Virus record (IMG/VR): IMGVR_UViG_2711768002_000004
Source of the DNA: a virus
Taxonomy: Duplodnaviria > Heunggongvirae > Uroviricota > Caudoviricetes
Reading direction: 5' to 3' (one strand)
DNA length: 39,841 bases
Shown here: one piece after another, positions 1 through 39,841 of the stretch
Position numbering within the stretch: position 1 is the first letter of the stretch
How the letters are laid out: each line of letters starts with the position of its first letter
Notes under the pieces: generated by a model
Seen by the model: only the letters and a program-made list of their open reading frames with translations
Databases searched by the model: none
What the model was told of the DNA's origin: nothing
Translations under genes and position numbers: made by a program

Positions 1-153
1 TATACAGCAATGTCGCCAACGTTGTACTCGTTGTGCCAGCCCGGTTTCAGATACACACCATATTTTCCAGTCCGCGCATGGAAACAGTATTCACCATCGT
101 TTCCTGTCATCACATCAGCAACAGTGTGCATCACCACTTCCGGGGTGTTTACC
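1..153 (-). other. Flanking DNA outside the IS66-family element; minus strand carries an open frame of about 50 codons running off the window start (possible IS-disrupted gene fragment)
   Basis: Minus-strand frame translates without stops as NTPEVVMHTVADVMTGNDGEYCFHARTGKYGVYLKPGWHNEYNVGDIAV; lies outside the GTAAGCG motif at 154 that I take as the IS terminus. Could be chance. Confidence 0.25.
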
Positions 154-560
154 GTAAGCGTGCAGCAAGAACCGTATTGACGGGAATGTGTTATTCAGTC
201 GGCAGTGCTACGCGCCAGGGGAGCAGTTCGCCGACCCGGTTTATCGGCCAGTCGGCTATGACGTCAAGGACATAGCGGAGGTAGCTTTCTGGCTCCACTC
301 CGTTCAGTTTGCACGTCCCGATCAGGCTGTACAGCAGCGCTCCCCGCTCTCCTCCATGATCCGAACCGAAGAACAGGTAGTTTTTGCGGCCCAGACTGAC
401 CATCCGCAACGCATTTTCAGCGATGTTATTGTCCGCCTCAGCCCAGCCATCATCTGCATAGTACGTCAGCGCCGGCCACTGGTTCAGGGCGTATGCGAAC
501 GCTTTCGCCAGTTCTGAGTGTCGCGACAGGGTTTTCATCTTTTCACGCAGCCAGCTTTCC
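154..560 (-). mobile_element. IS66-family insertion sequence, right-hand portion (terminal repeat region plus 3' part of tnpC), cut by the N gap
   Basis: tnpC C-terminal reading frame at 191-560; GTAAGCG motif at 154-160, which I recall as the typical IS66-family terminus (from memory, not verified). Confidence 0.65.
191..560 (-). CDS. tnpC: IS66-family transposase TnpC, C-terminal fragment (frame stays open up to the gap)
   Basis: Translation MKTLSRHSELAKAFAYALNQW...DNNIAENALR...GRKNYLFFGSDHGGERGALLYSLIGTCKLNGVEPESYLRYVLDVIADWPINRVGELLPW matches the conserved C-terminus of IS66 TnpC as I recall it; N-terminal ~400 aa absent from the window. Confidence 0.85.
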
Positions 561-682
561 NNNNNNNNNNNNNNNNNNNNNNNNNNNNNNNNNNNNNNNN
601 NNNNNNNNNNNNNNNNNNNNNNNNNNNNNNNNNNNNNNNNNNNNNNNNNNNNNNNNNNNNNNNNNNNNNNNNNNNNNNNNNN
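561..682. other. Assembly gap (run of 122 N)
   Basis: Directly visible. Both the prophage right end and the tnpC N-terminal ~1.2 kb are missing, so true size is probably larger than 122 nt. Confidence 1.
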
Positions 683-690
683 TTAAGCGT

Positions 691-1428
691 TCATTCACTC
701 TCTTTCAAACCAGTTTTAACTGTTTGTGGTTTTGGGTAAGGCTGGACTTTGAATAGCTTTGTGTTAAGGCGTTTTCTGGCTCTCTTGTCCAGAAACCGGA
801 TGTAACGAAACTGACGGAATTTATGAACACTGGCTCTGTCGATATTAGCCCGCAGATGTTCACCTCGCTGTCCTCCTCGTTTGATTGCATTCTTGCAAAT
901 CTCGTGATACCACTCGCCATCAAGTTCATAGAATGTTGTTTCATGACTGCCTACATAATCAAAATTGCTTGCCTGGTACACGACACCAAGACAGCCACAA
1001 CGCTCATCTGCAAACGACTGAACCCACTGCACCTGCGGATAAAGTTGTCTGATTAGTTTGAGCGCGTAACTGATTGCCCTTGATTCGGAGTTTCTCGGCA
1101 TACAGTCATGCAGCCATAACCGGTTAAGCTCCATATATTCGCGGTTCTGCGTGCCAGTTACGACGCGTGCACCATTGTTTGGATTAAGGGCATAACCCCA
1201 TTGCATTACGCCAACCAGCTCCCGTTCTGAAAATATGCCCAGATGAAGGTAGGAATTATTTACGAAACGATGGCTGTAATGTTTATTGACGACGACCAGC
1301 CGGGCCAGCCAGCAACTTATTGTCTCAACCCGTAACTCACGGGAGCCATAACCGACGATATTGTCGTTATAGTGAATAAGTTCAGGCGTGCTGATGATAC
1401 GGGATGTAACTTGCTTTCTGTTCCCCAC
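691..1428 (-). CDS. mom: Mom-like DNA modification protein (start uncertain; GTG at 1428 with AAGGAAA upstream proposed)
   Basis: Long ORF 691-1623 overlaps com in another frame; gene position and the com overlap mirror Mu com-mom. No in-frame ATG downstream of com until far inside the ORF, so an alternative start is inferred. Confidence 0.65.
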
Positions 1429-1582
1429 GACAGGATTTCCTTGTGTATGTGGGGTGCTCTGTGGCGCTCTGAGATGTGATTTGATTGAGGGTTTTACAGC
1501 GCGGACATTTAACTTCCAGATAACTGAAGCTGGCTCGTGCCAGTAGCTTGTTACAATGTCGGCACCGTATGTTTCGATACAT
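1382..1582 (-). CDS. com: Com-like zinc-finger translational activator of mom
   Basis: [34 protein letters not shown]... has the CxxC-(17)-CxxC zinc finger and N-terminal pattern of Mu Com. Start moved to ATG at 1582 (AGGAGG 10 nt upstream); the ORF track start at 1627 is a TTG. Confidence 0.8.
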
Positions 1583-1624
1583 GGCCGCATAACCTCCTGC
1601 TTTGTTGTTGATATCTTTATCACT

Positions 1625-1720
1625 CAATCGATCGACAAAAACGATCGATTTGATTTATTTAATTGATACAACAAATAACACGAAATGTCATTAGCGAAAA
1701 TTTATGAGTTTGATCACTAA
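1625..1720 (-). promoter_or_regulatory. Putative com/mom promoter-regulatory region with clustered GATC (Dam) sites
   Basis: GATC at 1630-1633 and 1643-1646 (13 bp apart) and 1712-1715 in an AT-rich region just upstream of com; in Mu the mom promoter is controlled through upstream Dam sites and OxyR. Confidence 0.4.
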
Positions 1721-1838
1721 TTTTAAACGGTGCTGTAACGCATAAGTGCTGAATGATTGTACATTTGAATACCGCAAAGCAAACAAATCAACTAATTTAT
1801 AGAAGTCAATTGGTTAATTGCCAGCGTAAGAGGCTGCT

Positions 1839-2132
1839 ATGGACAATCATGTAACGACGAGAAATCGAAAAATGATTGAAAATGCGGAAATCTATAATGA
1901 TTATTTTTCCGATTATTCAGATGCCTGCAAATACAGTTCGAGTGCGGGAGAGTTCATATGCTTCAACTTTTTTATTAAATCTTATGTTTTTCCTCCACAG
2001 CAAGAAGATGGAGGTGTGCCACCTCCTGAAATCACTTTGCACCGTATAGCCTCCGTCTCAATGATGGAGCAACAGGCTAATGAGCTGTATAGCATTCTGG
2101 GAACGATTCTACAAAAGCGTGAATCGGACTAA
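1839..2132 (+). CDS. Hypothetical protein (97 aa), plus strand, divergent from com
   Basis: ORF with AAGAGG 7 nt upstream of ATG; AT-rich; no recognisable motif. Confidence 0.3.
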   Translation: MDNHVTTRNRKMIENAEIYNDYFSDYSDACKYSSSAGEFICFNFFIKSYVFPPQQEDGGVPPPEITLHRIASVSMMEQQANELYSILGTILQKRESD

Positions 2133-2299
2133 TGATACCGGTTCATTTGCCTGCCCGGATGGGGAAGCAGGATTGACTGCTCCATAAGCAGCTATATTTC
2201 TGAATACGAAATACTATCCAGCGATTACATATGGCTGGATAGCGGCAAAGATGTTTTCATTAGTGTCAAACCGGCAGAGGACACCACCGGTTTGTATTG

Positions 2300-2554
2300 T
2301 TACATCATGGTACTGTCAGTTCCGGGCTGAGCCGGGTCTGGTTGCTCTGGCTGCGCGTCGGTTTTCGGCTCATTATCAGCATCACTGGCCGCAACTGCTG
2401 GCCCAATAAGTTTTGCCAGCACTTCATCAACGTAAGTGTCGATTTGTGCCTCAAAATCCTTGCGGACCTGCGCTTTCAGCAACTTATTTACTTCACCGGA
2501 ATACAGTGCCTGTTTTACCAGGTCTTCAGTGACGGTGCCTTTAATTTCTGGCAT
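2300..2554 (-). CDS. Hypothetical protein (84 aa), acidic/Pro-rich C-terminus
   Basis: ORF with strong AAGGAGG Shine-Dalgarno upstream of ATG at 2554; part of the cargo locus between gin and com. Confidence 0.55.
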   Translation of the reverse strand: MPEIKGTVTEDLVKQALYSGEVNKLLKAQVRKDFEAQIDTYVDEVLAKLIGPAVAASDADNEPKTDAQPEQPDPAQPGTDSTMM

Positions 2555-2589
2555 GTATATCCTCCTTATGCGGGAATAAAGCCCTGCAA

Positions 2590-2772
2590 TCAGGGCTGGG
2601 TCGGGTCTTTTGGGAGCGGAGTTACCTGCGCTGTTTTACTGAGTTTTTCAGCTGCTGCGTCCTCAATTTTGCGGCGAACATAATTTCTGATGGCCTTATA
2701 ACCACCACTCACCAGATATAACGCACATACTGCCGTGCAGAAATACAATAAAATAAGCTGTAAAAATGTCAT
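2590..2772 (-). CDS. Small membrane protein (60 aa, one predicted TM helix)
   Basis: MTFLQLILLYFCTAVCALYLVSGGYKAIRNYVRRK...; start moved to ATG at 2772 preceded by GGGAGGG. Confidence 0.55.
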   Translation of the reverse strand: MTFLQLILLYFCTAVCALYLVSGGYKAIRNYVRRKIEDAAAEKLSKTAQVTPLPKDPTQP

Positions 2773-2787
2773 TATCCCTCCCAATTA

Positions 2788-2814
2788 TTGACATGGTGTT
2801 GACACCGGTAATAT
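2788..2814 (+). promoter_or_regulatory. Candidate sigma70-like promoter / direct TTGACA repeat
   Basis: TTGACA at 2788-2793 and 2799-2804, TAATAT at 2809-2814 (15-bp spacer from the first hexamer). Suboptimal spacing; could equally be a regulator binding site. Confidence 0.3.
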
Positions 2815-2868
2815 CTGTTAGGTAAAAAGGTGCACTGCATTTTTTGCTTTGGATATAACGATCTTTTT

Positions 2869-2910
2869 GCCGCCGGTTTCTTGTTTTCCCTTACCGGCGG
2901 CATTTTTTTA
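2869..2910 (+). terminator. Rho-independent terminator (9-bp GC stem, 15-nt loop, 7-U tail on plus strand)
   Basis: GCCGCCGGT...ACCGGCGGC followed by ATTTTTTT; lies 7 bp beyond the esterase stop. On the minus strand the hairpin is followed by AAAAAG, so only plus-strand termination looks canonical. Confidence 0.6.
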
Positions 2911-2916
2911 TCCTGC

Positions 2917-4971
2917 TTACGCGTTATTCACTTCCACCACGATACTGTCAATCAGTACCGGGTAAGTCGCATTTTTAGTGATATCGGTCACGCGCAACTT
3001 GTCTGCCGTAAACGTGCCGACCGGAGACTGCGACAGCATGAATGGTGTCCCGTCCTTACCATCAATGACCGGCGTCACCTCAATACTGTTGTTACCGGCA
3101 AAACGGAAGCCCAGCGTATGCCATTCGTTATTAAATGCGCCGAATGACCCCAGCTTCGTGTTCTGCGCCGTGTTTCCTTTGTGATACATCACGTTAAGGT
3201 CTGTGGCATCGCTCTGTACGTAGAACGATGCCAGCAGGTTATGACCGGCATTTCCTTCCAGAGTAACCCCTTGCGGCAGGGCAGAAACCGGCCAGTACAG
3301 CGCCAGTGCGTACTGATTAGCCGTAAGCGCGCCATCGAGTTTAAAACGACAACTGACAAGACCACCTTTACCCAGCAGGTCCGCACCATTACCAGCATCA
3401 TGCTCAAGGTACCAGGGGGCTCTTCCTGTTTCCTTGGTCAGTTTCATTGCCTTACCCCCGCTGGCTCCGGCATCATCCACGATTTGAGCCTTGCCACCTC
3501 CGGCAGCCCAACCCTGTGGTGTCAACCGTCCTTCAGACTCAGATGCCCGGTAAGCAAATAGCGTACTCATCGTCGTGGTGTCTGCGGGTGGCGTGGACGG
3601 TTTTGATGGTGTATCAGGTGACGGCTTCTCATCCGGTGGTGTCACGGTCTGCCCACGCATCAGTTCAGCCGTGCGCCCTGCATGGAGCATAATAGCTGAG
3701 GCCAGACGGTCTGAAATGACGCCCCTGCGTGCCCATGAGCTGAAATGGCTGTCACGCTGTGTCGAAACAAAACTGCCCTGGGTTCGGGATGCTGCACCGT
3801 AATACCCGACAGCCACAATATCCGGGTCTTCCGCCGGAGCATTCGTTGGCGTGCTCTGTCCATTCTCATCCGTCAGGAACGGTACAAAGAAAATTTTCTG
3901 TGCTTCCTTGCCTTTGTAGCCACCGTATACTGCCTCATATTTATCGGTGCCAGCGTTTTTCCAGTAATACGTGGTATCACCGCAAATCCACGGCACCGTG
4001 GTGGCATTTCCACTCACGCACTGCGCAGCAAGCGGAGCCAGGTCAGTTCTGAACTGCTGAACCATGGCCGTGAATAAACTATTATGCTGCTGGCTTCCTG
4101 AGGCAAGGTCTGCCTCTCCCTGCATCCAGACCACAGCCAGAAGTTTGTTTTTCGGGTTTTTCGCCAGCGCGACTTTGGTGCGGCTTACCAGGTCCTGATA
4201 CAGAGGTTTACCGGCCCCCCAGCGTGAAGAATCAGCGGAAGCACCGCTGGCCTCACTGAATGAGCCGTCGGCTCCAGTGGTGAATGCTGACCCGCCACGA
4301 CAACAGGGCACCAGAAGTATCCCGGCATTCTGTGGGATATAGGGAAGCAGTTTTTTGGCAATATGCAACCCCTGACCGACAGTCCCGTACTGGCCTTTTG
4401 CCAGATCAGCTTTCGGGTGGTTTATCCCGCTCATATCCTGAACATCATGCAGGCAGTGGTCTGCCGGAATGATGTCGTTGTATGTACACGACGTACCGTT
4501 GGGCGTTACCGTACTGCGGCGTGCCAGTTGCTTAATGCGTGGGTCCGGGCGGTCAAACGAATCCGGTAACGGCAGCCCCTCGCCGTAGGCCATGCCATTT
4601 GACTGACCCGCGAGAATGACAACAAAGTAATATTCCGGCTCTGAACTGCTGCCATTCGTGCTACCGGAAGGCCCGGCGTTATCCGGTGCATTCCAGTCGG
4701 AGGGCGTGAGCGTTCCGGCCACGTCAGATGTGATTGGAATGATGCCAGTCACGCCTGAACTGGTGATTTCTGCACTGGGATTACCGGATACCGGCATTAC
4801 CCATAATGGCTCTTTCGTGCTGAAGCGGATCACGCAGTCTGCGAAGGTGATCCCCCCTTTATTACCCGAAGGGCGGAAAGGGCTTTCAATAAATGCCACC
4901 GTGCCACCGGCAACCTTGACTGAAAACTCTCCGGGCATGGCGGAGAGCATTTTCCACTTGGAGTCTGACAT
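2917..4971 (-). CDS. Large cargo protein (684 aa) with SGNH / sialate-O-acetylesterase-like (DUF303-type) esterase motifs; putative carbohydrate O-acetyl esterase
   Basis: Motifs YFVVILAGQSNGMAYGEG (GQSN block) and AVVWMQGEAD (QGE block) recalled as typical of the family; Ser/Thr/Pro-rich linker and Gly-rich C-terminal ~250 aa. Sits where Mu has no gene (between gin and com). Confidence 0.6.
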   Translation of the reverse strand: MSDSKWKMLSAMPGEFSVKVAGGTVAFIESPFRPSGNKGGITFADCVIRFSTKEPLWVMPVSGNPSAEITSSGVTGIIPITSDVAGTLTPSDWNAPDNAGPSGSTNGSSSEPEYYFVVILAGQSNGMAYGEGLPLPDSFDRPDPRIKQLARRSTVTPNGTSCTYNDIIPADHCLHDVQDMSGINHPKADLAKGQYGTVGQGLHIAKKLLPYIPQNAGILLVPCCRGGSAFTTGADGSFSEASGASADSSRWGAGKPLYQDLVSRTKVALAKNPKNKLLAVVWMQGEADLASGSQQHNSLFTAMVQQFRTDLAPLAAQCVSGNATTVPWICGDTTYYWKNAGTDKYEAVYGGYKGKEAQKIFFVPFLTDENGQSTPTNAPAEDPDIVAVGYYGAASRTQGSFVSTQRDSHFSSWARRGVISDRLASAIMLHAGRTAELMRGQTVTPPDEKPSPDTPSKPSTPPADTTTMSTLFAYRASESEGRLTPQGWAAGGGKAQIVDDAGASGGKAMKLTKETGRAPWYLEHDAGNGADLLGKGGLVSCRFKLDGALTANQYALALYWPVSALPQGVTLEGNAGHNLLASFYVQSDATDLNVMYHKGNTAQNTKLGSFGAFNNEWHTLGFRFAGNNSIEVTPVIDGKDGTPFMLSQSPVGTFTADKLRVTDITKNATYPVLIDSIVVEVNNA

Positions 4972-5056
4972 CGTCTTTTCTGCCTGTTTCTGAATTAAAC
5001 AGAGTCAGAATAGCGACCGCTGAAAAATATGTGTTTTGCGGAAATTCAAAAAAGCG

Positions 5057-5629
5057 TCACGGTACTTTTGGTGACGGAGCTGGTGAGGCAGGAAAATAAC
5101 GATAAAGGGTGGAAAGGCCAATATCAAATATCAGTGCGATTTGTTTACGGGACTCGCCATTAGCCAGCAAACGGGCGATTTGCTCCCGCTCTTTCTCTGT
5201 CAGTTTCTGAGGTCTGCCGCCATGACGCCCCTGAGCACGGGCAGCAGCAAGACCCGCGCGTGTACGTTCAATAATGAGTTCCCGCTCCATTTCCGCCAGC
5301 GCGCCCATTATATGGAAAAAGAAACGTCCCATGGGAGTGGATGTATCAATATTGTCCGTAATGCTGCGGAAGTTAACGCCGCGTTGCCGGAGTTCTTCTG
5401 TTAAAAGGACAAGGTGCTGCATACTGCGTCCAAGGCGATCCAGTTTCCAGACCAGCAGGGTATCCCCTGGCCGGAGTCGCTTTAATGCGCGTTTAAGTCC
5501 GGGACGCTCCCTTGTCTTACCGCTTATTCTGTCTTCGAAAAACAGCTCACATCCTGCACATTCCAGCGCATTTCTTTGTAGCGCCGTATTCTGGTCATTT
5601 GTTGACACCCTGATATACCCAATCAGCAT
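5057..5629 (-). CDS. gin: Serine recombinase DNA invertase (Gin/Hin/Pin/Cin family)
   Basis: MLIGYIRVSTNDQNTALQ...VWKLDRLGRSMQHL...MGRFFFHIMGALAEMERELIIERT...STLYRYF: catalytic Ser region and C-terminal HTH of the Gin family; adjacent to the invertible tail-fibre segment. Confidence 0.9.
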   Translation of the reverse strand: MLIGYIRVSTNDQNTALQRNALECAGCELFFEDRISGKTRERPGLKRALKRLRPGDTLLVWKLDRLGRSMQHLVLLTEELRQRGVNFRSITDNIDTSTPMGRFFFHIMGALAEMERELIIERTRAGLAAARAQGRHGGRPQKLTEKEREQIARLLANGESRKQIALIFDIGLSTLYRYFPASPAPSPKVP

Positions 5630-5694
5630 ACGATTTCCTTATTATAAAAAGCCGGAATTGTCGCATGAGGAATAAAACAGAGTTAATCCTGGCT

Positions 5695-5720
5695 TTCCTG
5701 AAAACCTCGGTTTACGGGAA
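5695..5720. other. gix-like recombination site (left)
   Basis: TTCCTGAAAACC-TC-GGTTTACGGGAA resembles the Mu gix 26-bp site as recalled (TTCCTGTAAACC GA GGTTTTGGATAA); sits at the outer edge of the inverted repeat. Confidence 0.6.
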
Positions 5721-5830
5721 ACGGTAAACAGGGCGGCGAATGCTCTGCCATCGGACGGCACCGCCGTTGCCGCGAATAGACTCGCCACCCCAAGAAATAT
5801 TAATGGGGTTCCCTTTGACGGGACGCAGGA
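5703..5830. repeat. Inverted repeat, left copy, of the tail-fibre crossover region
   Basis: Reverse complement of 6902-7028 is near-identical to 5703-5778 (one mismatch seen) and to 5798-5830, with a diverged ~20-bp stretch between; compared by hand. Confidence 0.85.
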
Positions 5831-6068
5831 CATAAACATCACTTCTGGTATAACACAGCAGGATGCGGATTCCCGATATATCCAGGATATCAGGCTGGGA
5901 GCAGAGAACAGGCAGGTAATGTACGGTGGGGCATATTACTCTGCGTACGGTAATGTTATGGCAGGCCTGCAGATTGACAGTAAAGTTGATGCTTCAAACG
6001 ATTTTATAGCATTCAGACCCCTGCAAAAATTAGTCGGAGGTACATGGATTACGGTATCTCAGTTATAA
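5709..6068 (+). CDS. Alternative tail-fibre C-terminal coding segment (S'-like), currently in the silent orientation (no own start codon)
   Basis: Plus-strand frame reads ...[46 protein letters not shown]...FRPLQKLVGGTWITVSQL*; the first ~40 aa repeat the tail-fibre constant region, the tip is distinct but related to the expressed tip. Confidence 0.65.
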   Translation, partial: GLRETVNRAANALPSDGTAVAANRLATPRNINGVPFDGTQDINITSGITQQDADSRYIQDIRLGAENRQVMYGGAYYSAYGNVMAGLQIDSKVDASNDFIAFRPLQKLVGGTWITVSQL

Positions 6069-6119
6069 ATAGTCAGTAAATAATATATTTTAAAACAGAT
6101 TTATTTCCAGGAGGATTTT

Positions 6120-6641
6120 ATGGAACTAAAAAATATAACCCGTTATTATCCTGAAAATATGCCATATGGTAATAATGTTCAGTATTTCCAGAGTGAAGAT
6201 GGTAAGGATTTCTACGAATCCCTGCCATTATTCACCAAAAAATATAAACTTTGCATAACACCTGACAGCGGCGTTATCTGCTCAATATCACAGGACGCCT
6301 CGGCGCTGTATCCTGCGGGGTTTTCTGTGGTTGAGGTCGATGAACTCCCTGAAGGCACGGATATTTCAGGAAACTGGAAGTTTGATAATGGCATAATCTC
6401 CCGTATTCCGGTTAACTACGCAAGAAAACTGGAAGCAATGCGCCAGTCATATCTTAATCAGGCATATGAAAAAATTAATGACTGGAGAACGGAGCTACAA
6501 CTGGGCACCATCAGCGATGAAGACAGAGCAGCACTTACCCAATGGATGGCATACATCAGTCAGGTGAAGAAAATGGAACTACCCGCCATTAAAACAGAAG
6601 CTGAATTTAACGCCATTAAATGGCCTGAGCAGCCACAGTAA
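6120..6641 (+). CDS. Tail fibre assembly protein (Tfa / Mu U-like chaperone), co-oriented with the silent fibre tip
   Basis: 173 aa, AT-rich gene directly downstream of the alternative fibre segment; C-terminal ...DEDRAALTQWMAYISQVKKMEL resembles Tfa proteins. Functional guess from context and memory. Confidence 0.7.
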   Translation: MELKNITRYYPENMPYGNNVQYFQSEDGKDFYESLPLFTKKYKLCITPDSGVICSISQDASALYPAGFSVVEVDELPEGTDISGNWKFDNGIISRIPVNYARKLEAMRQSYLNQAYEKINDWRTELQLGTISDEDRAALTQWMAYISQVKKMELPAIKTEAEFNAIKWPEQPQ

Positions 6642-6672
6642 TAAAGAAGGCCGGAAGGCCTTCTGAATATCA

Positions 6673-7554
6673 TTATATACTTGCAGCCGTCACCCATGCT
6701 CCATTTAACAGATACTGCAACGGCCGGTAATACACGCCGCCGACGTTATCTGCCGTATTCTTACCGACATCCTGTACTTTAATTCCGGTAAGAACATTGC
6801 CGCCCCCCAGATTCAGATCCCAGCTTTCCCATGTTCCGGGCATATGTGCGGTCACCGACCCCAGTCTTATGGCGGTTACTGTTCCTGATGAGATAGTGAT
6901 ATCCTGCGTCCCGTCAAAGGGAACACCATTAATTGTGTGGGCATTTGCCAGCCTGTTCGCGGCAACGGCGGTGCCGTCCGATGGCAGGGCATTCGCCGCC
7001 CTGTTTACCGTTTCCCGTAAACCGACGTTATCGATAAAAGCCCCTTTATCCGGAATGTCTGCGCCGTTCTGCTCCCTGCGCAGGTAACGGTTATCACCTT
7101 CGCTTTTGCTGTAAACATCCAGATTATTACGGGCGGTTCCCTTATTCTCCAGGTCGGCGAGATTCTGATCCTTCGCCAGGGCATTAACGTCAGCGGGACC
7201 AAGACTGTTTTTTGTGGCAAGCGTCCCCAGACCAAGATAACCACGGGCCAGACGCTGGGCCTCCGCACCGGCATCAGCAATTTCTTTCAGGTTATTTTTC
7301 CGGGAAAAGGCATTCGCAGCGATAATGGCTTTAATGGACAGCGTAAGCTGGTTTAACTGCGCCTTATCCGGCTGAATACTGGCTTCAGCCAGAATATTCA
7401 GCAGTTCGGCCTGGAGAATATTCAGCCAGTCCTGACCAATCCAGCTGATACCTTTTTGTCCGTCACCTTCGGTAAACCAGGTGGTGGTATTACTCTGCGC
7501 CGGTGCCAGCGCAGGCATATTCGCCACGCCGGAATTATTATCAACATGAAACAT
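6673..7554 (-). CDS. Tail fibre protein (Mu S-like; constant N-terminal part plus currently expressed variable tip)
   Basis: Follows the baseplate genes; contains the crossover-region peptide [23 protein letters not shown]...[12 protein letters not shown] that is repeated in inverted orientation at 5709-5830. Confidence 0.8.
6902..7028. repeat. Inverted repeat, right copy (inside the tail-fibre gene)
   Basis: See left copy; hand comparison of reverse complement. Confidence 0.85.
7012..7037. other. gix-like recombination site (right)
   Basis: TTCCCGTAAACC-GA-CGTTATCGATAA; inverted relative to the left site. Confidence 0.6.
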
Positions 7555-8114
7555 TAAATAGTCTCCTCTTCATGGCTGTTTGCATAAACGTAAATAAACG
7601 TCTGCCATGCAGGCTTATAACGGTTCAGAATACATTCCAGCGCACCGCCTTCATAAATACGCAGCGGCGTGAGAATATCATCCAGCACATTCATATTCCG
7701 GTAGCCGGTTTCACTGTTAATCGTGACAATACTGACCCACTGCGAATCCGGTGAGGGCTGAATGTCAATCTGATAACCAAACTCCGCCGCAAACCGGATA
7801 TAAAATTCACGGTTCAGCGAGGGCTTCATCCGGTATTTATTTCCGGCATAACGCTGTCGCTCCGTGAGGGTGGCTCCGGCCATATCACACTCGGGAAGCC
7901 CGAGATAACGCTCCCAGTCTTCCAGCAGCAGGCGCGACGTGTCAGGGAAACGCTCGGCAAGCAGCTGTTTACCCGTCCAGGATACACGCGCTGTCGAATG
8001 ACTGAGGCCCAGACATAATGATGCCAGTACGGATGACGGACGCTTGTCCCATGCCAGCCCGTCAGGCAGTAACTGCAACAGGGCGCGCTGATGCGGGGTC
8101 AGGGTTACAGCCAT
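7554..8114 (-). CDS. Tail/baseplate protein (Mu gp48-like, P2 gpI-like)
   Basis: 186 aa; position between the baseplate J-like gene and the tail fibre; start overlaps the downstream gene. Confidence 0.65.
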
Positions 8115-9187
8115 GTGATTTCTCCTACCGTCAGCAGCTCACTGTCTCCCGCCTGAACTGACGTCAGCGGACTGCGCACTTCAAAATCCTCCAGATTTTT
8201 CACCCCTGCCACCGCCCGCCAGAAAGACGACGGCAGAACCAGACCGCCGGGCCGGGATTCGTTATACAACAGGTCGGTCAGCGCCTGTTTTACGGCCGCC
8301 TGATTCTCCGGTGTTTTCGGGATGATCCTGATGCTGAAGGGCACCGGCTTATTGGTCAGTTTAAACACGGTCACCGTCGGCCCCAGAGGCTGTCCGACAG
8401 GCTGGCCGGTCGCCGGATCATCATGACTGCGGATATAATCCGCCACCCGCTGAACATCACCGTCACCGGGGAAAATATCCGGGTTATTATCCTGAACAAA
8501 CGTTACCCCCACGCTGCCCGCCTGCGGCCATTCCGGGCGGCACCATGCCCGCGTCACGCCCGGCACTTCACGCGCCCAGCGTTCAAAATCATACTGCGTG
8601 CCGCCGGACGGTGGATTCTGCACCCGGAAAACCAGACGGGAAAGCAGCTCCGGCACGGTTTCCACATCCGCACCACCGGTGATCCCCGTTCCGGTCACCG
8701 TGGCCGTCTGGTTGATCCCCGCCTGCGGTGTGATAAATGTCAGTTTTGTCCCTGCCGGGGCATTCCCCGCACGACCGGCACTTTCGGCTTCCACACTGAC
8801 ATTCAGCGTACCGGCCTTACCGGTCAGGGAGGTGGTGATACGGTAAACCACGCCATCACTTCGCTGGAGAAGCACACCTTCCTTGATCCCCGCATCCGTG
8901 GTCAGCATCAGCTGAACCGGCCCGTCCCCCCGAGAGGCAGGCTTACGCATGACGCCCCAGAATGCACAGTGTTTCAGCAGTTCGGCTTCATCGGCTTCGG
9001 TCGGGATGATCTGACGCGCAATCCAGGCCAGATGCTCATGCTCCTGAGCAGATAACCCTGCCTGAGCGTAAGCAATGGCATTCAGGGTGGTTTCATTCAC
9101 ACCCGGCTGCGAGCCGGGCAGGCGCTGGCTGATATCCTGCTGTGTCTGCGTGATTAACTGTGCCAGCGGTAAAGGCTGATAAGGCAT
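8105..9187 (-). CDS. Baseplate J-like protein (Mu gp47-like)
   Basis: 360 aa; position and size; translationally coupled to neighbours. Confidence 0.75.
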   Translation of the reverse strand: MPYQPLPLAQLITQTQQDISQRLPGSQPGVNETTLNAIAYAQAGLSAQEHEHLAWIARQIIPTEADEAELLKHCAFWGVMRKPASRGDGPVQLMLTTDAGIKEGVLLQRSDGVVYRITTSLTGKAGTLNVSVEAESAGRAGNAPAGTKLTFITPQAGINQTATVTGTGITGGADVETVPELLSRLVFRVQNPPSGGTQYDFERWAREVPGVTRAWCRPEWPQAGSVGVTFVQDNNPDIFPGDGDVQRVADYIRSHDDPATGQPVGQPLGPTVTVFKLTNKPVPFSIRIIPKTPENQAAVKQALTDLLYNESRPGGLVLPSSFWRAVAGVKNLEDFEVRSPLTSVQAGDSELLTVGEITWL

Positions 9188-9624
9188 TACTCCCCCTTAA
9201 GATCAGCATAAAAAATCATGGGCCTCACTGAACCATCAGGCAGGGTTATGCGCACCGAAAGCGCCAGCCGCGCGTGTCCCACACGTTCTGCATGACAGAC
9301 CACGGATGACGCCACGCCATCCTGACTGAGCCAGCCCAGCGCCTCATCCGCGTAAGCACGGGCACGGCTTATCACCGAGGCCAGCGTTTTTTCCCGGCTG
9401 AGAAGCCACAGACGGGAGCCAATGGGGCGCGGGCGAAAACTGTCTCCCCACCATCCCCGGCGGTCGCGCGTACCGTCAGGGATTTCATCCGATGCCAGCG
9501 CCCGGCGGTCAGTAAACAGCGAAATCAGAACGGCCGTCAGCAGACTGTCATCCGTCAGCAAGTCGGCACCGTTCAGTTGCAGCGAACCGCACCCCTGATC
9601 CCATACAATTGCAATATCAGCCAT
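9187..9624 (-). CDS. Baseplate protein (Mu gp46-like, GPW/gp25 lysozyme-like family)
   Basis: Start re-picked at ATG 9624 (MADIAIVWDQG...), which overlaps the stop of the upstream gene; the ORF track extension to 9768 is an in-frame run-on. Confidence 0.7.
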   Translation of the reverse strand: MADIAIVWDQGCGSLQLNGADLLTDDSLLTAVLISLFTDRRALASDEIPDGTRDRRGWWGDSFRPRPIGSRLWLLSREKTLASVISRARAYADEALGWLSQDGVASSVVCHAERVGHARLALSVRITLPDGSVRPMIFYADLKGE

Positions 9625-10231
9625 TCTCCGGCGCTCCTGTCTTACTGCCTTTGCCGTTATCCTGATGCACATGGCCGGAATAGGTGATCCCGGCAATAAC
9701 GGCATCAGACATCGTGAACAGCCCGTCTGATTTACCTGTACCATCAAGCACGAAATTACCCTTAACATGCAGGTTTTTATCCACCGTCACATTGCCCGTA
9801 AAGGTGGCCTCCGGCGTATCCACCCGCATCCCCTCATCGGCGTAAATCTCCAGCATTTTGCATGTCACAATAATGCGACCATCCTTTGTTAACCGTATCC
9901 GGTGCCCCTCATGGTGATACACCCCCGTATCTCCGGCTGTGAGTCCGGTCGGGCGGCTGCGCCGGTCTTCCACCACAAGCACCACAGTCTGATCCCGCTG
10001 TCCGCCCAGACAGGCAAAAAAGGTTTCCGCACCCGGCAGGGGAACGCTGATCTGCCCGTACTGCTGGGGACGCTCCACATCATCAAAGGTTTCGCCGTCC
10101 ATGCCGGTGAGCTGCACATTCTGCATTTTCAGTTCGTCATGTGTGCCGGTCAGAACGCCCCGGCCAAACAACAGGCGAATACCGCGCGTTACCGGGGCAA
10201 TCAGGCGGCTGAACACTTCATCATTCATCAA
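9617..10231 (-). CDS. Baseplate spike / assembly protein V (Mu gp45-like)
   Basis: 204 aa; position between the baseplate hub and the gp46-like gene. Confidence 0.7.
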   Translation of the reverse strand: MMNDEVFSRLIAPVTRGIRLLFGRGVLTGTHDELKMQNVQLTGMDGETFDDVERPQQYGQISVPLPGAETFFACLGGQRDQTVVLVVEDRRSRPTGLTAGDTGVYHHEGHRIRLTKDGRIIVTCKMLEIYADEGMRVDTPEATFTGNVTVDKNLHVKGNFVLDGTGKSDGLFTMSDAVIAGITYSGHVHQDNGKGSKTGAPENG

Positions 10232-11345
10232 AGCTGATCCCCTGTTTTTTCATCTGCTGGCGAATAAAGGCATCAACATCGTCACCGGAACCACCCCGGC
10301 CCTTACTGTCCGGCTCTGCCGGAACGATAAAGCCGTCACGCGGTGCCAGTACCAGCCGGGTGACTTCCCCGTTATGTTCATCAAGTAAAAACTCCACCTG
10401 ACAGACCAGCAGTTCAGTCTGTTCTATACCGAAACGCAGGGCTGAAACACCGGTCAGCAGATTGACATCCCATAACCGGCCATCATCCCGGAACCAGCCA
10501 CGCACGGTGGCAGAAAACCGTTCTGAACGGGCAATCGCACGGCGCATTTCACGCAGGGCACGCTGCCGTGCACCGGTGGTGTCTGTCTGTTGATCGGCGA
10601 GGATGATTTTCGACCGGTAGCGGCCGATCTGCTCATCACTGATGACGCCCACAGGTGCTGCCAGACGGGCGGCGGATTCGCTGTCTCCCCGTTTGCCACC
10701 ACCGCGCCCGTGTCCCCGGACACGGTATTCGCTGTATCGTCCTCGCCAGTCCGTGTTGTAATCGGCATCAAGCAGGTTATCTCCCAGCACCAGTCTGTCC
10801 GTCTGCTGGCTTCCTGCCTGGGTGAACACCAGATCGCCGTCAGCATTACTGGTCACCAGCACCCCGCGATGCCGGGCAGCACGGGTCAGCGCATCCGCCA
10901 CGGTTTCTGAGTTTTCCAGCGTAAAAGAGCTGAAGGGGCGTGCAGCCGTGTCGTCGTTAACCTGCCAGCGCACGGCTATCCCGAAGGGCGCACATAAATC
11001 TGCGGCAATCTGTGCCAGCGTCCGGTTGCGCCACTGGCTGCCGGGATGGATGGCGGCACAGTCCACCAGGTCGCCGGTTTTATCCCGACCGCTGATGCTG
11101 ATCTGATGACGGGTTGCACTGATCCGCTGACTGACCTGATCCAGCCAGCCACTGATGACCGTCTGCCCGTTAATTCTGAGCGTCAGGGACTGACCGGTTC
11201 GCAGGGCTGAGGGGATGCGCTCACCGGGCAGCATCAGCCCCAGTTCAAACGACCCGGCCAGATGCTCCAGCGAGCGACGGACGCTGACCGTCAGCCAGCC
11301 GGAAAAAATACTGCCACCGATATACAGTTCAATCCTGCTGCTCAC
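10221..11345 (-). CDS. Baseplate hub / tail protein (Mu gp44-like, P2 gpD-like)
   Basis: 374 aa; MSSRIELYIGGSIFSGWL... ; position after the DNA circulation gene. Confidence 0.7.
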   Translation of the reverse strand: MSSRIELYIGGSIFSGWLTVSVRRSLEHLAGSFELGLMLPGERIPSALRTGQSLTLRINGQTVISGWLDQVSQRISATRHQISISGRDKTGDLVDCAAIHPGSQWRNRTLAQIAADLCAPFGIAVRWQVNDDTAARPFSSFTLENSETVADALTRAARHRGVLVTSNADGDLVFTQAGSQQTDRLVLGDNLLDADYNTDWRGRYSEYRVRGHGRGGGKRGDSESAARLAAPVGVISDEQIGRYRSKIILADQQTDTTGARQRALREMRRAIARSERFSATVRGWFRDDGRLWDVNLLTGVSALRFGIEQTELLVCQVEFLLDEHNGEVTRLVLAPRDGFIVPAEPDSKGRGGSGDDVDAFIRQQMKKQGISFDE

Positions 11346-12687
11346 TGATCACCTCCACGCTGCGGCCACCCGGAACAAAAACCGGATCGGGGATATTGTT
11401 TCTGCGGACAAAATACTGCCAGCGACTGCTGTTGCCGGTGGCACGGTACAGCGTGACCAGTGCCGGTTCGGTGGTGCGAACCATGACCTGAAAAGCACCG
11501 GGAAGATGCACGCTCCGTGTGGTTAAATCTTCTGTCAGCGCAAGCCCTGCATCACGTAATGCAAGGGCAGTCCCGGTATAGCCCTGTGCGGACAGATCCA
11601 GCACCTGTTGTTCCATGGCATCGCTCAAATCCCGGTTGATACGCTGCACATCAGCAGAACTTTCCAGCCAGGCCAGTCCGCCCGAACGGTCAGTATCCTG
11701 AACGTGCGTCGTATTCTGCCGGATGACCTGATCCAGCAGTTTTCCGAGCGTCTGTGCCTGCGACACCAGGGTTGCACTCTGCATCACGCTCCGCAGCAGA
11801 CGGATATTTTTCTGTGCCGCAGGCGTCAGGCCAATCAGGCGCTGTGGATCATCCTGTTCGCTGAGGGTGTAACGCAGGGAGGAAAGTGTGCGGTACAGCT
11901 GCGGCATGGCCTGCTCTGCCATGCTGTCACGGTTTGTGGTCAGGCTGCCGGACGGCGTTCCGGCTTTTCCGGTCAGAGACAGGGAAGGATCGCCGGGCAG
12001 CCCGGTCAGCACGGCAAACATTCCGGCCAGCGATTCAGCCATGCGACGGGGCGCATTAATCAGGGCGGCGGCATTGCCTTTCAGGGCAGTAAAACTGGCC
12101 GTAAAGGCACTGATATCCTGCACAATCCCCATCCCCGAAACGGCATTCTCCAGTGCATCAATCTTATCGCTGATGGTGTCGGTCATGGCCTGTACATCAT
12201 GCAGACCGTCTGAAATCACCGTCCAGCCGTCTGAAAGCGTGTTAAACAGCTGATTCATTGCTGAGCCGCTTTTCTGCTCCAGCGCAGCTGCCGTATCTTC
12301 TGCCACCGCAGGGGCGGTATCGTCACTGGCGGGGATCACGTTGATCGTGAACTCAACCGTTCCCTGCTCGCTGGCGTTATAACGGCTTTCAAAGCTGTTT
12401 ATCAGCACGTTTAACGTGCCGTAATCCGGGTGCATCAGTTCACCGGCACCGGGTGCACGCAGCGCATCACGCAGGCGGCTTCGCTGTGTCTGAAGATCGT
12501 CTCCGGTCACCAGAACCGTGAATGTGAACTCCGGGAGTTTTGGCCCCAGATCATCCGCACCGCCGCTTTCACGCAGTGGGTATTCACGGCGCACAATGTT
12601 ACGTCCGCCCCGTTCCCGCTGCTCCTGATAAACCAGGAACGGTACGCCACGAAAGGAGCCACGCCCCGGCGTGTCAGTAGAGGCCAT
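11329..12687 (-). CDS. DNA circulation protein (Mu gp43-like)
   Basis: 452 aa directly downstream of the tape measure gene. Confidence 0.7.
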   Translation of the reverse strand: MASTDTPGRGSFRGVPFLVYQEQRERGGRNIVRREYPLRESGGADDLGPKLPEFTFTVLVTGDDLQTQRSRLRDALRAPGAGELMHPDYGTLNVLINSFESRYNASEQGTVEFTINVIPASDDTAPAVAEDTAAALEQKSGSAMNQLFNTLSDGWTVISDGLHDVQAMTDTISDKIDALENAVSGMGIVQDISAFTASFTALKGNAAALINAPRRMAESLAGMFAVLTGLPGDPSLSLTGKAGTPSGSLTTNRDSMAEQAMPQLYRTLSSLRYTLSEQDDPQRLIGLTPAAQKNIRLLRSVMQSATLVSQAQTLGKLLDQVIRQNTTHVQDTDRSGGLAWLESSADVQRINRDLSDAMEQQVLDLSAQGYTGTALALRDAGLALTEDLTTRSVHLPGAFQVMVRTTEPALVTLYRATGNSSRWQYFVRRNNIPDPVFVPGGRSVEVISEQQD

Positions 12688-14731
12688 AGTTCCCTCCGTT
12701 CCAGACGTTCACATCCAGGCCATGCTGTGCGGTATCATCCACATCAATACTGCGCGCCCGCCAGCCTTCAGGGGCAACAAGCTCCACCCGTGCGGCGGTT
12801 TTCGCGGTGGCCTGTCCGCCGTTTTCGTCACTGCCGCCACGCAGTTTCTGCCAGGCCTGCGTCAGCCAGCCCCCCAGATAATCACCGAGATAGCTGCCCA
12901 CCGTGGAACCAATGGCAACCCCGACCGGACCGGCAGCCGCCCCCAGCGCGCCACCGGCGATACTTCCGGCAAGGGAACCCACGGCACCGGCTTTATCGGC
13001 TGCACTGGCGCTGCTGTCCAGCAGTACAGGAGCCGCCATGGCACCGGCCCACAGGGCACCACCACCCAGCCGACCGGCACCACGGAACAGCCCGGCAAAA
13101 CGCCCCAGCCCCATGCGGTTTCCGGCCGCCGTTAGCAGACCACCGGCACGGCTCATCATACGACCGAAGAAGCCCTGTTTACCGGCACTCTCCGCCAGTT
13201 GCTCACCGGCAGTCACGACGGTCGTGACACCCCGTCCACGTCCGGGGCCGCGTTTTTTACGGCCGCGCACGGTTTTGCCGTCACCGCTGACCACCACATC
13301 CCCGCCACCTGAGGCCAGGCCACCCGCAGGCCAATTGGTGACCAGCACGGGCTGAACGGCAGCCGGATTTACCCCGGTAAGGAAATTCAGGAACCGGCCA
13401 GCGCGTCCGGGCTGCGTTCCCGGTACAGTGGTCTGCGGTTTGCGGAAGGGCGACGTCAGCACGGAGGTCATCGCCATGCCATAGCGTAAGGGGGTTGCGC
13501 CGAGACGTAATGCCCCCGTCCCCGCAAACCTGAGCACCTTCAGCGCACGGGAGGCGAGATACATATACATCAGGTACTTTGCGGCGGTCTGCGCACCCTG
13601 ACCAATGCGATCCAGCGCATCGCCATAACCGGCGTCGCGCAGTGCCTGAAGCGTTTCCCTGACTTTCTGAATGACCCGGTAAAAGCCGGTCGCAGCGTCT
13701 CTGGCATACTCAAATCCCTGATTCAGGGCTGAGGCCGTCTGTGTGGCCAGCTTATCCTGTAAGCCGCTTTTCTGTGCCGCATCAGCATAATCCAGAAAGC
13801 CTTTCAGGCTCTTTTTCAGGCTGTCAAACGGTCCCTTTGCCATCACCTCGCGGGCAAATCCGTCCCAGACATCGCCCATCATGGACGTCATTCCCGTCCA
13901 GGAATTCATGGCGTTTTTCTGGGCACCTTTTGCCTGTTCGGCCATCACCTGAAATAACAGGCGAATGCTGTCCGGTCCCAGTTTTCCTTTCTCGCCTTTC
14001 TCACGGATGATCTTCTGGTTTACACCCAGCTTATCGGCCAGCAACTGGTAAACGTTAATCCCGTATCCGGTCAGAATATTGGCGTCCGCTGCCTGGATAC
14101 TCTGGCGGGCAAACATCTGTTTGAGTTGCAGGGACGCACCCTGTGCATCTGACAGTGACCAGCCGTGATAGCCGCCCTGATCCTGAAGCATGGTAATAAA
14201 GCGACGGGCTTCCCTGTCACTCATACCGAACCCGCGACTGGAGGCGTATTCCTGCATAACCCCCGCCAGCCCCCAGGTGGTGTCTTTGGCGTTCTGTACC
14301 GCCCAGGCTTTCACTGCTTCCGTTTTTGCCGTATCGCCATGATTAATGGCGTTGAGACGCAGAATATAGTTCTCCATCTCTGCGGCCGGGCGGATAAAGG
14401 CTTTATTAAACCCGTAGACCGCAGCCCCTCCCGCCAGCATCCCGTAAAGGTTGCTTATCCGCCCGATGGTGCCGGTAATGCTGCCCTGAAGGCGGTCAAA
14501 ATCTGACGTCACCGTGCGGATACTGCCACGAACACCGGCAAGCGTTCGCTGCATACGGGAGCCGACAAGTTCTGTCTCCTGACCGGCACGACGTGCTGCA
14601 TTTCCAAGACCACCCAGCCCCGTCCTGCCGGAACGGGAGAATGCCCCCAGCTCCTGTGACCACTGGCGGGATTTGGCAGAAATATTGCCGAGTAAATCGA
14701 CAATCAGGGAGGCTTTCAGGTTTTTTGCCAT
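12674..14731 (-). CDS. Tail tape measure protein
   Basis: 685 aa, Ala/Gly-rich with long Gly-rich C-terminal stretch; follows the chaperone/tube/sheath genes. Confidence 0.8.
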   Translation of the reverse strand: MAKNLKASLIVDLLGNISAKSRQWSQELGAFSRSGRTGLGGLGNAARRAGQETELVGSRMQRTLAGVRGSIRTVTSDFDRLQGSITGTIGRISNLYGMLAGGAAVYGFNKAFIRPAAEMENYILRLNAINHGDTAKTEAVKAWAVQNAKDTTWGLAGVMQEYASSRGFGMSDREARRFITMLQDQGGYHGWSLSDAQGASLQLKQMFARQSIQAADANILTGYGINVYQLLADKLGVNQKIIREKGEKGKLGPDSIRLLFQVMAEQAKGAQKNAMNSWTGMTSMMGDVWDGFAREVMAKGPFDSLKKSLKGFLDYADAAQKSGLQDKLATQTASALNQGFEYARDAATGFYRVIQKVRETLQALRDAGYGDALDRIGQGAQTAAKYLMYMYLASRALKVLRFAGTGALRLGATPLRYGMAMTSVLTSPFRKPQTTVPGTQPGRAGRFLNFLTGVNPAAVQPVLVTNWPAGGLASGGGDVVVSGDGKTVRGRKKRGPGRGRGVTTVVTAGEQLAESAGKQGFFGRMMSRAGGLLTAAGNRMGLGRFAGLFRGAGRLGGGALWAGAMAAPVLLDSSASAADKAGAVGSLAGSIAGGALGAAAGPVGVAIGSTVGSYLGDYLGGWLTQAWQKLRGGSDENGGQATAKTAARVELVAPEGWRARSIDVDDTAQHGLDVNVWNGGNYGLY

Positions 14732-14858
14732 GGGTTACTGCTTCGTTCTGAGAATTTTTTCGGTCTGTCGGCAGTGCCGGTAAAGCTGCGATAAGGGGAG
14801 GTTAAGCGCCCACTCCGGGCCGCTTTTTGTCACCATCCCCAGCACAATTGCGGCTTCT

Positions 14859-15335
14859 TCAATCTGATCCCGGCACTGCATCTGGTCGCCCCCGTTCAGC
14901 GACCAGCTTTCCGGCCATCGCGGAATCAAGCAGGCTTACTGCCGCCATCAGTCGGGAGAGATCGCGCTCGCTGAGCTGTCCTATCTGACGCGGAGACAAT
15001 GGCCCCTCAATCTGGCCGACAGCGGCAATCTGACGGCGCAGCAGCGCAATGCCGCGCAGTGCCGGTGAGGCCACAAGAACCGGACCGTTTCGGGTTTCCA
15101 TAAGACGCTCGGCCTCGCTCTCCGCATCAATGCTGTCTTTTGCCGTCAGTTCGCGGAAGGTGACGCGGTATTCACGGGATTCCCCGAACGGCAGACCGTC
15201 GAGCAGATCCACATAGCCGTTCGCCAGTTGTTCAGCCAGCCCGGCGGTGCGGGGATCGCCGTCTTCAAGTGCATCCCGGATAGCCTCCATCACGGCCTCG
15301 TCAGAAACCGCCGTTTTTTTCTTACGTGTGCTCAT
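14859..15335 (-). CDS. Tail assembly chaperone (Mu gp41-like); a possible +1 frame extension is the ORF at 14735-14929
   Basis: 158 aa acidic protein between the tube and tape measure genes; a second ORF in another frame overlaps its 3' end. Frameshift is an inference, no slippery site identified. Confidence 0.5.
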   Translation of the reverse strand: MSTRKKKTAVSDEAVMEAIRDALEDGDPRTAGLAEQLANGYVDLLDGLPFGESREYRVTFRELTAKDSIDAESEAERLMETRNGPVLVASPALRGIALLRRQIAAVGQIEGPLSPRQIGQLSERDLSRLMAAVSLLDSAMAGKLVAERGRPDAVPGSD

Positions 15336-15349
15336 TACATTTTTCCTGA

Positions 15350-15715
15350 TTACTGGACACGGGTACTGGTGGCGCTGGCGAACTTCGCGGAGATATCACC
15401 ACCACCGTCAAGCGAGGCCGGTTCACTGCTCCAGGCCTTCGTCATCATGTGGACTTCACCGGTATCGGCCACGAACTCAATCGTGACCGCAGTCCAGGTG
15501 TTGATTTCATCGGCAGCCGGTGAACCTTCTCCGCCCGCCGGGAATTTACAGTCCAGCGTCGCCTCACGGGGTTTCTCGCGATAGCCGTAAACTTTCGCGC
15601 CTTTCACCACTTCACGCTCAAAGCCGGACGGGGAGAACGTGGCCCCCTCAAGGGTGTCGTACTCCTGCCCGTTCACACGGATGGTGGCCGTGCCCTGATA
15701 CTGTTTTCCGCTCAT
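15350..15715 (-). CDS. Tail tube protein (Mu M-like)
   Basis: 121 aa immediately downstream of the sheath gene. Confidence 0.7.
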   Translation of the reverse strand: MSGKQYQGTATIRVNGQEYDTLEGATFSPSGFEREVVKGAKVYGYREKPREATLDCKFPAGGEGSPAADEINTWTAVTIEFVADTGEVHMMTKAWSSEPASLDGGGDISAKFASATSTRVQ

Positions 15716-15723
15716 GCCTTACC

Positions 15724-17226
15724 TCACAAAATGAAACGGATCTGCGCGGCCATGAAGCGGAACTGGTTAACCAGATCCGGTGTACACATCACATCCAGAC
15801 GGTTACGGTCTTTTGTGTTGCGCTCCACGAGCAGATTCTTTTTAAAGGTGTCCAGATTTTCGACCAGTCCCAGATCCACCCATTCTTCCCCCAGCGAAAT
15901 TAACTGAAGTTTCATGATCTCCGGTGTCACGATATTCTGACCGGCACGAACGGGCGTCCCGTCATCAGCCAGTTTATGGCGCGGAAAACGCTGCGTGATA
16001 AAGGTGCGCAGGGAATAACGCAGATATGACAGGGTGTAGATGGTTTCCACATCCAGATAGCTGGGATCGATTTCGCCGTATGCATTCTGACGGTACATCG
16101 TCACCTGACGTTCAATCTGCACCACATCCGCGGCCGCGACGGTCACCGTGGACATGCCGGTATAAAGCAGGCTGTTTCGCTCTTCCCGCGTCAGACGATC
16201 CGGTGCTTCAGGTGCCATACGGGCAGGCAGCGCCAGTGTCTGTAATGGTCGGGCCGGATCCGTTGACAGGGAGGGCGCACAGACCGCACAAATGGAGGCA
16301 GCCCAGACATAATCCGGCTCTGGTGCTTTAGGAATAGAAGTGCAGGTAAACAGGAAGTCATTACGGGATTCACCAAAACTGGTTGCCGTACCGAAGGTGC
16401 CGGTATGCGCCATCCAGACCATACCGTCCGACATTTTTACCGGTCCCCAGCGTTTCAGCAGTTCATCCGCCAGAATTTTGAGATTTGCCGCATCCTTATA
16501 GGGCATGACGATGTAGTTGTACTGACGATTCCCCATCCCTGAGACGCTACGGGTGATATCGGGGTTTGTTGCCTTCTGTGTTGGCGCGACGAGCTCCAGC
16601 GTAAGACCGGCCGGTGTAGTTTCACCGTCATAATAGTTCACCCGTAAATCATGAGCTGAGCATTCACCGATAAAGCGGGCGTTAACCCCCATGCTGCCTT
16701 TAAGTCCTTCAGCATTATCACCACTGACTTCAGCTGCGATAGCAGTGAATGGCGCATCAGTGTCAGCGTTAATGACCTTAGCCAGCTCTTCCACAAGCTC
16801 TTTACCTTTTTTCCCCTTACTGACGGGCAGGAGGTAACGGCGACCGCCGATGTAAACACTTAACACCCCGTCTGCCAATGCTGTTCCAATGATATTCATC
16901 ACGCATGCCCTGGACTGACCTGTTCCAGCCCCCTGTGCAATGGCATATAACTCTGTGTCAGGGTTAATGGCGATAAATTCCTCTACCATCAGTGCAATCA
17001 TGGAACCTCGCCCCCAGAGTTCTCTTGCTTGTGAAGCTCGGGTAATACGTACTGGTACATCAAGCTGACCGCGCCCCTGAATGGTAGTGTCTTTCATTGC
17101 AGCCTGACCAAACAACAGTACCGCCTGACGCTGTGGTGGAGTGCCGGTCACGGCCATTGAATTATTGATTTCAATCTGTACCAGCGGAATGCGATTGTTA
17201 TCGCCGATATAATCAAAGTTAATCAT
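15724..17226 (-). CDS. Contractile tail sheath protein (Mu L-like)
   Basis: 500 aa; size and position. Confidence 0.85.
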   Translation of the reverse strand: MINFDYIGDNNRIPLVQIEINNSMAVTGTPPQRQAVLLFGQAAMKDTTIQGRGQLDVPVRITRASQARELWGRGSMIALMVEEFIAINPDTELYAIAQGAGTGQSRACVMNIIGTALADGVLSVYIGGRRYLLPVSKGKKGKELVEELAKVINADTDAPFTAIAAEVSGDNAEGLKGSMGVNARFIGECSAHDLRVNYYDGETTPAGLTLELVAPTQKATNPDITRSVSGMGNRQYNYIVMPYKDAANLKILADELLKRWGPVKMSDGMVWMAHTGTFGTATSFGESRNDFLFTCTSIPKAPEPDYVWAASICAVCAPSLSTDPARPLQTLALPARMAPEAPDRLTREERNSLLYTGMSTVTVAAADVVQIERQVTMYRQNAYGEIDPSYLDVETIYTLSYLRYSLRTFITQRFPRHKLADDGTPVRAGQNIVTPEIMKLQLISLGEEWVDLGLVENLDTFKKNLLVERNTKDRNRLDVMCTPDLVNQFRFMAAQIRFIL

Positions 17227-17504
17227 CAGGACGTCCCCTTATCTGATGCTGCGGTTTTTTCAGCCACCGCCGCAGTTTTTTCTGCTACCGCTCCCGCTGG
17301 TTTTGCCGCCGCGCCGGTATTAGCAGTTGTGGCAGCCGGGGCAGGCTCCGCCGTTTTATCCACCACAATGACGTCGCCATCATTAAGACGGCGGCACCAG
17401 AACGGAGTGAAGGGTTTCTCTTCCCCGTCCTGAGAGAGCGGAGTCATCGTGTCGGGATCGCGGATCAGGCATCCCGGCGCAGGTTTAATAAAAATGGTTG
17501 TCAT
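17226..17504 (-). CDS. Hypothetical tail/head completion protein (Mu gp38 position)
   Basis: 92 aa, Ala-rich C-terminus; translationally coupled to the sheath gene. Confidence 0.5.
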   Translation of the reverse strand: MTTIFIKPAPGCLIRDPDTMTPLSQDGEEKPFTPFWCRRLNDGDVIVVDKTAEPAPAATTANTGAAAKPAGAVAEKTAAVAEKTAASDKGTS

Positions 17505-17507
17505 CTG

Positions 17508-18071
17508 TTATTCCTCTGACAGTCCGGCGTTTTCACCGGCGGCAGTTGCACCAGGCAGACGGATGTGTGCCTTAAATTCCGGCGTGCCTTCCGGTTCGGT
17601 AAAGGTTTCGTAATGGCGCAGGAAATCATCCAGCGAGCTGATATCCGTCAGCGGGTCGATCATTTCCTCGCATGAGAAATACAGGGCGTACATCACGGCA
17701 CCGCTGCCTGCCTGCGTTTCGGTGTAACCGTTGACCGCCTTTTCAAAGTAAAGCGGTGAGGTTTTTTCTGCTCTGAAGCCGTCCAGCACGGTAATCAGGC
17801 GGGCCACAATCTGATAAAGCCCGGGACGGCTGACCTCACGGCCATTGAGCATGTCGCCGATGACGTAGAACACCCAGTGACTGACCAGACGCCCACGGGT
17901 ACGCCCTTCACCGGCACCCAGCCAGGCAACATAGATAGCCGGGGCGTTAATCAGCATGGTGCGCAGTACGCTGTCGCTCCAGTCGCCGGGATGTGTGTCA
18001 ACAGACACCAGTTCATTCCCGAAATACTCACGGATACGGGCGATGTACGCCTGCTCGGTTTCCGTAATCAT
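17508..18071 (-). CDS. Mu gp37-like protein
   Basis: 187 aa; position. Confidence 0.55.
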   Translation of the reverse strand: MITETEQAYIARIREYFGNELVSVDTHPGDWSDSVLRTMLINAPAIYVAWLGAGEGRTRGRLVSHWVFYVIGDMLNGREVSRPGLYQIVARLITVLDGFRAEKTSPLYFEKAVNGYTETQAGSGAVMYALYFSCEEMIDPLTDISSLDDFLRHYETFTEPEGTPEFKAHIRLPGATAAGENAGLSEE

Positions 18072-18487
18072 ATAAAGCCCTTCTGGTTGCGCCCGAACAC
18101 CGCCGCATCAGACTGCACCTGCGGTAAATCCCCGGATTCAGGGGCCGCACCGTCTGTATCCACGCCGACCGGCACGTTACCGTTCATGACATCTTTCAGC
18201 CAGGCCAGCGCCTCACGGTAACGGTCACGCGCCTGATCGGATGCCCGCTGATCGCACAGGTAATAAAAGGCAATCGTGCAGCAATGCTGAACAAGGACCG
18301 CCGGAACCACCGCCAGCGGCAGCGTGTAACGGGAAGACAGATAGCTGTCGATAAGGGCAGACGCGTCCGTCAGTGCCCGGTTCAGCTTGCGCGTGTCCGG
18401 TTCATCCGAACGGGGCACGGCCAGTAATGGCCTGAGCAAATCCTCGCGGTAACGTGCCCGCATATCGGTTTCGGTGGCGTAATTCAT
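18068..18487 (-). CDS. Mu gp36-like protein
   Basis: 139 aa; position. Confidence 0.55.
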   Translation of the reverse strand: MNYATETDMRARYREDLLRPLLAVPRSDEPDTRKLNRALTDASALIDSYLSSRYTLPLAVVPAVLVQHCCTIAFYYLCDQRASDQARDRYREALAWLKDVMNGNVPVGVDTDGAAPESGDLPQVQSDAAVFGRNQKGFI

Positions 18488-18843
18488 GCGCGCGCCTTTT
18501 TCGCCTGTCTGGCGTTATTGCCGGTCTTTTTCCGGGGAGCATCCTGTACGGTTTCGGCTTCGGCTAAATCTGCACCGGTCTCTGCATGAACCACACCCGC
18601 CACGGCTCCCGCATCATCACCAGGCGTCTGTAGTATTCGTACAGTGAGGCATGGCTCCGCTTCCAGTCGGGCAAGCTGCTCCGGGGTGACGTCAACCTGC
18701 TGGCGTCCCCGCATGAACAGGAACCCCGCACGACGAAAATGCGTACGACTGCAACGCACTTCTGCCAGTACCGTGACAGGACTGTCACCACTGACCTGAA
18801 GGCCTGAATCATCTGTTGCTGCCACAGTGTGATGTTCATTCAT
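18484..18843 (-). CDS. Hypothetical head-associated protein (Mu gp35 position)
   Basis: 119 aa; GGAGGG upstream of ATG at 18843. Confidence 0.5.
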   Translation of the reverse strand: MNEHHTVAATDDSGLQVSGDSPVTVLAEVRCSRTHFRRAGFLFMRGRQQVDVTPEQLARLEAEPCLTVRILQTPGDDAGAVAGVVHAETGADLAEAETVQDAPRKKTGNNARQAKKARA

Positions 18844-18886
18844 ATTTGCCCTCCGCAGGGGCCGGGCCGTAAGCCCGGCTCACCGT

Positions 18887-19834
18887 TTACAGATAATCCG
18901 CGACAACCAGCTCCAGCTTGCCCTTCATCTCGTTAGAGACTGTGGCGTTACCGTCTGCGAACAGCTCGCGCTCCAGCAGCTGCACCGCCTGTTTTTCCAG
19001 CGAGGTGGGGACAACAATATGGGTGGGTTTGATGCCGAGTTTGCGGCCACCGTCAGCCTTAAAGTCACGCATGGCTGACCAGCCGTGCCACAGCGCATCC
19101 AGCGTCAGCGGTGACTGCATCATGTAGGCCATCTGCCAGAAGCCGTAGCCCACATTGCGACGGGCGGAAGCACCGAACACAAACTCGTTATCAGTAAACG
19201 CACGGCCTTCATCGACTTTTGTCTGGGCAACCAGTTCGGCTTTGCGGCGATCCTGATAAATCAGCGGTTTTACCGCGCGGGAGCAGTCAAGCAGATACCA
19301 GGCCGGGCCGCTGTAATCCGCCTGTGCACCGACAGAGCCGGTTTTTGCCACAAACATATTGCTGACCATCTGTGCATCACCGGAGCCATCCACTTTGGGG
19401 TAAACAGGGTGTTCGGTATCAAAGAAGTTCTGGCCGTCATAGCAGGCCGCATTCAGACCATCACGCAGTGCAGCAAAGACCAGTTCATCCGGTTGTGCCG
19501 CAGCGGCACGACCCATTTCCTGGAATAACGGGGAGTAGATGCCGAGATTGTCGTCTTCAAAGTCATCGCGGCTAATGGCAACGGTGCCTTCAAAGGTTTT
19601 GTTCACGATGGCGTAGCCATAGGCTTTCATCTTCTCGATGACGCGGGAGCCGATCCACTCACGGAACTGCGGGAACTGCCCCAGCCAGCCGTAGGTGTTG
19701 GATTTCGAGGTGGACGGCACGGTCATCGCAATTTTCTGGTACTGCGACGGAGCCATGGACATCCCGGCCTGAAAATCAGAACGGTAGCCCGTCATCAGGG
19801 CGGTGATCATCGCCGGTGTAATCGGGGTAGGCAT
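18887..19834 (-). CDS. Major head (capsid) subunit (Mu T-like)
   Basis: 315 aa; follows the protease/scaffold gene. Confidence 0.8.
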   Translation of the reverse strand: MPTPITPAMITALMTGYRSDFQAGMSMAPSQYQKIAMTVPSTSKSNTYGWLGQFPQFREWIGSRVIEKMKAYGYAIVNKTFEGTVAISRDDFEDDNLGIYSPLFQEMGRAAAAQPDELVFAALRDGLNAACYDGQNFFDTEHPVYPKVDGSGDAQMVSNMFVAKTGSVGAQADYSGPAWYLLDCSRAVKPLIYQDRRKAELVAQTKVDEGRAFTDNEFVFGASARRNVGYGFWQMAYMMQSPLTLDALWHGWSAMRDFKADGGRKLGIKPTHIVVPTSLEKQAVQLLERELFADGNATVSNEMKGKLELVVADYL

Positions 19835-20967
19835 TATTGCATTTCCTCTTTCATTTTCAGGAACTCGGCTTCGGTTTTACCCAACAGACGTGCGGCGGCG
19901 ATATCTTCAGCCGACAGCACAGCGGTGGCGGTCTTTTTATCCGGCACGGTTACGGTGTCGGTCTGAAGAGTGGTCAGAGCCGCAACCGGCTGGCGGGCGT
20001 CAAGCTGTGCAGAAAGTGCCGCGACGCCAATCTGTTGTCCGAGTCCTTCCATGTATCCGCGTTCGCTTTTGAAAATGCGTCCTTCGGACTCGGCCTTATC
20101 CAGCAACTGCTCCAGCGTGGTGCTGCCGTGTTGTGCCGACAGCGCGGCATATTCGGTACGCAGGGCGTTATACGTCTCAACGGGCACATATTTCGTCAGA
20201 TCAATAGTGCCGCCAGTTGGTGTGCCTTTTGCGGTTTCCAGTTCTGCCGACAGGCTGGCAACCTGCGTTTTCAGGGTGTCGTGCGCATCCGCACGGGTTT
20301 TGATCCCGGTAAGGGCAGACAGCGCCGCCGTGCCCAGTTCCGGTGTAAATTCGTCACCGTCAGCCACGGTCAGACCGAGCGCCGTCAGCAACTGGCGTAA
20401 TTGCTCATTCATGGGGGATTGCTCCTGAGAAGGGGAAACGACATAGAGATCATCAGCACTGAGTGCCGCGACAGGGTTCATACCCGTAATACCCGGATCA
20501 TTCGTCAGGGAAGCCATGCGCAACAGGTAGGGTTCCCCGGTGTCAGCGAAATAATGCATATATGCAGACAGATAGGCATATTCACGGTCATCAATATGTT
20601 TTTGTGCCTGTGGTGTCCATTCAGGTTTAATGAAAATCCCCTGACCCTCACGCCATTCGATGTTTTCCGGCTTAACCCATCCTGCAGCAATAGCCTTGAA
20701 TCCGTTTTTCTGCGCATTCACGGAGTGATGGTCATAATCAATCAGTAACGGCTGATGCAGGGCGGAAAGCCCGGCTTTCATCCGGTTACAGGCGGATTCG
20801 TTAATCAGCCAGCCTTCAGTCGGTTTTTCCGGGCGACCGTCACGGGCCTTTACCCGACCGGCTGGCAGTAACTGACACCATCCGTCGCCGGATGCAGTCA
20901 GCGAAGCTGAAAGCACGGCTAAACCGGAGGGGCGATTTGCGTCTTTTGGGTGATTTTCTGTCTTCAT
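19834..20967 (-). CDS. Head maturation protease / scaffold (Mu I-like; scaffold Z probably an in-frame internal start)
   Basis: 377 aa; Ala/Leu-rich coiled C-terminal half typical of scaffold; position. Confidence 0.75.
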   Translation of the reverse strand: MKTENHPKDANRPSGLAVLSASLTASGDGWCQLLPAGRVKARDGRPEKPTEGWLINESACNRMKAGLSALHQPLLIDYDHHSVNAQKNGFKAIAAGWVKPENIEWREGQGIFIKPEWTPQAQKHIDDREYAYLSAYMHYFADTGEPYLLRMASLTNDPGITGMNPVAALSADDLYVVSPSQEQSPMNEQLRQLLTALGLTVADGDEFTPELGTAALSALTGIKTRADAHDTLKTQVASLSAELETAKGTPTGGTIDLTKYVPVETYNALRTEYAALSAQHGSTTLEQLLDKAESEGRIFKSERGYMEGLGQQIGVAALSAQLDARQPVAALTTLQTDTVTVPDKKTATAVLSAEDIAAARLLGKTEAEFLKMKEEMQ

Positions 20968-21144
20968 ACCGGCAGCATAAGCCGGGTATTTTTGGGGCTG
21001 GTTTTGCGGGACTTCAGAAAGTGCTGACAGGGGGGGAATGAGAAAGGCGCTTCACGCAGATTTTAAAGCCCGTTAAATACAGGTTAGAAAATCACGACAC
21101 GCGCCTGAAGGGGGTAAGGTAATACGTTTGCATACCTTAAACCA

Positions 21145-21618
21145 TTACGGCGTTTCTGTGGCCTTTTTAAAGCGTTTTCTGATTTCGTCCATGATCTCCT
21201 GTTCTGCCACCTGATCAAAGCCCATATACGGACGTGCGCCAATGGCCGCCGGTCCCGGTGGCATACCAGGCAGGCCACCCCACTGATGAATGGCTGCATA
21301 AGGTTCATTTGATCCAATCAGCGCCCAGGTATCGCCATAATCCGTGGTCAGGCGGCGGGCCAGATCGCCGTTCAGCGTCAGGATTTTGCCGGGCGTGTAT
21401 CCCTTACGGGTACGCCACTCACGGTAAGGATCTGACCAGTCATGCCAGCGTTCACCATCCGGCTCTTTTTCCTGCTCAAACGCCATTTCTGACGATGACA
21501 GAAGACTCGCCGCCACACTGCGGGCCAGGTCTTTTCCGCCGCCCACAAACTGAAGCCGGGCAAACACTCGCTGGAGACGCGTAACGTCAACAACGACAGC
21601 TGCATCAATGGATGACAT
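21145..21618 (-). CDS. Virion morphogenesis protein (Mu G-like)
   Basis: 157 aa; position between F-like and I-like genes. Confidence 0.65.
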   Translation of the reverse strand: MSSIDAAVVVDVTRLQRVFARLQFVGGGKDLARSVAASLLSSSEMAFEQEKEPDGERWHDWSDPYREWRTRKGYTPGKILTLNGDLARRLTTDYGDTWALIGSNEPYAAIHQWGGLPGMPPGPAAIGARPYMGFDQVAEQEIMDEIRKRFKKATETP

Positions 21619-21739
21619 ATTGCCTCCGCATAAAGGATGAATATAAAATAAACAGGCGGTCAGTGTACGCTTAACTGGTAAAGTCGGTGCCTGCCTCCGG
21701 GTGGATCATGTATGCGGGTTCGACCCCCGCCACTGACCG

Positions 21740-23071
21740 TTAATCAATTTGTCCTTCCAGCACCTCAAGCATTCCGCCCCGGATATCCGATTTCAGCTTA
21801 TCCATATTGATAACCCGGTAAGCATTCACAATCACATCCAGTTTGTCGGGCTGACGTTTCAGACTGTACGGTGCATTAACGGCAATCTGCACACTGCCAT
21901 CCTGATTTTCCACGATATACATCAGATTGTTGTGCCGTTTGTCCCACAGTACCGCTTTTGGCCTTGCCAGCATTGCCGGTAAGCGCCCGAAGTCCTCCGG
22001 CGTCAGAGCGATGCCGTCATTCTGATGTTTCACACTGTCCGCATGGAGCACATTTTTACCGCTCATCGCCAGCAGGCGGGCCGGTGGCGTTCCCGTCCGG
22101 CTTTCCACTGCCTGCGCAATGCTTTCAGTCATAAAGCCCAGCGTGCGGATATCGTTACCACCTCGCCGGGTCTGCATGATGTTTTTTGCCCAGATGCGGA
22201 ACGCCAGCTGCCGCTCCGGGCTGTTGTTCATCTCCTGAACCACCATTTCCCGTAACGCCGGGCTTTTCACCTCGATCAGTTTGCGGATCAGCGCCTGGTC
22301 TGTGCCGAACGCTGCCGAGCCGGGGTTATATGACCAGCCCACATCCGGTGTCATGGTTCTGGCGCCATCTGAATATGTGGTCACCGGCATTTCTCTGACT
22401 TCTCCGGTCTGTTTATCCACGCCAGCCTCAACATTGCGGGTGGAGAGATGATCCTCACCGGATGAAACGGATAACCCCATTGCATCCAGACGGGCCTGAG
22501 ACAATGGCCGCACACGGCAGCGGCAGTTCCAGCCATTGGGCGGGTAGTGTGTTTTCCAGAACGGATCGTCATAGCGGAATACCAGACCGTTAAGGGCGGA
22601 ATGCGACGGGCGGGTACGGCTGTCCATGACCGCCACATACTGCCAGAACGGATGCGTGTCCGTGTTGTTCATCATCTGCGTGTAACGCCCGGCATTGTAA
22701 GCCACACGGGTGTTCACGTTGTAAATCAGCGCCAGACGACGGGGACTGCCCTGCTGCACTTCTTCCGCGTTACCGTCGCTGTCCACCACAATCTGCTTTC
22801 CCCACCATCCCAGCTTTTGCAGGCGTGGCGTCAGTGTGCGGATAAATTCTTTCTGTGAAATCCCCTCATCAATGGCCCGCTGCACTTCGGCCTGTAATGT
22901 GGTTACCACATCCAGCCGTGCCGTTTTTGCTGCCGTGAATGAGCGGGCATGAACATCCGCGTCTGTTTCGAACCAGTTCCAGCTGATATGCGCCCCTTTG
23001 GCGCGGAAGTATGCCACCGTCTCTTTTGAGGGAAGCGTGGCGGCATAACCTAAATCAATCCCCTGAGCCAT
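21740..23071 (-). CDS. Head morphogenesis protein (Mu F-like)
   Basis: 443 aa; contains NGWNCRCRV motif I recall from the Mu F family; follows the portal gene. Confidence 0.8.
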   Translation of the reverse strand: MAQGIDLGYAATLPSKETVAYFRAKGAHISWNWFETDADVHARSFTAAKTARLDVVTTLQAEVQRAIDEGISQKEFIRTLTPRLQKLGWWGKQIVVDSDGNAEEVQQGSPRRLALIYNVNTRVAYNAGRYTQMMNNTDTHPFWQYVAVMDSRTRPSHSALNGLVFRYDDPFWKTHYPPNGWNCRCRVRPLSQARLDAMGLSVSSGEDHLSTRNVEAGVDKQTGEVREMPVTTYSDGARTMTPDVGWSYNPGSAAFGTDQALIRKLIEVKSPALREMVVQEMNNSPERQLAFRIWAKNIMQTRRGGNDIRTLGFMTESIAQAVESRTGTPPARLLAMSGKNVLHADSVKHQNDGIALTPEDFGRLPAMLARPKAVLWDKRHNNLMYIVENQDGSVQIAVNAPYSLKRQPDKLDVIVNAYRVINMDKLKSDIRGGMLEVLEGQID

Positions 23072-24644
23072 CCAGCATCCCCTTCATTTCCGCAGCAAAC
23101 ATGGCATCACTGAGCAGCGTCATCAGGCGGGAATCATCCATTTCACGGTAAAGGGCAGGCAGGTCTGCCAGTGCCTCCGCCAGCCCCCGCGTTCTGATGA
23201 CATCAATGACCGGCTCCAGCACCGGATCGATGGCCTCCTGTAAGCGGCGGGCAGGCACCGCGTCCCCCATGTCGTCCAGTTCATCACGCGGCGTGTTTTT
23301 CGCTTCCGGCAGTCGGGCTGAAAGCGCCGTCTGTTCTGTCTTTTCCTGTTTTTCCGGTAGCGTTTCCCTGTCAGGCATGGCCGGTTCATTACTGCTCTGA
23401 CGGACACGGAATATGGCTTCACCGGGCGTGGGCTGTGGAATACCGGTCTGATCCCGTACCCAGGGATCAGGAATATCCATCCCCGCACTGAGTTGCATCA
23501 CCGCACTGGCTATTTTGGTGATATCCCCCGGTTCTTTGGTCTGGAAACAGATACGCGGCAGGCGACGGATATCAATGGCGTGGGCGGTGTTCAGGGCATA
23601 CAGCGGATACACCAGATCGCGGTTCAGGGTTGCAGCCAGCTGGCGTAAATCAGAATCCCTGATTTCCCGGCGCACCTCGTTATGCACCTCACCCAGCGAG
23701 CGCGCGCCTTTGTCTCCGGCTTCTGTGGTCAGCGTGCCGCCGAGTATTGCTTTGGAGATGGAACGCTCACCCCACGAAATCATGGTTTCAAACGGATCGG
23801 CCTGACCGTTCGCTGCCGCCTGAAACTCCAGCGACATCCCGGCCGGGATGATCCCGCCTGTACGTCGCCCGATATCCATCACCGCCCGCATCAGGGCACT
23901 TTTCTGCTCCGGTGTTGCCCCGGACGGGTATTTCCCGACCTTCATTGGCAGGCCGTACACCTCCAGAAATTCCGCCAGATCGCGCACGGAATAGTTTTTG
24001 AAAATGAACGGCCAGATAAGCGTTCTGACAAGCCCCGTCGCACCACCGTAGCCGGTGCGTGAACGCGACTGATGCACTATCCAGCCAAAGGGCTGAAACG
24101 CCACCCCGGCATGGCTGCCGTCACGCAGCCGCAGTTCGCTCAAATCATCCGGGTTAAGGCAGAAATGCCCGCTGTCACGCCAGCGGATGGCGCGGATGAT
24201 GTGCATTTTACCGAGCATCCCGTGCTCAATTTCCATGCAGGAATAGCCCTTCAGGATGGCATCCGTGGCGTCAAACAGCATGGCATCAAACCAGTCTGCG
24301 GAATGCAGATATTCGTCGAGCATTTCCGCGTCCTTTTTCTCATTCGCGCTGGCGTTCGGTGGCGGCTCAATACTCCATGGCACCCCCTGAATGGCAAGAC
24401 GTCGCTTGCCCAGCTCCGCAAAAAGGTGGGTGTCCTTTTCTTCAATATCAGCGGCCAGATCGGACTGGGCAATCAGATCGCCACGTTCAGCCCCGCGAAG
24501 GCACTGCGCCGCCCGGTTCGGGGTGATACCCGAAGCCGGATGTTCAATATAACGGCTGGCAATCTGCGGAATATCCAGCGCGGCACTCTGCATCTCCGGG
24601 TCAAAGGAGAAAGGTTTTCCGTCAGTATCAATGATGCGTCCCAC
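23055..24644 (-). CDS. Portal protein (Mu gp29/H-like)
   Basis: 529 aa directly downstream of the large terminase. Confidence 0.8.
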   Translation of the reverse strand: MGRIIDTDGKPFSFDPEMQSAALDIPQIASRYIEHPASGITPNRAAQCLRGAERGDLIAQSDLAADIEEKDTHLFAELGKRRLAIQGVPWSIEPPPNASANEKKDAEMLDEYLHSADWFDAMLFDATDAILKGYSCMEIEHGMLGKMHIIRAIRWRDSGHFCLNPDDLSELRLRDGSHAGVAFQPFGWIVHQSRSRTGYGGATGLVRTLIWPFIFKNYSVRDLAEFLEVYGLPMKVGKYPSGATPEQKSALMRAVMDIGRRTGGIIPAGMSLEFQAAANGQADPFETMISWGERSISKAILGGTLTTEAGDKGARSLGEVHNEVRREIRDSDLRQLAATLNRDLVYPLYALNTAHAIDIRRLPRICFQTKEPGDITKIASAVMQLSAGMDIPDPWVRDQTGIPQPTPGEAIFRVRQSSNEPAMPDRETLPEKQEKTEQTALSARLPEAKNTPRDELDDMGDAVPARRLQEAIDPVLEPVIDVIRTRGLAEALADLPALYREMDDSRLMTLLSDAMFAAEMKGMLDGSGD

Positions 24645-26311
24645 TACCAGCCCCCCCGATCAAATTCATGATATGCCTCATCGTCATCACGATAACCGCC
24701 CTCCATTGCCCGCGACCGCTCCTGTAGCGCCTGACAGGCTGATTCATCCAGGATGAAGCCCTCCATGTATGACGCCCGGTTTGCCATACAGAGCGCCACG
24801 GCAAAATCACCATGGCGGCGGGCGTTCGCAGCCGTTGCGTTCTGGTCCTTCGTGCGCCCCTTGTCGATTTGCGGGATACCATTCACTACCTTCACATGGC
24901 GCAAATCATCAAGCGTGGTCTGATGGCGGGCGACGAGGATATTCTGATCTTCAAACTCGGCTTTCAGTTTTGGCATCCACTCGCCGTACCACTTCGGCGA
25001 CAACATCACGCAGTCGATGATGTCCGGGCCAAAGGCCAGCAGTGCGGCCTCTGCCAGATAGCCGCCGTTACCGGTGGCGTCGAACGCCGCACCGACCAGC
25101 GCCGGAACGCGGGTCAGGATGTACATCATCACCTGTTCCTGCTGGGCATACGGCAGGTTGCGCAGCTCCACGCGAAACACCTCGCGCTTTGCCAGGGATT
25201 CGGTGATTTCCAGCAGCACAAAGCAGGACAGGTCACCGGTGCGGGCAAAGTCTTCCCCGAAGCTGAAGCGGGAACGGGGATTTAATTTCTCTAAAAGCGG
25301 TTTTAAATGTTCTTCACACCAGGTTAAAACTTCCGATTCACGCAGCCATGCGGCACGGCTGATGAAGTTGTCCGGGGCTTCAAACGTCAGAATCGGGATG
25401 TCGCGGATCATCGCCATTTCAATAAGCGCGTGGGGGATATAGGCACCGCCGGATTTTTTCGGGATACAGCCGTATTCCTCGTCGGCATCCTCACGGGTCG
25501 GGGCGTTTTTGTAGAGATCATCACGCCATTTCTGCTCGCTTTCCGGTGACCATTCCTGATCGGTGACGTAACAGATACGACGGTACAGCCCGTCCGCAAT
25601 GGCATCATCCAGGGTTATGCGGTGGACGCTGTAATCCTTGCGCCCCTCGCGGGCTTCCTGAATGTACTGATTAAACAGATTATCGACGCCGTTATGCGTG
25701 GAGATAATACGCACGCGCGCGCCCCACATAGTGAGCGCCATTGCCGCCTTGAGAAGCTCATCCAGTGACTCGTGGAACGCGGCTTCATCAATCACCACAT
25801 CCCCCTGAAGGCCGCGCAGGTTTGACGGACGGGAAGACAATGCCTGAATTTTGAATCCACTGTTCGGAAAGCGGATCATGTAGGTCAAAATTTCTTCTTT
25901 TTTATCCCGATCCCAGAATGTCTGCTCATACACATCAGCATCTGCCAGCTGGTTAAAGGCACGGGAGAACAGCGCGCAGGCAGAAATATATTCCAGCGCC
26001 ATCTCCTGCTTTGATCCCACATAAAACACATTGCGGCCACCACGACGCTTCGGTTTTGCAGCAGTAATGACGTTACGCCCGGCTTCCGCCCAGGTAAGAC
26101 CGGTGCGGCGGGATTTCTCCGCGATGCAGACCTGACTTTCATCTGCAAACCAGCGGGCCTGATAATCCAGAAACACCGGCATATCACCGGGCAAATCAAG
26201 GCTGTCCGGCACATCCACGCCCAGCAGGGCTTTTTCACCTGACAGATCAATTTTGCGGGGAGGCGTCATTTGCATCAGTGAAGGCGACGTTTCTCTGGCT
26301 TTGTTCATCAT
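24644..26311 (-). CDS. Terminase large subunit (Mu gp28-like)
   Basis: 555 aa; position and size; start overlaps the stop of the upstream small gene. Confidence 0.85.
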   Translation of the reverse strand: MMNKARETSPSLMQMTPPRKIDLSGEKALLGVDVPDSLDLPGDMPVFLDYQARWFADESQVCIAEKSRRTGLTWAEAGRNVITAAKPKRRGGRNVFYVGSKQEMALEYISACALFSRAFNQLADADVYEQTFWDRDKKEEILTYMIRFPNSGFKIQALSSRPSNLRGLQGDVVIDEAAFHESLDELLKAAMALTMWGARVRIISTHNGVDNLFNQYIQEAREGRKDYSVHRITLDDAIADGLYRRICYVTDQEWSPESEQKWRDDLYKNAPTREDADEEYGCIPKKSGGAYIPHALIEMAMIRDIPILTFEAPDNFISRAAWLRESEVLTWCEEHLKPLLEKLNPRSRFSFGEDFARTGDLSCFVLLEITESLAKREVFRVELRNLPYAQQEQVMMYILTRVPALVGAAFDATGNGGYLAEAALLAFGPDIIDCVMLSPKWYGEWMPKLKAEFEDQNILVARHQTTLDDLRHVKVVNGIPQIDKGRTKDQNATAANARRHGDFAVALCMANRASYMEGFILDESACQALQERSRAMEGGYRDDDEAYHEFDRGGW

Positions 26312-26556
26312 GCTTTACCTGTCAGAATGCTTTTGATTCGGGACTCAAGCTCTTCAGTCATCACGTCCACGCCGCTCAACTCATCAGTGGCAGCCTCTGC
26401 CAGCAGCGAATGCAGTTGTTCCAGGGATATTTCCCCGGCAATGCTGAGTTCAGTCAACTCACGACATACCTTTATGGTTTCAGGAGGTAACTGTGTTGCA
26501 AGACTGAATGCTTTCTGATGGGCACTGCTCATCAGTGAGCGGTTATCTGTTGCCAT
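26308..26556 (-). CDS. Small protein (82 aa) whose C-terminus repeats the C-terminal motif of the upstream gp27-like protein
   Basis: Strong GGAGGTG Shine-Dalgarno; ...TDELSGVDVMTEELESRIKSILTGKA versus upstream ...TDELRGVDGMSEQIEFRIRQMLLGKA. Confidence 0.55.
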   Translation of the reverse strand: MATDNRSLMSSAHQKAFSLATQLPPETIKVCRELTELSIAGEISLEQLHSLLAEAATDELSGVDVMTEELESRIKSILTGKA

Positions 26557-26566
26557 GATTCACCTC

Positions 26567-27148
26567 CTACGCCTTACCCAGCAGCATCTGCCTGATACGG
26601 AATTCGATCTGCTCGCTCATGCCATCCACGCCGCGCAACTCATCGGTGACCGCATTCGCCATCTCTTCAGCAAATGCGGCCCGGATTTCTTTTTCACGCT
26701 TAATGCTGCGCTCGGCGGCACTTTCTGCACGCTGTGCCGACAGGAGGATGTCCTTAATAAGGCGCATATCCACATCGCTGTCGCTGTTCAGGGATTCGGT
26801 GGCGGCACGCAGACGGCGGTACATCAGGGCACGGGACATCTCCAGAATCAGTGCCGTGGTTTCACCGGTCGGCTTATCCCCCAGTTCGGCCATCATGGCT
26901 TTTGTCTGCTCGCGTAAATCACGCAGATTACGGGCAATCAGCTCATTACGGGAGGCTTCCCGGCTGATGGCCGCCGGTGAGAGCTGCTGCTCTTCCGGCA
27001 GACCTGCTTCACGGATCAGACGGTTGATTTCCTCGCGGATCTGGACCTGCGTCAGACGTTTTTCACGCAGCATTTCCAGCAGCGGCTTACGGATGCTGTC
27101 GGGGAGCAAATCCACCTTGCGTACACGGCCACGCGCTGGCTTATCCAT
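26567..27148 (-). CDS. Mu gp27-like protein (putative terminase small subunit / DNA-binding)
   Basis: 193 aa, charged and helical, immediately upstream of the terminase; position as in Mu. Confidence 0.6.
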   Translation of the reverse strand: MDKPARGRVRKVDLLPDSIRKPLLEMLREKRLTQVQIREEINRLIREAGLPEEQQLSPAAISREASRNELIARNLRDLREQTKAMMAELGDKPTGETTALILEMSRALMYRRLRAATESLNSDSDVDMRLIKDILLSAQRAESAAERSIKREKEIRAAFAEEMANAVTDELRGVDGMSEQIEFRIRQMLLGKA

Positions 27149-27150
27149 CG

Positions 27151-27441
27151 TTACCCCCTTGCGCGTGGTTTCTTCACACCCGGAACGGTGGCGCGGCCTT
27201 CCGCCACATCCTGACCCCGGCCGGTCAGTTCAGCGATGAAATAACCGTTAACAAGCGTGCGCTTACGCACCAGTCCCTGCTCGGCAAGCCAGGCAATGTG
27301 GGTATGAACGGTGTCGCGGGACACGCGGTGACCGTAATCATCCAGGCAGTCCTGAAGCACGGATTCGCCCAGTTCGCCGTTGTAATCCGCCAGCGACCGC
27401 AGAATGACAAGACGCTGATCTTCAGTAATGAAATCACTCAT
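27151..27441 (-). CDS. Hypothetical protein (96 aa; Mu gp26 position)
   Basis: AAGGAAAAAA Shine-Dalgarno upstream of ATG. Confidence 0.5.
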   Translation of the reverse strand: MSDFITEDQRLVILRSLADYNGELGESVLQDCLDDYGHRVSRDTVHTHIAWLAEQGLVRKRTLVNGYFIAELTGRGQDVAEGRATVPGVKKPRARG

Positions 27442-27745
27442 TGTGTTTTTTCCTTACAGCCTGCTCCAGCAGCAGTTCGTTCTGATGGGAGACGGATTTC
27501 AGGGTGGCATTGGTGGCCTTAAGCTCACCGCGCAGGGTGGTGATTTCGATATTGAGTCTGTTCACCTCCTGCTGCGTGGGCAGGCCGGAAATCCGGCTCT
27601 CCACCCGCTCAACCCGGTCGGAGAGTTTTTCAAAGGCCTCGCGGGGGACAAAGGTTTTGCGCATCAGCGCCATGAAGATCCCCCCGGCTGTGGCCGTTGC
27701 CGACAGGATCGGCACGACATAATCTTTAACGATGCTGACCCACAT
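27434..27745 (-). CDS. Membrane protein with N-terminal TM helix and coiled coil (candidate lysis regulator; position of Mu gp25 'releasin')
   Basis: MWVSIVKDYVVPILSATATAGGIFMALM... then coiled-coil; GGAGG upstream of ATG. Function inferred from position only. Confidence 0.5.
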   Translation of the reverse strand: MWVSIVKDYVVPILSATATAGGIFMALMRKTFVPREAFEKLSDRVERVESRISGLPTQQEVNRLNIEITTLRGELKATNATLKSVSHQNELLLEQAVRKKHNE

Positions 27746-27953
27746 GACCGGCCTCCATGATGTTCTGGCAGTTCACACAACGGATGGCATCCGGCACGGC
27801 AACCAGACGGGCAGCCGGAATGTCACCCCCGCAGTCCGCGCATACACGCCTGCCCGGTGTCTCCGCCACCCGGCGCTTACGTGTCAGCCGGTCACAAAGG
27901 GCGCGTTCTGTTGCACGCTCCATGACTGCCTGAGCACAATCTGAATCATCCAT
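27726..27953 (-). CDS. TraR/DksA-family C4 zinc-finger protein
   Basis: ...CADCGGDIPAARLVAVPDAIRCVNCQ...; start re-picked at ATG 27953 (AAGGAAAAAGG upstream). Confidence 0.7.
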   Translation of the reverse strand: MDDSDCAQAVMERATERALCDRLTRKRRVAETPGRRVCADCGGDIPAARLVAVPDAIRCVNCQNIMEAGHVGQHR

Positions 27954-27963
27954 ACCTTTTTCC

Positions 27964-28335
27964 TTACTTCGTCTTTCCTGCCGGAACAGCAGTCGTTCCG
28001 GCCATATCAGTAAATTCATGCTGTCGCTGTGTCTCCAGACGGCGGATGCTGGCCTTGTCCACGTTGCAGTTTTTAATCACCGCCAGCAGTTGCAGGTTGT
28101 AAGTGACCGATGCACCAAACGTGAACGGCTGCGGCGCGGGAGGGACCAGGCAGTCAGCCAGCCATTCAGCGGGGATCGGCACCGGCTTCACCGGCACGTA
28201 TTTCACAGACGGCCCGCCGCACCCGGTCAGCCACATCATCAGGCACAGGCACAGCGGCAGCAGGCACCGTTGCCAGTGACCGGCGGACAATGCTCTGCTG
28301 TTCCTCGCTGTGCTGCATGTTCTGCTGTTTTTCAT
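27964..28335 (-). CDS. Outer-membrane spanin (o-spanin, Rz1-like lipoprotein), overlapping the i-spanin gene in another frame; start uncertain
   Basis: Hydrophobic stretch then lipobox-like LTGC followed by a Pro-rich sequence (PVKPVPIPAEW...PPAPQP); overlapped gene architecture typical of spanins. Confidence 0.5.
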   Translation of the reverse strand: MKNSRTCSTARNSRALSAGHWQRCLLPLCLCLMMWLTGCGGPSVKYVPVKPVPIPAEWLADCLVPPAPQPFTFGASVTYNLQLLAVIKNCNVDKASIRRLETQRQHEFTDMAGTTAVPAGKTK

Positions 28336-28516
28336 TCGTGGCCGCCTTGCTGATTTGTGAAATGAGTTGCAGGGTGCGTTGCTGGTTTGCCAGCACCAGA
28401 CGGGCTTCGTCCCGTTCACGCACAAGCACATGATTATTGTCCTCAAGGCGCTGCGTCTTCTGGTGCATTCCCCATACCACGGCAGCCAGCACGCTCATCA
28501 CCCCCAGCGCCGCCAT
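28166..28516 (-). CDS. Inner-membrane spanin (i-spanin, Rz-like)
   Basis: Start re-picked at ATG 28516 (GGAGG upstream): MAALGVMSVLAAVVWGM + coiled coil QKTQRLEDNNHVLVRERDEARLVLANQQRTLQLISQ. Confidence 0.55.
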   Translation of the reverse strand: MAALGVMSVLAAVVWGMHQKTQRLEDNNHVLVRERDEARLVLANQQRTLQLISQISKAATNEKQQNMQHSEEQQSIVRRSLATVPAAAVPVPDDVADRVRRAVCEIRAGEAGADPR

Positions 28517-28628
28517 ACAGCCTCCGGCAATCAGGGCCGGTAAGGGATTGTTCACCGCAGACACAGCACACCCCGCAGCAGCACAACGGCACACAGCAGC
28601 GCAATCATGAGCGGTCGCCAGAAGCGGT

Positions 28629-29129
28629 TCAGACTTTCGGCAAATCGTAACGACATAACCATTCATCCGCCGAACGGCGGGCCTCAAGACCGGGGAGTTT
28701 TACCCCCTTTGAATAAATCCAGCGGATATACTGCTTACAGGACGCGGGCATCTGCCCGGCATTGATAAGGCGCAGGAGCGTGGAGTTGCGAAAGTTCGTT
28801 TCACCGGCCCAGAAAATCCAGGAGGCCAGCGCCACCGTCTGACCACGGGTAAGCGGCACCTGAACATGACGATCGATAGCCGCAAAGGCCCATTTCATGT
28901 CCTTTTCCAGCAGCTCCAGACACTCTTCATCAGTTTTTGTCATCCCCGGTTTCACATCCGGGCCGGTATGGCCGTAACAGATGGTGGGGGTGCCGGTGGG
29001 ATCAATGTACGTGGTGTTTTCTTTCCCTTCCCAGTAGCCGGTGTAGTGCGTGGCAATGGTGAACGTCCCGGCTCCGGCCAGAACAAGGGCAATCAGCTTT
29101 TTACGCAGGGGTGCGGGGAGTTTTGGCAT
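28629..29129 (-). CDS. SAR-endolysin (lysozyme with N-terminal signal-anchor-release domain)
   Basis: N-terminal hydrophobic LIALVLAGAGTFTIA, then YWEGKENTTYIDPTGTPTICYGHTG (Glu-Asp-Thr catalytic spacing of T4/lambda-type lysozymes). Confidence 0.8.
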   Translation of the reverse strand: MPKLPAPLRKKLIALVLAGAGTFTIATHYTGYWEGKENTTYIDPTGTPTICYGHTGPDVKPGMTKTDEECLELLEKDMKWAFAAIDRHVQVPLTRGQTVALASWIFWAGETNFRNSTLLRLINAGQMPASCKQYIRWIYSKGVKLPGLEARRSADEWLCRYDLPKV

Positions 29130-29200
29130 TGTTACGCTGTCTCATGGTGTTCTCTGAGTCAGCGTAACCGTGAGGAAAAGGGGGCAGGATTTGCGGAATA

Positions 29201-29623
29201 TCAGAAAAGCCGTGGCTGCGTGCGTTCCTGATGCAGGCGACGCTGGTTGCGGATAACGGAGTAAATCTGCGTCTCTGACATCTGGTAGTGGCGGCGCAGG
29301 GTTTCAATTTTTTCGCCCTGGCTCCAGCGGGAAAAAATTTCATTATTGCGCAGTTCGGTGAAAAGGGATTCACCGACCGGGAGATAATAACCACGCCCGC
29401 CCATGTACCCGGCCTGTGCGGCTGCAACCTTACGGGCAAGCATTCCCGCCTGAGCAGGTTCAATCCCCTGACGGTGCAGTTCAGCACTGATCACATCAAC
29501 CAGGTCCCGCAGCGTGCCGGGCCAGTTCTTTTTCAGCTCATCATCAGGAATATCATCCAGACGGTCAATCAGCGCGTGCAGCTGTTCGCTGTCACCAAAC
29601 ATGCTCATCTGTGTTTCAGCCAT
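29201..29623 (-). CDS. Mor/C-family transcriptional activator (single copy; positioned like Mu C, directly upstream of the lysis genes)
   Basis: 140 aa; C-terminal ...GGRGYYLPVGESLFTELRNNEIFSRWSQGEKIETLRRHYQMSETQIYSVIRNQRR matches the Mor/C family pattern as recalled. Confidence 0.8.
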   Translation of the reverse strand: MAETQMSMFGDSEQLHALIDRLDDIPDDELKKNWPGTLRDLVDVISAELHRQGIEPAQAGMLARKVAAAQAGYMGGRGYYLPVGESLFTELRNNEIFSRWSQGEKIETLRRHYQMSETQIYSVIRNQRRLHQERTQPRLF

Positions 29624-29654
29624 ACCCGCCTCCGGTCATCATTACACAGGGCAA

Positions 29655-29687
29655 GTTTAAAATAAAAATCCCGCGCTGTGGCGGGAT
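29655..29687 (-). terminator. Rho-independent terminator ending the early operon (minus strand)
   Basis: Hairpin ATCCCGCC-ACAG-CGCGGGAT followed on the minus strand by TTTTTATTTT; sits between the GemA-like gene and the Mor/C gene. Confidence 0.55.
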
Positions 29688-29693
29688 TTGGGG

Positions 29694-30206
29694 TTAACGG
29701 GGGAATGATTTTTCATACAGCCTGCAAACACGCTCATAACTCATCACTGCACGTTCCGACATATCCAGGGCTGCCAGCATTTTGCGGCGGTGCCAGCGTT
29801 TGAGACGCTCCAGCACATCAGAGGCCAGCGCGGGTTGTTGCTCCAGCCACTGCCAGTTAGCCACACCTTCGCCGTCGTTCTGCGCGGCCGTCTGCGATTT
29901 CACCCAGCGGTTAAGGGCCGTTTCCCCGCCATCAGAGATAAATCCCTGCCGGTGCATCACTTTCCAGATGGCGCGAATTTTGGCGGTCACCGTACCCGGT
30001 TTTAAGGCCCGGTTAACCGGCTTCTGACGCACTTTAAAACCGCGTTTTTTGAAAACATCCAGCACGCGGGATAACTCACCGGGTGACATATCACGGCAAC
30101 TGGATTTGCCGGTGGCTGCCAGCAGCGCGGATGTATAGGTATCATGGTCAAGCTGTAGATCGCGTTTTGCGACATGTATTAAGGTAATCAGGGAAGCGCG
30201 ATTCAT
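29694..30206 (-). CDS. GemA-like protein (Mu gp16 / DUF1018-like)
   Basis: MNRASLITLIHVAKRDLQLDHDTYTSALLAATGKSSCRDMSPGELSRVLDVFKKRGF... resembles the gp16 family N-terminus as recalled. Confidence 0.55.
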   Translation of the reverse strand: MNRASLITLIHVAKRDLQLDHDTYTSALLAATGKSSCRDMSPGELSRVLDVFKKRGFKVRQKPVNRALKPGTVTAKIRAIWKVMHRQGFISDGGETALNRWVKSQTAAQNDGEGVANWQWLEQQPALASDVLERLKRWHRRKMLAALDMSERAVMSYERVCRLYEKSFPR

Positions 30207-30276
30207 TATCGTGGCTCCATAAAAAATGGGCGGTGTTACCGCACCGCCATGTCAATTAACATAAAAGGAAAAATCT

Positions 30277-30516
30277 ATGTCAGATATAAAAAATGCACTT
30301 GATGTTGCCGCATTCACAATGGCTGGAAATCTTATGGTAACCCTGTTCGATAAGGGGCTGATTTCCCGTGAGGAGGCAATACATATTATCAATCTCGCTC
30401 AAAAAAACTCTACCCCGGAAAATGCAGAAGATATCCAGGATGGCTCATATATTAATACCGACTGGCATTTCGACAATCTCCGGGCCTGTATGGGGATTAC
30501 CGCTGAAAAAGATTAA
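30277..30516 (+). CDS. Hypothetical protein (79 aa), plus strand, convergent with and overlapping the next gene by about 20 nt
   Basis: AAAGGAAAAA Shine-Dalgarno 6 nt upstream of ATG; AT-rich; the only well-supported plus-strand gene in the early region. Confidence 0.5.
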   Translation: MSDIKNALDVAAFTMAGNLMVTLFDKGLISREEAIHIINLAQKNSTPENAEDIQDGSYINTDWHFDNLRACMGITAEKD

Positions 30517-30784
30517 AAATTTTTGCATAATGTTCAGATGTAAGAATTGCTGAACCATCAACACCGAGCCTACGGCGAACGTATTCCTCGCGGGCTATTT
30601 TATTATCCAGAGATACAGCATCCTTAATCAGGTTAATCTCCCGCTCCATTATCAAAAGGGCTTCTCTGGCTGCAAGATTTTCTTTTATCGCATATTCGAT
30701 AATGTCCCGCATACGTTCAAGCATGCCGATTTTAGCCAGTTCTTCGTCGATAGATTTAGGCGCAAATTTGATTTCTTTTTCCAT
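30497..30784 (-). CDS. Hypothetical protein (95 aa, helical, charged)
   Basis: Start re-picked at ATG 30784 (GAGGA upstream; ORF track start is a GTG at 30799): MEKEIKFAPKSIDEELAKIGMLERMRDIIEYAIKENLAAREALLIMEREINLIKDAV... Confidence 0.5.
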   Translation of the reverse strand: MEKEIKFAPKSIDEELAKIGMLERMRDIIEYAIKENLAAREALLIMEREINLIKDAVSLDNKIAREEYVRRRLGVDGSAILTSEHYAKIFNLFQR

Positions 30785-30785
30785 A

Positions 30786-30929
30786 TTATTCATCCTCACA
30801 ATTTATACATGCAGTGTCGTCGCCCATATCGCAGTGGTTACATTTTATCTCACCACAATGTGGGCACTCTTTCAGATACTCCGGGTCCTCATTTCCACAG
30901 GTGGGACATTCAACAATTTGCTCATCCAT
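30786..30929 (-). CDS. Small zinc-ribbon protein (47 aa, four CxxC pairs); not in the ORF track because shorter than 60 aa
   Basis: Hand translation MDEQIVECPTCGNEDPEYLKECPHCGEIKCNHCDMGDDTACINCEDE*; ATG overlaps the stop of the upstream gene. Confidence 0.5.
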   Translation of the reverse strand: MDEQIVECPTCGNEDPEYLKECPHCGEIKCNHCDMGDDTACINCEDE

Positions 30930-31254
30930 TATGTATCCCCTGTAATTCCGGCAAGGCCGAAAGATGGCACCAGTGCGTCACCTGTCCGTCCTCATCTTCA
31001 AGGCAGGCTCCGGTTTCTTCATCAATAAAAAAGCCTTCATACCCCATATGGCCGATGCGCAGTTCCTGTTGGTCACCATACTGAACAATCAGCACGACAG
31101 CCTCCATATCAGGCGGAAATGCGTCATCCAGTGAATGCCAGGGATAACCGCGCAAATCCCCGAAATAAACGCCGGTCAGCGTTCCGCCACAGAGCGGCAT
31201 TCCGGCGGCACACACAAGAGGTTCATCTGATTCAACAAATAAGGTCGTTATCAT
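30922..31254 (-). CDS. Hypothetical protein (110 aa)
   Basis: ORF in the early operon, translationally coupled to neighbours. Confidence 0.5.
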   Translation of the reverse strand: MITTLFVESDEPLVCAAGMPLCGGTLTGVYFGDLRGYPWHSLDDAFPPDMEAVVLIVQYGDQQELRIGHMGYEGFFIDEETGACLEDEDGQVTHWCHLSALPELQGIHNG

Positions 31255-31802
31255 GGCGTTAACTCCCGTAATACAGCGTCCTCGGCAGTCCGGCGACGGT
31301 AATAAACTGCGTGAGCAGAATGTTCAGATATTCCAAACTTTTCGCCAATTTCCCGGAATGACAGACGGCGTGGGTAATCGGAATCACGCAGCTCACGTAT
31401 AAGACGTACATCATCATCAGATATGCGCGTGCCGGGGCGTAACTCTCCGCACTTTGTTAATCCAGCACCAATCATTCCTGCCCGACATCTGACAGAATCT
31501 TTATTACGTCCGAGATATTCTCCCATTTGCTGGCAGGTCATTGTTCTGGCATTTTTTCGAATAAACTTATCTTCATCAGGTGTAAATCTTGGGTGTTTAT
31601 ATTTCAGTAACTCCGGGTATGAACTGCGCAATACACCAGTCCGGTTATATACAGCCCAGACAGTTCTTTTTATTCTGGCAGCAATATCCTTAACCGGGGT
31701 GGATGAATAAAGCGCAATCAGCAGCGCATCTTCTTCAGGTGTCCACGGACGGACATGAGCGGGGGCGCGACCTTTTAGTCCCATGGGTTGTAATTTCATC
31801 AT
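31251..31802 (-). CDS. Putative DNA-binding protein with repeated helix-turn-helix-like units
   Basis: WTPEEDALLIALY...IAARIKRTVWAVYNR, FTPDEDKFIRKNAR...MGEYLGRNKDSVRCR, LSFREIGEKFGISEHSAHAVYYRR: three Myb/sigma-r4-like repeats by eye. Confidence 0.45.
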   Translation of the reverse strand: MMKLQPMGLKGRAPAHVRPWTPEEDALLIALYSSTPVKDIAARIKRTVWAVYNRTGVLRSSYPELLKYKHPRFTPDEDKFIRKNARTMTCQQMGEYLGRNKDSVRCRAGMIGAGLTKCGELRPGTRISDDDVRLIRELRDSDYPRRLSFREIGEKFGISEHSAHAVYYRRRTAEDAVLRELTP

Positions 31803-31805
31803 GCA

Positions 31806-32321
31806 TCACCCCCTGACTCGCTTTTCAGCAGCATAAAACTCATCAGACAGTATTTCGGTCATTTTCTGTTTTGCGGGTTTTACGCCGCACTGAAGGTAAA
31901 TCACATCGTCAACGCAGAACCACTTCACAGGGCCAAACAGGATTGCCGAGAAATCAATACCCAACCAGAACAACAGCGCATCGGTTCTGGCATACGTGAC
32001 GGGCGAATATTCACGCCACAGACTGTTCAGTTCATCAGAGGCAACACGCAGGGTTTTAGGGATACGTGATGTGCGCGGTGTGCAGCTCCAGCCATTCGAC
32101 GCAGTCGGTTTTCGCCATAAGTCGCGATGAAAAGGATATTTGTCCTCCGTAAAACGCAGTCCCTTAAAGTAAAATCCACTGATACCGGATACAAATACCG
32201 ACCGGCACGCAACATTCAGCACGGCCTCAAGGCGTTTTGCCTCATCCTTAACTTTCTGGCAGTCCTGCTGGTATTTTTGCCACGCAGCCAGCGCGGAAGG
32301 GTTTGATGTTTTAAAGAACAT
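31806..32321 (-). CDS. Hypothetical protein (171 aa)
   Basis: ORF in the early operon. Confidence 0.5.
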   Translation of the reverse strand: MFFKTSNPSALAAWQKYQQDCQKVKDEAKRLEAVLNVACRSVFVSGISGFYFKGLRFTEDKYPFHRDLWRKPTASNGWSCTPRTSRIPKTLRVASDELNSLWREYSPVTYARTDALLFWLGIDFSAILFGPVKWFCVDDVIYLQCGVKPAKQKMTEILSDEFYAAEKRVRG

Positions 32322-32854
32322 TACGCCACCTCCGCAGATATCCCGGCAGGCGCTGCTGTCCGGTCAACAATCAGGTAGCGCAGAACATGTTCAGTGATAT
32401 TCCAGCCGCTTAAACCGCAGATAATGACGCCCAGGCGTATGTCGATATACGCCATCACAAACTGGGGCACGCCTTCTTTCATGGCCTGCTCATCAACTTC
32501 AGCCACCACATAAACGGTTTCACAGGTCAGAACGCCCTGAGCAAATTCCCACGCCATCGACGGAATATCATGCCCCTCAATCCATGGCAGGGATTTTCTG
32601 AAGCCGCACCACTGAACATCATCAGCCGCAGATTCCTGGCTGCATTTGCGACGAACCGGCTGCACCGGGCGGGGACGCGGAATATCATAAAAACCGTTAC
32701 ATTCCGTCAGCACGCCTGCATCAACCGCATCACGCAGAAAATAAACCATGGAGGATGGCGGCATATTCATTTTTTCAGCCAGTACACCGCAGGTCAGGCG
32801 GCCATAAATACACAGCCAGTTTTTAACCCCTTCAAGCACTTTTGCATCAATCAT
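32321..32854 (-). CDS. Hypothetical protein (177 aa)
   Basis: ORF in the early operon downstream of gam. Confidence 0.5.
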   Translation of the reverse strand: MIDAKVLEGVKNWLCIYGRLTCGVLAEKMNMPPSSMVYFLRDAVDAGVLTECNGFYDIPRPRPVQPVRRKCSQESAADDVQWCGFRKSLPWIEGHDIPSMAWEFAQGVLTCETVYVVAEVDEQAMKEGVPQFVMAYIDIRLGVIICGLSGWNITEHVLRYLIVDRTAAPAGISAEVA

Positions 32855-32999
32855 GATTTATTTCCCCACCACATTATTAATGACGATATAAACGTATTTC
32901 ATATTTCTTAACCCTTATTTTCTGTTTTCAGGCGCAAGCAGTCCCCTGACGCGAGCGCCATAATTAAAATGAAGTGATATTTAATTGATTAATGCGGTG

Positions 33000-33530
33000 T
33001 TATTTATTCAGTCCGGCGTCCTGTTCAAAAGGCTCGACATAAAAACTTTCAGCGCCTTTATTCACCTTGATACCGGCAATGCCTTTCACAGCATCCGGCT
33101 CCGCCAGGACGGCTTCCTTGTTCACTTCCTCTTTCGTGCGGATGAAACGCTCAAGCCCCATACGGCGCAGCATTTCAATCACACCTTCCACATCACGGCT
33201 GACGCTGCATGATGGCGTTCCCAGCCGCCATGACACCGTTCCGGTGGTCAGATTGGCTGTTTTGGTTTTGCCGCCGTTCGTCAGCTCATCACGGTTGGTT
33301 TTGCACCAGTCCTGAATCCCTTTAAAAAGCACTTTGATTTGCTTTTTAAGATTTTCAATCTGCGGCGTATAACGGGCGGTGATTTCTGCCACTTCGTCAT
33401 TCATCGCCGTTTCCAGGCGCAGCGCCTCTCGCTGAATATCTCCCAGGGTGCGGATATCACGGCTGACTTCTTCCCGGGTCTGCGGTGCCGCCTCGGCTGC
33501 GGCCTTTAATTTTGTAACGCGTTTAGCCAT
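33000..33530 (-). CDS. gam: Gam-like host-nuclease inhibitor (DNA-end binding protein)
   Basis: MAKRVTKLKAAAEAAPQTREEVSRDIRTLGDIQREALRLETAMNDEVAEIT...NRDELTNGGKTKTANLTTGTVSWR...RFIRTKEEVNKEAVL...EPFEQ closely parallels Mu Gam as recalled. Confidence 0.85.
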   Translation of the reverse strand: MAKRVTKLKAAAEAAPQTREEVSRDIRTLGDIQREALRLETAMNDEVAEITARYTPQIENLKKQIKVLFKGIQDWCKTNRDELTNGGKTKTANLTTGTVSWRLGTPSCSVSRDVEGVIEMLRRMGLERFIRTKEEVNKEAVLAEPDAVKGIAGIKVNKGAESFYVEPFEQDAGLNK

Positions 33531-33541
33531 TTTGTTTTTCC

Positions 33542-33835
33542 TTATTGCAGTGTGCCTGATGCTTTATGCACGCGGTGGCGTTTAATGATGGCATCCGCTC
33601 CAAAAGACTGTGCAGATGCCTGAAATTCCGCTGAGAGAAACTGAATAATTGCAGGACTGTGATACTGGAGAATACTTGCATAAACGTCACAGAGTGACGT
33701 CGGCCTGTTATCCGTATCACGTTCTGTTTTCACATCCACTCCAATCTTTTCATGCACTTCAACACAGTCATTGCCTGCCAACTTTTCGTCATGCGAAACA
33801 TGATTAAATTCAAAAATAACGCGTACTTTGCTCAT
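33542..33835 (-). CDS. Hypothetical protein, paralog 2 of a tandem pair
   Basis: Start re-picked at internal Met (MSKVRVIFEFNHV...), immediately after the stop of the upstream paralog. Confidence 0.5.
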   Translation of the reverse strand: MSKVRVIFEFNHVSHDEKLAGNDCVEVHEKIGVDVKTERDTDNRPTSLCDVYASILQYHSPAIIQFLSAEFQASAQSFGADAIIKRHRVHKASGTLQ

Positions 33836-33839
33836 GGAA

Positions 33840-34112
33840 TTACCCCTGTTGATTAAATTCATTACCGTTAATAACCCCGGAAGCCATGCCTCTGTCTTTC
33901 ATGAATGCACTGGCTTTCATTGCCACAAACTCTGCGAAGTTTCTGCTTTCTGCCAGCATAACCACCCCAAAAATCATGGCGGGTCCATTATCTTTCTTCT
34001 TTATTCCGGTTGAACGTATATCCAGACTTACCCCTCTGTGCGTGCTGCCATCAGAGTTTTTGCAGATAACATCTTCCTTGTATTCGAAAATAATGCGTAC
34101 GACTTTACTCAT
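33840..34112 (-). CDS. Hypothetical protein, paralog 1 of a tandem pair
   Basis: MSKVVRIIFEYKED... shares its N-terminal pattern with the next gene. Confidence 0.5.
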   Translation of the reverse strand: MSKVVRIIFEYKEDVICKNSDGSTHRGVSLDIRSTGIKKKDNGPAMIFGVVMLAESRNFAEFVAMKASAFMKDRGMASGVINGNEFNQQG

Positions 34113-34390
34113 CCTCTGGTCCTCGTTCTGTTTGGATAACTGACCCGGCGTCTAACCTCACGGCAGAACCGAATCATGGCATTAAAGGCTTCTTCCTCCG
34201 TCACCGCTTCCGGTATCCCCGGAACCAGTAACTGCTCCTGTTCATCACGTCCATGACGCGCCATAACCTCAATCACATGCCGTACCGTGGCAGGCTTTCC
34301 GGCAACTATCGGCAATGCACCTTCCGGCAGGACGTAACCAAACTCAATAAGACCACTCGACCACGCCCATGCAATGAGATTTTTTTTCAC
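34109..34390 (-). CDS. Hypothetical protein (93 aa)
   Basis: ORF in the early operon. Confidence 0.5.
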   Translation of the reverse strand: MKKNLIAWAWSSGLIEFGYVLPEGALPIVAGKPATVRHVIEVMARHGRDEQEQLLVPGIPEAVTEEEAFNAMIRFCREVRRRVSYPNRTRTRG

Positions 34391-34391
34391 C

Positions 34392-34658
34392 TCACACCTC
34401 CCAGTAAACCGTGCAGCCGCTGATGCGGGTGGCCTTCACACGGCGGCGCAGGCCGTTGGTCTGTATGGTGATTTCAATTTCACCGGTTCCCTGCACGTTG
34501 CCTACCGGCGGCGTGGTTTTCAGTGCAAAACGTTGCGGATAGCGCTTACTGCGTTCCAGTACCGCACCGGCAAGTTCGGTCAGACGGCGCGCGCTGTTCA
34601 GGGAGTCGAATAAATTCATTTTGTTACCGCAGGATTGCATATTCATATAACACCTCAT
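34392..34658 (-). CDS. Hypothetical protein (88 aa; start uncertain)
   Basis: ORF in the early operon. Confidence 0.45.
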   Translation of the reverse strand: MRCYMNMQSCGNKMNLFDSLNSARRLTELAGAVLERSKRYPQRFALKTTPPVGNVQGTGEIEITIQTNGLRRRVKATRISGCTVYWEV

Positions 34659-34886
34659 TTAGCTGACTTGTTTCGCACCAACAGAACGGCATATTCCGCT
34701 GTAAACTTCTGTCGCACCTTCGCGATCAAGTCCGGCAGATATCACCATTCGTGTGCGGTCATTAAATTCAAAAAGTAAATCGCCACATTCTTTATTTTCG
34801 GCCAGTGAAATCACCTTCACGTTATCGAAATTAACCAGGTAAAAGCGTCCGTAAATATCAGGAATATTAAATACCGCCATAATCAC
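34659..34886 (-). CDS. Small early protein directly downstream of B (position of Mu kil)
   Basis: 75 aa; positional analogy only. Confidence 0.45.
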   Translation of the reverse strand: MIMAVFNIPDIYGRFYLVNFDNVKVISLAENKECGDLLFEFNDRTRMVISAGLDREGATEVYSGICRSVGAKQVS

Positions 34887-35824
34887 ACCTGTGAGAGTAA
34901 TTCAGGGTTGGTATAAACCTCTTTAAAGGCCGCATTAATATGTTTTTCTGTCAGCGCCGCGCCTTCACCGCTGGCGGTGAGCCACGCCTGGTTAAGCGTA
35001 TGTGTCAGAACGCGTAACGCTCCCGGCTTTTCAGCGATAGCCTGCATGACGGCCAGCTCGGCCTCACCACTGATCCCCCACGCCATGGCAATGGCCAGCA
35101 CATCCGCCTTTTTGGCCTTGCGAAGTTGTTTTGTACGGGCAAGACGGCTGAACAGGCGCGATAAATCATCAAAGGCGCGGCGTCCACCTTTAAACAATCC
35201 GCGCGGGTTACCAATAAGCACCATCCCGATCCCCGTGGCGTCCTGAATTGCCCGGAGTTGCTCCAGACCGTCAATACCAAGATGATCCGCCTCATCCACA
35301 ATCACCAGTCCACGCGTTCCCATCAGGCGACGGCGGATGGCGCGGGATAATGCCCCTTTGTTCGCGCGGGTGTAATCAATCCCCAGCGCATCGGCCAGCT
35401 CCAGCAGACACTCCGTGACGCTGGAGTGCGCGGGTGACAGGGTGATCATCCAGGTGTTTGGTTGCTCCTGGCAGTAATTACGGGCAGTGGCCGTTTTACC
35501 CACACCCGGTACGCCCACAATAACGTTAATACAGCCCATCAGGCGAACCGCCTGAAACAGTGCGCGCAGCTCCTGGACTGTCTGAGTTTCCACAAACTGC
35601 GGCGGTTCCGGCAGTGCGCTTTGTTTATTCCAGTTCTCATACCAGGAGCGCAGGGAAGCAGCCACAGCAGCGTTATCGCCTTTATATTTTCCCTTACGGA
35701 AAGCCGATAATGTGCCGTCGGAAATTCCCGCCTCTCTGGCGATGGCATACTGCGTCAGTACGCCGCCATCAATAAGTTCATCAATGGTCTTGATTACATC
35801 GTTAATATCGGTCATATTATTCAC
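34883..35824 (-). CDS. B: Transposition protein B (MuB-like ATP-dependent target DNA activator)
   Basis: 313 aa; P-loop VGVPGVGKTATARNY, DEADHLG, and end-to-end similarity to Mu B as recalled (PEPPQFVETQTV..., KPGALRVL...). Confidence 0.9.
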   Translation of the reverse strand: MNNMTDINDVIKTIDELIDGGVLTQYAIAREAGISDGTLSAFRKGKYKGDNAAVAASLRSWYENWNKQSALPEPPQFVETQTVQELRALFQAVRLMGCINVIVGVPGVGKTATARNYCQEQPNTWMITLSPAHSSVTECLLELADALGIDYTRANKGALSRAIRRRLMGTRGLVIVDEADHLGIDGLEQLRAIQDATGIGMVLIGNPRGLFKGGRRAFDDLSRLFSRLARTKQLRKAKKADVLAIAMAWGISGEAELAVMQAIAEKPGALRVLTHTLNQAWLTASGEGAALTEKHINAAFKEVYTNPELLSQV

Positions 35825-35897
35825 CTCGCTTGAGACAGCATTCTCCGAGACTGAAACCTCAAATAACCTGAGTCACCCCTCGGGTTATTTTTTTATT

Positions 35898-37985
35898 TCA
35901 GGCCAGCGGATCACTTTCTTTTAATTTCGCTTCGAGCAGTTGCAATCCCCGCTGGAAATTACGCTCGTATTCTTCATCAGGTTCATCGTCAGCGACCGGT
36001 TGCTGAACGGTCACCGTATTACCCACAGGGCGGTATATGTTTTCCAGCCAGGGCTCCTGCGGCTTGTGCTCCAGCACGTTGACAACCTCATCCTCGGCAT
36101 CACGGATTTTTTCCTCTGCGCGTTTACGCATGCCTTTAAGGCGCTGCTGCTGTTTGTAGTATTCCGCGCTGACAGGGAAGGCTTCGCGTTTATTGCCGTC
36201 CCATACCGCCTCGCAAATCACGCTGCCATCCGGGCGGCGCACGGTAATTCGTTCGGCATCATGAATGTCATAGCTGATAAGTACCTTACGGCCATGCTCG
36301 TCACGCAGCTCGGGCGCGTAGTAAATATTATTCAGCCAGCGTATTTCACAGCGTCTTACAGGGCGCTCCACCATCGGCCGGAACATATCCCGCAGTTCAA
36401 CATCGGACAGCCATTCAATTTCCGTGTCCTCTTCCGCCAGGCGTTTTTTTCTGAACTCCGCCGGGCTGTAATGTTTACCGTTCGGCTTCATGGGTAATTC
36501 ATCGTGCGGCCGGTTGTTGTACCACTCAACACCGTCACGAATGGCATCAATCAGTTCAGACCAGGACGGTAAATCACGCATCGCTGACTGCTGCCGGGCG
36601 TTCAGCCGTTTGCCCTGTTGCAGGGCACTGAATGCCGAGCGTAAATCGCGGTTGGTTTTACGTAACGTCTCGCGATCTGCTCCTTTCCCGAAATAGGTGC
36701 GGTATTTACGGGCTATGCGCATCGGTAATGTGCGGTTAAGCCGTTCGATAATGCCCCGTCCCTGCGGATTACCGGCAATCCCTGTCGGGTGATTAATCCC
36801 CAGTCGTGGCAGTATCCCCACAATCTCCTTATCCAGGACGTCGGCGGTTTCCCCGGAGCCATTATCCGAGTAATACAGAAACGGTTTGCCATGATGGCGA
36901 ATACCGTGCTGTATGGCACCGGCTACGGCGAAAACATTTTCAGCCAGGTCAAGGCTCCAGCCCACCACAAAGCGCGTGCCACCGTCGATAACAAAGGTCA
37001 CTTCCGGTGCGAATGGCCGCCCGTGAACCGGGTGCGCGCATTTCAGCTTCATGCCGTGACCGTCACCAATCCAGACATAATTCACCGGCATTCTGGACCA
37101 GTCGCGGCGCGTGAATCCCTCAAGCTGACGGTATTCACTGCCAGTTACCCGGCCTTTTTGTTTCACCACTTCCGGCAGTTTCTTCATTGCGCGGCGAATG
37201 GTGTCATAAGAGGGCATGATATCGAGCATATAAGGCTCATCAGCGTGCCGGTGCTGCCATTCAGCAACAAAATCCTCGTAAGCCTCGGTCATTGGTCGGC
37301 CGTTTGACTGGCGATACTGCGCCAGAAATTCGGGCAGCCAGTTAATATCTTCGGCTTTTATTTCCTGGCGTTTACCCGGTGCCAGTAAAAGCAGGCGTTC
37401 AGCGGCGTTCTGTGCCTTGTTAAAGGCCGCAATCCAGCGTTTCAGCGTGATTTCACTCAACGCGCGGCTGTTTCCCTTTTTGGCGTTCGCCGTCTCAACC
37501 ATTGCCACAATGCGCTCGTCCAGTTGTGATCGTGCCAGGCTGTTAACGAGGAACCGGATAGCTTTAGCGCAGCTGAAACCGGGTTGTTGCGTGAATTTCA
37601 GCACCTCACTGACGATCGCAATGCGTGCGTCTGCCACCTGGCGCTGGTTTTCAGTCAGGGCATTGAGGCGTTCGACCATCAGTTGTGGTGATCCGCGATA
37701 TGCCTCCACCGCATCAACCACGGCAGACGAGCGTCTGGCCTTTGTCACCACCGGAGCCGGTGATTCATCGGCTTTTTGCGTCATCAGTTGCAGGGCATAA
37801 CGTTCGCGTAATGCCTGCTGTGTCACTTCAGGTAAACAGTCAATGCTGTATTCAAAACCTTTAGCGCCTTTCTTGCGGCGTCTGCTGGTTTCGCTGGTTG
37901 CATACTTCCTGATTGAATAGCGAACGCCTTGCTCCGTTCCCGGCATCCCCGGTAATCCAACCAGTTCTTTAACTGAAGCAAACAT
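35898..37985 (-). CDS. A: DDE transposase (MuA-like)
   Basis: 695 aa; N-terminal VSPKE..LPG-like opening (ASVKELVGLPGMPGT) and position directly after ner. Confidence 0.9.
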   Translation of the reverse strand: MFASVKELVGLPGMPGTEQGVRYSIRKYATSETSRRRKKGAKGFEYSIDCLPEVTQQALRERYALQLMTQKADESPAPVVTKARRSSAVVDAVEAYRGSPQLMVERLNALTENQRQVADARIAIVSEVLKFTQQPGFSCAKAIRFLVNSLARSQLDERIVAMVETANAKKGNSRALSEITLKRWIAAFNKAQNAAERLLLLAPGKRQEIKAEDINWLPEFLAQYRQSNGRPMTEAYEDFVAEWQHRHADEPYMLDIMPSYDTIRRAMKKLPEVVKQKGRVTGSEYRQLEGFTRRDWSRMPVNYVWIGDGHGMKLKCAHPVHGRPFAPEVTFVIDGGTRFVVGWSLDLAENVFAVAGAIQHGIRHHGKPFLYYSDNGSGETADVLDKEIVGILPRLGINHPTGIAGNPQGRGIIERLNRTLPMRIARKYRTYFGKGADRETLRKTNRDLRSAFSALQQGKRLNARQQSAMRDLPSWSELIDAIRDGVEWYNNRPHDELPMKPNGKHYSPAEFRKKRLAEEDTEIEWLSDVELRDMFRPMVERPVRRCEIRWLNNIYYAPELRDEHGRKVLISYDIHDAERITVRRPDGSVICEAVWDGNKREAFPVSAEYYKQQQRLKGMRKRAEEKIRDAEDEVVNVLEHKPQEPWLENIYRPVGNTVTVQQPVADDEPDEEYERNFQRGLQLLEAKLKESDPLA

Positions 37986-37987
37986 AA

Positions 37988-38218
37988 TTACGCGACCTTA
38001 CGAATGTAGCGGCTGGGCCAAATCTCCTCGGGCGGCACCCCCAGGCATTCCGCGATAATCCCCTCATACTTGGGAACATGGCGGTATACCGCGTTGTACA
38101 GATTGTTCTGACCCACGCCAGCTTTACGGGCCAGCGCCCTCATGCTTCCTTCTCTGGCTCTGACTTCCCCCAAAATTCTTTGAGGATGCCAATCAGGCTT
38201 AACTTCATTTCTCGCCAT
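37988..38218 (-). CDS. ner: Ner-like DNA-binding early regulator
   Basis: 76 aa; ...DWHPQRILGEVRAREGSMRALARKAGVGQNNLYNAVYRHVPKYEGIIAECLGVPPEEIWPSRY matches Mu Ner pattern; stop is 2 nt before the A start. Confidence 0.85.
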   Translation of the reverse strand: MARNEVKPDWHPQRILGEVRAREGSMRALARKAGVGQNNLYNAVYRHVPKYEGIIAECLGVPPEEIWPSRYIRKVA

Positions 38219-38403
38219 GATTCATCTATCCTAAAAAGTTACGAAATTTGATAACTAAACTTAGTTATCAAGTTTGATATAAGTATTGATCCACTTCTGC
38301 TTCATGTAAAGCAAAAAAAACATCTTTCTTTTGTCTATTGTGGATCAATGGTTGCTGACAACACTAAAAGTTAATAATTTCAAATTGATAGGAAGAAAAG
38401 AAA
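38219..38403. promoter_or_regulatory. Divergent early control region (repressor / ner promoters and operators)
   Basis: 20-bp palindrome GATAACTAAACTTAGTTATC (38250-38269) flanked by TTTGATA repeats; 9-bp inverted repeat TTGATCCAC / GTGGATCAA (38286-38294 and 38340-38348), both containing GATC. Confidence 0.55.
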
Positions 38404-38949
38404 ATGAACAAGCAAACAACAACATCTCTTTCTTTTCCTGGTGGTAGAAAAGAAAGCATTGCTGAGCGTCTGAAAAGGCTGATTGGCTCCCGCAGCGTCA
38501 GAGCTGCAGCAAGAGATTGGGGGCTTTCATTTTCAACACTAAACAATTATCTGTCTCGTGGCACTGAGCCATCCTTAAGTGTCGCCCTTCAGATTGCGTC
38601 TATCGAAGGAGTAAGTGTTGAGTGGCTATGTGGATTCAGTGATGCATCACAAGTGAATCGGTGTGAGATCAAGGAAAATCAAGATGAAAGCAAGAAGATA
38701 ATTATGACGATTATCAGCGCACTTGATGAAAAAGACTTAGAGCAGCTATCGAAAAATTTGGTTCTGAATGGAGCCAAGTACTTAGCTCGGTTGTTAGAGC
38801 CTGAAAATCAAGATCTAATCCGCTTAGAAGGAAGGAAAAGAATAGCTGCATTACAGCTTGAAGGTATGTCTGACGAACGCGTCAGAGAGATTTTGGAAGA
38901 AACTGAGAGAAGTCGCAAATCTAACGCGGTAGAACCAAAAGCGGGTTAA
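38404..38949 (+). CDS. Prophage repressor, XRE/CI-type helix-turn-helix (functional analogue of Mu c)
   Basis: 181 aa; HTH ...SVRAAARDWGLSFSTLNNYLSRGTEPSLSVALQIASIEGVSVEWL; divergent from ner-A-B; no S24 peptidase motif seen. Confidence 0.75.
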   Translation: MNKQTTTSLSFPGGRKESIAERLKRLIGSRSVRAAARDWGLSFSTLNNYLSRGTEPSLSVALQIASIEGVSVEWLCGFSDASQVNRCEIKENQDESKKIIMTIISALDEKDLEQLSKNLVLNGAKYLARLLEPENQDLIRLEGRKRIAALQLEGMSDERVREILEETERSRKSNAVEPKAG

Positions 38950-39185
38950 TAGCATTAGCCCGCATTTTGCACTATATCGAGTATTTCGCATTGTTTGGAA
39001 CGCCTTAAAAGACTAAAACCACAGTATCAAATGAGTTGCCGATTTTATAATAAATGACTAATTATTGCACAATCGGTATCAAATAGACCTTATCCGCACA
39101 TCTAGCCATCACCTGTTTTATTTCAGTATCTTACAGGTGATTTCACCTCCTTTCACTAAACCCCTTGTCGGTATCAAATGATTCA
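38950..39185 (-). repeat. Prophage left end with three transposase-binding-like direct repeats
   Basis: (C)GGTATCAAAT at 39023-39032, 39074-39084 and 39169-39179; on the phage strand the element would begin 5'-TGAATCATTTGATACCG. Confidence 0.6.
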
Positions 39186-39506
39186 CCTGGTTATATGTCG
39201 CCAGTCGATACCTTCCAGCAGCATCGCCAGCTGCGCCTGTGTAAGGAACACTTTGCCATCACGGGCTGACGGCCAGGCGAAGCGCCCACGCTCCAGCCGT
39301 TTGGTCAGGAGGCACAGTCCGTCACTGGTGGACCACAGCAGTTTAACCTGACTGCCGCTGCGGCCCCGGAAAATGAAAACATGGCCGGACATGGGATCGT
39401 CTTTCAGCGCCGTCTGTACTTTCGCAGCCAGGCCGTTGAAGCCATTTCTCATATCGGTGATACCGGCAACCAGCCAAATTTTGATCCCGGAAGGTAACGG
39501 GATCAT
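39183..39506 (-). CDS. tnpB: IS66-family TnpB (orf2); 3' end apparently fused to the prophage terminus
   Basis: MIPLPSGIKIWLVAGITDMRNGFNGLAAKVQTALKDDPMSGHVFIFRGRSGSQVKLLWSTSDGLCLLTKRLERGRFAWP...; stop codon TGA (39185-39183) coincides with the putative TG terminus of the prophage. Confidence 0.85.
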   Translation of the reverse strand: MIPLPSGIKIWLVAGITDMRNGFNGLAAKVQTALKDDPMSGHVFIFRGRSGSQVKLLWSTSDGLCLLTKRLERGRFAWPSARDGKVFLTQAQLAMLLEGIDWRHITR

Positions 39507-39841
39507 CGCTTCAGTTCCTGTATCAGCAGAGTCAGGAGCTTTTCGCTGACATTGCCATTGAAGCGGAGCGTCCCGTGCCGGAACGTTACCTCACAGCTGA
39601 TACTGAGGGTTTTCGGGTCCTCTGCGAGCGATTCTGGCTGTTCGGCAGCTGCATCGAGAGTCACAGGAAGTAGCTGGGGGCTCTCTGAAGAAGGTAATAG
39701 CTGAGGTGTACTGGCAATAGCGGACACTACCATTTGTTCTTTTTTTAAGCAGCCATCTGATGATATTTTTCCCTGAAGGCTGCCGGGGAGATATTCCCCA
39801 GACGAGAGTGACGACGCTGACGATTGTAGAAAATCTCAATG
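39503..39841 (-). CDS. tnpA: IS66-family TnpA (orf1), partial; frame open to the window end
   Basis: Upstream of and overlapping tnpB; ...EKLLTLLIQELKR C-terminus; reading frame has no stop up to 39841. Confidence 0.55.

Follow-up and report, generated by a model that had tools for sequence, protein, structure and literature searches.

The window, that is, the whole stretch of 39,841 nucleotides analyzed here, contains only one transcription activator that belongs to the Mor/C family, and this protein, judged by its similarities and by the position of its gene, is the counterpart of the late-gene activator C of phage Mu and not of Mu Mor. The regulatory cascade in which it acts is probably built on this single C-type late activator and consists of two tiers. 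The gene itself is of a known and routinely annotated kind, is found in a common prophage, and stands in an arrangement typical of Mu-like phages. The features of the locus, all on the minus strand, are the following.

29201..29623 (read from 29623 to 29201), minus strand: sole Mor/C-family activator gene, C-type, 140 aa, assigned by Pfam Mor and by similarity to Mu C
29621..29633, minus strand: GGAGG ribosome-binding site and ATG of the activator gene, read directly off the sequence
29694..30206, minus strand: gemA, the last gene before the terminator (PF06252 GemA, 1.8e-28; 46% identity to Mu GemA)
29656..29689, minus strand: predicted intrinsic terminator after gemA, with the hairpin at 29689-29666 followed by a T-run, from a terminator scan
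28629..29129, minus strand: lysozyme gene, the first late gene (PF00959 Phage_lysozyme, 1e-36; 40% identity to Mu lys)

The window carries one Mu-like prophage, which lies on the minus strand, is related to Sp18, and is collinear with Mu (ner, A, B, gam, gp11, gp12, gp13, gp14, gemA, lys, head and tail genes, gin, com, mom). At the DNA level it is closest to chromosomal prophages of E. coli and to Mu-like prophages that have inserted into Stx phages. One regulatory gene is divergent from these operons.

38404..38949, opposite in direction to the phage operons: divergent HTH repressor gene

This repressor is of the CI/HTH_3 type and not Mu c, and the transposase (35898-37985, minus strand) is only about 22% identical to Mu A, which indicates a module for immunity and transposition whose lineage differs from that of the remaining phage; the adjacent B protein (34883-35824, minus strand) is 48% identical to its Mu counterpart. 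The left end of the window holds the C-terminal part of an IS66-family transposase (191-538, minus strand) and the right end an IS66-family orf2 (TnpB_IS66) with a probable orf1 (39183-39733, minus strand). Since both ends carry parts of one IS66-family element, the prophage appears to be inserted in an insertion sequence of the ISEc8 type. A cargo block between gin and com/mom, absent from Mu and present in the Sp18 type, includes genes for a protein of 684 aa that has both a SASA (sialate O-acetylesterase-like) domain and DUF6645 (2917-4971, minus strand) and for a DUF826 protein (2300-2554, minus strand). Between gp14 and gemA, antisense to the early operon, there is an ORF of 79 aa (30277-30516, plus strand) that has a good ribosome-binding site and matches phrog_32893, a PHROG without assigned function; it is probably a moron, being absent from L002 (an Sp18-type prophage), from the more distant relatives L003 and L004, and from Mu. 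No tRNA genes were found in the window, and Rfam gave only sub-threshold chance matches.

The ORF running from 29623 to 29201 clearly encodes a Mor/C-family protein. It starts with ATG, with GGAGG located 8 nt upstream, and matches Pfam PF08765 (Mor) at 6.7e-31 and 106.9 bits (cut-off 24.9), the match spanning profile positions 2-107 of 107 and thus its full length; a custom Mor/C HMM scores it at 7e-52. Proteins of the Mor/C family are small (about 100-150 aa), their N-terminal half being acidic and their C-terminal half basic, and have an invariant linker, G-G-x-x-x-Y-x-P-x-G, joining the dimerization and HTH domains (PMC2582627). The window protein has a net charge of -6 over residues 1-70 and +4 over residues 71-140, that is, an acidic N half and a basic C half, and its linker, GGRGYYLPVG, fits the family pattern. 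Residues G75, G76, Y80, and P82 are invariant in 16 aligned family members, and G84 is conserved in the window activator, Mu C, and Mu Mor. An earlier interpretation of the locus from its letters only (the sequence-only reading) had given the coordinates and description of this locus correctly, and its placement of the activator directly upstream of the lysis genes is borne out by the Pfam PF00959 assignment of the lysozyme gene, which begins 71 bp downstream of the activator gene.

The same reading had recognized one Mor/C gene and proposed a profile search of the early proteins, which was run and revealed no second member. In blastp comparisons with all stop-to-stop ORFs of the window, Mu Mor and Mu C each match one ORF only. 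Pfam identifies no second Mor member at E ≤ 1 among the 105 early-region ORFs of at least 45 aa on both strands, and no second Mor/C member is found among 769 six-frame ORFs of at least 30 aa by the custom HMM, for which the next best value is 1.4. This HMM was built from a varied set of 145 family members, Mu Mor and Mu C among them, and was run with --max, i.e., without filters. As a positive control, it detects two ORFs in Mu, namely Mor and C, and it finds exactly one copy in each of 52 related loci (52/52, each taken with ~6 kb of flanking DNA on both sides). The prophage is complete in the window, running from the c side to mom, apart from 121 masked bases (N, 562-682) at the mom-side phage end. 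With its one copy, the window does not contain the Mu-type pair of paralogous Mor/C activators.

The sequence-only reading had raised, as an alternative to a simplified cascade, the possibility that some early gene encodes a further activator from a different family, and no support for this emerged. Only one additional early DNA-binding candidate is present in the window.

31251..31802, minus strand: early gene for a 183-aa protein of phrog_323, between the gp12 and gp13 homologues

This protein matches phrog_323, labeled 'transcriptional regulator, D5-like', at 5e-53 and gives weak Myb/HTH matches in Pfam. Its membership in a PHROG family assigned to transcription regulation, together with the location of its gene in the early region and the lack of a Mu counterpart, would fit a cascade that keeps three tiers and in which a non-homologous early regulator, likeliest this one, replaces Mor at the promoter of the Mor/C gene. 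Such a replacement is nevertheless improbable: the PHROG label is an annotation of putative function, no motif ties the protein to the candidate promoter of the activator gene (Pc), and the protein, present in the window and the Sp18 type only, is absent from Mu as well as from L003 (Salmonella, 67% activator identity) and L004 (50% activator identity), both of which retain the gemA-(terminator)-activator-lys layout and the same -10. Because it is missing from relatives having the same layout, the 183-aa protein is considered accessory and outside the conserved cascade, and it was set aside as a second activator.

The assignment to the C type rests on several comparisons. BLASTP aligns the activator with Mu C at 40% identity and 111 bits and with Mu Mor at 28% identity and 59 bits; for reference, the identity between the two Mu proteins is 37%. 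In a search of the PDB, the best matches are two chains named 'Late transcription activator C' (2e-28, 102 bits), and the Mor chain follows at 2.5e-11 and 46.7 bits. MuC is reported to have two clamp-binding motifs, an N-terminal Qx[D/E/S][L/M]F and a C-terminal QPxLF, and Mor a weak N-terminal motif only (PMC12867686). The window activator carries QMSMF at residues 5-9 and QPRLF at residues 136-140, its very C-terminus; both agree with the published patterns and may thus be clamp-binding motifs of the MuC type. The protein has the length of C, its gene occupies the place of C directly upstream of lys, and, relative to Mu, mor and gp18-20 are missing from the window. The window protein thus resembles Mu C (PDB 9l0x, 9vw8) in family, size, terminal motifs, and gene position, and it also keeps the GG..Y.P.G linker and the S..QIY recognition helix; its predicted target promoters likewise have a -10, lack a -35, and bear a box containing AATCC around -40. 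It differs from the Mu system in that the Mu C gene is part of a distinct middle operon, placed after gp18-20, and depends on Mor, whereas the window gene directly follows the gemA terminator with no Mor present; in that the box consensus is CAAAwCC in the window and ATAAyCC in Mu; and in that the baseplate operon and com of the window lack recognized boxes. PGAP and Pfam name the protein only as 'Mor family', and on this basis it might be regarded as a Mor-like middle regulator, with the late genes switched on by other means or merely co-transcribed. This is very improbable, given that the score against C is about twice that against Mor, that the gene sits in the position of C, that the lys and I promoters bear boxes resembling Mu C sites, and that the window offers no other candidate for a late activator.

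Mor and C bind a 16-bp dyad centered at -43.5 and activate sigma-70 promoters that have a -10 and no -35 (PMC4390567, PMC2582627). The geometry of Pm and of the C sites was taken from these two papers and from counting on the Mu sequence, and all promoter calls in the window were made from sequence. The candidate late promoter elements are as follows.

29183..29206, minus strand: putative Plys activator box TTCTGATATTCCGCAAATCCTGCC, from a pattern search, overlapping the activator stop codon
29161..29166, minus strand: Plys -10-like hexamer TACGCT, with the CAAAT of the box 22 nt before it
20974..21019, minus strand: candidate promoter of the I-like gene, with box TTCTGAAGTCCCGCAAAACCAGCC at 21019-20996 and -10 TATGCT at 20979-20974
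7609..7630, minus strand: possible third late box TTCTGAACCGTTATAAGCCTGC, within the gp48 coding region and in front of tail-fibre gene S

Candidate Plys consists of TTCTGATATTCCGCAAATCCTGCC, 16 nt, and TACGCT, with no -35, and the candidate promoter of the I-like gene has the same layout, with TTCTGAAGTCCCGCAAAACCAGCC, 16 nt, and TATGCT, again with no -35. The Plys box is similar to the Plys region of Mu, ATAATCCCGC, and in L002 the lys and I boxes and their -10 hexamers are kept while the spacers diverge. A loose pattern, [ACT][AT]AAnCCnG[CG]-N15-19-TAnnnT, gives four matches on the phage strand, one each in front of the activator gene, lys, I, and S (tail fibre), and none on the other strand, compared with a mean of 0.44 and a maximum of 2 by chance (first-order Markov simulation, 200 runs). 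It also recovers Pm, Plys, and PP of Mu. A stricter pattern, TTCTGA-N8-14-AAnCCnGC, gives three matches against 0.025 expected. Both patterns were written after the lys and I sites had been seen, and only the S box, found by patterns not trained on it, is an independent match; it lies in coding sequence, and its conservation is inseparable from the coding constraint of gp48. The promoter motif search proposed by the sequence-only reading was thus productive in part: it points to boxes at lys and the I-like gene and possibly at the tail-fibre gene S, and the motif search of the window found none at the baseplate operon or at com/mom.

A fourth exact CAAATCCCGCC occurs at the start of the tape-measure gene (14665-14675, minus strand) and is conserved in L002. 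With no -10 downstream, it probably reflects coding conservation or chance, and the site at 14675 was rejected as a late box. At about 1655-1720 (minus strand), upstream of com, several GATC sites are clustered (GATCGTTTTTGTCGATCGATTG); the Sp18 type shares this cluster, which resembles the Dam/OxyR-controlled region of Mu Pmom.

In the proposed scheme the activator would bind candidate boxes of the form TTCTGA-N9-AAAwCCnGCC at lys and at the I-like gene, and perhaps also at the tail-fibre gene; some 22 nt downstream, the boxes would be followed by -10 hexamers (TAyGCT) without a -35. By analogy with C in Mu, binding to these boxes would switch on lysis and morphogenesis. If a C-type protein drives the lys and I promoters, the cascade would have two tiers, early and late, as opposed to the three of Mu. 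The simplified cascade that the sequence-only reading had suggested is accordingly the favored of its two options, given the single C-type protein and the C-type boxes at lys and the I-like gene.

The question of how the activator gene itself is expressed centers on the 70-bp spacer that separates it from gemA. The spacer contains a GC-rich stem-loop followed by a U-run, which is a predicted rho-independent terminator: a 9-bp stem, AAATCCCGC/GCGGGATTT, with 5 GC pairs, a 6-nt loop, CACAGC, and then TTATTTT. The RNA folds at -13.5 kcal/mol (z = -2.66), and 2 of 200 shuffled sequences fold equally well. The intrinsic terminator that had been proposed to part the activator gene from the early operon is therefore upheld by both the terminator scan and the fold. 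The hairpin arms AAATCCCGC/GCGGGATTT are kept in relatives down to 47% protein identity while the loops vary; across 13 aligned sequences ATCCCGC, the core of the 5' arm, does not vary, and there is essentially no covariation in the stem. Conservation of this kind had been considered as proof of protein binding, an argument that is weakened by an unrelated hairpin upstream of gemA.

30229..30248, minus strand: second terminator-like hairpin, GGCGGTG-N6-CACCGCC plus T-run, just upstream of the gemA ribosome-binding site

The arms of this hairpin, GGCGGTG/CACCGCC, are identical in Mu, L043, L044, and L050, and its counterpart in Mu (L001), at about 8194, is annotated as a semi-early promoter. 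As this control is conserved just as well, Mu included, hairpin conservation alone proves nothing.

Many relatives (L015, L021, L036, L039-L043, L045, L049, and L052) have acquired a small cargo gene that separates gemA from the activator gene. The cargo is often antisense and often has a signal-peptide-like N-terminus, as judged by eye. A copy of the AAATCCCGC..GCGGGATTT hairpin stands on each side of it, which marks the gemA-activator junction as an insertion hotspot.

Directly after the hairpin, the spacer contains hexamers that may belong to a promoter of the activator gene.

29654..29664, minus strand: candidate -10 elements of Pc, TATTTT (29664-29659) and TAAACT (29659-29654), predicted from sequence

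The -10-like hexamer after the T-run is TAAACT in the window and TATAGT, TATATT, TATACT, or TATAAT in relatives; no good -35 for Pc is seen in the spacer. Another candidate for the Pc -10, TGTGTAATGAT, which resembles Mu just downstream of TATCCT, was dropped for not being conserved in the Sp18 type. The order of hairpin, T-run, and -10-like hexamer recurs in relatives at 47-84% protein identity, and the hexamer persists where the 5' arm has been replaced (L036, L042, L043). The 5' arm of the terminator bears AATCCCGC, the core of the late-promoter boxes. An AATCC core is common to the 5' arm, to all late boxes of these phages, and to Mu Plys (ATAATCCCGC) and Mu Pm (TTAATCCGGC). The distance from this core to the hexamer, counted by hand, is 27-29 nt in Pc, 25-26 nt in Plys of the same phages, and 25 nt in Mu Pm. 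In L050 the Pc box, AAAATCCCGCCA, resembles the Plys box, ATAATCCCCGCCA, and in L004 CCCCGGCCAC is present in both the Pc and the Plys boxes. These features suggest that the gemA-activator spacer may contain a Pm-like, activator-dependent promoter embedded in a terminator.

The comparison with Mu Mor and Pm (PDB 1rr7) is consistent with this suggestion. The two activators belong to the same family, and the homologous position in Mu is occupied by Pm, which, according to the annotation, overlaps the predicted terminator after mor, so that terminator, box, and hexamer appear in an equivalent intergenic position. The gemA-mor stretch closes with this predicted hairpin, and in Pm TTAATCCGGC precedes the TATCCT hexamer by 17 nt. 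The systems differ in that the window protein shares little identity with Mor, as given above, in that the hairpin is placed differently relative to the box, and in that the activator gene of Mu lies upstream of the terminator, giving feed-forward control, whereas the window gene lies downstream of it.

If Pc is activated by a Mor/C protein, it must be self-activated, since the only Mor/C gene lies downstream of Pc. The terminator would limit the yield of activator from the early transcript, and the 70-bp spacer would be the counterpart of the Mu middle promoter Pm; the small amount of activator made by read-through would then stimulate its own promoter, producing a positive feedback loop. This feedback step is possible, at somewhat less than even chances. 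The larger proposal, in which the terminator doubles as an activator-dependent promoter, the self-activating latch is ancestral, the Mu relay arose from it by duplication, and the unit marks the cargo hotspot, is put forward as a tentative one.

A simpler account of the same spacer, in which activator is supplied by read-through only, would have no promoter there; the terminator would attenuate and time activator synthesis, and both the hexamer and the AATCC core would be incidental to an AT-flanked, GC-rich terminator. It accords with a terminator that is well formed, with the lack in Pc of the TTCTGA left half present in the late boxes, with spacing that departs by 1-4 nt from that of the late promoters (in the window's own group the AATCC core of Pc is 3-4 nt farther from the hexamer than in the late promoters), and with the equal conservation of the other hairpin, which has no AATCC core. 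In L004, moreover, the -10 hexamer is present and the AATCC hairpin absent. Against this account stands the recurrence of a near-consensus -10 (TATAAT, TATACT, or TATAGT) after the T-run in diverged relatives, including the three in which the 5' arm has been replaced, and the fact that Mu has, at the corresponding place, a genuine promoter that depends on an activator and overlaps a predicted terminator (PMC4390567). Read-through only is somewhat unlikely, and a promoter embedded in the terminator, as suggested above, is only slightly preferred.

The arrangement itself is common. The identical protein occurs in public collections on at least 1000 contigs as 'Mor transcription activator family protein', and the order gp16/gemA, Mor-family gene, lysozyme gene is found in about 231 of 5426 complete E. 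coli genomes; the window subtype (≥95% identity) accounts for 26 complete E. coli genomes and the Sp18 type (~81%) for about 202. When the activator was compared by tblastn with 50,697 phage records, matches at two places were found only in Muvirus genomes (Mu, D108, SfMu, and Yersinia vB_YpM phages), and every other Mu-like match had one place (BcepMu, phiE255, and Vibrio, Shewanella, Pseudoalteromonas, Pasteurella, and Klebsiella phages). The gene table of KS10 likewise gives gp16 and then a single Mor (PMC2628397). From these counts and KS10, a single activator is the norm and the Mu pair the exception, and the earlier implication that one Mor/C gene is unusual is not supported, as this is the rule in Mu-like phages. 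The Sp18-type prophages of STEC (E. coli O157 and others) and the single-activator Mu-like phages (BcepMu, phiE255, KS10, and those of Vibrio, Shewanella, and Pseudoalteromonas) share with the window one Mor/C gene, typically beside gemA. In the Sp18 type the protein is 84% identical, and terminator, boxes, and gene order all agree with those of the window; L002 has 81% DNA identity to the window across the activator region; the window differs in representing a less common subtype with a diverged 5' UTR and extra cargo genes.

As it stands, the gene is of little importance in itself: it is routinely annotated, its prophage is present in ~4% of complete E. coli genomes, and Mu-like phages usually have a single activator. 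What the comparison corrects is a Mu-centered expectation, in that the pair of Mor and C is exceptional and here only the C-type protein occurs, without a Mor-type paralogue. If the self-activating terminator/promoter unit were real, it would explain the timing of late transcription in single-activator transposable phages and would provide a plausible evolutionary origin for the middle promoter of Mu, and it would offer a simple handle on the late-gene induction of Sp18-type prophages in pathogenic E. coli.

Follow-up and report, generated by a model that had tools for sequence, protein, structure and literature searches.

Predicted counterparts of Mu gp11 to gp15, including a convergent gene pair, in the early region of a Mu-like prophage

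Results

Genes and features between gemA and gam

The window is a 39,841-nt stretch of DNA from a virus of the class Caudoviricetes (IMG/VR record IMGVR_UViG_2711768002_000004), and the block considered here spans positions 30,277 to 32,854. An earlier sequence-only reading had described seven small ORFs in this block, and the ORF list contains all of them where that reading put them (Table 1). Pfam identified GemA and Gam on the two flanks, and the block does lie where it had been placed, among the semi-essential early genes of a Mu-like phage; Mor was also matched in the window. The Escherichia coli genome NZ_CM128582, annotated by RefSeq/PGAP, is 100% identical at the locus. The window belongs to a Mu-like prophage of E. 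coli. We consider it probable (roughly three chances in four) that the block is the promoter-distal half of its semi-essential early region, with the gene identities and expression described below.

Table 1. Positions in the window of the genes and features discussed in the text.
Feature	Position	Strand	Length	Description
GemA	29694-30206			PF06252, E = 1.8e-28
GC-rich hairpin	30229..30248	-		GGCGGTG-CGGTAA-CACCGCC, then CAUUUUUUAU; between p79 start and gemA ribosome-binding site
p79	30277-30516	+	79 aa	Predicted distant homologue of Mu gp15 (Mup15), in the equivalent position
p95	30497-30784	-	95 aa (from ATG at 30784)	Mu gp14 (E15) homologue; ORF 30497-30799 gives 100 aa from GTG
p47	30786-30929	-	47 aa	MDEQIVECPTCGNEDPEYLKECPHCGEIKCNHCDMGDDTACINCEDE; eight cysteines, four CxxC motifs
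p110	30922-31254	-	110 aa	Accessory protein; weakly DUF551-like C-terminus
p183	31251-31802	-	183 aa	Three SANT/Myb-type or HTH repeats
p171	31806-32321	-	171 aa	Mu gp12 (E13) homologue
p177	32321-32854	-	177 aa	Mu gp11 homologue; N-terminal three-helix winged-helix-like part and Gp11_C
Gam	33000-33530			PF07352, E = 5.5e-42
Repressor c	38404-38949	+		Plus strand, as in Mu

Six of the seven genes lie on the minus strand, as do transposase A and ner in the ORF list. The stop and start codons of these six genes abut or overlap (TAATG, ATGA, an 8-nt overlap between the start of p47 and the stop of p110, and gaps of 1 to 3 nt), which is the pattern expected of a single translationally coupled operon. 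As with their Mu counterparts, the early promoter Pe presumably drives their transcription in lytic growth. The remaining gene, p79, had been called the only plus-strand gene of the early region; it is indeed the sole plus-strand CDS annotated by PGAP from MuB to the lysis genes, but repressor c is also on the plus strand. Homologues of gp11, gp12, the zinc-ribbon part of gp13, gp14, and gp15 keep the order and orientation found in Mu, and two additional genes, one for a protein with three HTH repeats that is related to gp9 and the other for a protein weakly similar to DUF551, are located between the gp12 and gp13 counterparts. Judging by these homologies, the block is nothing out of the ordinary for a Mu-like prophage: five of its seven genes are counterparts of Mu gp11 to gp15, which were annotated long ago. 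An Rfam scan of positions 29000 to 34000 returned chance-level matches only.

Counterparts of Mu gp11 to gp14

The product of p177, the first gene after gam, has 68% identity to Mu gp11 over 177 aa and matches the Gp11_C family (PF25754) at E = 5.7e-41 (139 bits against a cut-off of 27 bits). Its AF2 model has a pLDDT of 62, which is too poor for a firm fold assignment; the top Foldseek matches of this model were all wHTH regulators, none of them significant (E ≥ 0.065). Directly after this gene, p171 encodes a protein with 55% identity to Mu gp12 over 168 aa (E = 1e-68). Its membership in the Phage_Mu_Gp12 family (PF26885) is supported by this alignment and by its homologues, as all 46 of those found carry that domain.

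The sequence-only reading had reported a 47-aa zinc-ribbon protein with four CxxC motifs; all four motifs were found, and PGAP leaves this ORF, p47, unannotated in NZ_CM128582. The p47 sequence aligned to residues 20 to 60 of Mu gp13 (E14) with 36 of 41 residues identical (88%), retaining all eight cysteines and the CxxC spacing of gp13, and it matched phrog_5584 (E = 3e-26) and phrog_6418 (E = 1.7e-20). Only six residues precede the first CxxC in p47, whereas there are 19 to 20 in Mu, SfMu, and the Mu-like locus L048. Based on these alignments, p47 is predicted to be the zinc-ribbon part of gp13 only (the C-terminal 41 residues), not the full-length protein.

Using blastp, we aligned p95 to Mu gp14 with 49% identity over 94 aa (E = 3e-25); p95 also matched phrog_6075 (E = 6e-44), and a GAGGA ribosome-binding site is located 7 nt ahead of its ATG. 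Members of the gp14 family are 29 to 60% identical, and a reverse gene is always found alongside them. The overlap of p79 and p95, previously put at about 20 nt, is exactly 20 nt (30497-30516). The presence of a lone reverse gene converging on a helical protein had been presented as unusual; instead, it is Mu's own gp14/gp15 arrangement, in which Mup15 occupies the complement strand at 7896-8162 of NC_000929 and overlaps gp14 by 62 nt, and it is kept in diverged prophages. In all five of the diverged Mu-like prophage groups examined, genes of the gp14 and gp15 families face each other, and in four of these the gp15-family gene starts 68 to 74 nt from the gemA start codon; the overlaps, as the genes are called, range from 4 to 98 nt. 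Together, gp14, gp15, the hairpin, and gemA make up a conserved unit in Mu-like phages.

Two genes additional to gp11-gp15

The p110 protein matched phrog_6925 (E = 2e-51), whereas its similarity to DUF551 scored 14.6 bits, under the Pfam gathering cut-off of 22 bits. Local blastp found no match to p110 among Mu proteins, and the gene is variably present among related prophages.

In p183, three HTH-like repeats had been proposed, and they are borne out by the alignments: repeats 1 and 2 have the motif RxWTPEED in common, while repeat 2 aligns with one half of Mu gp9 and repeat 3 with the other (shuffle z-scores of 8.9 and 5.9). The protein as a whole has 27% identity to Mu gp9 (E8) at E = 6e-6, and it matched phrog_323, “transcriptional regulator, D5-like,” at E = 5e-53. 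Pfam matches were below threshold for Myb_DNA-binding (19.7 versus 24.4 bits), HTH_AsnC (18.8 versus 27 bits), and HTH_10; PGAP names the product a SANT/Myb-like DNA-binding domain protein. Based on PHROG 323, the PGAP name, and the Foldseek matches described above, at least p183 and the gp11 counterpart are predicted to be nucleic-acid-binding accessory factors. Their likely role would be to modulate host takeover or the development of the phage, and they would be neither enzymes nor a defence system.

The reverse-strand gene

The p79 protein matched phrog_32893 (E = 1.3e-45). Pairwise BLAST gave no significant match between p79 and Mu gp15, and the link is visible by profile methods only: hhalign aligned the p79 family to Mu/SfMu gp15 with a probability of 93.1% (E = 3.1e-7, columns 1-54), and Mu gp15 cross-matched the PHROG of p79 at E = 5.9e-4. 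The similarity is limited to the N-terminal two-thirds (~54 columns), and the C-terminal halves of the two proteins cannot be aligned. We infer from these profiles that p79 is a diverged gp15, related by remote homology.

Homologues of p79 form nine clusters with 31 to 49% identity and lengths of 67 to 85 aa. Because homologues at this distance keep the conserved motifs at both the N- and the C-terminus, p79 is predicted to be a real gene and not a chance ORF. Opposite-strand translations of the locus are not conserved, and in a comparison of p79 with a copy of 92.6% identity, 10 substitutions occurred at third codon positions and 5 and 3 at the others. In several database copies of p79, the C-terminus is frameshifted past an A7 run.

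The sequence-only reading had also noted a low-GC island around the convergent pair. Positions 30207-30929 have a GC content of 0.418, compared with 0.536 for the whole window, and 4.5% of same-size windows are as low; the GC content of the block as a whole is 0.48, mildly under the early-region mean of 0.51. Such a composition is what would be seen if this stretch had recently been acquired from a source other than Mu-like phages, and the frameshifted copies would fit a p79 frame that arose by chance or is decaying. However, Mu, SfMu, and diverged Mu-like prophages carry the same module, which is lower in GC than its surroundings in all of them; moreover, the two conserved motifs, the lack of opposite-strand conservation, and the excess of third-position substitutions all speak against a chance or decaying frame. 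We regard foreign insertion with a chance ORF as highly improbable, and as largely refuted by these comparisons.

Neither a promoter scan nor reading of the sequence revealed a convincing sigma-70 promoter for p79. The sole scan match (30116-30145) is located inside gemA and is unremarkable, and the hairpin and ribosome-binding sites leave no further room in the 70-nt spacer between p79 and gemA. The gene would need a promoter of its own, convergent transcription driven by Pe would oppose it, and p79 would most plausibly be made while Pe is repressed.

In searches of the PDB, the best match of the p79 family was to Hsp70-lid helices (E = 0.027), which we judged to be compositional. The “KG-I/L-S-x-EEA” motif weakly resembled SHOCT in a single family member, a match that was insignificant (E = 0.06).

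The hairpin before gemA

A terminator scan identified a hairpin with a 7-bp stem that includes six GC pairs, a 6-nt loop, and the U-run given in Table 1, with a predicted folding energy of -16.2 kcal/mol (z = -3.0). The element has the sequence features of a Rho-independent terminator and, by its appearance, could terminate or attenuate transcription. As an attenuator, it would reduce early transcription entering gemA-mor. It ends 8 nt ahead of the ribosome-binding site of gemA, and strong termination at this point would be difficult to square with the need for Mor, unless the terminator is leaky or regulated.

The same stem is found in Mu and in loci L041, L044, and L050, and different stems that still pair are found in L004/L011 and L048. 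Among the four groups with ~70-nt spacing, a GC hairpin with a T-run is located right before the gemA ribosome-binding site in three, which are those for which intergenic sequence was retrieved. The hairpin is missing where gemA directly follows the forward genes, and there is none in the diverged locus with intervening genes.

One possible explanation for this conservation is that the gp14/gp15-like pair and the hairpin are a regulatory switch, in which the reverse gene and read-through from Pe, by antisense effects or by interfering with each other's transcription, set the amount of transcription that reaches gemA-mor; alternatively, the two small helical proteins may be toxin-antitoxin or regulator-antiregulator partners. 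The two families are always together and convergent at mostly fixed distance from gemA, the hairpin and T-run occur only where the reverse gene or a remnant of it is present, and the stem changes through compensating substitutions, all of which are consistent with a switch. Against it, no promoter was identified for the reverse gene, and no known toxin, antitoxin, or regulator is similar to either family (searches of Pfam, NCBIfam, and PDB sequences recognised no toxin or antitoxin domain in either one). In addition, most E. coli relatives are without the pair and have gemA joined straight to the forward genes, so the pair is dispensable for the early-to-middle switch. We hold this explanation to be possible but rather unlikely.

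An exchangeable low-GC cassette

Of 231 complete E. coli genomes that share this gemA lineage, 14 carry the low-GC gp13-gp14-gp15 cassette, and different gene sets occupy the slot upstream of gemA in other prophages. Within this prophage lineage, such a distribution marks gp13-gp14-gp15 as a cassette that is optional and can be exchanged.

Early-region hotspots had led the sequence-only reading to suggest an undescribed defence or counter-defence module. We used PADLOC-DB v2 and NCBIfam to scan all seven proteins and found no match (PADLOC-DB at E ≤ 0.1), nor were there matches in either resource for the alternative cassette that occupies the slot elsewhere. Searches of PDB sequences, run with the individual proteins as well as with profiles of their families, produced nothing significant, and no structural neighbours of the block proteins were informative. 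These results do not support the suggestion. The case for a new module of anti-phage defence, superinfection exclusion, or counter-defence, made up of the whole block or of its low-GC part, draws on the mosaic nature of the slot, which is like that of accessory hotspots, on a prophage-expressible reverse gene typical of morons, on the different reverse gene (DUF2513) at the same place in the alternative cassette, and on the fact that every product is uncharacterised. Set against these points are the absence of database matches, the lack of nuclease, NTPase, membrane, or sensor domains detectable with Pfam and PHROG, the coupling of six forward genes into the lytic early operon, and the gp14/gp15 pair itself, which is a conserved syntenic unit fixed by gemA rather than free-floating cargo. 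A defence role is, in our estimate, decidedly unlikely.

Discussion

The block is best read as a variant of a Mu region that was sequenced decades ago and whose genes are still labelled hypothetical. Its earlier description as undescribed does not apply to novelty, as five of the seven genes have counterparts in Mu gp11 to gp15, but it stands with respect to biochemical function, none being assignable for any of the seven. The genes are thus conserved Mu early genes, as that reading had allowed they might be, but not ones with known roles: literature searches on Mu gp11-gp15, the semi-essential region, and DUF2513 found no function for any product.

Three modest points can be taken from the block. 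First, a real and conserved gp15 argues that the current Mu GenBank entry AF083977, with its forward-strand “Mu_54,” has this gene on the wrong strand. Second, the conserved gp14-gp15-hairpin-gemA unit offers a concrete way to test how transcription of the early genes passes into gemA-mor. In a more elaborate proposal, the pair with its hairpin and U-run would be an unstudied conserved switch: in the lysogen, transcription of the reverse gene would either provide a prophage-expressed function such as exclusion or insulate gemA-mor through collision with leaky Pe transcription, and after induction Pe would silence the reverse gene while read-through of the attenuator would time Mor synthesis and hence the early-to-middle transition. 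This proposal is speculative, and we think it unlikely to be correct as a whole. Third, Mu-like prophages of E. coli exchange cassettes of small genes at this slot, which is a sensible place for experiments aimed at lysogen-expressed or anti-host functions.

Comparison with known systems

The closest known system is Mu itself, in which genes 11-15 (Mup11-Mup15; formerly E10-E15 plus the complement-strand gp15) lie between gam and gemA in the same order and orientation as in the window. Both have the convergent gp14/gp15 overlap, a 70-nt spacer between gp15 and gemA, and the same hairpin stem. They differ in that Mu has no genes matching p183 and p110 between gp12 and gp13, its gp13 has 19 N-terminal residues that p47 lacks, and its gp15 belongs to PHROG 8747 (32893 for p79) with an unalignable C-terminal half; the overlap is 62 nt in Mu and 20 nt here, and the Mu hairpin is without a proper U-run (CCCUUUCC), whereas the window has one (CAUUUUUUAU). 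For p183, the nearest known proteins are Mu gp9 (E8) and SfMu gp09 (PHROG 323), the two halves of gp9 corresponding to repeats 2 and 3; compared with gp9, p183 has an added N-terminal SANT/Myb-like repeat, is about twice as long, and is encoded on the other side of gam.

The alternative cassette of E. coli Mu-like prophages, such as that of strain TOE17, consists of forward genes for 116-aa and 102-aa proteins and a reverse DUF2513 gene. It is located in the same slot and has the same layout, in which a pair of forward genes is followed by a reverse gene in convergent overlap and by a GC hairpin, with gemA ~64 nt away; however, its proteins are unrelated to those described here (phrog_6158, 1988, and 585 versus 5584, 6075, and 32893), and its hairpin has another stem sequence.

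Prophage morons are cargo genes that temperate phages carry in reverse orientation, that are low in GC, and that are transcribed independently. p79 is similar to a moron in its orientation opposite to the surrounding operon and its location in a low-GC stretch of an exchangeable segment. It differs in having no identified promoter or terminator of its own and in having a fixed partner and position across diverged Mu-like phages, whereas morons are sporadic.

Block organization and comparison with phage Mu

The window carries a Mu-like prophage on the minus strand, and its 2.7-kb early-region block (seven genes, named here p47 to p183 by the aa length of their products) has 100% identity to Escherichia coli strain 600029, 99.9% identity to four further complete genomes, and 91% identity to a Mu-like phage sitting inside an Stx1a phage. 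What the sequence-only reading described in this block was confirmed, as the ORF list reproduced every position, p79 and p95 (the latter counted from an ATG also chosen by the NCBI annotation pipeline, PGAP) are tail-to-tail with a 20-nt overlap, the 47-aa ORF contains four CxxC motifs, and p183 contains three helix-turn-helix-like repeats. PGAP omitted the 47-aa ORF from the identical RefSeq genome, although its product matches the phage protein family phrog_5584 (E 3e-26). The low-GC island (30207-30929) has a GC content of 0.418, versus 0.536 for the whole window, and only 4.5% of equal-size windows are as low. The six genes on the minus strand are tightly packed, with touching or overlapping stop and start codons (TAATG, ATGA, an 8-nt overlap, 1-3-nt gaps), as in a predicted translationally coupled operon.

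Features of the prophage, its flanks, and the early-region block
Feature	Coordinates	Strand	Match or description
IS66 transposase, C-terminal end only	191-538		DDE_Tnp_IS66 profile positions 222-284
Mom-family protein	691-1623		310 aa; ~95 residues precede Pfam Mom domain (residues 96-298)
GC minimum of window (0.33)	1601-2000		Beside Mom-family gene
Unassigned 97-aa ORF	1839-2132	plus	In lowest-GC stretch beside Mom-family gene; no Pfam match
Mor	29201-29623	minus	
GemA	29694-30206	minus	
p79	30277-30516	plus	
p95	30497-30784	minus	Mu gp14, 49% identity, E 3e-25
p47	30786-30929	minus	Mu gp13, C-terminal 41 residues, 88% identity; eight of eight cysteines retained
p110		minus	No Mu counterpart; sub-threshold DUF551 resemblance only
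p183		minus	Related to Mu gp9, 27% identity, E 6e-6 (repeats 2 and 3 match the two gp9 halves); full length, PHROG 323 "transcriptional regulator, D5-like," E 5e-53
p171		minus	Mu gp12, 55% identity, E 1e-68; homologues carry PF26885
p177		minus	Mu gp11, 68% identity; Pfam Gp11_C, E 5.7e-41
Gam	33000-33530	minus	
MuB ATPase	34883-35824	minus	
Transposase A	35898-37985	minus	
ner	37988-38218	minus	
Repressor c	38404-38949	plus	
Lysozyme		minus	
TnpB (IS66 piece)	39183-39506		PF05717, E 1e-37
Small ORF in tnpA position, upstream (IS66 piece)	39503-39733		No Pfam match

Comparison with the Mu sequences AF083977 and NC_000929 showed that the block comprises the Mu gp11-gp15 genes and two inserted ones, organized as a coupled operon plus a single reverse gene. 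It had been proposed as a likely novel defence module; instead, it is a known Mu segment of uncharacterised genes, enlarged by two small genes, and there is evidence neither for nor against a defence role.

One other Mu-like prophage (L049, 4010-4705) has, in the place of gp12, a 231-aa protein (phrog_6418) that ends in a complete gp13 sequence with its four CxxC motifs, so the zinc ribbon can also occur within a larger early-region product. The interval between gam and gp11 is a second insertion/deletion point of the early region: in SfMu and close relatives, a DUF5420-family gene of ~190 aa is present there (L005, 5159-5737; L008, 855-1409), against a gap of only 145 nt in the window (32855-32999). 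Pieces of one IS66-family copy lie on both sides of the prophage; the IS66 transposase gene appears to be its insertion target.

The reverse gene

The reverse gene had been considered the most unusual feature of the block, but Mu has one too. The NC_000929 annotation has Mup15 (gp15, 88 aa) at 7896-8162, complement strand, where it shares 62 nt with the end of gp14; its start is separated from gemA by 70 nt, the same spacer length as in the window. Pairwise BLAST did not link p79 to Mu gp15; however, a profile method matched gp15 to the PHROG of p79 (E 5.9e-4), and a p79-family profile matched Mu and SfMu gp15 with 93% probability (E 3e-7, columns 1-54). A p79 search of 1.84 billion cluster representatives returned nine clusters, in which homologues beyond near-identical copies are 67-85 aa long, have 31-49% identity, and share N-terminal (FDVAAFTLAGN..KG.lS.EEA) and C-terminal (DWHLDNL) motifs. 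Relative to a 92.6%-identical copy, substitutions favour third codon positions, and opposite-strand translations of the ORF show no conservation. The retained motifs, the third-position bias, and the non-conserved opposite strand mark p79 as a genuine, selected gene and not a chance frame.

In several database entries for p79 (P0005, P0007-P0010), the C-terminal half is frameshifted from an A7 run (caaaaaaac, 30399-30405) or shortly beyond it; sequencing errors in the homopolymer, decay of these copies, or slippage variants are candidate explanations. Public annotations of Mu (L002/L006) also conflict at the gp15 locus, as the newer AF083977.1 has a forward-strand "Mu_54" (7960-8127, 55 aa) in place of Mup15. 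As a query, the complement ORF hits phrog_8747 (E 6.6e-60), and it is a homologue of the conserved p79 family, whereas no PHROG match to Mu_54 went below E 0.027, and at homologous loci the translated forward strand shows no conservation. The Mu_54 call looks like a wrong-strand annotation.

A conserved gp14-gp15-hairpin-gemA unit

We examined the context of p79 homologues at five diverged loci. All five are in Mu-like prophages, near MuB, Kil, Gam or DUF3164, GemA, Mor, and lysozyme genes, and all are reverse-oriented, converging on a 95-121-aa gene with an overlap, as called, of 4-98 nt. These partners are all gp14-family members (29-60% pairwise identity), and the gp14/gp15 pair is found repeatedly in diverged Mu-like phages. 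At four loci, the distance from the start of the reverse gene to gemA is 68-74 nt; L047, the fifth, has two genes in between.

On the early strand, a GC-rich hairpin with a T-rich run after it lies in the interval from the reverse gene to the gemA ribosome-binding site. The hairpin sequence GGCGGTG-TTGCAG-CACCGCC (stem and loop) is common to Mu, L041, and L044; in the window and L050 this stem carries another loop, and L004/L011 and L048 have other stems that retain pairing. The hairpin is absent in relatives whose gemA directly follows forward genes. In the window, a 7-bp stem is followed by CAUUUUUUAU, ending 8 nt before the gemA GGAG, a predicted textbook intrinsic terminator.

Predicted functions and expression

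Searches of the block assigned no biochemical role: neither PADLOC nor NCBIfam returned a match, PDB sequence searches gave nothing significant, an Rfam search found nothing, and the literature searchable here had nothing on gp11-gp15. The gp11-like structure model is weak (pLDDT 62); its three N-terminal helices resemble winged-helix regulators, and its top matches are all Lrp/AsnC or MarR proteins, none significant (E ≥ 0.065). From such fold and family resemblances, gp11 and p183 may bind nucleic acid and might serve as accessory regulators or in host takeover.

By analogy with what is established for Mu, the early promoter Pe would drive transcription of all six forward genes during early lytic growth. 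The geometry suggests that the reverse gene would need its own promoter and be opposed by Pe transcription, and its expression would therefore be most plausible under Pe repression; a search for a p79 promoter found no convincing candidate. The hairpin, in turn, could attenuate early transcription entering gemA-mor, but a strong terminator right before gemA is hard to square with a requirement for Mor, unless it is leaky. We offer the steps on promoter timing and attenuation as hypotheses.

Core and alternative cassettes

The block is both core and accessory: the gp14/gp15 pair is recurrent, yet the gp13-gp14-gp15 cassette is optional in this E. coli prophage lineage. The gemA lineage occurs in 231 of 5426 complete genomes, 14 of which carry this cassette and 6 a full alternative; most others have all-forward small-gene sets, some with predicted membrane segments. 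Low GC is ruled out as a mark of recent foreign origin because the module is also below its surroundings in Mu and other phages, making it a trait of the module.

The gp14-gp15-hairpin-gemA unit is the one lead worth following. The alternative cassette (L004, 1880-2990, E. coli TOE17; also at L009, L012-L015, and L038) consists of 116-aa and 102-aa forward genes, a convergently overlapping reverse DUF2513 gene, and its own GC hairpin ~64 nt before gemA; L011 has kept the forward genes and hairpin and lost the reverse gene. This cassette matches the one in the window in position and layout but is unrelated to it.

Follow-up and report, generated by a model that had tools for sequence, protein, structure and literature searches.

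Tandem fast-evolving early genes upstream of gam in an Escherichia coli Mu-like prophage as possible divergent relatives of the O-antigen modifier Gnarl2

Two small genes, here designated A and B, lie one behind the other immediately upstream of gam in a Mu-like prophage of Escherichia coli, and their proteins begin with almost the same residues. The locus raises the question of whether A and B are tandem paralogs and what they contribute to the phage. An initial annotation had described them as duplicated and diverged early genes of the kind found under diversifying selection, such as inhibitors of host defence. The window analyzed here is the whole 39,841-nucleotide stretch of IMG/VR record IMGVR_UViG_2711768002_000004, and all positions refer to it. 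The reading that we tentatively put forward, at a probability of roughly 0.45, is that A and B are divergent Gnarl2-like modifiers of the host envelope encoded in the “semi-essential early” region of Mu-type phages.

The window is a complete E. coli Mu-like prophage that reads on the minus strand from the repressor gene through the early operon to Mom. The repressor gene itself is at 38404–38949 (plus strand) and Mom at 691–1623 (PF25680, E = 1.6e-77). In the early operon, a ner-like HTH gene is followed by the genes for transposase A (35898–37985) and transposase B (34883–35824), a 75-aa gene (34659–34886; phrog_3375), a Kil-like gene (34392–34658; phrog_2679) and a 93-aa gene (34109–34390, minus strand; phrog_1518). 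The last of these, annotated as “host nuclease inhibitor”, is the upstream neighbor of gene A, and gam (33000–33530, minus strand; PF07352, E = 5.5e-42), which encodes the host-nuclease inhibitor Gam, is the downstream neighbor of gene B; both were considered only as context. The order is ner-A-B-75aa-kil-93aa-A-B-gam, in which the first A-B designates the transposases and the second the small-gene pair. The 93-aa gene is missing from about 10 of 41 related loci. Gam of the window is 57% identical to Mu Gam, and the homologs of Mu gp11 and gp12 that follow gam are 68% and 55% identical to their Mu counterparts, respectively. Several complete E. coli chromosomes match the DNA around the gene pair at 100% identity, and two Stx-phage records contain “Mu-like phage” inserts that match it at 93–94%. 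Promoters and terminators inside the early block did not rise above chance and no Rfam family was found, so that an RNA element or an antisense gene is not indicated.

Both genes were found where the initial annotation had placed them. Gene A (33840–34112, minus strand) encodes a protein of 90 aa (MSKVVRIIFEYKED...; WP_000049428.1) and gene B (33542–33835, minus strand; ATG at 33835) a protein of 97 aa (MSKVRVIFEFNHV...; WP_000049310.1). The program-made open reading frame of gene B starts earlier, at an ATG at 33862 inside gene A; PGAP and conservation support the 97-aa form over this longer frame. The second start indeed comes just after the first stop. The junction (33833–33848, minus strand) reads CAGGGG-TAA-TTCC-ATG, in which the TAA stop of gene A (33842–33840) and the ATG of gene B are separated by the 4 nt TTCC, and the GGGG run, which resembles a Shine-Dalgarno sequence, lies 7 nt 5' of the ATG within the last codons of gene A. 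The ATG of gene A in turn overlaps the stop codon of the 93-aa gene (ATGA). The tight A/B spacing suggests that the two genes may be translationally coupled on one early transcript. Both products are “hypothetical proteins” in RefSeq/PGAP and full-length members of PHROGs v4 families of “unknown function”, namely phrog_4107 for A (E = 1.7e-54) and phrog_2230 for B (E = 1.8e-38). The remote-homology clustering of PHROGs v4 keeps these two families separate and records no link between A and B or with Mu gp7, which is discussed below. A literature search returned no paper naming WP_000049428, WP_000049310, phrog_4107 or phrog_2230.

The copy-number survey that the initial annotation had proposed showed that A and B are nearly always paired in related prophages. 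Of 5426 complete E. coli genomes, ~230 had the A/B region, and a single genome could hold as many as four copies. A was followed by B in recognizable form in 38 of the 41 A-anchored IMG/VR loci; of the other three contigs, two start partway through A and continue into B, and one breaks off within A. A few A-anchored loci carry truncated forms of one gene or of both, and a fusion of A and B in one reading frame (A::B) is on record as database protein P0030. The B-anchored set added one locus with B alone (L123), and L146 and L147 are likewise single-copy; the complete genomes CI5, M1 and M3 show the arrangement of L123, with kil, a B-type gene behind an A-type upstream region, and gam. This rare B-only arrangement occurs with both allele classes of B described below. 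Gene B was found in every complete locus examined, and no locus with A alone was seen among them. The host range is narrow: A and B were found in E. coli only, in a word-indexed search of 5.8 billion proteins and, for the A profile, also among 1.84 billion representatives. The latter search, an exhaustive HMMER run, returned fragments of A and no distant relatives; its other matches were spurious repeat proteins (a cadherin-like repeat, a leucine-rich repeat protein with “LDVSSTGIK” and similar) and were discarded. At gam-anchored loci in 42 other species, including Gilliamella, Haemophilus, Pseudomonas and Rhodobacter, the genes upstream of gam were unrelated and no A/B homolog was found.

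The N-terminal pattern common to the two proteins, MSKV(V)R(I/V)IFE(Y/F), is not a chance resemblance. It corresponds to codons 1–11 of gene A (MSKVVRIIFEY; 34080–34112, minus strand) and codons 1–10 of gene B (MSKVRVIFEF; 33806–33835, minus strand), the former being one codon longer. A loose regular expression for the motif, run on the six frames of the window, hit the A and B sites and no others. In a set of 3074 unique open reading frames from 146 loci, it was confined to the A family, the B family and one positional analog from Trabulsiella. An 83-aa protein encoded in the kil–gam interval of a Trabulsiella prophage (L028, 652–933) gave a match to the A profile that covers the hairpin (P = 0.0037). 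The local alignment score of A and B (50) was equalled in 1 of 5000 shuffles, and the score of the N-terminal 11 residues alone in none of 5000. By BLASTP, the proteins are 22% identical over 76 aligned residues (E = 6e-4), in agreement with the earlier statement that they diverge after the common start.

Whether the likeness extends beyond the N-terminus was examined with family profiles for which 18 A and 12 B sequences were used, among them a 57%-identical A (P0033) and the second, 58%-identical allele class of B. The hhalign comparison of the two profiles was significant (E = 4e-6, probability 87%) over residues 1–34 only. The full comparison gave z = 10 against 120 column-shuffled controls, and removal of the first 11–12 residues lowered this to the chance level of 0.7 (local) and 0.0 (global). 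Similarity was thus nearly restricted to the first residues, and of the proposed tandem duplication the significant N-terminal similarity stood while the remainder found no backing in these profiles. Smith–Waterman alignments beyond the motif gave p values of about 0.02–0.5 depending on the allele, i.e. 0.02–0.05 for some pairs and non-significant values for others. In particular, a class-2 A allele and B have an additional HV-x-H stretch in common, with a beyond-motif shuffle p of about 0.02. In jackhmmer searches of the 3074 open reading frames together with shuffled decoys, cross-family matches were obtained only between the tandem partners A and B, and the decoys gave none. Four of the 18 A proteins also matched phrog_2230, the PHROG of B (E = 0.0065, residues 5–79 to profile positions 2–75); the match was lost upon removal of the N-terminus and also upon shuffling of the remainder. 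The tandem paralogy of A and B is therefore plausible but not proven by sequence, and the order of elements predicted at low confidence, the lengths, the colinearity and the PHROG cross-matches favor a common ancestor.

At the nucleotide level, 27 of the first 30 aligned nucleotides of A and B (90%) are identical, and the remainder shows random-level identity. Because the 5' ends are nearly identical although codons 1–15 vary synonymously among alleles, a recent exchange is likelier than ancient conservation alone, and the pattern looks like gene conversion or recombination between the 5' ends of A and B. The 5' end of gene B is the likely crossover site that gave the rare B-only prophages; recombination within the shared 5' segment would be expected to leave this arrangement.

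A possible clue to function came from the corresponding interval of Mu. Mu gp7 (E6/Mup07, NP_050611.1; phrog_10252) has 87 aa, begins with MAKVIIEIKN, and is encoded between kil and gam. All 16 proteins of the gp7 family matched phrog_2230 as the second-best of 38,880 PHROGs with E values of 5.6e-5 to 9e-3 in alignments of nearly complete length, and the best of these matches aligned residues 1–86 to positions 1–88 of the 89-position profile; the PHROG cross-matches are weak in absolute terms (17–24 bits) and the 16 relatives are not independent. Three full shuffles of gp7 gave no match to phrog_2230, nor did the native gp7 N-terminus followed by a shuffled remainder. When residues 1–10 were deleted from the best gp7 relative, the match was kept in register (13.7 bits, E = 0.11), whereas it was lost for two other N-terminally truncated gp7 proteins and for truncated A. 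These controls came out as expected for a similarity between gp7 and phrog_2230 that would be weak but real. When the gp7 family was compared directly by hhalign with A (E = 0.02) and B (E = 0.08–0.14), the results were not significant, with global z values of 1.4 or less, and the single Mu gp7 gave no significant result with A or B either. A MAFFT alignment of all four groups was colinear.

Mu gp7 resembles A and B in being a small soluble early protein from the kil–gam interval of a Mu-type early operon, and in its colinear pattern of a strand/hairpin, a D/G-rich loop and a helix. It differs from them in being present as a single copy that is followed by gp8/gp9 instead of gam and in belonging to a separate PHROG. 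The gp7 family is confined to enterobacterial Mu-like phages (Mu, SfMu and the Yersinia vB_YpM phages); the word-indexed search of 5.8 billion proteins, with A, B or Mu gp7 as query, turned up close relatives alone, nearly all in E. coli, with Salmonella and Shigella added for gp7. A/B and gp7 were never found together in one locus within ±2 kb. Taken together, A, B and Mu gp7 probably constitute one divergent family, with odds that we place clearly above even. From the sequence comparisons we infer a whole-length homology of the three and, by a further step that depends on one published screen of gp7, a putative envelope-directed function for A and B.

In that screen, 196 phage accessory genes were examined in wild E. 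coli (Silas et al., Nat Commun 2025; PMC12373910). Orf63, which is NP_050611.1 or Mu Mup07, was named gnarl2. Its expression shifted the O-antigen bands of strains ECOR1 and ECOR22 downward and raised T5 infection by 10^5–10^6-fold in both, and the effect was phenocopied by transposon disruption of O-antigen genes (PMC12373910). The phenotype comes from plasmid overexpression in this one study, in which affinity purification–mass spectrometry (AP-MS) of Gnarl2 gave no clear target (PMC12373910). Our literature search found no follow-up paper on the target or mechanism. The gene was scored as a “counter-defence” accessory gene; what it affects is the O-antigen barrier and not an intracellular immune system (PMC12373910). 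The authors' view is that Gnarl-type proteins of 40–90 aa affect host O-antigen-modifying enzymes, and that the phage may benefit through superinfection exclusion or by avoiding re-attachment to debris (PMC12373910). A and B fit the description of small non-enzymatic early accessory proteins encoded between kil and gam; A has 90 aa, and B, at 97 aa, comes out slightly over the size range. The O-antigen phenotype was measured for gp7 only. Gnarl1 and Gnarl3 are like A and B in functional class only, being 40–90-aa non-enzymatic proteins that shift O-antigen bands and are proposed to interfere with the synthesis of LPS/O-antigen (PMC12373910). They differ in their origin, which is lytic phages, and of the two only Gnarl3 has a known target, GalU, to which it binds.

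Protein A is basic (pI 9.25, net charge +2.6) and protein B is mildly acidic (pI 6.3, net charge −2). No transmembrane segment was detected in either (maximum 19-residue Kyte–Doolittle score of 1.17 or less), and both are predicted to be soluble, cytoplasmic and non-enzymatic. A mechanism of the DNA-mimic type (Ocr/ArdA-like) was set aside, as A and B are not strongly acidic, and one of the membrane-peptide type, represented by Iap, was rejected on their hydropathy. Iap is a short hydrophobic membrane peptide. This protein of Pseudomonas phage D3 is a small inhibitor of O-antigen polymerase (as cited in PMC12373910); it differs from A and B in its membrane character, and no homology was found. 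Searches of Pfam, NCBIfam and PADLOC gave no match and no enzyme domain for A or B, and profile searches of the PDB gave no relatives. The structure prediction called for by the initial annotation was of limited help: AF2 models from shallow alignments were poor (pLDDT 53 for A and 57 for B), and they place strands at 3–18/24–35 in A and at 4–19/25–39 in B, each followed by helices. The same element order, a long beta-hairpin and then helices, was thus seen in both proteins, albeit at low confidence. A Foldseek search of BFVD with the two models found no match below E = 0.05.

Allele comparison showed a mosaic organization of both genes. Gene B occurs in two allele classes that are about 58% identical; in class 2, the sequence of B is a different one from about codon 10 through the stop codon, with flanks that are 97–100% identical. 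Each A class is found with each B class, in all four combinations. Gene A has a hypervariable patch at codons 12–27 (34032–34079, minus strand), the predicted tip of the beta-hairpin, with at least 11 variants and a pN/pS of 0.42–0.71. Over most of ~1.6 kb, one related prophage (L059) matches the window at 100% identity apart from a ~60-nt patch of A at 70–77% identity and a few isolated substitutions. Judging from such alignments, alleles exchange the hairpin-tip patch of gene A as a cassette. Targeted hypermutation of the patch, DGR-like or other, was considered and dropped, because the same variants recur across alleles with high synonymous divergence and ordinary inter-allele recombination explains them.

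By pairwise Nei–Gojobori estimates, the dN/dS values are 0.30–0.34 for gene A and 0.35–0.47 for gene B, compared with 0.09–0.11 for gam, 0.11–0.13 for kil, 0.13 for the 93-aa gene and 0.16–0.18 for the gp11-like gene. The value for gene A identifies it as a real coding gene. No 15-codon window was clearly above 1; the maxima were 0.79 in A (codons 71–85) and 1.02 in B (codons 81–95). The variable patches are rich in synonymous differences as well, and among the alleles of each gene pS is 0.14–0.26 in codons 1–15. High synonymous divergence together with the lack of a window clearly above 1 points to recombination between old alleles and relaxed constraint rather than to positive selection that could be demonstrated. 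The expectation of diversifying selection thus held in that A and B are the most variable genes nearby and mosaic, and failed in that dN/dS is never clearly above 1. A and B are therefore real, constrained, fast-evolving and recombination-shuffled genes, and the most variable of the neighborhood.

Several other readings of these observations have to be weighed. A and B could be unrelated accessory genes with a common 5' segment of ~30 nt that was spread by recombination or gene conversion and serves as a junction for cassette swap and deletion; the peptide in common would then have arisen incidentally, or represent nothing more specific than a first beta-strand or a context for translation initiation. 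An almost identical 5' end against a remainder at random level is what this reading predicts, as are the loss of significance past residue ~12 and the about two synonymous differences in the shared segment, no more than are seen among alleles of one gene. The B-type body behind an A-type upstream region in L123, CI5, M1 and M3 and the boundary of the class 2 B allele directly after the conserved 5' codons agree with it as well. However, A and B are of like length with the same predicted strand-strand-helix order, the match of A to phrog_2230 spans residues 5–79 and needs the part beyond the N-terminus, the hhalign match reaches residue 34, and the HV-x-H stretch of class-2 A gives a beyond-motif p of about 0.02. 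Moreover, gene conversion that homogenizes the 5' ends is equally expected of true tandem paralogs. We regard this explanation as rather unlikely. Less credible still is that A and B are near-neutral, decaying accessory frames whose variability reflects relaxed constraint in a dispensable part of the prophage. Their dN/dS is 3–4 times that of the neighbors, many variants are frameshifted or truncated (P0039, P0052, P0061, P0063, L080, L084 and L085), A can be lost entirely, and the A::B fusion exists. Nevertheless, dN/dS values of 0.3–0.47 are well under 1 at a synonymous divergence of up to 0.5–1.2, the alleles all agree at the N-terminus and at several core positions, most of the ~230 genomes carry intact copies of both genes, B persists in every complete locus examined, and the spacing is still tightly coupled; decay is accordingly a very unlikely account of the pair.

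The suggestion of the initial annotation that such genes inhibit host defence can be put more specifically: A and/or B might act against an intracellular defence or repair system (a nuclease, restriction, a retron or abortive infection) alongside Gam and the 93-aa protein. Their position between kil/phrog_1518 and gam, in the host-takeover region of Mu, suits such a role, and so does their range of one host species; small, orphan, fast-evolving and mosaic genes are typical of anti-defence. Direct support was not obtained, since no annotated family or solved structure proved similar, in libraries that hold defence rather than anti-defence proteins. DNA mimicry is unlikely at their charge, no gene or window is clearly above a dN/dS of 1, and the sole characterized distant relative, Gnarl2, targets the O-antigen barrier (PMC12373910). 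Inhibition of intracellular defence by A or B thus seems unlikely to us.

Under the preferred Gnarl2-like reading, the predicted fold would begin with an N-terminal beta-strand (M-S/A-K-V-x-x-I-x-E), continue as a long beta-hairpin that varies at its tip and a D/G-rich loop, and end in amphipathic helices at the C-terminus, with the variable patches probably surface-exposed. While the phage grows lytically, each protein would bind a host factor that takes part in the synthesis or modification of O-antigen/LPS, and the binding would alter the cell surface and give a barrier-modifying phenotype like that of Gnarl2. Mu adsorbs to LPS, and an LPS-directed early function is therefore sensible for Mu-type phages. 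For such a phage, the possible gain would be that superinfection or the re-adsorption of progeny is blocked. Two diverged copies with recombining, fast-evolving alleles may allow more strain-specific host variants to be hit. A more specific version, which we consider improbable, is that basic A and acidic B are co-evolving Gnarl2-type inhibitors of strain-variable O-antigen/LPS enzymes, acting separately on two targets or as a heterodimer through the N-terminal strand, and that reshuffling of the A hairpin tip and the B classes among co-resident prophages tracks the O-antigen diversity of the host. If this were true, the locus would be a natural “specificity library” for new small-protein seroconversion factors.

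A and B were already catalogued as orphan PHROGs and hypothetical proteins, and variable small genes are expected in the semi-essential region of Mu. The new elements are modest: a probable kinship of A, B and Gnarl2, and a description of the allele mosaicism and copy-number variants. If A and B were not relatives of Gnarl2, they would be one more fast-evolving orphan early-gene pair in the variable “semi-essential” Mu region. The Gnarl2 family has so far been narrow, and it would become wider if A and B are divergent relatives. In that case, about 4% of complete E. coli genomes, among them many O157 and other STEC, would carry a diversified pair of its members in their Mu-like prophages, and the natural variants (cassettes at the hairpin tip, the two classes of B, single-copy loci and fusions) could help to map the binding surface and the host target.

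Two in-frame ATG codons precede the body of gene B, the downstream member of the adjacent small early genes A and B. The one at 33862 lengthens the mechanical ORF to 106 aa by adding 33836-33862 (minus strand), and this form overlaps the last seven codons of gene A. Judging by both annotation and conservation, the ATG at 33835 is the likelier start of B.

The A/B locus varies in copy number among related prophages. The E. coli database protein P0030 (67 aa), which corresponds to 33542-34112 of the window, is an in-frame A::B fusion composed of residues 1-49 of A (ending in PAMIFG) and residues 80-97 of B (ADAIIKRHRVHKASGTLQ). The fusion apparently originated by deletion between short FG-encoding repeats. 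Rare prophages carry a single B-type gene, located at 1902-2294 in locus L123 and at 1322-1615 in loci L146 and L147 (E. coli M3, CI5), and the gene order is kil, one B-type gene and gam. These prophages lack both gene A and the 93-aa gene, and their B-type gene, which belongs to either B allele class, is preceded by an A-type upstream region.

The 93-aa gene (34109-34390, minus strand; phrog_1518, annotated as "host nuclease inhibitor") lies upstream of A in the window and is absent or replaced in approximately 10 of 41 related loci. Despite this loss or replacement, its final ~60 nt are retained and form the region upstream of A. In the Trabulsiella guamensis locus L028, a homologue of the 93-aa gene (944-1207) adjoins gam. 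It and a gp8-like gene flank a gene upstream of gam (652-933) that encodes an 83-aa protein (MAKQTITIILEDD..., phrog_18464). The 83-aa protein resembles A across the predicted beta-hairpin region (hhalign P 0.0037) and could belong to the same family as A.

The interval between gam and the gp11-like gene (32855-32999; compare 2934-3476 in L123) is a second variable accessory slot, directly adjoining gam. Most related prophages have an additional ~500-670 bp here (~645 bp where a gene was read) encoding a 180-aa ORF (MAYFYFKLDRVQTNKYF...) with no Pfam match, and the window itself lacks this segment.

A Mom-family gene (691-1623, minus strand; PF25680, E 1.6e-77) and an HTH repressor gene (38404-38949, plus strand) lie at opposite ends of the window, which therefore covers essentially the whole Mu-like prophage. 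Downstream of gam, a 183-aa early protein (31251-31802, minus strand) gave weak Myb/SANT and HTH matches and shares 27% identity with Mu gp9 (E 2e-6), whereas gp9 of phage Mu is encoded upstream of gam. The early region of the window is rearranged relative to that of Mu.

Follow-up and report, generated by a model that had tools for sequence, protein, structure and literature searches.

The window, the whole 39,841-nucleotide stretch that we analysed, carries a 185-bp intergenic region of 27.6% G+C (positions 38219 to 38403) flanked by ner on the minus strand (37988 to 38218) and a repressor gene on the plus strand (38404 to 38949). The 76-residue Ner is the product of the first gene of the early operon, matches Pfam HTH_35 at 1e-21, and is 45% identical to Mu Ner. 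The transposase has a Mu-type winged-helix region at its N terminus (37563 to 37970, minus strand; residues 6 to 141, Pfam HTH_Tnp_Mu_1); in Mu, the N-terminal winged-helix domain of the transposase is the enhancer-binding domain. The other Pfam matches of the early module among the open reading frames of the window are Mu-transpos_C and Phage-MuB_C. The repressor gene encodes 181 residues, with an XRE helix-turn-helix at residues 19 to 75, a Mu c-type C-terminal domain at about 94 to 178, and a ...PKAG tail. The left end of the prophage, at about 39193, lies roughly 245 bp past the repressor stop codon and contains three transposase end-binding repeats, ATTTGATACCGA, on the minus strand within 39021 to 39193 (39168 to 39179, 39073 to 39084, and 39021 to 39032, the last with two mismatches). 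A repressor gene near the left end, divergent from a ner-transposase A-B operon that includes a Ner homologue, is the arrangement of a Mu-type early module, and the region is the lysis/lysogeny control switch of a Mu-like transposing prophage. On searching, we found no right-end inverted copy of the left-end sequence; the right end of the prophage is probably in or adjoining a masked run of N at 562 to 682.

An earlier note on this DNA had suggested that lambda-like operator logic was grafted here onto a Mu-like module. Rather than a one-off graft, this is the usual layout in a large family of Mu-like prophages of Enterobacterales. One architecture of about 180 bp recurs in some 40 related loci from Escherichia, Yersinia, Klebsiella, Serratia, Sodalis, Morganella, and other genera. 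Among 34 genome loci encoding a repressor homologue, 30 have a divergent ner, with an intergenic region that can be aligned across them, and at least 21 of those loci also have a Mu-type transposase within the fetched flank. Family searches gave 93 protein clusters of the window repressor type versus 24 of Mu c.

The same note had given the repressor an XRE/CI-type helix-turn-helix and not the Mu c winged helix, an assignment upheld by both profile searches and the predicted fold. The Pfam matches of the protein itself are weak (HTH_3 at 2e-4 and Phage_CI_repr at 7e-3); its homologues pass both. A PDB sequence search returned one weak match, the N-terminal domain of TP901-1 CI (E = 0.37). In an AlphaFold model, residues 19 to 75 superpose on P22 c2, 434 Cro, and SinR at 1.5 to 2 Å, and the predicted N-terminal fold is the five-helix bundle of XRE proteins, with a helix-turn-helix of Cro/CI type. 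The recognition helix, S-T-L-N-N-Y, is nearly invariant in the family. The Pfam search placed the PF02316 winged helix on the transposase and not on the repressor, and we found no similarity to the Mu c DNA-binding domain, BLASTP of the repressor against Mu c being not significant.

The lack of a Mu c-type fold holds for the N-terminal domain only. The C-terminal half of the repressor is predicted to be all-helical, and its last 85 residues are homologous to the Mu c C-terminal domain, a relationship detected at the profile level only. Residues 94 to 178 match the Mu c family phrog_7148 at 1.2e-4, and relatives match it at 2e-10 and 5e-6; Mu c itself, which matches phrog_7148 at 6.9e-73, matches the family of the window repressor, phrog_3037, at 1.1e-4. 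Aligning the two family alignments with hhalign gives E = 5e-5 and a probability of 67% over 78 columns. Both families end in K-A-V/G/S (...KAG in the window versus ...KKAV in Mu c). Peptidase_S24, which in lambda CI and LexA-like repressors is the domain of RecA-stimulated self-cleavage, does not match the repressor at E ≤ 0.1. Given the homology to the C-terminal domain of Mu c and the lack of an S24 peptidase, we read the protein sequence as that of a chimera, an XRE head on a Mu c-type tail, and not of a lambda CI. The Mu c C-terminal domain carries oligomerisation. Mu c also has a C-terminal ClpX determinant (PMC10584840), and the window repressor may be under ClpXP control.

A single sigma-70-like site was detected in the intergenic region. 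This predicted early promoter, Pe, is on the minus strand (38282 to 38310), with a -35 element TTTACA at 38310 to 38305, a 17-bp spacer, and a -10 element AATACT at 38287 to 38282. Hexamers and spacing are kept across the family, and the -35 element of Mu Pe is also GCTTTACA. Upstream of the -35 element lies an A-tract (38311 to 38320), part of an AT-rich block kept in the family alignment, that may function as an UP element. For the repressor gene, a promoter scan and manual inspection of the region gave no convincing sigma-70 promoter. The sequence TAATAAT at 38372 to 38378 aligns with TATAAT of relatives, without a -35 element.

Next to Pe is a perfect palindrome, TTGATAACTAA-AC-TTAGTTATCAA (38248 to 38271). 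First noted as 20 bp long, it measures 24 bp (11+2+11) and extends to 15-nt arms at 93%. It is real, in that 5,000 dinucleotide-preserving shuffles of the 185-bp region give P = 0.0016 for arms of 11 nt or longer around a short spacer, but its half-sites follow ner. It appears to consist of the inner halves of two 16-bp palindromic sites plus a spacer that is palindromic by chance. Site 1 (38239 to 38254), TTAcgAA-AT-TTGATAA, is an imperfect palindrome, positionally homologous to TTATCC-N4-GGATAA of relatives and identical in L002 and L038, both of which have an identical Ner. Site 2 (38265 to 38280), TTATCAA-GT-TTGATAt, overlies the predicted Pe start, at about 38275. The two centres lie 26 bp apart, directly downstream of predicted Pe, and this position matches that of the Mu Ner inverted repeat, immediately downstream of Pe. 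Within the 24-bp palindrome, L002 and L038 keep the outer 8 bp, TTGATAAC/GTTATCAA, without change, and the inner bases vary. Motif searches found no additional copies of this palindrome or of the GATC repeat above chance elsewhere in the 39.8-kb window. We considered the TAACTAA core common to the window palindrome and the Mu Ner inverted repeat as a mark of homologous Ner sites and rejected it, because the inner bases vary in same-Ner relatives and the half-site spacing differs.

Natural recombinants separate the sites of the two regulators. L002 encodes an identical Ner and a repressor that is 43% identical, and it keeps the site block at 95%. L040, L042, and L044 encode repressors 64 to 69% identical to that of the window with the same helix-turn-helix, but a Ner of the L003 type; their site block is 86 to 95% identical to that of L003 and 52 to 59% identical to that of the window. 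Since the sites travel with ner in these recombinants, the 16-bp palindromic sites are most likely Ner operators, and the repressor probably does not use the 24-bp palindrome as an operator. Ner recognition helices occur with particular half-sites (QNNLYN with TGATAA, PDTLKN with GGATAA, and SSTLKN with GGGTAA), an imperfect match in that PDTLKN is found with GGATAA and also with GGGTAA/GGTTAA.

The strongest rival to this assignment makes the 24-bp palindrome and the GATC repeat both operators of the XRE repressor, as lambda-like adjacent dimer sites serving two divergent promoters. The recombinants make it unlikely: the same repressor helix-turn-helix with another Ner goes with a wholly different sequence at the palindrome position, whereas the relative with identical Ner and a 43% identical repressor retains the half-sites. 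Nor does variation of the half-sites across the family fit a nearly invariant recognition helix, or a Mu c-like C-terminal domain without S24 a lambda-type repressor, although the Cro/CI-type helix-turn-helix, the high significance of the palindrome in shuffles, and a TTGAT core common to all the elements (six occurrences of TTGAT/ATCAA in 185 bp, a six-fold enrichment; P = 0.0002) would suit such operators. Against the Ner assignment, each site adjoins the gene with which it travels, and linkage alone could yield the recombinant pattern; moreover, the half-sites of Ner type (TTGATAAC) and of the repressor (TTGATCCAC) are alike in the window lineage, so that cross-binding may occur.

The second repeat, described previously as a 9-bp inverted pair containing GATC, is a perfect 10-nt repeat, ATTGATCCAC at 38285 to 38294 and GTGGATCAAT at 38340 to 38349, with 45 nt between the arms. 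By itself it is not significant (P = 0.05 in dinucleotide shuffles), and we take it as real because it is conserved in relatives. Its left arm falls in the left, conserved half of an 18-bp element, TGATCCAC-TT-cTGcTTCA (38287 to 38304), which occupies the Pe spacer and which we propose as the repressor operator, O_E. The window copy of O_E has a degenerate right half (5/8). The ideal form is TGATCCAC-NN-GTGGATCA; L044 has the element as a perfect 18-bp palindrome (TGATCCACTTGTGGATCA), L040, L006, L013, and L017 have near-perfect versions, and the outer bases TGATC...TCA are conserved. The right arm of the repeat is an inverted copy of the O_E left half, a distal half-site that is retained in L038, L040, L042, L044, L006, and L007 regardless of Ner type. 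The region thus has one 18-bp palindromic site in the Pe spacer and a distal half-site, and the other palindromes follow Ner.

Conservation of O_E goes with the repressor. The O_E block is 83 to 90% identical in L040, L042, and L044 though their ner is foreign, and the TGATC core is kept wherever the repressor has the STLNNY helix, including ner-repressor pairs without a transposase. L045, whose helix reads ININTLNSY, has another inverted repeat, CCAAAAATACC/GGTATTTTTGG, in place of O_E. Further, the inner bases of the operator (CCAC or CCAA) vary in step with the residues that follow helix 3 (PSLxVA or PSFxAM, respectively). Covariation between O_E and the distal-site arm is weak or marginal (permutation P = 0.04), and elements containing ATCAA occur in all loci. 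Conservation in step with the repressor suggests that O_E is most likely the operator of the repressor, with the right arm as an extra distal half-site, and that of the two repeats only the GATC-containing element behaves like a repressor operator. Separately, the PSL/PSF covariation may stem from a single evolutionary event.

Could the GATC repeat instead belong to the promoter, serve Dam methylation, or be bound by a host factor or the transposase, with its right arm present by chance? Such an origin would accommodate the P value of 0.05 for the repeat alone, the weak covariation test, the presence of GATC in most loci, and the overlap of the left arm with promoter elements that are conserved anyway. 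We nevertheless consider it rather improbable: conservation runs on across the promoter spacer, a segment not read by RNA polymerase, the 18-bp palindrome occurs in several lineages, the right arm is kept in six relatives amid diverged sequence, and in L045 the element is lost with the change of recognition helix while the promoter-like arrangement stays.

The region also contains CTTTCTTTT repeats that resemble the operator/enhancer repeats of Mu. Copy 1, CTTTCTTTTG, is on the plus strand at 38324 to 38333, and an inverted copy, AAAAGAAA, overlaps the repressor ribosome-binding site on the minus strand (38396 to 38403). Two more inverted copies, CTTTCTTTTC-N9-GAAAAGAAAG (38428 to 38456), lie within the repressor 5' coding region at codons 9 to 18, where they are conserved as DNA throughout the family despite amino acid changes (Leu as CTT/TTG and Ser always as AGY). 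The CTTT repeats, which resemble Mu O1/O2, occur at 3.1 versus 0.35 per 100 nt, a nine-fold enrichment. There are two to seven copies in loci sharing the transposase N terminus of the window, and zero or one in L045, L046, and three transposase-less pairs; repeat loss in those pairs may be a single evolutionary event. The repeats (38324 to 38456) most likely form a transposition enhancer. The Mu enhancer is located in an AT-rich segment beside c (PMC5977238). The exact IHF consensus is absent from the window; a degenerate IHF-like element, TTTCAAATTGATA, lies on the plus strand at 38378 to 38390, and 10 relatives have the exact form, WATCAANNNNTTR, at -25/-26 relative to the repressor ATG.

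If the repressor used the CTTTCTTTT repeats as its operators, in the way that Mu c uses CTTTT repeats, the TGATC element would serve another protein. The repeats are indeed conserved alongside a nearly invariant repressor helix, in a layout that mirrors Mu O1/O2 down to the copies in the repressor 5' coding region. Three transposase-less ner-repressor pairs, however, keep the helix and TGATC with the repeats gone; a pyrimidine-tract repeat in mixed orientation is atypical for a dimeric XRE helix-turn-helix; and the CTTTTC/CTTTAC core is common with sites that are read in Mu by winged helices, a fold that only the transposase has here. We regard this possibility as distinctly improbable. Most improbable of all is that the 24-bp palindrome is not a protein site but an RNA hairpin in the ner-A-B 5' leader, acting on stability, translation, or attenuation: it lies downstream of the predicted Pe start and folds stably (-7.8 kcal/mol as DNA, z = -4.1), but the inner stem is not kept in same-Ner relatives (a mismatch in L002 and one change, possibly a G-U wobble, in L038), most of the family has a non-complementary 10-bp spacer between the inner half-sites that would leave short stems only, and an Rfam scan gave no match.

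With moderate confidence, we favour a Mu-like switch with Ner on the 16-bp sites, the chimeric repressor on O_E, and an enhancer of CTTT repeats. From the sequence comparisons we infer a pairing of proteins with sites in which Pe would fire leftwards into ner-A-B, and Ner, a Cro-like protein, would bind the two 16-bp palindromes, which start at the putative Pe transcription start. The repressor would bind O_E, between the -10 and -35 elements of Pe, together with the distal half-site 55 bp upstream (38340 to 38347), and would shut Pe by occlusion, probably aided by oligomerisation or looping. The CTTTCTTTT repeats would be read by the Mu-type N-terminal domain of the transposase.

More tentatively, and as a possibility that we rate as fairly low, repressor and transposase may have become uncoupled, with repeats for the transposase only and O_E separate, immunity specificity set by the residues after helix 3, and repressor binding sensitive to Dam. 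The invariant recognition helix would then not be specificity-setting, the residues after helix 3 would read the inner operator bases, and GATC in the conserved half-site could make repressor binding Dam-sensitive, which would tie derepression of a transposing prophage to the moment when the replication fork passes.

The switch of Mu, the standard example of a transposable phage, is usually accounted for by competition between repressor and transposase, which share a DNA-binding fold, for the same operator/enhancer sites. The winged-helix DNA-binding domain of Mu c is homologous to MuA domain I-alpha, and in the Mu early control region, with its promoters Pe and Pc, operators O1 to O3 overlap the transposition enhancer and an IHF site lies between operators. 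The window resembles Mu in its divergent repressor and ner-A-B genes about 0.8 to 1 kb from the left end, its Ner, its -35 element, its inverted repeat directly downstream of Pe, its CTTTT-type repeats reaching into the repressor 5' coding region, its transposase with a Mu N-terminal winged helix, and its homologous repressor C-terminal domain and K-A-x tail. It differs in the repressor head, an XRE helix-turn-helix and not a PF02316 winged helix, so that repressor and transposase no longer share a DNA-binding fold; in its putative operator, an 18-bp TGATC...GATCA palindrome in the Pe spacer versus direct CTTTT repeats in Mu; and in Ner half-sites and spacing unlike those of Mu. With promoter scaffold, Ner, Ner-site position, CTTTT-type repeats, and an exchangeable transposase N terminus all Mu-like, and with a Mu c-homologous domain in place of an S24 peptidase, the lambda-like operator logic once proposed for this locus, in which the repressor binds tandem palindromic operators cooperatively and shares them with Cro, is not supported.

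The N-terminal domain has its best structural matches in P22 c2 and 434 (rmsd 1.5 to 1.7 Å). P22 operators are 18-bp palindromes whose inner bases modulate affinity via the helix 3-4 loop region, and the covariation of PSL/PSF with CCAC/CCAA suggests a P22-like pattern of inner-base reading. The likeness is one of fold only, with no sequence similarity beyond it and a different C-terminal domain, and those phages have three adjacent operators versus one full site and a distal half-site here.

Other transposing phages place the window system more closely. The transposase N terminus differs between Mu and D108, and both D108 and SfMu retain a winged-helix repressor. These two are heteroimmune Mu relatives, with the same module boundary in the transposase N terminus as between the window and L045, where about 45 N-terminal residues of the transposase are swapped together with the immunity region. 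SfMu shares 89% identity in c and 98% in Ner with D108, but only 24% and 47%, respectively, with Mu (PMC4406740). Pseudomonas transposable phages B3, D3112, and Fc02 and Vibrio Mu-like phages have lambda-CI-like repressors, with a Cro/CI-type helix-turn-helix, alongside a ner homologue and divergent promoters that overlap (PMC9936078). Left-end repressors of Mu-like phages of Pseudomonas, Shewanella, and Vibrio share 35 to 43% identity with the window repressor over its helix-turn-helix (residues 1 to 76). The Vibrio counterparts are annotated as peptidase S24/S26A/S26B in their records, whereas the window protein lacks S24 and has a helical domain of the Mu c type.

Yersinia phages vB_YpM_5/6 (Muvirus) and the E. 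coli O157:H7 Mu-like prophage (L045) encode repressors of the window family, 52.5% and 42% identical, respectively, with gene order and intergenic architecture as in the window. Both differ from it in immunity specificity, with other Ner sites and another operator sequence, and L045 also in its recognition helix and transposase N terminus. The left-end gene of vB_YpM_5/6 was named 'C-repressor' from its position (PMC10434027), and we found no operator analysis of these phages or of L045 in the papers searched. The window switch, though common, is a hitherto unstudied form of a known switch and not a new kind of system: a large, apparently commoner enterobacterial Mu-like group that includes the O157:H7 prophage has retained the promoter scaffold, Ner, enhancer-like repeats, and repressor tail of Mu and has exchanged the repressor head for an XRE helix-turn-helix. 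This gives concrete, if predicted, site assignments for an unstudied immunity system and an example of a natural domain swap in a genetic switch. The L045-type prophage is also found inserted in Stx phages.

The intergenic region (38219-38403; 185 bp, 27.6% G+C) separates ner, which encodes a small Cro-like protein (37988-38218, minus strand), from the gene for the 181-aa repressor (38404-38949, plus strand). Genes for a Mu-type transposase (35898-37985) and a MuB-type ATPase (34883-35824) lie downstream of ner. Both repeats described in an earlier note are present: a perfect 11+2+11 palindrome (TTGATAACTAA-AC-TTAGTTATCAA, 38248-38271), at 24 bp rather than the 20 bp proposed, and a GATC-containing inverted pair of 10 nt rather than 9 (ATTGATCCAC, 38285-94, and GTGGATCAAT, 38340-49), spaced 45 nt apart. 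Compared with 5000 dinucleotide-preserving shuffles of this sequence, the large palindrome was rare (P = 0.0016), as were six occurrences of TTGAT/ATCAA (P = 0.0002); the distant GATC repeat alone was not (P = 0.05). Neither repeat has further copies beyond chance elsewhere in the window.

Scanning a single genome for each species identified 34 loci encoding repressor homologues. A divergent ner is present in 30 of these, and in at least 21 the retrieved flanking sequence also encodes a Mu-type transposase. The comparison was extended with further loci from E. coli, Shigella, Yersinia phages, and metagenomes. The intergenic regions of these relatives can be aligned over ~180 bp and share, from ner to the repressor gene, a conserved ner ribosome-binding block; four GATAA-type half-sites forming two 16-bp palindromes (typically TTATCC-N4-GGATAA) whose centres are 26 bp apart; AGTATTGATCCA, the predicted -10 block; ~9 variable bases; CATGTAAAGCAAA, the predicted -35 block; CTTTCTTTTG; ~50 variable bases; TATAATCAATnnGTTA; and AGGAAAAGAAA-ATG. 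AATACT (-10) and TTTACA (-35), separated by a 17-bp spacer on the minus strand, form the only sigma-70-like promoter found in the region. We take this predicted promoter to be the early promoter, Pe; Mu Pe likewise has GCTTTACA at -35. No convincing promoter for the repressor gene was identified in the region. Ten relatives carry an exact IHF consensus at -25/-26 relative to the repressor ATG, and the window has only a degenerate element; in Mu, TTATCAACGCGTTAA adjoins the c start.

Several lines of evidence support a CI-type (XRE) fold for the repressor rather than that of Mu c. Although the Pfam matches of the protein itself are sub-threshold (HTH_3, 2e-4; Phage_CI_repr, 7e-3), it belongs to phrog_3037 (4.5e-60), and many of its 93 homologous clusters pass both HTH_3 and Phage_CI_repr. 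PF02316, the Mu DNA-binding domain, has no Pfam match on the repressor and is present on the window transposase. An AlphaFold model based on an alignment of 41 sequences is all-helical throughout and is confident over residues 19-75 (pLDDT 85-88), and Foldseek comparison of the N-terminal part with the PDB returned only XRE-type domains (P22 c2, 434 Cro, SinR, DdrO, ImmR), which superpose over ~60 residues with an rmsd of 1.5-2.0 Å. No S24 peptidase domain was found by Pfam or in the predicted structure. Residues 94-178 match phrog_7148 (1.2e-4), the Mu c family (6.9e-73 for Mu c itself), and the matches of two relatives to this family are at 2e-10 and 5e-6. Reciprocally, Mu c residues 90-185 match phrog_3037 (1.1e-4), the two family alignments match each other at the profile level (E = 5e-5, probability 67%, 78 columns), and a conserved K-A-V/G/S tail ends both families. 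Judged from these alignments, homology with the Mu c C-terminal domain spans the C-terminal 85 residues, and the repressor is a chimera of an XRE-type head and a Mu c-type tail, not a lambda CI. Mu-like phages of Vibrio, Pseudomonas, and Shewanella carry the same helix-turn-helix subfamily at their left end; in the Vibrio phages, the corresponding genes are annotated as S24 peptidase, and repressor heads and tails have therefore been shuffled. In E. coli, locus L046 (protein P0034) represents a further immunity type, with the same Mu c-like C-terminal domain, a different XRE head, its own Ner, and its own, more Mu-like transposase N terminus; its repeats AACCTGAAAA/TTTTCAGGTT resemble the CTTTTCAGTAAT sites of Mu.

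The concept of a CI-type repressor paired with ner is not new, since Cro/CI-type repressors plus ner have been described in the Pseudomonas transposable phages B3, D3112, and Fc02 (PMC9936078), and isolated Muvirus phages of Yersinia carry this repressor family, named "C-repressor" by position without analysis (PMC10434027). The chimeric protein, the site assignments, and the breadth of the family appear to be undescribed in the literature searched.

All assignments of proteins to sites proposed here derive from comparative sequence analysis. An 18-bp element occupies precisely the Pe spacer (38287-38304; TGATCCAC-TT-cTGcTTCA) and is our candidate repressor operator, O_E; the left GATC arm represents its conserved half. 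This element is a perfect palindrome in the related locus L044 (TGATCCAC-TT-GTGGATCA) and reads TGATCCACTTGTGGGTCA in L040, TGATCCACAAGTGAGTCA in L006, and TGATCTCTTTTGAGATAA in L017. Its length equals that of the operator of P22 c2, which is among the best fold matches of the repressor head and binds a palindrome of 18 bp. The repressor recognition helix, S-T-L-N-N-Y, is (near-)invariant in the 41 sequences, and the outer TGATC is present wherever this helix is, including three transposase-less ner-repressor pairs (L013, L017, and L028). The E. coli O157:H7 prophage L045, with the helix ININTLNSY, lacks TGATC, and its Pe is flanked by CCAAAAATACC/GGTATTTTTGG instead. Inner O_E bases covary with the residues immediately C-terminal to helix 3 (PSLxVA with CCAC, PSFxAM with CCAA), a pattern that one evolutionary split may explain. 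The right arm, immediately beyond the CTTTCTTTTG block, repeats the left half-site singly and in inverted orientation and is kept in L038, L040, L042, L044, L006, and L007; covariation of the arms was only marginal in a family-wide permutation test (P = 0.04). We read it as a putative auxiliary half-site, which the repressor may use via oligomerization of its Mu c-type C-terminal domain. GATC occurs in both arms (38288-38291 and 38343-38346), the left one being conserved in most relatives, and repressor binding could be modulated by Dam methylation. In Mu, mom expression is Dam-dependent; the window prophage also encodes a Mom homologue. The earlier note is partly right, on the fold and on the existence of operators (here the candidate O_E element), whereas its lambda-like operator logic is not supported, given the Mu c-like C-terminal domain and no S24 domain.

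The interval 38311-38456 contains five CTTT(T/A)(C/T/G) elements, at 3.1 per 100 nt versus 0.35 in the whole window; the corresponding densities for the Mu O1/O2 region are 5.3 versus 0.8. Within repressor codons 9-18, two CTTTCTTTT copies are arranged as a perfect 10-nt inverted repeat. The repeat DNA is kept across the family though the amino acids change (F/L/I/V-S/A-F/L, encoded by (T/C/A/G)TT-(T/G)CT-TT(T/G)), with Leu as CTT or TTG and the Ser of K-E-S always AGY, indicating a constraint at the DNA level like that on Mu O1 inside the c gene. TTTCTTT/AAAGAAA is present in 2-7 copies at loci with the window-type transposase N terminus and in 0-1 copies in the three transposase-less pairs, L045, and L046, the last two of which carry other transposase N termini. 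The L045 transposase (E. coli O157:H7 FRIK2455, 564-2654) is 94% identical overall to that of the window with the first ~45 residues strongly diverged, and therefore the immunity cassette exchanged between prophages extends into the transposase gene at its 5' end. Mu and D108 likewise differ in the transposase N terminus, and the N-terminal residues of Mu transposase are its enhancer-binding part. The Mu enhancer lies in the corresponding AT-rich segment, next to c, and is bound by transposase (PMC5977238; PMC3820752). The CTTTCTTTT repeats could alternatively be bound by the repressor; by analogy with Mu, we infer that they are a transposition enhancer.

The large palindrome, previously proposed as a repressor operator, was probably assigned to the wrong protein, as position, covariation, and natural recombinants point to Ner. 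Two candidate Ner 16-mers (TTAcgAA-AT-TTGATAA, 38239-54, and TTATCAA-GT-TTGATAt, 38265-80) start at the predicted Pe start, and the 24-bp palindrome comprises their inner halves plus the 10-bp spacer CTAAACTTAG, by chance palindromic in the window. In Mu, a Ner inverted repeat (AGCTAGCTAAGT-TTTTAC-ACTTAGTTAAAT) occupies the equivalent position, between annotated segments of the Ner binding region. Half-site type tracks the presumed recognition helix of Ner (QNNLYN with TGATAA, QDSLKN or PDTLKN with GGATAA, SSTLKN with GGGTAA); the repressor recognition helix, by comparison, hardly varies. L002 and L038, whose Ner is 100% identical, retain the outer 8 bp TTGATAAC/GTTATCAA and have other inner bases (CTAA-AT-TTTG and CCAA-AG-TTAG, respectively), which points to the half-sites, rather than the long perfect palindrome, as the functional units. 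At the DNA level, L002 is 95% identical to the window in ner (identical protein), 95% in the Ner-site block, 80% in Pe/O_E, and 63% in the repressor gene (43% protein). The corresponding values for L040, L042, and L044 are 62-65%, 52-59%, 83-90%, and 65-69%; their repressors share 64-69% protein identity and the same helix-turn-helix with the window's, and these loci are 73-97% (ner) and 86-95% (Ner-site block) identical to the Yersinia phage L003, with the mosaic joint at the Pe -10. We assign the 16-mers to Ner on this basis, with the caveat that each site block in the recombinants adjoins the gene it travels with. Alternatively, the leader of the early transcript could form a hairpin at the palindrome, but the stem is not kept in relatives, and no Rfam family matched.

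Among 5426 complete E. coli genomes, only 12 have the exact immunity type of the window, but related types are widespread. One Sodalis MAG (C12_2) holds 12 copies or fragments of the module, several of them decayed (L020-L022, L025-L027, L029, L031, L032, and L035-L037), and the Serratia symbiotica locus L023 has an in-frame stop within the repressor helix-turn-helix, which suggests that Mu-like elements proliferated and decayed in insect symbionts. L013, L017, and L028 (Citrobacter amalonaticus and Enterobacter spp.) carry ner-like and XRE-repressor-like genes with the conserved TGATC element, and both the transposase and the CTTTCTTTT repeats are absent at these loci; they may represent a domesticated regulatory pair. 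The L017 and L028 pairs adjoin a large membrane-transporter gene, with an apparent lysyl-tRNA synthetase gene on the other side in L017.

The prophage left end (~39193) truncates an IS66-family tnpB (39183-39506; Pfam TnpB_IS66, 1.2e-37). On the other side of the window, only a C-terminal fragment of IS66 TnpC (191-538) precedes a masked N run (562-682), and therefore the prophage lies in or beside a disrupted IS66 element with most of tnpC missing. A minus-strand Mom-family gene (691-1623; 310 aa; Pfam Mom, 1.6e-77), in which ~95 N-terminal residues precede the Mom domain (residues 96-298), marks the right end; the right terminus was not located in the window and is probably in or beside the N run. 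At the left end (39021-39193), three minus-strand copies of ATTTGATACCGA (two exact, one with 2 mismatches) lie 14, 109, and 161 bp from the end, a spacing that we take to resemble that of the L1, L2, and L3 transposase sites of Mu attL.

Follow-up and report, generated by a model that had tools for sequence, protein, structure and literature searches.

Introduction

Bacteriophage Mu has TG...CA termini and duplicates 5 bp of target DNA upon insertion. Sp18 of Escherichia coli O157:H7 Sakai is described as a Mu-like prophage that is intact and whose invertible host-range region is distinct (PMC2669165). A prophage of this type is carried by the stretch of DNA analysed here, which is referred to as the window (39,841 nucleotides). 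Like Mu and Sp18, it encodes a MuA-type transposase and a MuB ATPase, has its repressor and Ner-like genes at the end opposite Com/Mom, contains a Gin-type invertase region and repeats a putative transposase-binding motif near both ends. Phages of its kind are likewise found at many unrelated chromosomal sites, flanked by short target duplications. Nucleotide identity to Mu is about 72% and limited to com/mom, and the prophage differs from Mu in having TA (or TG)...TA termini and a 4-bp duplication. The likeness to Sp18 is by description; the repressor-side end has matches of about 92% in O157 genomes. Mu_JNE082796 (LC727881) belongs to the same family. Its ends are 78–95% identical to those of the window phage, it is nested in a mobile element, namely a Stx2c-converting prophage, and its depositors likewise annotated a 4-bp duplication. 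Unlike the window phage, Mu_JNE082796 has TG instead of TA at the repressor-side terminus, and its host element is a lambdoid prophage and not an IS. A literature search for JNE082796 found nothing, and the window prophage does not appear in the papers found on Mu-like phages and S. sonnei.

The element on either side of the present phage is an ISEc22-like IS66. Members of the IS66 family have terminal inverted repeats starting GTAAGCG and generate an 8-bp target duplication. The window copy resembles ISEc22/IS66 in its tnpA-tnpB-tnpC order, its TnpB_IS66 and DDE_Tnp_IS66 domains, its GTAAGCG repeat and its 99–100% identity to annotated copies. Unlike these, its tnpB and tnpA are split, and in relatives of the locus tnpC lacks 1080 bp and IS1 lies at the left part of the element. 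Nested IS and prophage insertions are typical of Shigella genomes, and the locus is a further example with no difference of substance.

Results

Organisation of the locus

The window is a two-contig scaffold (1–560 and 683–39841), and its features are listed in Table 1. On the sequence matches found, it is assigned to Shigella sonnei because a 43-residue peptide (1–131, minus strand) has 100% matches only among partial tail-fibre proteins source-named S. sonnei, and because the 107-aa ORF product TnpB' is matched residue for residue in 108 public contigs source-named S. sonnei, including the closed chromosome CP176614.1. The peptide encoded by 1–153 is 100% identical to the partial S. sonnei proteins P0001 and P0011, the latter starting with exactly the peptide of the window. 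Position 1 is a contig end common to dozens of S. sonnei draft assemblies, since the tail-fibre gene past this position is repeated. The same tail-fibre gene is uninterrupted in EIEC CFSAN029787, which represents an empty site; IS66 is thus inserted 80 nt into the gene. Several IS types (IS66, IS600, IS1 and IS110) are stacked in this one prophage remnant.

Table 1. Features of the window, with the strand and the basis or remarks where available.
Feature	Coordinates	Strand	Remarks
Prophage tail-fibre gene start, 5'-truncated (phage_tail_N)	1–153	-	99.3% identity to the EIEC CFSAN029787 gene
ISEc22-like IS66 right end	154–560	-	GTAAGCG terminal repeat from 154; tnpC 3' end, stop at 191–193
Assembly gap, 122 N	561–682	.	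Equivalent in L038 is 299 bp (L038 9273–9571)
Mu/Sp18-like transposable prophage	683–39195	-	Pfam matches, gene content of identical loci
Mom	691–1590	-	
Gin-type invertase	5057–5629	-	
MuB	34883–35815	-	
MuA	35898–37985	-	PF02316, PF09299
Ner-like gene	37988–38218	-	
Repressor	38404–38949	+	
Repressor-side terminal 28 bp, TCGGTATCAAATGATTCACCTGGTTATA	39168–39195	+	Repeat family D1; mirrors the other end, TCGGTATCAAAAAAATCGCCGCGCTATA
TnpB' ORF, 107 aa	39183–39506	-	103 IS66-derived residues + HITR
Target duplication, left copy	39196–39199	-	GACA on the minus strand; window 39196 = L028 770
IS66 segment	39196–39701	-	tnpB 5' part (311 nt) + tnpA 3' remnant (39503–39701)
IS600 (IS3 family) end within tnpA	39702–39841	-	Window stops inside IS600			

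Content and relatives of the prophage

With 120 bp that fall in the gap, the prophage amounts to 38,633 bp and is apparently full length. Over 38.5 kb it is colinear with, and 99.7% identical to, a prophage of 38,634 bp located in sgrR of E. coli 600029. Com/Mom lie at the end opposite the repressor, Mu-type head and tail genes are present, and the genes neighbouring MuA show PF09077 (Phage-MuB_C) and HTH_35. The Mom ORF comprises 310 aa. No protein of this length is on record, and gene callers give 299 or 245 aa. MuA, MuB and the repressor are protein-identical in near-identical copies of the phage (99.5–99.7% DNA identity; L039, L041, L043–L051), and such copies occupy many different E. coli chromosomal sites. 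Among the nine right flanks and eleven left flanks that were compared, divergence sets in at the very first base outside the phage. These sequence comparisons suggest a recently active phage shared by E. coli and S. sonnei. The present copy may still be mobile, since it looks intact and is 99.7% identical to E. coli copies.

In Mu_JNE082796 the mom region next to the right end is replaced by an unrelated stretch of about 1.2 kb (L004 799–2000 compared with window 683–1414), and the terminal ~100 bp are similar. The right-end cargo thus appears to be exchangeable in the Sp18-like phage family. Between the genes for head morphogenesis and virion morphogenesis, relatives have a 'tRNA-OTHER' in their RefSeq annotation (L039 17579–17658), the equivalent in the window being at about 21620–21740; ARAGORN run over the whole window found no tRNA.

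The repressor-side end of the phage lies within tnpB

The earlier note on this DNA had put IS66 tnpA and tnpB immediately outside the left end of the prophage, and had proposed that the phage supplies the stop codon of a 3'-truncated tnpB. The c-repressor end of the phage does adjoin tnpB. However, tnpA is present only as its 3' 199 nt, being cut by IS600 at 39701|39702. The ORF at 39183–39506 matches TnpB_IS66 in Pfam (PF05717, E=1.2e-37). Its product ends in ...DWRHITR*, compared with ...DWRQPKRLLTSLTML* for intact TnpB, and its TGA (39183–39185) corresponds to nucleotides 11–13 of the phage counted from the terminus. The proposal of a stop codon lying in phage DNA was therefore correct.

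The same TGA had also been taken as the phage terminus itself, with 5'-TG as its end. The terminus is instead found 10 bp further out, since IS66 identity halts at 39196 and not at 39186, and identity to other phage copies (233 E. coli genomes and Mu_JNE082796) reaches 39195. The ten bases 39186–39195 (CCTGGTTATA) are phage DNA. In the alignment with the related Mu_JNE082796 they fall on its annotated end, they lie within a 246-bp phage end that recurs with 99–100% identity in E. coli prophages with other insertion sites, and 11 independent left flanks part from each other exactly past 39195. These alignments place the terminus at 39195|39196, reading inward 5'-TATAACCAGG, i.e. 5'-TA and not 5'-TG. 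Independent support for the corrected terminus comes from the putative transposase-binding motif TCGGTATCAAA, because, at either end of the phage, its outermost copy begins 28 nt in from the terminus. Two more copies of this putative motif are seen at 39021–39032 and 39073–39084. Each phage end has three TCGGTATCAAA(T)-like copies, in inverted orientation, for which a binding role is putative, and an imperfect inverted repeat of 28 bp, starting TCGGTATCAAA, is common to the two ends.

The phage is inserted after nt 311 of the 345 coding nt of tnpB, 37 nt ahead of the stop codon; the uninterrupted target reads CTGGCGACAGCCTAAGC. The insertion is thus inside tnpB and not, as had been suggested, at the tnpB/tnpC junction. 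Since it falls within tnpB, the tnpB frame reads 10 nt of the phage end and stops on the phage TGA. The closed chromosome CP176614.1 and contig CWZC01000017.1 have this left junction with 100% identity.

The mom-side junction and closure of the gap

The other junction falls in the gap and was read from a relative. L038 is a stretch of the S. sonnei contig CWWF01000021.1, which was assembled independently and was reached via the tail-fibre protein P0011. It is 100% identical to window 683–1654 and 99.8% identical to window 1–560. Between these stretches L038 has 299 bp, compared with 122 N in the window, and judged by this closed relative the N run would not represent the true distance. The 299 bp begin with the last 120 bp of the phage, ending ...GCGCTATA. 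The right end of the phage was defined through a look-up of a 684-aa tail protein, which gave ten other insertion sites; nine other phage copies run 120 bp past window 683, all end ...AAATCGCCGCGCTATA and then diverge.

After the phage end, L038 continues with GACAGCCTAAGCGG..., corresponding to positions 767–911 of L028 (tnpB 3' end, spacer and tnpC start). L028, a copy with a full 512-aa TnpC, served as the IS66 reference. This IS66 stretch opens GACAGCCTAAGCGGCTGCTGACCTCCCTGACCATGCTGTAA... and includes the tnpB 3' end, 37 nt with GACA and the stop codon counted in. L038 then jumps to L028 1974 over 17/18-bp direct repeats, amounting to a 1080-bp deletion in tnpC, and beyond it come the 3' end of tnpC, the end of the IS and the tail-fibre gene. 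The gene order Mom, phage end, IS66, tail-fibre gene, DUF4376 gene, ipaH is contained in one contig.

The left junction in the window corresponds to L028 770, so that GACA (L028 767–770) flanks the phage on both sides, and nothing else of IS66 is missing at the insertion point between the two junctions. On these alignments GACA reads as a 4-bp target duplication, the signature of a single transposition. The earlier note had called for a 5-bp duplication to be looked for. A duplication is present and is of 4 bp, and alignment of both pieces to the intact IS66 gives L028 767–770 as the insertion point. Because GACA is found on both sides and the missing 3' end of tnpB lies beyond the phage, the two IS66 halves belong to a single copy that one insertion has divided. 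The aligned DNA directly shows the junction on either side, the duplicated 4 bp, and the match of each IS half to the same IS sequence.

In CWWF01000021.1 the right end of the phage is at contig position 39,239. For a phage of 38,633 bp this leaves about 606 bp on its left side, which is near the 646 bp of IS66 and IS600 in the window. By this length arithmetic and the matching GACA, the contig should also carry the tnpB' junction. We infer that the gap of the window strain has the sequence seen in L038.

An erroneous join of 1–560 to 683–39841 during assembly or scaffolding would make the neighbourhood of the two IS66 pieces spurious. The N run (122, compared with a distance of 299 bp) and the nature of contig 1–560, which is short, repeat-bounded and a separate contig of 0.5–2.6 kb in many drafts, are consistent with such an error. 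However, the independent assembly has the same neighbours in the same order on one contig, and CWZC01000017.1 (47.9 kb) has room for about 8.4 kb past the phage right end by length arithmetic. A misjoin is therefore considered extremely improbable. The earlier note had named either a misjoin or two different IS copies as the finding that would speak against its reading, and neither is seen in the relative that closes the gap.

Both IS66 pieces match one copy

The segment 39196–39701 is 99.6% identical to IS66 of O104:H4 pAA plasmids and 100% identical to L028 265–770. On the other side of the phage, the 154–560 region is 100% identical to L028 2026–2585, and its tnpC is 99.3–99.8% identical to annotated ISEc22/IS66 tnpC. 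The Pfam domains DDE_Tnp_IS66 (PF03050) and DDE_Tnp_IS66_C (PF13817) are found at 191–538. The presence of the tnpC C-terminus beyond the gap, as claimed earlier, is thereby confirmed, the piece being on the same strand and bounded by GTAAGCG at 154. At this IS end ten other copies likewise end ...GCTTAC, after which their flanks diverge. The order tnpA-tnpB-tnpC on one strand is seen in L028, L017 and L001, and the window fragments are colinear with L028.

The two pieces could in principle come from two IS66 copies, brought together by IS recombination, inversion or two separate events. IS66-type elements are multi-copy in Shigella, with at least nine in CP026866.1, and the gap of the window falls at the critical place. 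Against this, both fragments are in the same orientation and 100% identical to the single IS66 sequence L028, the sequence past the phage end in L038 starts with the 4 bp preceding the left breakpoint and goes on with exactly the missing 3' end of tnpB, and a 4-bp duplication is the rule of the phage family. An origin from two copies is thus very unlikely. The transposition of the phage into a resident IS66, as first proposed in the earlier note, is upheld by the continuity in L038, the GACA duplication and the complete identity of both pieces to one IS sequence.

In the Shigella sequence CP026866.1 (L017–L026) the IS66 copies, at least nine, are 92% related, with tnpC split into ORFs of 372 aa and 115 aa, and the split appears to be inherited by all copies. 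A query with the 115-aa internal tnpC ORF returned Shigella IS66 copies with split tnpC and was uninformative on the junction.

The IS66 terminus present in the window is the right end only. In L006 (1–95) an IS1 end abuts the left part of IS66, and the left terminal repeat has for this reason probably been lost at the locus. The tnpA gene is interrupted by IS600, as positions 39702–39841 match an annotated IS600-family transposase. In CP176614.1 the IS600 (L005 8542–9805) is a simple 1264-bp insertion with a 3-bp duplication, L028 265–267 being present on both sides. IS600 in tnpA is common to the window and CP176614.1. CWZC01000017.1 lacks it and has IS1 abutting IS66 at its left part. IS600 is therefore a younger lineage marker than the phage insertion. 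With tnpB split by the 38.6-kb phage and tnpA by IS600, this IS66 copy is non-autonomous.

Deletion within tnpC

The deletion in tnpC is of 1080 bp, is in frame and lies between the 17/18-bp direct repeats (L038 9520–9537; L028 894–911 and 1974–1991). Its product, a 152-aa deleted TnpC, is Q3YYZ0_SHISS (UniProt, S. sonnei Ss046) and occurs in 674 contigs, compared with 108 for TnpB'. In contigs L030–L033 the deleted IS66 is found beside the tail-fibre flank with tnpB uninterrupted, and these are candidate empty sites. L028, which has a full-length tnpC and the same flank, and L030–L033 may be repeat-collapsed graph paths and not true alleles.

A deletion caused by the phage itself was also weighed. 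In such an adjacent deletion the right end of the phage would abut tnpC directly, about 1.1–1.25 kb of IS66 having been removed by the phage. The size of the N run (122), which is near the 120 bp of missing phage end, would fit this, as would S. sonnei 53G, in which the right end of the phage joins the tail-fibre gene directly, at a point 624 bp past the IS66 site. In L038, however, the phage end is followed by 145 bp of intact IS66 (L028 767–911) before the deletion begins, and the direct repeats bound this deletion. It is also more widespread than TnpB', as judged by the contig counts, and is present with an uninterrupted tnpB. Phage-mediated loss of this part of IS66 is thus hardly credible, and an insertion into tnpB of an IS66 copy that otherwise continues past the phage end is preferred.

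In 53G (HE616528.1; L012 14409|14410) the right end of the phage thus runs straight into tail-fibre sequence downstream of the IS66 site, and no IS66 lies between the two. This arrangement could be a separate insertion, or it could stem from a deletion of which one edge coincides exactly with the phage end.

The events at the locus may be ordered as follows. IS66 would first have entered the tail-fibre gene of the prophage, and the 1080-bp deletion in tnpC would come second. The phage would then have inserted into tnpB in a sub-lineage (that of the 108 contigs with TnpB'), and finally IS600 into tnpA in the branch with the window strain and CP176614.1. The order of the second and third steps is tentative, because the short contigs may be repeat-collapsed graph paths.

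Target duplication and termini of the phage family

Insertions of Sp18-like phages for which both flanks could be read were compared (window 39168–39199 together with L038 9365–9396, L039, L040, L041, L010, L044/L011, L047/L015 and L003/L004). All eight, which include the present locus and the fragmentary prophage L010, have a 4-bp target duplication (AACA, GACG, TACG, ACTG, CATC, CATA, TACC and GACA). The termini in the family are 5'-TA (or TG)TAACCAGG...GCGCTATA-3', the repressor end being either TA or TG and the mom end TA. None of the eight insertions has the canonical Mu termini TG...CA with a 5-bp duplication.

A 5-bp duplication was tried on every insertion. It fits only when the invariant terminal base of the phage is counted as target, and was rejected, as the fifth base disagrees in seven of the eight insertions and is ambiguous in the eighth.

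TA termini and the 4-bp duplication set the family apart from Mu proper and not from Mu-like phages in general. No statement of the difference between TA termini with 4 bp and the TG...CA termini with 5 bp of Mu was found in the literature. We suggest tentatively, and with rather less than even confidence, that the widespread Sp18-like family of E. coli and Shigella has a MuA-type transposase in which recognition of the ends and the geometry of strand transfer are altered (3'-TA termini, a stagger of 4 bp and not 5 bp), perhaps undescribed as such, for which the insertion in IS66 would be one of many clean natural examples.

Discussion

The arrangement is best explained by integration of a Mu-type (Sp18-like) phage, by its own MuA-type transposase, into tnpB of a resident ISEc22-like IS66 in the S. 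sonnei chromosome, with the 4-bp duplication typical of the family, and we hold this with high confidence. That MuA catalysed the insertion is what we infer. The MuA-type transposase would have inserted the phage after nt 311 of tnpB, duplicating GACA, and the truncated tnpB frame therefore runs 10 nt into the phage end up to the phage TGA, giving the 107-aa TnpB'. The recipient IS66 is a wreck, with IS600 in tnpA in the window strain and, in relatives, IS1 abutting the left part and the deletion in tnpC. The misplaced terminus, the 5-bp duplication and the wording 'tnpB/tnpC junction' in the earlier note leave the conclusion unchanged.

The element, a Mu-like prophage in an IS66 in a degraded lambdoid prophage, is ordinary; its element types and their nesting are well known and the pieces are publicly annotated. 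The insertion carries little biological weight, as a phage within an IS is to be expected when transposable phages insert almost anywhere and S. sonnei chromosomes are crowded with IS elements. Nested insertion does explain the recurrent assembly break and the mis-sized gap at this locus. The 107-aa 'TnpB' and the 152-aa 'TnpC' found in databases are artefacts of fusion and deletion, respectively, and not functional variants. For S. sonnei, the phage insertion and IS600 serve as lineage markers within the species (TnpB' in 108 contigs, deleted TnpC in 674).

Follow-up and report, generated by a model that had tools for sequence, protein, structure and literature searches.

Left-end repeats of an Sp18-type Mu-like prophage are predicted transposase binding sites with inverted counterparts at the right end

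The three short repeats at the left end of the prophage studied here are very probably the inner halves of three predicted sites for transposase binding (L1–L3), each about 19 bp long, which belong to a Mu-like prophage of the Sp18 type and are matched by inverted sites (R1–R3) at its right end. The whole stretch of DNA that was analysed, 39,841 nucleotides long, is referred to below as the window. An earlier note on this DNA had taken the repeats to be left-end recognition sites of the transposase of this element. This view was supported by the inverted copies at the right end, by conservation between lineages and by covariation with the transposase, from which we infer the binding itself.

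The window holds a minus-strand Mu-like prophage, probably of the type of Sp18 of E. coli O157. The genes close to the repeats and the flank on the host side are as follows.

34883–35824, minus strand: MuB-type AAA+ target-delivery ATPase (Pfam Phage-MuB_C and AAA_22)
35898–37985, minus strand: MuA-family transposase of 695 aa (Pfam HTH_Tnp_Mu_1 and Mu-transpos_C), the predicted binder of the repeats
37988–38218, minus strand: Ner-like regulator (Pfam HTH_35)
38404–38949, plus strand: repressor of the XRE/cI type (Pfam HTH_3), unrelated to the transposase
39196–39841, minus strand: IS66-family tnpB/tnpA flank on the host side, 84% identical to the ISEc22 tnpB/tnpA in L003, another copy of the prophage

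Next to the repeats, therefore, lies the gene for a full-length MuA homologue and then that for a MuB homologue, and the Mu-like late genes come after the latter. The prophage breaks the flanking tnpB about 37 bp ahead of the tnpB stop codon. The left part of the window consists of IS66-family tnpC sequence followed by a run of N at 561–682. The two IS66-family flanks (1–560 and 39196–39841) were unequally similar to ISEc22, the tnpC end (151–560) at 99.8% and tnpB/tnpA (39196–39607) at 84%. The sequences that border the N gap may therefore come from separate IS66-family copies, as could result from a scaffolding join or a rearrangement. Several prophage copies bear a RefSeq feature named 'tRNA-OTHER' between genes for head morphogenesis (18474–18553 in L001, corresponding to about 21658–21737 of the window); ARAGORN, run over the whole window, found no tRNA.

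Four lineages of the prophage were compared: lineage A, to which the window belongs; lineage B, found in STEC and O157:H7 genomes and probably equivalent to the published Sp18 type; and lineages C and D. The left-end features, with phage positions counted from the left terminus, are as follows.

39192–39195, minus strand: left terminus of the prophage, 5'-TATA on the phage strand; 39195 is the last prophage base
39169–39187, minus strand: L1, the terminal predicted transposase binding site (phage positions 9–27), with the core ATTTGATACC, which is GGTATCAAAT at 39170–39179 on the plus strand; its register is that of R1 in intact copies
39093–39168, minus strand: L1–L2 spacer, which holds most copies of CAGGTGA/TCACCTG and is conserved in lineages A and B
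39074–39092, minus strand: L2, predicted site (phage positions 104–122), core at 39075–39084; lineages A, B1 and B2 share an unchanged core between diverging flanks
39022–39040, minus strand: L3, predicted site (phage positions 156–174), with the core AGTATCAAAT at 39023–39032, ending ...GATACT

The sequence GTATCAAAT was found three times in the window, in a single orientation, at 39024, 39076 and 39171. Extended to 10 bp, the copies all lie on the plus strand, as AGTATCAAAT (with one mismatch) at 39023–39032 and as GGTATCAAAT at 39075–39084 and 39170–39179, and their starts are separated by 52 and 95 bp. The three same-orientation copies claimed for the left end were thus confirmed. The number of 10-mer matches in the whole window (5, against 2.3 expected) was not significant as a count. 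Unlike this plain count, the clustering of the repeats is significant: GTATCAAAT was the sole 9-mer in the window that occurred three times without overlap, in the same orientation and within 200 bp, and any such 9-mer triple within 200 bp appeared in only 5 of 300 windows simulated with a first-order Markov model.

The left terminus was set from 12 complete E. coli genomes in which this prophage occurs, at 94.7–100% identity, in different genes (PilZ/bcsA, ybaE, elyC, citD, paaA, xdhA and others). Because homology with these 12 genomes ends at 39195, this position is the left terminus of the prophage, and its left end on the phage strand reads 5'-TATAACCAGGTGAATCATTTGATACC. The terminus had earlier been predicted at 39185, 10 bp short of the actual position, and the distances of 6, 101 and 153 bp given for the repeats are corrected to 16, 111 and 163 bp, measured to the ends of the motif copies. 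On the inner side of the repeats, a GCGGG...CCCGC hairpin followed by ATTTTG is found at 38941–38973, where it overlaps the stop codon of the repressor gene and faces the prophage end. This hairpin was not called by the terminator scan; it may limit read-through across L3–L1.

In the window, the right end of the prophage is hidden.

561–682, no strand: N gap, covering the right end of the prophage (its last 120 bp, with R1–R3) and the host junction

Window positions 683–1100 are identical to positions 39529–39112 of L001, an intact copy inserted in ybaE, the right end of which is at 39649. Since position 683 of the window corresponds to base 39529 of L001, the last 120 bp of the prophage fall within the N gap, and therefore the window itself shows only the left set of sites. 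The search for the inverted motif at the right end, which had been proposed as a check, was thus carried out on intact relatives (99.6–100% identity), and three inverted copies were found there. The right-end sequence of L001 and of other intact copies is ...AGTATCAAATAAG...GGTATCAAATGAA...GGTATCAAAAAAATCGCCGCGCTATA. In the intact prophage of 38,634 bp, the 8-mer TTTGATAC occurs seven times; six of these copies face inward, no more than 175 bp from a terminus, and one is internal. The terminal copies are placed at 18, 113 and 165 from the left terminus in forward orientation and at 18, 40 and 75 from the right terminus in reverse orientation. L1 and R1 are in identical register, with the core at positions 18–25 from each terminus.

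The exact ends were further examined in eleven pairs of left and right ends from independent insertions. Ten of the 11 pairs were flanked by a 4-bp direct repeat (AACA, GACG, TACG, TAGA, GTAT, GTGA, TTCA, AGCC, CAAC and AGAA), which directly abutted the constant ends TATA (or TGTA) ... (T/A)TA. For ybaE, the empty site was reconstructed with AACA present once, and this sequence was found at 100% identity over 120 nt in thousands of genomes. Parses with a 5- or 6-bp duplication were rejected, since the additional base proved in every case to be an invariant T or A belonging to the element itself and since AACA is present only once at the empty ybaE site. The eleventh pair (L022/L026, lineage D) showed no duplication. 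It is flanked by two non-adjacent ycj-cluster genes, one for a sugar ABC permease (L022, at about 1800) and one for an SDR oxidoreductase (L026, at about 4800), a sign of a deletion that the prophage caused or that arose next to it. Lineage B (STEC/O157) has the termini TG...TA, and the other three lineages have TA...TA. The presence of the element at 13 or more different loci, bounded there by short duplications, shows that it transposes from exactly these ends. For the window, the corresponding feature is the following.

39196–39199, plus strand: predicted left copy of the 4-bp target duplication, TGTC on the plus strand and GACA on the phage strand, deduced from the duplications at 10 of 11 related insertions; its counterpart is missing because of the gap

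Several copies of the prophage carry insertion sequences: ISEc43 and ISEc22 (IS66 family) in L003, at 8948–11364 and 33479–35814, and ISKpn26 (IS5 family) in L002, at 9135–10115. The transposase gene is frameshifted in one copy (L003). In view of the interrupted copies and of this frameshift, many copies of the prophage are probably immobile.

Comparison with the ends of other Mu-like prophages, also proposed by the earlier note, was made across the four lineages. Their transposases are 93% (B), about 80% (D) and 74% (C) identical to that of lineage A; the only two loci returned by a transposase scan of species-representative genomes were of lineage C. At the right end, the cores are located at 18/40/75 in lineages A, B and D and at 19/41/76 in lineage C, so that the spacing is unchanged. 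At the left end, they are located at 18/113/165 in A and B, 18/122/164 in D and 19/90/142 in C. The right-end spacing and the cores were therefore kept, while the spacers diverged. The left end of lineage B is in parts about 78% identical to that of lineage A. When A and two B variants were aligned without gaps, the TTTGATAC(C/T)G blocks showed no change, whereas the L2–L3 spacer and the inner flank diverged.

Alignment of all 24 sites delimited a site of about 19 bp (columns 9–27). Its terminus-proximal half, AA.T.ATT, was kept in all four lineages. Lineages A, B and D have ATTTGATAC as the inner half and lineage C has TTCAAGATAA, which replaces TTTGATAC at all six sites, at both ends, 36 kb apart. 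Judged from this alignment, each site appears to be bipartite, with the outer half AA.T.ATT and, in the lineage of the window, the inner half TTGATAC(C/T)G.

A second family of repeats is present at the left end. Four copies of CAGGTGA/TCACCTG were observed (TCACCTG at 39109–39115, CAGGTGA at 39134–39140, TCACCT at 39143–39148 and TCACCTG at 39183–39189); the set includes a perfect AGGTGAAATCACCT palindrome, and the outermost copy overlaps the outer part of L1. These repeats are absent at the right end, and a Mu-like spacer takes their place in lineage D. A role as a pac signal or as an accessory-factor site is possible.

The transposase of the window was matched to MuA with 99% probability by hhalign, collinear with MuA residues 3–663, at 23% identity in BLASTP. 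Profile alignment placed the equivalents of the MuA regions I-alpha, I-beta and I-gamma at about residues 1–75, 87–200 and 205–285, respectively. The transposases of lineages C and D are 98–100% identical from residue 201 to about residue 640 and only 36–62% identical in residues 1–200 (42–45% in residues 121–200). Thus, the change of the inner half-site at all six sites accompanies a swap of the first approximately 200 residues of the transposase, and the part that differs between C and D comprises the I-alpha and I-beta equivalents; the swapped segment also spans c and ner besides the I-alpha equivalent. The transposases of lineages A and B differ mainly in residues 1–40 (38% identity), which belong to the I-alpha equivalent, and both lineages have the same end motif. 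This argues against reading of the end motif by the I-alpha equivalent. Considering that the site positions were kept, that the spacers diverged and that the half-site covaries with the transposase, it may be concluded that the repeats mark transposase binding sites of the L1–L3 type.

In MuA, the ends are bound via I-beta and I-gamma and the enhancer via I-alpha (PMC3362531). In the complex of the homologous TnsB, I-gamma and the linker contact positions 5–19 and I-beta contacts positions 20–30 (PMC9371665), and this pattern fits which half-site covaries with which part of the transposase. By analogy, we infer that the inner half-site pairs with the I-beta-like part and the outer half-site with the I-gamma-like part. 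An AlphaFold model of residues 1–300 had a mean pLDDT of 53.6, with values below 50 for residues 79–214, the I-beta-equivalent region, and a Foldseek search with this model recovered only the I-alpha domain 1tns and the DNA-binding domain of the Mu repressor, 1qpm. Because the pLDDT of the model was low and only these two domains were recovered, the I-beta and I-gamma folds are without structural confirmation. When the transposase was searched against PDB sequences with phmmer, I-alpha and retroviral integrase cores only were returned, and the MuA core was not found.

The following mechanism may be proposed by analogy with MuA. The I-gamma-like part of the transposase, itself conserved, would read the conserved outer half-site, and the I-beta-like part (about residues 87–200) would read the lineage-specific inner half-site. 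Transposase monomers seated on L1–L3 and R1–R3 would pair the two ends, cleavage would take place after the terminal ...TA-3', and the ends would be joined, with a 4-nt stagger, to target DNA delivered by the MuB-type protein.

It had also been suggested that the motif is the recognition sequence of the repressor. It is very improbable that the repeats are operators used in common by the transposase and the repressor (or Ner), an idea modelled on Mu c and MuA. Two palindromes, TATCAAacTTGATA and TTGATAACTAAgtTTAGTTATCAA, lie in the c–ner intergenic region at 38246–38275, and their half-site resembles the end core. It is this resemblance, between the TTGATAAC/TATCAA palindromes of the c–ner region of this lineage and the end core, that speaks for a shared operator. 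However, the operator repeats are TTGATAAC/TATCAA in this lineage, TTATCCG in lineage D and GGATATCCG in lineage C. Because lineage D has the same end motif with another operator, and lineage C has yet another, the operator and end motifs vary independently. The repressor, being of the HTH_3/cI type, also showed no similarity to the transposase (BLASTP E = 1.1): the N-terminus of the transposase is like Mu I-alpha (1tns), and the N-terminal domain of the repressor is not an I-alpha homologue. Moreover, the target that c and MuA have in common in Mu is the operator/enhancer, contacted via I-alpha, and not the ends (PMC3362531). The suggested role in repressor recognition was therefore left unsupported.

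It is equally hard to believe that the repeats serve packaging or bind a host architectural protein instead of the transposase. The pac signal of Mu is located in the left end near L1, and the CAGGTGA repeats of the prophage are likewise specific to the left end, both of which would suit such a role. However, a pac signal is expected at one end only, whereas the right end has the motif too, inverted and in the same register. The motif also covaries with the N-terminal region of the transposase, and no change in host factors would be expected from one E. coli lineage to another. As for chance repeats in AT-rich non-coding DNA, the unremarkable 10-mer count is all that agrees with them, and this explanation has practically no probability left and was already refuted by the comparative data, given the rarity of such 9-mer triples and the fixed coordinates that are kept in diverged lineages and mirrored at the right end.

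Read as transposase binding sites, the repeats can be set beside those of Mu, in which attL and attR carry the MuA sites L1–L3 and R1–R3 (Craigie et al. 1984, summarised in PMC3145075 and PMC3362531). Mu, like this prophage, has three sites per end, which adjoin the c-ner-A-B genes (PMC3145075). In both elements L1 and R1 begin a few bp from the terminus, R1 and R2 are 22 bp apart, and L1 is set apart from L2–L3 by about 100 bp, with spacings of 105 and 40 in Mu and 95 and 52 here. The likeness in spacing to L1–L3 of Mu was thus borne out. Anchored on CGAAA, the left-end sites of Mu have the positions 22/127/167 and the right-end sites 22/44, R3 being inverted, whereas all three right-end sites are direct in this prophage.

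The assertion that the motif differs from the Mu consensus held in part. The core here, ATTTGATAC(C/T)G, is without the CGAAA half of Mu, and the 22-bp MuA consensus is not matched. However, the motifs are not unrelated, because TCATTTGA is common to the Mu site consensus and this motif (TCAYTTGA being the only part in common) and because the left end of lineage D, which has the same motif, aligns with Mu attL at the DNA level, with an L1–L2 spacer about 80% identical to that of Mu by manual count. In a MAFFT alignment, the L1 regions of lineage D and Mu were separated by a 5-nt gap beside the terminus; since the conserved block here (9–27) covers about the same positions as Mu L1 (6–27), this gap was not read as a change of geometry. 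Further differences lie in the termini (TA...TA or TG...TA here, TG...CA in Mu), in the target duplication (4 bp here, 5 bp in Mu) and in the repressor, which belongs to a type other than that of Mu c. Elements of this kind are well known; this family departs from Mu in its recognition sequence, TA termini, 4-bp duplication and direct R3.

The prophage and Sp18 of E. coli O157:H7 Sakai probably belong to the same family, a likening made through relatives rather than through the Sp18 sequence itself: STEC and O157:H7 genomes carry lineage B, with a transposase (P0001) at 93% identity and with the same end motif and site coordinates. Sp18 is presented in the reports consulted (PMC2669165, PMC7430833) only as an intact, transposition-competent Mu-like prophage, and these give no account of its ends, binding sites or target duplication length. 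Nor did the literature searched hold any report of a 4-bp duplication or of the ends of Sp18-type prophages. Duplications of 5 bp are reported for Mu and of 6 bp for both B3 and Leptospira prophages, the latter prophages having TA-TA or TG-CA ends (PMC8705779). TA ends and duplications other than 5 bp thus occur among Mu-like phages, in hosts and with transposases that are distant from this family. The nearest transposases of isolated phages outside the family are those of Haemophilus SuMu (43% identity) and of Pseudomonas D3112-like phages (about 30%). Their end repeats differ, those of SuMu being of the TTTTGCATAG type, in a record that does not start at the terminus.

The exact ends and cis-acting sites are now defined for a very common prophage family of E. 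coli, and because one transposase cluster alone holds 7,044 member sequences, the calling of prophage boundaries is improved. The 4-bp duplication and the TA termini widen the known range of transposable phages, for which 5 or 6 bp was found in the literature searched. The natural exchange of a domain together with a half-site ties an N-terminal transposase segment of about 200 residues to one half-site, a link that is directly testable and that could yield orthogonal tools of the mini-Mu type. The wider proposition, to which we give somewhat better than an even chance, is that a widespread Sp18-type family in E. coli, Shigella and Salmonella combines a 4-nt stagger and ...TA-3' termini with mutually exclusive pairs of N-terminal domain and half-site (TTTGATAC or TTCAAGATAA). 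If this is true, the family would offer a ready-made orthogonal MuA-like transposase system and would allow a direct test of what determines the stagger in a DDE transpososome.
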